A DNA stretch of 15,367 nucleotides from Candidatus Thorarchaeota archaeon (GTDB taxonomy: Archaea > Asgardarchaeota > Thorarchaeia > Thorarchaeales > Thorarchaeaceae): assembly GCA_048882045.1 (NCBI GenBank), contig JBHLRZ010000054.1, forward strand, positions 1 through 15,367, read 5' to 3'. The position numbers were made by a program, and so were the translations under genes. Below the pieces are notes generated by a model. That model made no database searches. It was not told the DNA's origin and was given only the letters and a program-made list of their open reading frames with translations. This document shows, one piece after another, positions 1 through 15,367 of the stretch; positions within the stretch are counted from its first letter, which is position 1, and every line of letters begins with the position of its first letter.

Positions 1-2781
1 GACGACTACAACTATTACTTTGAAGGAGTCCTTGGACCGTTTGGGTTTGTAGCCATCATGGGTGTGGATGTTGATAATGCGCTCAGAGATGCAGACTGGG
101 ATGACTTCCGATATCTTCGAATCAGCGTGAGAGGTGGAGTCACCTACGATATTGACGCCACTTGGGGCAGGGTCAACAGACCCATTGACACAGCGTTGAC
201 AGTACGAATTGGGGATATCAAACTGACAGAAACATCTGATGGTACTGAAGAGATCATTATCGGAACCGTTGACGGCGAGTTAATGGCCTACACATCAATG
301 GGAGTAGAAGTCTGGGCGAGCCAGTCGGACCAACCAAGATTCTCACTCAAGACACAAATTTGGGACTTGGTTCAGGTCATCGGAAAGGGTAGGATTCCTA
401 CCTGGTTGTTCCACGACAGCTTGATTGAGGACATCGATCTCCTTGGAAGTCTTCCAAGCTTTGACCATTTCGTCACATATACCATGGTCAACATTGACTA
501 CAACAGTGCACTTGACATCGTTGCTACTGTGCGTGAGGGAGCCTATACACGGCTGATTTACCTAAGAAACACAGGAAGTGATGACAGTCCAGTTTACAAC
601 TACATTCCGAACTATTTTGTCACACAGACAACTCTTGTTTCAGACCAGATTTTGAGTCATGCAGCTGTAACAATGGGAGACCTAGATGGAGACTATGATG
701 ACGACCTGATACTTGGCACAGCCTGGTTGGATGTCGATCTGGGATGGGTCTATGAACTCAGGTACTTCGAACAGACGGCTGTCGACTTTTGGACGGAGCA
801 GCCAGGATATCTGTCAGACATCGGCTCACTGGTCATTGGGAATGGTTTCATGCCTCGTGTTTCGCTCTATGACATGGACTATGACAATGACTTGGATGTC
901 ACCTTGATTCTCGATAGACTCTACTTCTTCAGACAGACTGGATATTCGTCGGGTGTGAAGTTCTACTTCCAGCAGGACACGACATACTTCCAGACCATCA
1001 ATGACGATTTCCGTTCATCTGAGATTCCCGGAAAGATTGGATTCTCCGACTTTGACATGGATGGCGACATCGATGTGACGGTTCCACGGTCAACTCTGAA
1101 TGTCACCAACGAGGGCATTGACACAGATGCGTCTCGACTATCCTACTGGGAGAACACTGGAAACAGGAATGATGTCGAGTGGGTAAAACGACGTTCAATG
1201 TTTGAACCAGACTTCACTGGAACACTCCTCGACCCAGACCATGGTTACACAGGACCAGAATACTATGACATGAATGGAGATGAAATTCCTGACCTGATAC
1301 TGCTCCACAAGGACTCGATCGATATCTTTTACGGAAGGCTGGACCATGACACGTTCATCACTGCGACATATCCCTATATTCACATGGTGGAGGTGGACAA
1401 GAGAACCACGGGCGACGGATTCTTGGGATATGAGGCTTATGACTCGTGGACAAACTGGATCATCTTTGAGGCGTGGTCTCGTGGTCTGGAATATGGCGAC
1501 GTGGACAATGATGGTATACCAGAAGTGTTCGTAGGCTCATTTGACAACAACATAGTTGCCTTTGAGAATGTGGCCAATAACACCTACCGCAGGTCCTGGA
1601 GGTCTGCAGACTTCTTCCTCATAAATTGGCTGGACGGAACTGAGCTGCCATTCTATGCTAACATTCGAGACATGGTCATAGGCGATCAGGACCTGGATGG
1701 GAAGAAAGAAGTCATTGTGACAGCAGGATACAATGTCTATGTCTTTGAGGCCATTGATGATGACTACTATGACCTTGTATGGGTTTCAGATCCTATTGCC
1801 ATAGCGCCATACTTTGATCCTACAAAGTATGTTCCTCCAGTCCCCCGCGCACCGTGGGTTGTCTGGGCGGACCAAGACCTTGACGACGATAAGTACCCAG
1901 AGATCGTTGTGGGAGCTGAATATTACCTCTTGGTCTATGAAATGTTCGAGGACAATAACTACACGCTGGTGGCTCAGTACGAGCTGACCCCACAAGACCT
2001 TGGCGTCCCAAGGATTCGAGGAATCGAAACAGGAGACCTCGACCGGGATGGGTTCTTAGACATAGTGGTAGTTGGTTCTGATGAACTCGAAATCAATGGC
2101 ATTTACTATCCGACATACGGATGGGTACGGGTCTTTGAAAACGTGAAAAAGGCCGACGGAACTCACGCTAACAACACATACTATGAGTACTACAATATGA
2201 TTGCACAGGCTCCTGCGTATGCTGTGGATCTTGCTGACAATGACCAGAACAACTGGACTGAGGTGTTTGTTGGAACAGGTATTGGCGTCGAAATCTATGA
2301 GTCTCCAGCGGACAACTCATTGGCCTACCTTCAGTTTCTACCCACTGCCGCTGCAACAAAAGCTGTTGAAGCAGGGAACACTGATGGCGACAATTGGAAT
2401 GAAGTGATTGTGGGAACAGGAAACAACCTCTCGGTGTTTGAACAGAACCAGACCTATCTCAAGACCGCCCACATGTATGACGCTGTATGGAACAGTGGAG
2501 AGCTACATGAGGAGATCACTGACATACGTCTTGGAGATTCGAATCGCAACAATAGAACGGAGATCATTGCGACAGCAGCAAAGGGTTACCTCTATGCCTA
2601 CGAGTGGGTGCCAACAGTGTCTGAACTAAACATGACACTGTACTTCCTTGCGTCAACGGAGGAGGGACCACAGTTGCAACCTGGAGGAGTTCAATCGCTG
2701 GCATTTATACTACCAGACGTGAGGAAAACGGAGGGGACTCAAGGAATACAATCATTAGATCCGAGGAGGGTTGAAGCATGA
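1..2781 (+). CDS. Large FG-GAP/VCBS-repeat (integrin-alpha-like beta-propeller) extracellular protein, 5'-truncated
   Basis: Frame 1 is open from base 1 (DDYNYYFEGVLGPFGFVAIM...), so the true start probably lies upstream of the window. About 12 Ca-binding DxDxDG-type motifs (GDLDGDYDDD, SDFDMDGDID, GDVDNDGIPE, GDQDLDGKKE, GDLDRDGFLD, GNTDGDNWNE etc.). The TGA stop overlaps the next ATG (ATGA). Confidence 0.88.
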   Translation, partial: DDYNYYFEGVLGPFGFVAIMGVDVDNALRDADWDDFRYLRISVRGGVTYDIDATWGRVNRPIDTALTVRIGDIKLTETSDGTEEIIIGTVDGELMAYTSMGVEVWASQSDQPRFSLKTQIWDLVQVIGKGRIPTWLFHDSLIEDIDLLGSLPSFDHFVTYTMVNIDYNSALDIVATVREGAYTRLIYLRNTGSDDSPVYNYIPNYFVTQTTLVSDQILSHAAVTMGDLDGDYDDDLILGTAWLDVDLGWVYELRYFEQTAVDFWTEQPGYLSDIGSLVIGNGFMPRVSLYDMDYDNDLDVTLILDRLYFFRQTGYSSGVKFYFQQDTTYFQTINDDFRSSEIPGKIGFSDFDMDGDIDVTVPRSTLNVTNEGIDTDASRLSYWENTGNRNDVEWVKRRSMFEPDFTGTLLDPDHGYTGPEYYDMNGDEIPDLILLHKDSIDIFYGRLDHDTFITATYPYIHMVEVDKRTTGDGFLGYEAYDSWTNWIIFEAWSRGLEYGDVDNDGIPEVFVGSFDNNIVAFENVANNTYRRSWRSADFFLINWLDGTELPFYANIRDMVIGDQDLDGKKEVIVTAGYNVYVFEAIDDDYYDLVWVSDPIAIAPYFDPTKYVPPVPRAPWVVWADQDLDDDKYPEIVVGAEYYLLVYEMFEDNNYTLVAQYELTPQDLGVPRIRGIETGDLDRDGFLDIVVVGSDELEINGIYYPTYGWVRVFENVKKADGTHANNTYYEYYNMIAQAPAYAVDLADNDQNNWTEVFVGTGIGVEIYESPADNSLAYLQFLPTAAATKAVEAGNTDGDNWNEVIVGTGNNLSVFEQNQTYLKTAHMYDAVWNSGELHEEITDIRLGDSNRNNRTEIIATAAKGYLYAYEWVPTVSELNMTLYFLASTEEGPQLQPGGVQSLAFILPDVRKTEGTQGIQSLDPRRVEA

Positions 2782-4568
2782 AAAAGAACAGAAGATACCT
2801 AGCTACAATTGTTGTTGTATTTGGAATAACATCAATGATGATGACTCTACCAGTCGCTGCGCCGATGATTTCACCCATTGACTCAGACAATTTGCGAGAG
2901 CAACTGATGGAACAAGTAGACTTGTGGATGTTTCGGAGAGCTACTGACCAGTCTCAGTACATGGATGTGGTCAGACAGAAGGGGTATGAACTGGCTTCGC
3001 CTTCAGACCCAGTACCGTTTGAATGGCGTAATACGTTCAACTTCACGAACAGTAACAACACATTTGGCAACTTCGTCATGACATCCGATGAGGTGAGTTC
3101 TAATCTCAGGAACTATATATTCCAGCTTCTCTACAGTGACATCGAGGCGGCCTGTGAGGTCAGTGTCTTGGACATACTACTCTTCCGGGTTTTCGACTCT
3201 CTCATCATCGATTGGTTGAATATGGAGTTCGCAGGCTTTTGTAATGGGTTCGCTCAGGCGTCAAGGGACTTCTTCGAGGATCCGAGTATGATACCTCTCG
3301 GAAGAGATTGGGCATTGGAACTGCCATCTCCGAGTCCGAATGCCACACTTGCGCGAGAAACCAACGGAGATGTAGTGGAGTCTATGATAAAGGAGTATGT
3401 CCTCTGGAAGGGATCTGGAGCATTCTTCAATCCAAATCATCTGTTGAACTGGATCAAGATCTACCTCGGTATCCCAACTCCTCAGGGAGGAATAACCAAC
3501 TCTCAAGAGATAGCAAAGATGATGGATGCCATGCTTGTTGGCACTCCTCACTATACTCCTGCAGTCATACTCCTCATGGCTCCATTCTGGGAGGTCCCTG
3601 AGCCGACTGCAAGCCACTTTGTGAACGTCTACGACTATGAGGTCAATGCAAACGGGTCTATCACACTATACATCTACAACAATTGGTATCGATTCAATGA
3701 AACCTACAACATGTATGACGACTGGATTCTTGTGGATGCAAATGGGAACTTTAAGGGAACTCATGGAGACCCTGACTCAAACTTCTCGCGCTTGGCATTC
3801 TACCCAGACACCTCAGAGTACAACAGTATCATCACAGCTCTGATGGACCTTCTACCAAAACTTCTTGGACTTGGTATATTCAGTCCTGTTGACATTGAGA
3901 TTACAGACCCATTGGGAAGGAAGATTGGCATTGGTGAGAACGGAATCACGCATCAAGAATTTCCTGCCATCATGGTAGAAGACGATGGTGAGAAGCAGTT
4001 ACTATTCCCATTCGCTCCTGGACTTCCTTACACTATTAACCTAACAGGTACAGACACCGGAGAGTACAGAATGGAAACAAATCGATTTGTGAATCAAGAG
4101 CTTGTGACAGAGGAAATCATCGGAACTACGGAACCGGGGAAGAAGGACCTCTTCACAGTCACTCTTGATGAGAGTGGTATTGAGCTTGCTGAGATAGGTG
4201 TGTACTTACAAACTCCAAAGATTCTCTCCGGAACTTCAGTGTCCTTGGAATGGAGCAGGTTCAACAAGGACAACGAGTTTGTAGCATATGAGATATACTA
4301 TTCCAAGCAACCAACAAAGCTTGGAACTCTCCATTCCACAATTACTGATATCGACCAAACATCAGCAGTGGTTGGAGGTCTTTCCTCTGAGGAGACGTAC
4401 TACTTCACGGTGCGTGTCACTACGAACGTTGACAAGGACTACAATTCAAACCGAGTTGGTGCCGAGCTCCCTGAGGACTTCACCCTGCTTCTAATACTTG
4501 CAGCTGGTGCTGGAGGATTTGCTATCTTGATTCTAATTGTCCTCCTATATAGAAGAAAAGAGAAGTAA
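2778..4568 (+). CDS. Secreted, C-terminally membrane-anchored protein with a putative papain-like (Cys-His-Asn) domain and a fibronectin type III domain
   Basis: N-terminal signal peptide (MKKNRRYLATIVVVFG...); FN3 signature (SVSLEWS...YEIYY...GLSSEETYYFTVRV); C-terminal TM helix plus basic tail (LLYRRKEK); GFCNG, SHFV and YIYNN motifs. Confidence 0.8.
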   Translation: MKKNRRYLATIVVVFGITSMMMTLPVAAPMISPIDSDNLREQLMEQVDLWMFRRATDQSQYMDVVRQKGYELASPSDPVPFEWRNTFNFTNSNNTFGNFVMTSDEVSSNLRNYIFQLLYSDIEAACEVSVLDILLFRVFDSLIIDWLNMEFAGFCNGFAQASRDFFEDPSMIPLGRDWALELPSPSPNATLARETNGDVVESMIKEYVLWKGSGAFFNPNHLLNWIKIYLGIPTPQGGITNSQEIAKMMDAMLVGTPHYTPAVILLMAPFWEVPEPTASHFVNVYDYEVNANGSITLYIYNNWYRFNETYNMYDDWILVDANGNFKGTHGDPDSNFSRLAFYPDTSEYNSIITALMDLLPKLLGLGIFSPVDIEITDPLGRKIGIGENGITHQEFPAIMVEDDGEKQLLFPFAPGLPYTINLTGTDTGEYRMETNRFVNQELVTEEIIGTTEPGKKDLFTVTLDESGIELAEIGVYLQTPKILSGTSVSLEWSRFNKDNEFVAYEIYYSKQPTKLGTLHSTITDIDQTSAVVGGLSSEETYYFTVRVTTNVDKDYNSNRVGAELPEDFTLLLILAAGAGGFAILILIVLLYRRKEK

Positions 4569-4583
4569 ACAAAGGGAAGTGGT

Positions 4584-4751
4584 TCATTCTTTGAGCCGCT
4601 TCTCATCCCATTTTTCTGATATCTCATGTTTTGATTCGAGCCCAAGCATCTTTCTCCACATCTTCTTACCTCTCTCATCCAGCTCCTCAGTTACTGTCTG
4701 CATGATTGCTACGACTTTGAAAGCTGTTTCCAGTTCTGAATCATCAGCCAA
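4584..4751 (-). CDS. Small hypothetical protein (55 aa, charged, probably helical)
   Basis: Manual translation from TTG: MADDSELETAFKVVAIMQTVTEELDERGKKMWRKMLGLESKHEISEKWDEKRLKE*. SD AAGGAGT (4761-4767) lies 9 nt upstream. It fills about half of an otherwise empty 340-bp gap and is shorter than any ORF in the track. Confidence 0.65.
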   Translation of the reverse strand: MADDSELETAFKVVAIMQTVTEELDERGKKMWRKMLGLESKHEISEKWDEKRLKE

Positions 4752-4908
4752 TTCATTGATACTCCTTGGGATGGATTAATGATAATCAGTGTCAAGTATA
4801 CGTACTCAGAGGACTTAGAGATTGTGTATCGATGCCAACGCATTCTTGTAAAGGTTATTAGCCTTCGTGCAGGTGATATTTTGGTCACTATAGACCGGGA
4901 GATCAAAA

Positions 4909-6453
4909 TTGAGGATTGCACGGGTATTATTGATTTTGATGTTCATAGGACTCCTTGTAAATACATCCTTGTCATCTAATCGATACACTAGGCCTCAATT
5001 AGACCAGCGAATCTATTCTTGGTCTGACGAAACATATCCAATAATTATACGAAGCAATGCGGATCTAGCGGCGTTGTCATCTGGAGGAGCTGGCACAGCG
5101 AACGATCCTTACGTCATCGCAGACCTTCAGATTTCTGTCCATGACGAAGAAATGGCTATCAATATCAGAGATACCGACGCTTACTTTATTCTGTTTAATT
5201 GTAGGATTGAGATGGTGAGAGGTTTTTCAGCCATTGTCATGAGCAATGTTTCATATGGTGTCTTTGAGGAGTGCGAGATTATTGGCGCTGGTGTCATCCT
5301 TGATCGCTGCAACAGCTGTGAGATAGTTGATTGCACGATAACTGGGTCGATGTCTGAGGTGGGGATTGAGATTCTTTTCTCAGAGGATGTGAGAATGAAA
5401 GGAAACATAATCAGTAACTCACCAAGCGGCATCAGGGTTATGGGATCAGAAAACATTCGGCTTTCCTCAAATCATATCTATGACAACGAAGTGTTTGGCA
5501 TAGATGTCTATCTCTCAGCAAACACATCGATGTATGATAATGTATTGGAGAACAATGGAGTTTTCCTCTCGTTGTGGTGGGCGGGATACAATGGTCATAT
5601 GATTGAAGGAAAGCAATACATTGACGTACCATACAATTTTGACAATAATTCAGTGAATGGAAAACCACTTGGATTCTTTCATGGGATAACTGATGACACC
5701 ATTGAGGGTGATACCTTCGGACAGATCATTCTTCTAAACTGTTCCAACCTTGAGGTTGTTGGCGGGGATTTTCTAAAATCATCAGTAGGTTTTCAGATGC
5801 ATTTTAGTGAGAACTGCTCAATCAAAGGTGCAAACGTTGCTGATAACGGTGCGTGGGGGATGTATGTCTTCTATTCAAATTTCACAGTGATTGAGAACTG
5901 CAGTGTGCATGATAACAGTTGGAATGGAATCCTTCTGGAGAAGTCACCTTTTACTCAGATTAGCAACAATTCAATCATCAATAATGACGCGACGGGAGTA
6001 TATCTGGCGACTTCTGACAATTGTAGTATTTTGAACAACTCTCTGAGTCATAACTTCAGCGGTGTTGGCATTGGTTCATCTAGTAACTGTACAGTTATTG
6101 GGAATGAACTAGTATATAATTCAGTATATGGGATATTATTGATTGGGGACAGTCACCAAAACTCAATCTATGGAAATGCCATTGGTTGGAATGGAGCAGC
6201 CAACGGACGGGATGAAGCGGGTTATAATTTCTGGGACAATGGTATTGACCAAGGGAATAGTTGGAGTGATTATTCGGGATTTGGGAACTATATCATAGAA
6301 TATTATGGAACCGATCACTATCCTTCATTTCTAGGCAACCCGATTATGAGTCCTGTCACACTGTTAATGATTGGTACAGGTTCCGCAATTATATTCACGA
6401 TTATAATTGGCCTAGTTTGGATGAGAAAACGAGGAAAAAGAGGACAAATATAG
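4909..6453 (+). CDS. NosD-like right-handed parallel beta-helix (CASH/PbH1) surface protein with C-terminal TM anchor
   Basis: Signal peptide; GxGTxNDPYVI motif; repeated NxIxNN..GI.L..S.N turns; NxWDNG...GNxWSDY...DHYP terminal motif; TM helix plus basic tail (MRKRGKRG). TTG start with GGGAG upstream. Confidence 0.88.
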   Translation: MRIARVLLILMFIGLLVNTSLSSNRYTRPQLDQRIYSWSDETYPIIIRSNADLAALSSGGAGTANDPYVIADLQISVHDEEMAINIRDTDAYFILFNCRIEMVRGFSAIVMSNVSYGVFEECEIIGAGVILDRCNSCEIVDCTITGSMSEVGIEILFSEDVRMKGNIISNSPSGIRVMGSENIRLSSNHIYDNEVFGIDVYLSANTSMYDNVLENNGVFLSLWWAGYNGHMIEGKQYIDVPYNFDNNSVNGKPLGFFHGITDDTIEGDTFGQIILLNCSNLEVVGGDFLKSSVGFQMHFSENCSIKGANVADNGAWGMYVFYSNFTVIENCSVHDNSWNGILLEKSPFTQISNNSIINNDATGVYLATSDNCSILNNSLSHNFSGVGIGSSSNCTVIGNELVYNSVYGILLIGDSHQNSIYGNAIGWNGAANGRDEAGYNFWDNGIDQGNSWSDYSGFGNYIIEYYGTDHYPSFLGNPIMSPVTLLMIGTGSAIIFTIIIGLVWMRKRGKRGQI

Positions 6454-6454
6454 C

Positions 6455-7084
6455 TCAACTCTTCAACAAAGTTTTGATACGTCGTACACCCTCGATAGCA
6501 TCAGCACCGTAATCATCAGCACCGAGTTCCTTTGCAAGTTGAATACTCAGAGGTGCGCCACCTGCGATTATCTTCACCTTATCCCGGATTCCAGCCTCTC
6601 TGAGTGCTTTATCAACCGTCGAGATCTCCCTCATTGTCATGGTGAGCAGAGCACTGAGGGCGACGACTTTTGCACCTGATTCTTTCACAGCTCTAACAAT
6701 CTCATCAGCCGGAGTGTCCACTCCAAGGTCAATCACTTCGAATCCAGCAGACAACAGCATAGAAAGAAGTATGTTCTTACCAATATCGTGGTTATCACCA
6801 GCAACAGTAGCAGCAACTATTGGGGCATGATCACCAGATTCGTCAGATTTCAAATGGGGTTTGAGGACCTCGAATGCTGCTTTCATTGTTTCTCCAGCAA
6901 GTACTAGTTCGGAGAGAAAATACTCATCGGTTTCATACCTTCGTCCCACTTCATCCATTCCTGCAGTGAGAGCCTTGAGTAAGTCCTGAGGATCAACACC
7001 TGCATCCAGTTTGCTTTGTACAAGTTCTCCAATATTCTCGTCATCCAGTTCAACAATCATGTTGGCTACATCATCTAGCTCCAC
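6455..7084 (-). CDS. Corrinoid (B12-binding) methyltransferase protein, MtaC/MttC-like
   Basis: B12 cap domain (GMDEVGRRYETDEYFLSELVLAGETMK) plus base-off/His-on motif GDNHDIGKN...DLGVD...ALSALLT...GGAP. Start placed at GTG 7084 because AAGGAGTGAA (7091-7100) precedes it by 6 nt; ATG 7108 is the alternative. The track's 7261 start would overlap the divergent TPR gene. Confidence 0.92.
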   Translation of the reverse strand: MELDDVANMIVELDDENIGELVQSKLDAGVDPQDLLKALTAGMDEVGRRYETDEYFLSELVLAGETMKAAFEVLKPHLKSDESGDHAPIVAATVAGDNHDIGKNILLSMLLSAGFEVIDLGVDTPADEIVRAVKESGAKVVALSALLTMTMREISTVDKALREAGIRDKVKIIAGGAPLSIQLAKELGADDYGADAIEGVRRIKTLLKS

Positions 7085-7180
7085 TAGGTATTCACTCCTT
7101 GACTTCATGCCATGTATTGATAAACAGTGTAATATTCCTTGTTTTATGTCAATTCTGACAGAGATGGAGCACAAACTGAC

Positions 7181-7816
7181 ATGACAGAGGATATTCACGA
7201 AACGCTTCTTGCAATGATTAAGGAAACAGAAGAGGATCCAAGAAATGCTACTGTATGGCATGATCTTGGTAGTGTATTATATGACAAAGGACGAATCCAA
7301 GAAGCAGAAGCTGCATATCGAGAGGCGTTGAACTTGGACCAAACTCTGGCTGGTGCATGGAGAGACCTGGCAGCTGCCCTGTTTGTACAAAATCGGATTG
7401 ATGAGGCGGAAGAGGCCCTGAAGAGTGCACTAGTCCATAATGAGGCGGACTCTGATGTGTGGTATAATCTTGGGTGCGTCTATAATGTGATGGACAGACT
7501 TGAGGAGGCTCTGACTGCTTTTCAGAGAGCCTCAGATTTGAACCCTGAAGACTCTGACACTTGGTGTAACCTTGGTGTCGTCCTTGCCTCAATTGGTAAG
7601 ATGGAAGAGTCAGAACGTGCATTCAAGAAATCAGTTGAGATACGACCAAACAACTTTGTTGGGTGGTTGAATCTAATCAATCATCTTGAGAGACAGGAGA
7701 GGAACAAGGAAGCCGAAGAAGCCCATCGTTCAGCACTGGAATTCATTCCTGACTTTGACACCTTTTTACAAGATCTGCAAGAGTCAATAGATGATGCTCG
7801 TGACCAAGGTTCATAG
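7181..7816 (+). CDS. Tetratricopeptide repeat protein
   Basis: About five 34-aa TPR units (WHDLGSVL...A..AYREALNLD; WYNLGCVY...AFQRASDLNPE; WCNLGVVL...). Start placed at ATG 7181, with GGAG upstream. Confidence 0.9.
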   Translation: MTEDIHETLLAMIKETEEDPRNATVWHDLGSVLYDKGRIQEAEAAYREALNLDQTLAGAWRDLAAALFVQNRIDEAEEALKSALVHNEADSDVWYNLGCVYNVMDRLEEALTAFQRASDLNPEDSDTWCNLGVVLASIGKMEESERAFKKSVEIRPNNFVGWLNLINHLERQERNKEAEEAHRSALEFIPDFDTFLQDLQESIDDARDQGS

Positions 7817-7827
7817 GTGATGTGGCC

Positions 7828-8391
7828 ATGGGGAGAGTAGAAACATTAGTTCAGATAATCAATCTAAAGGAGTTGAACACTGATGGATTGATATTGGACA
7901 TTGGAGGAGGGGGAGAGGGTATCGTTTCAAGGATTGGTGGAGGAAGGGTCTGCGTTGTGGACATTCGGATGAGTGAGATCCGAGAGGCTCAGATTCATGG
8001 TGCACCAGCAAATTGGATCGTTGGCGATGGACAGAGACTTAGTTTCAGAGATGCTTCATTTGATACGGTCACACTATGGTTTTCTCTGGGTTATATACGA
8101 GAGTGGCCCGACAAGCTCAGAGTTCTAGAGGAGGTCATGAGAGTGTTGACCAAAGGGGGAGAGCTTTCGATTCTTGCAATGCGGATTCCAGACTCGACTG
8201 AACAATTCGTATTCTGGGCACATTTCACACTTCCAGATGGTGCAATATCGCAGACTGGATATGGTGTTAGAGGAAACCAAGGGCAGACCTTGGAAAAGCT
8301 GATTGGTTTACTCAACGATTTTGAATTCAAGATACTGAACACCGAGGATCATGGAGATTGGTTCAGCATTTCAGCTACACCTCCTAGATAG
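7828..8391 (+). CDS. Class I SAM-dependent methyltransferase (UbiE/Methyltransf_11-like)
   Basis: Motif I ILDIGGGGEG, motif II VVDI, GDGQRLSFRDASFDTV, and EVMRVLTKGG. SD AGGTGA (7815-7820) precedes ATG 7828. Confidence 0.88.
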   Translation: MGRVETLVQIINLKELNTDGLILDIGGGGEGIVSRIGGGRVCVVDIRMSEIREAQIHGAPANWIVGDGQRLSFRDASFDTVTLWFSLGYIREWPDKLRVLEEVMRVLTKGGELSILAMRIPDSTEQFVFWAHFTLPDGAISQTGYGVRGNQGQTLEKLIGLLNDFEFKILNTEDHGDWFSISATPPR

Positions 8392-8461
8392 GCTTCACTG
8401 TTCCAAAACCTTAAAGTGGGAACTCATTTCTGACCGGTCCAACACACTTCGGTGAAATGAT

Positions 8462-8980
8462 ATGAGCCTCGCAGTATGGTGGAGACGTGGTAGCAAACCA
8501 GGTCTCATCCTCATATTCCTAGGAATCGCAGGATTCGTTCAGATTCCTATCATCTGGCATGCACAGGTCTACGTCACAGTACTGAGTGCAGAACTGCAAC
8601 TAGTGGTCTCTTTAGGAGTGATGATAGTTCTTGGTGGTTCATATATACTCATGGCCGAAGCCATGTATCGCTGGGCACATATTGTGTCGAAGAGGAAGAC
8701 TCGGAGACGTCAGAAGGCTCAGGCAAACTGGATCAATAGACTATCTACTTTTGCTAGGTCGACGACTGATATGCCAGCATTTGTTGGTGCAGGTCTATTG
8801 ACATGTGTATTCTTCCTTTTCTATTTCTTCCCATTTGGGATTGCAGATGCAGGAAGTCTTCCGTCATGGATTGCTACCTTTGCCTACCTCGATCCACTGT
8901 TCATCTACATTCTTGGAGTGAACGCAGCAGCAATCGCTACAGCCTTTGTTGCCAGCTATATGAACTATAAAATCAAGTAA
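8462..8980 (+). CDS. Hypothetical integral membrane protein (about 4 TM helices)
   Basis: Four hydrophobic segments with a basic loop KRKTRRRQK; GGTGA SD upstream of the ATG. Confidence 0.7.
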   Translation: MSLAVWWRRGSKPGLILIFLGIAGFVQIPIIWHAQVYVTVLSAELQLVVSLGVMIVLGGSYILMAEAMYRWAHIVSKRKTRRRQKAQANWINRLSTFARSTTDMPAFVGAGLLTCVFFLFYFFPFGIADAGSLPSWIATFAYLDPLFIYILGVNAAAIATAFVASYMNYKIK

Positions 8981-9272
8981 TCCGGGCTCTACAATTCCAA
9001 CAGTATCTATTTCCCTTATCATTGGCCGAACCACATCTCATACATCGGACCTTCTCGGATGAGCCATATTCCGAGTCTGAGAGCCTGTGACGGGTTGCAC
9101 CTACATGGTATGTTCCAGACATTCTGGAGCCAACACCCTTGAGAGATACTGTCGACCGTGGTTTCAATTGATCTATGCCACTTTCTGATGCGGTCGCTAT
9201 AACGGGTTTCCTGCAATTCGGACAGATTCTCATATCAGGTTCAATGGTTCTTAGACAGTTGGGACATCTCAT
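8973..9272 (-). CDS. Double zinc-ribbon protein
   Basis: Four CxxC motifs in two pairs: CPNC-x10-CPNC at the N-terminus and CMRC-x10-CWNC at the C-terminus. Confidence 0.8.
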   Translation of the reverse strand: MRCPNCLRTIEPDMRICPNCRKPVIATASESGIDQLKPRSTVSLKGVGSRMSGTYHVGATRHRLSDSEYGSSEKVRCMRCGSANDKGNRYCWNCRARIT

Positions 9273-9323
9273 ATGCGTGACTCCATGAATTAACTCGAGT
9301 TCTTTCGTCGATATGTCGCTACG

Positions 9324-9331
9324 TTTATAAA
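9324..9331. promoter_or_regulatory. Archaeal TATA box (TTTATAAA) upstream of tRNA-Phe, possibly shared with the divergent zinc-ribbon gene
   Basis: Palindromic TTTATAAA ending 30 nt before the tRNA 5' end and about 50 nt from the minus-strand ATG at 9272. Confidence 0.6.
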
Positions 9332-9360
9332 ACTTGGACTTCGACCCACCTACTGCATAT

Positions 9361-9437
9361 GCCGCGGTAGATCAGCCAGGGAGATCGCACGGCTGAAGAC
9401 CGTGTTGTCGTGTGTTCAAATCACACCCGCGGCACCA
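9361..9437 (+). tRNA. tRNA-Phe (anticodon GAA), intron-less, CCA encoded
   Basis: Manual cloverleaf: acceptor GCCGCGG/CCGCGGC; D-stem GATC/GATC; anticodon stem CACGG/CCGTG with loop CT-GAA-GA (GAA at 9395-9397); T-stem GTGTG/CACAC with loop TTCAAAT; discriminator A followed by CCA. Confidence 0.97.
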
Positions 9438-9490
9438 CTTTCTAATAGCATCTAATTTTGATATTGTGAATCAGATAAAGTTTCAACGTA

Positions 9491-11653
9491 CTAGGTTTCT
9501 CTCCGTTTCCATGCAATAACTGTGATTACCGATATTCCTCCAACCAATACTGCGCCTGTGATAATCACGGAAAATAAGAAATCTGGATATGGAGTGGTTG
9601 GAGTCGTAATAGGCACATACTCAGGTATCTCTGGAAAAATGTCAATCGAATATTCAGGATTGGGTTTTGTTTGCGAAATAAGCAATAGTCTTGTTCCATT
9701 AGCCACGACATCAATATGAATCTCTAGTATGTTATTCTCAGTTGGGAACTGACCCAATGATGTATTACTGTCAATGGAATGAACCCAGTAATTTCCTTCA
9801 GGAAAACCAAACTGAGAGAGATCTAATGTGTAGTTGAATGAACGAATCGTATTATTGAGGTCAGAGATACCTGCTAGGATTAGTCCATCTCCAACTACAC
9901 CCTGAGTGATCAACATGTTTTCAGTCTCATTTGAGGAGATTGAGTTCGTGATGTTGAGAAAGTCTGCAAATGTCCAGATGAACTCTTTATACAAGTACCA
10001 GAGGTAAGGCTTCTTGTCTGAAGGAGGCGCCCCAGCTTCTCGATAAGACCATTCCGCACCAACATGCAGTACCCAACCTGAGTCTGGTTCTGACTCATTA
10101 TGGTACAAAGTCAATGGCGAGTTTTCAAGAGCTACTAGAGTCGCATCTTCTACCGAATAGAATCCCTCAATGGGGGTATATCCTGTTGCACCAGATGATA
10201 TATTCAACAACTTAGTGCCATGAGTGGGAGCATCGTAGTCTTGTATCTCCAGATCAAGGATGTTCGGTCCTGTAATATTGATAAAAACGTGTCCTGAGAA
10301 TGATTCTTCCTTGCATCCGTATTCGATGTTGAACTTAGAAGTCCTTGGAAGAGGATTTTCAGTGGAATTGATTCCTTCTAAAAATACGAGATTTCCCCCA
10401 TTTGATACAAAACTATTCAACTTGTCCACGGTTTCATCATAATACCAGCCATCTGCAAGTAGCACTACTGAGTAATGGGACATGTCCACATCAGTAGTAG
10501 CAAAGCATCTCTGGTTGACAAGATCATACTCTGTAAACAGTCCCAAATCAGCCATATTTAGCATCGCCACTCCAGTCTGATGTCCGTCTCCAACCACAAG
10601 CACCTCTGGACGAGGTTCAATTGCTGGTAGATTAGACAATTGCCCAGCTAAATTATCGATGTACATCCAAATCCTCTTACCCATTTCATCCTCACGTTGA
10701 TGTCCCCATGCCCAATTGAAACTGTCATTATATTGAGGTGCCCAGTCAAACCAACCTAAAACATCAACTCCTGAAAGATATGAGAGCCAGGTTTCTCTGC
10801 GTATCTGTTCGTAGCTTCCTTCTTTGTAAGAGAGCCCATCACCTGCCTCATTTATGAAATCCCATATTGTGCCCCAGATGTCGAAGTGTAGTGTCTTACC
10901 GGGTAGAGAGGTCTTGTATCTTCTGACACTTTCATACAGAAGTAACGGAGCTTCCTTTGAATAGAAACAGTCTACAGCAAATACGTCGCCATCAATCTCA
11001 TATGGTGCACTAGTCTTATCACTTAATCCCCAAGTTGGGGGCATCAGGATATACTGAACAATCTTTGCATTGGGCGCCCATGATCGGATATAGCTGGCAA
11101 TATAGTTATACACCCAGACACTTCGGTCATTGAGCCATTCATTGTAGGCAAAAGACTCGGTTGTATTTCGTTCATCGTAGGATTTCATCCAGTACCCTGT
11201 ATCAGTATGGTAGGTATCATTGTATTTTGCTATCTCCAGTGAAAGCTCTGCGCTGATGTACTGTTCATCGCTCAACGTCACCCCCCAAACATAGTCCGGA
11301 TTGAATACAGCCAAATTGTAATCAATAGCATCGTTTAGGTATGATTGGACTGTTGAGTTATAGTAGATATCTATTGGATTAGTAATGTTCACTCCCCACC
11401 ATTGTCCCCACCAGTGCACAATGAGTATCGTCTTGACTCCTGCTTCATATAGCATTTGCATATCCAAGTTATCTTGAGGTGTTCCTTGACCGTTGAAGGT
11501 CCAGTATGTGATATTACTATTCATTATTGTTTCAACTATACCGAATCCACCTCCGTGTCTGGTTTCAATTGCCCTTACATTACTCGCACTATAGAGAGGT
11601 ATAAAGAGAAGTAGGAGTGTGAGCATTACTCCTTTGGCCACTTTTGTTGACAA
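9491..11653 (-). CDS. Membrane-anchored extracellular glycoside-hydrolase-like protein (GH42/beta-galactosidase-like architecture)
   Basis: Signal peptide; TIM-barrel-like motifs WGVTLSDEQ and EQIRRETWLSYLSGVDVLGWFDW; trimerisation/GATase-like segment DMSHYSVVLLAD...DKLNSFVSNGGNLVF; beta-rich C-domain; Thr/Pro linker; TM helix plus WKRRET. TTG start with GGGGT upstream. Confidence 0.7.
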   Translation of the reverse strand: MSTKVAKGVMLTLLLLFIPLYSASNVRAIETRHGGGFGIVETIMNSNITYWTFNGQGTPQDNLDMQMLYEAGVKTILIVHWWGQWWGVNITNPIDIYYNSTVQSYLNDAIDYNLAVFNPDYVWGVTLSDEQYISAELSLEIAKYNDTYHTDTGYWMKSYDERNTTESFAYNEWLNDRSVWVYNYIASYIRSWAPNAKIVQYILMPPTWGLSDKTSAPYEIDGDVFAVDCFYSKEAPLLLYESVRRYKTSLPGKTLHFDIWGTIWDFINEAGDGLSYKEGSYEQIRRETWLSYLSGVDVLGWFDWAPQYNDSFNWAWGHQREDEMGKRIWMYIDNLAGQLSNLPAIEPRPEVLVVGDGHQTGVAMLNMADLGLFTEYDLVNQRCFATTDVDMSHYSVVLLADGWYYDETVDKLNSFVSNGGNLVFLEGINSTENPLPRTSKFNIEYGCKEESFSGHVFINITGPNILDLEIQDYDAPTHGTKLLNISSGATGYTPIEGFYSVEDATLVALENSPLTLYHNESEPDSGWVLHVGAEWSYREAGAPPSDKKPYLWYLYKEFIWTFADFLNITNSISSNETENMLITQGVVGDGLILAGISDLNNTIRSFNYTLDLSQFGFPEGNYWVHSIDSNTSLGQFPTENNILEIHIDVVANGTRLLLISQTKPNPEYSIDIFPEIPEYVPITTPTTPYPDFLFSVIITGAVLVGGISVITVIAWKRRET

Positions 11654-11744
11654 TGATTACCCCGTTGTAATAAGGTCAATTGCACAAATAGTCTTTTTTA
11701 GCACTCTATTTGGAGAAGAGTAGATATAACTCCCAGTTTCTACA

Positions 11745-11766
11745 TCAAATCACATCCGAGGCACCA
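11745..11766 (+). repeat. Direct repeat of the tRNA-Phe 3' end (att-like copy 1)
   Basis: TCAAATCACAtCCGaGGCACCA versus tRNA 9416-9437 TCAAATCACACCCGCGGCACCA: 20/22 identical. Confidence 0.85.
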
Positions 11767-11853
11767 TTCCTTCATTTTTATTATTCGTGCTATGAGTGAG
11801 AAGATTCAATACAAAAGGTGAGAAAGTTCAATGCAGTATGAGTTGGGAGAGGA

Positions 11854-12102
11854 TTGATTTTGAAGAATACAGGACAATGTCCCAAATGTGAGAGTATGGA
11901 TATATGGAATAATTCACATCTTCAGAGGAAGAATCCACCATTGAAAAAATGGATACTGGTGCGGTATAGTGGTCTTATAGGCTTAGACCGCAAGTTTGCT
12001 TACAAGGATGAGTATGTCTGCATGAATTGCGGCTACTGTGAAACATACATCGAGGAGCAGGGTCTAGAAACAATCAGAGAATATGGGAATAAGTTTCAGT
12101 GA
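11854..12102 (+). CDS. Small zinc-ribbon protein (DUF2082-like CxxC...CxxCG pattern)
   Basis: CPKC near the N-terminus and YVCMNCGYCETY; purine-rich GGGAGAGGA just upstream; TTG start at 11854 or 11860. Confidence 0.78.
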   Translation: MILKNTGQCPKCESMDIWNNSHLQRKNPPLKKWILVRYSGLIGLDRKFAYKDEYVCMNCGYCETYIEEQGLETIREYGNKFQ

Positions 12103-12124
12103 TCACTTAGCACCTTCTTAGCAG

Positions 12125-12148
12125 GTTCAAATCACACCTGCGGCACCA
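12125..12148 (+). repeat. Direct repeat of the tRNA-Phe 3' end (att-like copy 2)
   Basis: GTTCAAATCACACCtGCGGCACCA versus tRNA 9414-9437 GTTCAAATCACACCCGCGGCACCA: 23/24 identical. Confidence 0.92.
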
Positions 12149-12206
12149 ATCTCTTTCTTTGTAATGGAGAACAGATAATAGAGGGTGAAGATTCTCCTAA
12201 AGAGAG

Positions 12207-13634
12207 TTGGTATTCGTGGAGAGTTCTGAGAAGCTAAGCCGCAAGAATCTCTGGGGTTATGCCTTTGGCGCAATCCCCACAGGATTGCTAGGTTTTGTGT
12301 TCAGCTTCAAGTACATCGAGTTTTTCTTTGATGATCTTGCGCTATTACCCTCTTTCTTTATCTTGGGGCAGATAATTTACATGACTGTCAACTCCCTGAA
12401 TGACCCCCTGTCAGGGCAATTATCAGACAGAACTAACCGTGAACGATGGGGGAGCAGACGTCTTATCTACATCAAATATGGTGGTCCAATCTGGGCACTC
12501 ACGTTTCTACTTGTGTGGTTCCCATGGAGCCTCACAAACCAGGTCATCATCTTCATTCATTATGTTGTGACAATCTGTCTCTTTGACACGATGTACACCT
12601 TGGTCATTCTTCTTTGGCTGGCTTTACTCCCGGAAATGACCATAGATATTGATGAACGAAACAAAGCACAGTTCATTGCGACGATATTAGGGACATTCGT
12701 GACACTTCCAGTTTTCATAATGATTGCCAATATACCCCCAACTACCGAGCTCTTTCGAACAATCATGCTAGTTCTTGCAGTCATCTCGACTGTGTTCATT
12801 TTAATCACAGCCTACATGTGCGAAGAACGACCTGAATTTCAGAGCGACAAAGTATACACACTGAAAGAATCCATTGTTGCTACTTTTAGATCAAAGGCCT
12901 TCCTAATTTATGCTGGATTCTATCTTTGTCAAAACCTACTTGGAAGCCTTGGTTTGAGTTATTTCTTTGTATATCTACTTCTGCTAGAGAGTATCACACC
13001 AGGTCTCGATATCATTCTCCTATTCTTTGTGATTTTCTTCTTTGTTGGATATTTAGGGAACATTATCGCAATGAGATTGAGACCAAAATGGGGAATGAGG
13101 AGAATAATGCTGAGGTTTGGAATAGTGAGGGTCGTGGGATCTCTGGCCCTATTTGGAGTCATACTCATTCCAGGACTTGATTGGTTGATTTGGTATGGCT
13201 TGGTGATTGTCACTCTTGCTTCCGGATATGGTATATTCCATATTCCAATGCAATACCTTGCAATAGATGAGGATGAAGTTCTACATGGTTCTCGAAGGGA
13301 AGGAATGTTCATCGGAGTCATGGCTTTGCTTACAAGGCCGGGAACGAGTCTTGGTCCAATTATAGCCACCTTTGTGCTCACATCATTTGGATATGTTCAA
13401 GGAGGAGAACTTGCTGTTCAGCCAGCCTCGGCACTCCTAGGAATTAAGATGCTGTGGTTGTTGATTCCTGCGATAGTTGCAGCGATAAGTCTGCTATTCA
13501 TCTACTTCTATCCACTCCATGATGAAGCTCTAACAGAGATGCAGAAGAAGCTGTCCAAACTCCACGAGGAGAAGAGAGCGGCTTTTCTAAGCTCGGAGAA
13601 ATCAATAATTGAGTCTGAAGAGAGGGACACCTAA
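12207..13634 (+). CDS. MFS transporter, glycoside-pentoside-hexuronide (MelB-like) cation symporter family
   Basis: About 12 TM helices; NSLNDPLSGQLSDRT...WGSRR, LPEMT.D..ER, and IDEDEV.HG.RREGMF.G motifs typical of GPH symporters. Confidence 0.92.
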   Translation: MVFVESSEKLSRKNLWGYAFGAIPTGLLGFVFSFKYIEFFFDDLALLPSFFILGQIIYMTVNSLNDPLSGQLSDRTNRERWGSRRLIYIKYGGPIWALTFLLVWFPWSLTNQVIIFIHYVVTICLFDTMYTLVILLWLALLPEMTIDIDERNKAQFIATILGTFVTLPVFIMIANIPPTTELFRTIMLVLAVISTVFILITAYMCEERPEFQSDKVYTLKESIVATFRSKAFLIYAGFYLCQNLLGSLGLSYFFVYLLLLESITPGLDIILLFFVIFFFVGYLGNIIAMRLRPKWGMRRIMLRFGIVRVVGSLALFGVILIPGLDWLIWYGLVIVTLASGYGIFHIPMQYLAIDEDEVLHGSRREGMFIGVMALLTRPGTSLGPIIATFVLTSFGYVQGGELAVQPASALLGIKMLWLLIPAIVAAISLLFIYFYPLHDEALTEMQKKLSKLHEEKRAAFLSSEKSIIESEERDT

Positions 13635-13641
13635 CCTCTAG

Positions 13642-14808
13642 TCAGTCAGGAATGTTGATAGGATAAGTACCATACTTCTCTCGGATATCCATGATTGCCT
13701 GCCATCTGTCTAAGGTCACAGAGGGGACTATACTATGACCGCTGCTGAAGAAATATCCTCCTCCAGGTGCAATCTCTTTGATCAACCTCTTACTGTACTC
13801 CTTTATTTCAGAAATATCGCCTGTAGCTAACATAACCGGGCTGATGTTACCAACGAAAGTTAGACTGTCACCATATTTCTCTGCAAGACTGAAGATGTCA
13901 TAGTCAGGATTTGCTGTTGTAGGTTCAATTGGATGAATTGCATCAATACCGCAGTCTACGATGTCATTGAATATCATTGATAGATCACCATCCGAGTGTA
14001 GTAGAATTTTGCAATCCTGTTTATGCGCAGCATCACAGATTCTTTTGAGCCAAGGAAGAACGTATGTGTTGAAATTCCTCGGACTCATGAACAGTCCATT
14101 TTTGAAACCATAATCATCCCAAATTAGGACAAGCTCGGCACCATTTTCTGCAAGTATTTTAACCAATTCTAGTGCTAGATACCCGCGGTCATCAAAGACT
14201 TTCTTTGCTTGTTTGGGTTTGGCCAAGATACGTGAGAAGACCTCGATCCCAAAAGGCTCCCAGGATGGTTCCATCATTCCACCAATAGCGGGGACAGACA
14301 GGATTTCATTATTCATCTGTTCTTGGACCTGTTTACCTGCTCGGAAGGCTGCGAGTCGTCGTTTCTCATGAGGACTTGGTTGTTTCCATTTCTCGTAATC
14401 CTCAAAGCTTTTCAAGTAACCTCCACGATAGCCCAAAATCAGAGTTCCATCGTCGTAATATTCCACATTCATGATTCTTCCAAACTCGTCTATGTAACCT
14501 CCTTCGATGCCTTTACGATAGGTATGTGTAACATAGCTGAGGCCAATGTCAATCTTAAGACGGCGAAGGAGCTCATAGCCATCGACCATACTTTGCGCAA
14601 GCCATTTTTGATTTGAGAATGCCCAGTTTGCAAGACGATCCTTTCCAGGTAGCCGCTTTATGGATTCATAACCATCTTTGATTCCAGCACCTGGATCAAG
14701 ACCATAGTGTTTCATGATCGTGTTGTTTGTGAATGCACTTTCAAATGCCGGAACTCTGTCAGGTTCCTCATGGTTGAGTGCCATCAGAACTCGTGTTGGT
14801 GCGTCCAA
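13642..14808 (-). CDS. Uroporphyrinogen decarboxylase (UroD)/MtaA-CmuA superfamily protein, probably a corrinoid-dependent methyltransferase component
   Basis: RV..AL..EEPDRVP N-terminus, YIDEFG, WDDYG, ILLHSDG, YGD.L..VGNI and PGGGY.FSSGHSI motifs; starts 5 nt after a corrinoid protein gene on the same strand. Confidence 0.85.
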   Translation of the reverse strand: MDAPTRVLMALNHEEPDRVPAFESAFTNNTIMKHYGLDPGAGIKDGYESIKRLPGKDRLANWAFSNQKWLAQSMVDGYELLRRLKIDIGLSYVTHTYRKGIEGGYIDEFGRIMNVEYYDDGTLILGYRGGYLKSFEDYEKWKQPSPHEKRRLAAFRAGKQVQEQMNNEILSVPAIGGMMEPSWEPFGIEVFSRILAKPKQAKKVFDDRGYLALELVKILAENGAELVLIWDDYGFKNGLFMSPRNFNTYVLPWLKRICDAAHKQDCKILLHSDGDLSMIFNDIVDCGIDAIHPIEPTTANPDYDIFSLAEKYGDSLTFVGNISPVMLATGDISEIKEYSKRLIKEIAPGGGYFFSSGHSIVPSVTLDRWQAIMDIREKYGTYPINIPD

Positions 14809-14813
14809 TCGTA

Positions 14814-15367
14814 CTATACCTCCAATAGTGCTCTGATACGTCGTACACCGTCTATTGCGTCTGCTCCAAAGTCATCAGCCCCCATCTTCTTTGCTAATTC
14901 CATACTCAGAGGTGCACCACCAGCAATAATCTTCACATCGTTTCTAAGTCCAGCATCAGTTAGAGCATCACCAATTACACGAATTTCATTGACTGTCATA
15001 GTTAATAGACAGCTCAGAGCAACAATACGAGCCCCACTCTCCTTAACAGCCTCAACAACTTTCTCAGCTGGGCAGTCCATCCCAAGATCAATGACATCAT
15101 ATCCCGCAGAAACCAGCATGGTAATGAGGATGTTCTTCCCGATGTCATGATTGTCACCTTTGACAGTTGCGGCGATTACTTTCTCACGTTCAACCATATC
15201 TTCAGCTTTAAGGTGAGGTTCAAGGACGGCTACAGCTTCCTTCATCGTTTCACCAGCTAGAACAAGCTCAGTCAGAAAATACTCATTCTTCTCATAGAGT
15301 GTACCGACTTCATTCATTCCCTCAGAGAGTGCTTGAAGTACATCTTGGGGGTTTGAACCAGATTCAA
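14814..15367 (-). CDS. Corrinoid (B12-binding) methyltransferase protein, MtaC/MttC-like, 5'-truncated by the window end
   Basis: GDNHDIGKN...DLGMD...ALSCLLT...GGAP. The frame stays open to the window end (ESGSNPQDVLQALSEGMNE) and aligns with the paralog's DAGVDPQDLLKALTAGMDE. Confidence 0.92.
   Translation of the reverse strand, partial: ESGSNPQDVLQALSEGMNEVGTLYEKNEYFLTELVLAGETMKEAVAVLEPHLKAEDMVEREKVIAATVKGDNHDIGKNILITMLVSAGYDVIDLGMDCPAEKVVEAVKESGARIVALSCLLTMTVNEIRVIGDALTDAGLRNDVKIIAGGAPLSMELAKKMGADDFGADAIDGVRRIRALLEV

Follow-up and report, generated by a model that had tools for sequence, protein, structure and literature searches.

The question raised by this locus is how genes came to be stacked behind a tRNA gene, each unit closed by a copy of the tRNA 3' end, where no integrase accompanies them. 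The window, that is the whole stretch of DNA analysed, comprises 15,367 nt of contig JBHLRZ010000054.1 (GCA_048882045.1, Candidatus Thorarchaeota archaeon, forward strand). ARAGORN placed an intron-less tRNA-Phe(GAA) on the plus strand at 9361-9437, having the T-stem allele GTGTG/CACAC and an encoded CCA, and this gene anchors the array. Its 3' end is repeated on the same strand at 11745-11766 (tRNA positions 55-76, 20/22 match) and at 12125-12148 (positions 53-76, 23/24 match). Both displaced tails terminate in CCA and are followed by a pyrimidine tract, and the repeat spacing is 2329 bp and then 382 bp. When the 5.9 kb downstream was base-shuffled 2000 times, no shuffle matched the tRNA-Phe tail with up to 4 mismatches. 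The two units hold one ORF each, of 720 aa on the minus strand and 82 aa on the plus strand, and neither product is a recombinase or a replication protein. In GC content (about 39-44%) the units do not stand out. The repeats with their CCA ends and pyrimidine tracts, and the two integrase-free one-gene units, had been described in an earlier note made from the letters only, and were reproduced; the Asgard origin proposed there was upheld by the Thorarchaeota placement. The array is common to three other MAG assemblies of the species with 99.7-99.9% identity across it, and a public-run contig covers 10761-12284 of the window with 3 differences, which together rule out the misassembly that the note had listed as a danger.

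Unit 1 (9438-11766, plus strand) consists of the pyrimidine tract, one convergent gene, the upstream region of that gene and the displaced tail. The 720-aa protein (9491-11653, minus strand) has hydrophobic stretches at its N- and C-terminus and is probably exported and membrane-anchored. The Pfam search gave a weak match to PF08532 (E 0.015), the Atlas feature matches to GH42 clusters were 0.91-0.92, and the PDB sequence search gave no match; a GH42-like glycoside hydrolase is taken as a lead only. Homologues of the protein in other genera are without tRNA tails. Unit 2 (11767-12148, plus strand) contains the pyrimidine tract, an upstream motif of its own, one small gene and the displaced tail. 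The gene (11854-12102, plus strand) encodes an 82-aa zinc-ribbon-like protein with two CxxC motifs, and most of its close homologues (51-62%) lie at the tRNA-Phe loci of five other genomes. The conserved motif at 11793-11815 (plus strand) is kept also in copies not behind a tRNA and is the probable promoter of the gene; a sigma-70 promoter scan, using a model ill-suited to archaea, gave chance level.

The earlier note had closed the array at 12148, and this part had to be corrected. An MFS_2 sugar-type transporter gene (12207-13634, plus strand) opens unit 3. This block of six genes spans about 8.3 kb and has no integrase; it starts at 12149, runs on the plus strand to 15367, leaves the window and continues on contig C68. 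Within the block the transporter gene is followed by those of a UroD-fold protein (13642-14808, minus strand), a corrinoid (B12-binding) protein (14814-15365, minus strand, truncated by the window end), a GH94-like protein and two further UroD-fold proteins. The block is contiguous in G009, and a same-species contig extends to the GH94 gene. After unit 3, C68 carries a tail, a CopD-like unit (637 bp), a decayed tail, the unit of a 151-aa gene (553 bp), a tail and FTR1. The full array is thus made of units 1 and 2, the six-gene block and two further one-gene units, with three more tails on C68.

Comparison of the tRNA-Phe interval among relatives revealed both empty sites and different cargo, as the note had foreseen. 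In G023, G015, G035 and others the tRNA-Phe gene stands immediately before FTR1 or a HAAS gene. Unit 1 was found in three species, at stack positions 1 (here), 3 and 2, among different neighbours, with an identical left edge in all three (the same base after CCA). Its right junction is identical in two of them, the last 36 nt being different here, and no source was found for these 36 nt. In G002 the stack opens with the CopD-like unit; in G004 this unit precedes the MFS block, and here it follows the block. Fourfold-degenerate-site identity against G004 was 41-47% for flanking genes, 66% for unit 1, 86% for the CopD-like unit and 68-77% for the MFS block; against G002 it was 31-39% versus 85%. 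Since relatives have empty sites, the 720-aa unit occupies three different positions with the same left edge, and the units show fewer silent differences than their flanks, the units are mobile and are exchanged between species as defined modules. The locus is a stack of gene modules that is anchored at a tRNA and whose members are exchanged horizontally. One joint of 9437 to 12059 in run X7 was considered as an excision product and rejected, its short side being 28 letters and the joint coming from a G004-type strain with a different order of units.

These data bear on the alternative given in the earlier note, that the units are mere deletion remnants of larger tandem islands and never moved as small units. 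Tycheposon islands do contain such remnants (10.1101/2020.12.28.424599), unit 3 holds six genes, and the last 36 nt of unit 1 are unlike those of the other two species. In G030 and G024 the 82-aa gene has a partner gene of 221-227 aa; in G008, G014 and G024 its tail is missing and the gene overlaps FTR1. Decay therefore holds in part, as a unit can contain several genes and some units have lost sequence by deletion; the note's serial one-gene cassettes stand as to serial acquisition and the mostly one-gene content, and fall as to every unit being single-gene. Against the remnant reading, no relative examined had a large parent element of unit 1 or unit 2 with an integrase, 13 of the 16 units genome-wide hold one ORF, and the same small units recur in different species, reordered and with low silent divergence. 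The reading was already weakened by this reshuffling and is improbable.

The search for an enzyme covered a genome that is 93% complete in 93 contigs, so mobility genes are reported as not found rather than absent. PF00589, PF16795, PF00239, PF07508, PF00078, PF01548, PF01867, PF01844 and PF14528 gave no match in the genome, and a tyrosine recombinase profile built from 41 recombinases of relatives gave no match either (best E 0.78). No tyrosine or serine recombinase and no reverse transcriptase was found in the genome, and neither attC box (RYYYAAC or GTTRRRY) was present on either strand around both junctions; the array is accordingly not an integron. RNA-based capture was also considered and set aside, with no reverse transcriptase found, CCA encoded in the gene, and genes in both orientations with their upstream motifs kept.

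The note's integron-like capture by a recombinase acting in trans, for which an orphan tyrosine recombinase was to be sought, is left unsupported by these searches. In its remaining form, minimal circles carrying a tRNA tail would be inserted by the tyrosine integrase of a passing virus or plasmid, with crossover in the T-loop. A displaced 3' fragment whose crossover lies in the T-loop or T-stem is the usual mark left by a tyrosine integrase, recorded for 1836 of 3919 islands (PMC4383910). Among the tails of this genome 13 of 16 start at tRNA positions 53-55, as a T-loop integrase would give, the left edges of units are exact, and two species share the same right edge of unit 1. Some tyrosine recombinase is present in 26 of 70 family genomes, and in the G001 array a broken one (pseudogene), which belongs to the tyrosine recombinase family of G034:C52 and G015:C120, has an inverted tRNA-Phe on one side and the tail of that tRNA on the other. 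Other counts in the family speak against an integrase: none of 35 recombinase loci had a tRNA beside it within up to 9 kb, many of the contigs being short (one has a tail), and of the roughly 2,000 ORFs at tRNA-Phe loci the G001 fragments alone matched a recombinase.

The structure of the junctions gives a further insight. A scan of all tRNAs of this genome showed nine that carry displaced 3' tails, and the layout seen at tRNA-Phe recurs at many tRNAs of the genome; a family-wide pattern count of displaced tails failed to separate tails from intron-bearing tRNAs. The overall range of tail starts is from tRNA position 45 to 55. In G012, L284, L331 and L339 the resident T-stem is clearly unlike the displaced one; in this window both have the same allele. 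Several tRNA-Phe insertions exchanged the whole T-arm or left hybrid tails (G016 and L346). A single fixed crossover would give the mode at 53-55; it does not seem to explain well the spread of tail starts, the T-arm swaps and the hybrid tails, and integrase insertion in trans would need two junctions or later conversion to produce the last two. We regard that explanation as unlikely, though far from negligible.

Another candidate emerged from the loci of relatives. In 8 tRNA-Phe loci of relatives, the unit next to the tRNA encodes a protein of 530-650 aa (8/8 first in the stack). Its predicted structure (pLDDT 92.8) matched best the TliVMA intein endonuclease (Z 19.1, 186 aligned, rmsd 2.5), PI-PfuI (18.6), I-Tsp061I (18.1) and I-DmoI (16.0), and a PDB sequence search with its profile gave no match. 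The protein is predicted to be a free-standing monomeric two-domain LAGLIDADG endonuclease. At the LAGLIDADG helix ends one acid is an invariant D (49/49) and the other is D or E (49/49), then G in 47/49; by motif position these acids are the putative catalytic residues. The family is present in 52 of 85 family genomes. Copies within 400 bp of a tRNA number 20 of 53 (16 of 49 without the four copies that prompted the search), against 37 of 1844 ordinary ORFs of this genome, and endonuclease-flanked tRNA-Phe alleles have introns in the variable loop or T-arm in 8/8 cases against 20/41 for other alleles, these tallies not being independent because the genomes are related. In L371 and L375 the endonuclease unit also holds 2-3 cargo genes. 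The G012 copy (L033:1602-3542) is linked to a tRNA-Phe allele with two introns. Of 23 endonuclease genes that abut a tRNA, only 7 are followed by a true displaced 3' tail, and for 5 of the 7 the tRNA is tRNA-Phe. The profile search did not find the family in units 1-2, in this genome or in G004, so the endonuclease is linked to units 1-2 by association only. As the only mobility-type gene recurring at this site in relatives, it suggests that genes are collected by cut-and-repair.

The best reading, to which we give about an even chance, is a break-and-repair insertion that replaces the tRNA 3' end and displaces the old tail. The T-arm of an intron-less tRNA-Phe gene would first suffer a double-strand break. 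The cutting enzyme would most likely be a homing endonuclease of the free-standing LAGLIDADG type, either brought in with the first unit or acting from the donor DNA. Host homologous repair would then copy a fresh tRNA 3' end, the terminator tract and the downstream gene(s) from the chromosome of a relative, and the 20-30 nt of tail homology would serve to join this copy to the right end of the break, moving the old tail and the old cargo outward. The endonuclease unit may be lost later by recombination between the tRNA end and a tail, and deletions may trim multi-gene units, the outcome being a nuclease-free and integrase-free array as in this window. The model would apply to gene(s) already behind the donor tRNA; their first placement there lies outside it. 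The modular units, empty sites, low silent divergence, first-unit endonuclease, intron-bearing alleles and variable junctions are counted as its support. Counted against it are the endonuclease missing here and in G004, the few true tails, the clustering at 53-55, the shared right junction of unit 1 and the G001 recombinase pseudogene.

A further alternative needs no dedicated enzyme: when relatives exchange DNA, units would be added or removed by ordinary recombination, with the conserved tRNA on one side and the tail of 22-30 nt on the other, and the endonuclease would be a passenger. This would suit a genome without a match to any mobility-enzyme class tested, and homology-driven repair is compatible with the variable tail starts and T-arm conversions whatever made the break. 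A passenger would be expected deeper in the stack too, whereas the endonuclease is always first and always with an intron-bearing allele, and its putative catalytic residues are kept; tail starts also cluster in the T-arm at many different tRNAs. Such an explanation is decidedly improbable. Extending the break-and-repair reading to the group, Thorarchaeota may have a genome-wide integrase-free capture in which breaks made in the T-arm by tRNA-specific free-standing LAGLIDADG endonucleases lead host repair to stack one-gene modules, with the displaced tails as joints, and T-arm introns and recoded T-stems are resistance alleles; this extension is offered tentatively, as possible rather than probable. 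If it holds, an integron-like outcome would be made by homing endonucleases, and intron gain in archaeal tRNAs would be linked to horizontal gene transfer.

A literature search, with subscription journals mostly outside its reach, found no paper on Thorarchaeota tRNA-tail arrays or tRNA-linked LAGLIDADG genes. Among known systems, the mobile endonuclease ORFs (mORFs) known from fungal mitochondria (atp6 of Allomyces macrogynus; atp6, atp9, cox2 and nad3 of Glomus; PMC3630166) have a free-standing endonuclease unit that brings a replacement 3' end and displaces the native end downstream without an integrase, and the tRNA-Phe site of relatives has exactly that layout. The array differs in having an archaeal tRNA as its target, in the stacking of events, and in that cargo without an endonuclease makes up most units, with no endonuclease in the window. 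Tandem tRNA islands (Islander, PMC4383910; archaeal tyrosine-integrase elements, PMC8371274; Prochlorococcus tycheposons, 10.1101/2020.12.28.424599) likewise have direct-orientation displaced 3' tRNA fragments marking unit ends and several units per tRNA. Every member of the Islander tandems has an integrase, whereas the array has none, none was found in the genome, and its units are 0.3-2.6 kb and mostly of one gene; tycheposons carry an integrase and a replication or packaging module, neither of which was found in the array. Integrons and CALINs, including archaeal ones (PMC9668308), are similar in outcome, as arrays of mostly one-gene, reorderable and horizontally shared modules. Unlike them, the array is without IntI or attC, and tRNA tails serve as its repeats. 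Its genes occur in either orientation, each with an upstream region of its own, and some units are multi-gene. In Caldiarchaeum subterraneum (PMC3293823) an insertion at tRNA-Thr likewise brings in a tRNA allele with an intron and leaves part of a tRNA behind, but it encodes a putative recombinase, the fragment left is 5', and it is a single event with no cargo stack. SegB (PMC13096335) is a tRNA-associated free-standing phage nuclease whose breaks are proposed to be repaired via microhomology, moving neighbouring genes, also in trans; it belongs to the GIY-YIG family, acts in a phage genome and gives transient amplification, not stable cassette capture.

Island finders that need an integrase and integron finders that need attC would both miss such arrays. 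In many Thorarchaeota genomes, this one included, no tyrosine recombinase is found, yet accessory genes vary widely. The tRNA-Phe locus reveals a landing place for some of these genes, and their movement between species as defined modules. Should the endonuclease model be true, this would be a route of gene acquisition described so far mainly in fungal mitochondria and phages. The model would also make testable an old question, why archaeal tRNA genes gather introns at odd positions.

The 3' end of the intron-less tRNA-Phe(GAA) gene (9361-9437) was re-found as two displaced direct repeats, or tails, at 11745-11766 (20/22 match) and 12125-12148 (23/24 match), both ending at CCA and followed by a pyrimidine tract as the earlier note had described. 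None of 2000 shuffles gave a copy of this end with four or fewer mismatches. The array is 99.7-99.9% identical in three more assemblies of the species, which may share one sampling campaign, and misassembly was therefore ruled out. The Asgard origin of the source genome G000 (3.63 Mb, 93% complete; the window is its contig C54) was supported, as almost every relative of the flanking gene is assigned to Ca. Thorarchaeota or to unclassified archaea. The first unit closed by a tail carries a 720-aa gene on the minus strand (GH42-like, as a lead only) and the second a zinc-ribbon-like 82-aa gene on the plus strand. The 5' side of tRNA-Phe is variable too, since the double zinc-ribbon gene at 8973-9272 is present, absent or accompanied by a peroxiredoxin-like gene among relatives.

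The array had been taken to end at 12148, but further units follow, partly on contig C68. Most of the genus carries the FTR1 iron permease and a HAAS-PadR-dUTPase block 3' of tRNA-Phe; the G000 copies lie on C68 with three further tails ahead of them. A contig of the same species extends from the window sequence into the GH94 gene, and in genome G009 the window's MFS, UroD-fold and corrinoid genes form one uninterrupted stretch with those found here on C68 (one GH94-like, two UroD-fold). The tRNA is probably followed, in this order, by the 720-aa unit, the 82-aa unit, the six-gene block (~8.3 kb), the CopD-like unit (637 bp), the 151-aa unit (553 bp) and FTR1. The six-gene block (window 12207-15365; locus L243:2-8362) encodes an MFS protein, three UroD-fold proteins, a corrinoid protein and a GH94-like enzyme, and is a candidate for methyl-glycoside use. 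It is common in another genus (8/17) and has apparently moved into three genomes of the G000 genus at tRNA-Phe. The window has two paralogous corrinoid-protein genes that are 72% alike across 155 nt: the one at 6455-7261 is resident, and the one at 14814-15365 arrived with this third unit. The scan of all G000 tRNAs for repeated 3' fragments was positive, with 16 tails within 10 kb downstream of 9 of the 44 tRNA ends, 13 of the tails starting at tRNA positions 53-55; arrays at tRNA-Leu, tRNA-Ala and further tRNAs were recovered in this way. The description as single-gene cassettes holds for the 13/16 units with one ORF but not for the six-gene block.

The comparison of relatives revealed both empty tRNA-Phe sites (G023, G015, G035 and others) and differing cargo, as anticipated. 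Three species share the exact starting base of the 720-aa unit after CCA; the unit is first in the window, third in G004 and second in GCA_016839345, with different neighbours each time. G002 has the CopD-like unit in first place, G004 has it ahead of the MFS block and G000 behind that block. At fourfold-degenerate sites, flanking genes matched G004 at only 41-47%, the 720-aa gene at 66%, the CopD-like gene at 86% and the MFS block at 68-77%; in the comparison with G002 the corresponding contrast was 31-39% versus 85%. This higher identity in the units suggests that they were exchanged once the species had separated, and the array units are mobile modules. Homologues of the 720-aa and 82-aa genes also occur in ordinary contexts without tails, and the upstream motif of the 82-aa gene is conserved in both settings; the modules thus appear to have been captured as DNA together with their own promoters. 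There are signs of trimming, as the tail of the 82-aa gene is gone from three genomes and the gene has a partner in two; this is in accordance with the units being remnants only, a reading considered improbable. Two tails of one array (L284:6274 and 7597) have nearly identical 30-nt upstream flanks, which suggests tandem duplication of a unit end.

An integron-like capture by a recombinase acting in trans had been proposed. The outcome is indeed integron-like, but the array fails the IntI and attC tests: no attC boxes were found at it, and the orphan tyrosine recombinase looked for in G000 was not found. This genome (93% complete) gave zero matches for tyrosine or serine recombinases, IS110, reverse transcriptase, Cas1, HNH and LAGLIDADG. 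Tyrosine recombinases are present in 26/70 family genomes, and 0/35 of their loci have a tRNA within up to 9 kb; one of the 35 has a tail within the recombinase's own reading frame. The other 44/70, like G000, yielded no tyrosine recombinase, not even a XerA-like one. The counter-example is G001, where tyrosine recombinase fragments separate an inverted tRNA-Phe from its displaced tail. There the inversion (L056:2561-6168) has the tRNA-Phe tail as one end, and the tRNA is flanked by the broken recombinase (81% to G034:C52) and, on the opposite side, by a LAGLIDADG gene. At L423:2-1027 (G018:C202) the N-terminal coding region of an HTH-integrase contains a tRNA 3' half in antisense orientation, resembling split SSV-type integrases, on a short contig that may be a contaminant. 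tRNA islands leave the same scar, but their integrase is missing here.

The junctions favour, not decisively, repair over one fixed crossover. Several T-stem alleles exist for tRNA-Phe; the resident gene and first displaced tail have different complete T-stems in G012, L284, L331 and L339, which places the exchange point there at or before position 49. G016 and L346 carry a hybrid tail joined in the T-loop, and tail starts range from 45 to 55 (mode 53). These swaps, hybrids and variable starts are directly explained by a linear donor joined at two independent points; a T-loop integrase could produce them only with later gene conversion. The sharp 53-55 mode across tRNAs fits either a T-loop crossover (PMC4383910) or a T-loop nuclease cut. 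Insertion of the units by an integrase in trans is regarded as unlikely, though as the strongest of the rival readings. Across L031-L068 and L265-L375, no fewer than six T-stem alleles of tRNA-Phe occur, with compensatory pairing, and introns of 29-32 nt are patchily distributed near 48/49 and in the T-loop, unusual variability for one tRNA inside a family. Several relatives show a second insertion type, which delivers a whole spare tRNA: a tRNA-Phe 5' half that stops around position 46-49 or past the T-loop lies 0.18-1.2 kb upstream of a complete intron-bearing tRNA-Phe (L047:~5100-6400, L067:5771-6056, L054:4623-4900, L068, L371).

A free-standing LAGLIDADG endonuclease of 530-650 aa is the first unit behind tRNA-Phe at 8 relatives' loci; it is encoded antisense to the tRNA, in most cases no more than 10 bp from CCA. 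The fold prediction of its C-terminal 430 residues was confident (pLDDT 92.8) and gave a two-domain LAGLIDADG endonuclease (Z 16-19 to TliVMA and PI-PfuI intein endonucleases, I-Tsp061I and I-DmoI), with both active-site acids conserved in 49/49 sequences. This protein group occurs in 52/85 family genomes, several copies being common, and 20/53 copies have a tRNA no more than 400 bp away, versus 37/1844 ordinary ORFs of G000. Introns near 48/49 or in the T-arm were found in 8/8 endonuclease-flanked tRNA-Phe alleles versus 20/41 others (Fisher p 0.007, overstated because the genomes are kin). At two loci the endonuclease shares a unit with cargo genes; of the 23 copies that abut a tRNA, only 7 are followed by a genuine 3' tail, and the endonuclease was not found in G000 or G004. 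Longer members of 670-1240 aa (L176, L177, L181, L183, L189, L200, L201, L203, L204, L206) form a recurring module, often after an 850-1180-aa gene and before a 190-270-aa gene. At L174:3628-8653 (G005) a Schlafen/AlbA_2 gene is flanked by an inverted tRNA tail and the tRNA, directly behind which lies a 1192-aa endonuclease gene.

The best explanation, given about an even chance, is that the T-arm of the tRNA gene would be broken, probably by a transient endonuclease, and repaired with a relative as the DNA donor; the copied stretch would bring in a new tRNA end together with a terminator and cargo, displacing the old tail, and the endonuclease unit may be lost afterwards between direct repeats. 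In layout, the endonuclease unit seen in relatives corresponds to the mORFs of fungal mitochondria (PMC3630166), and phage SegB (PMC13096335) is a precedent for tRNA-associated breaks moving neighbouring genes. Enzyme-free recombination as the builder of the array is a shade less probable than the remnant reading. The literature search found no paper on these tRNA-anchored arrays. It is tentatively proposed that Thorarchaeota may capture genes genome-wide without integrases, through tRNA-specific LAGLIDADG breaks and stacking by repair, with T-arm introns and recoded T-stems as resistance alleles.
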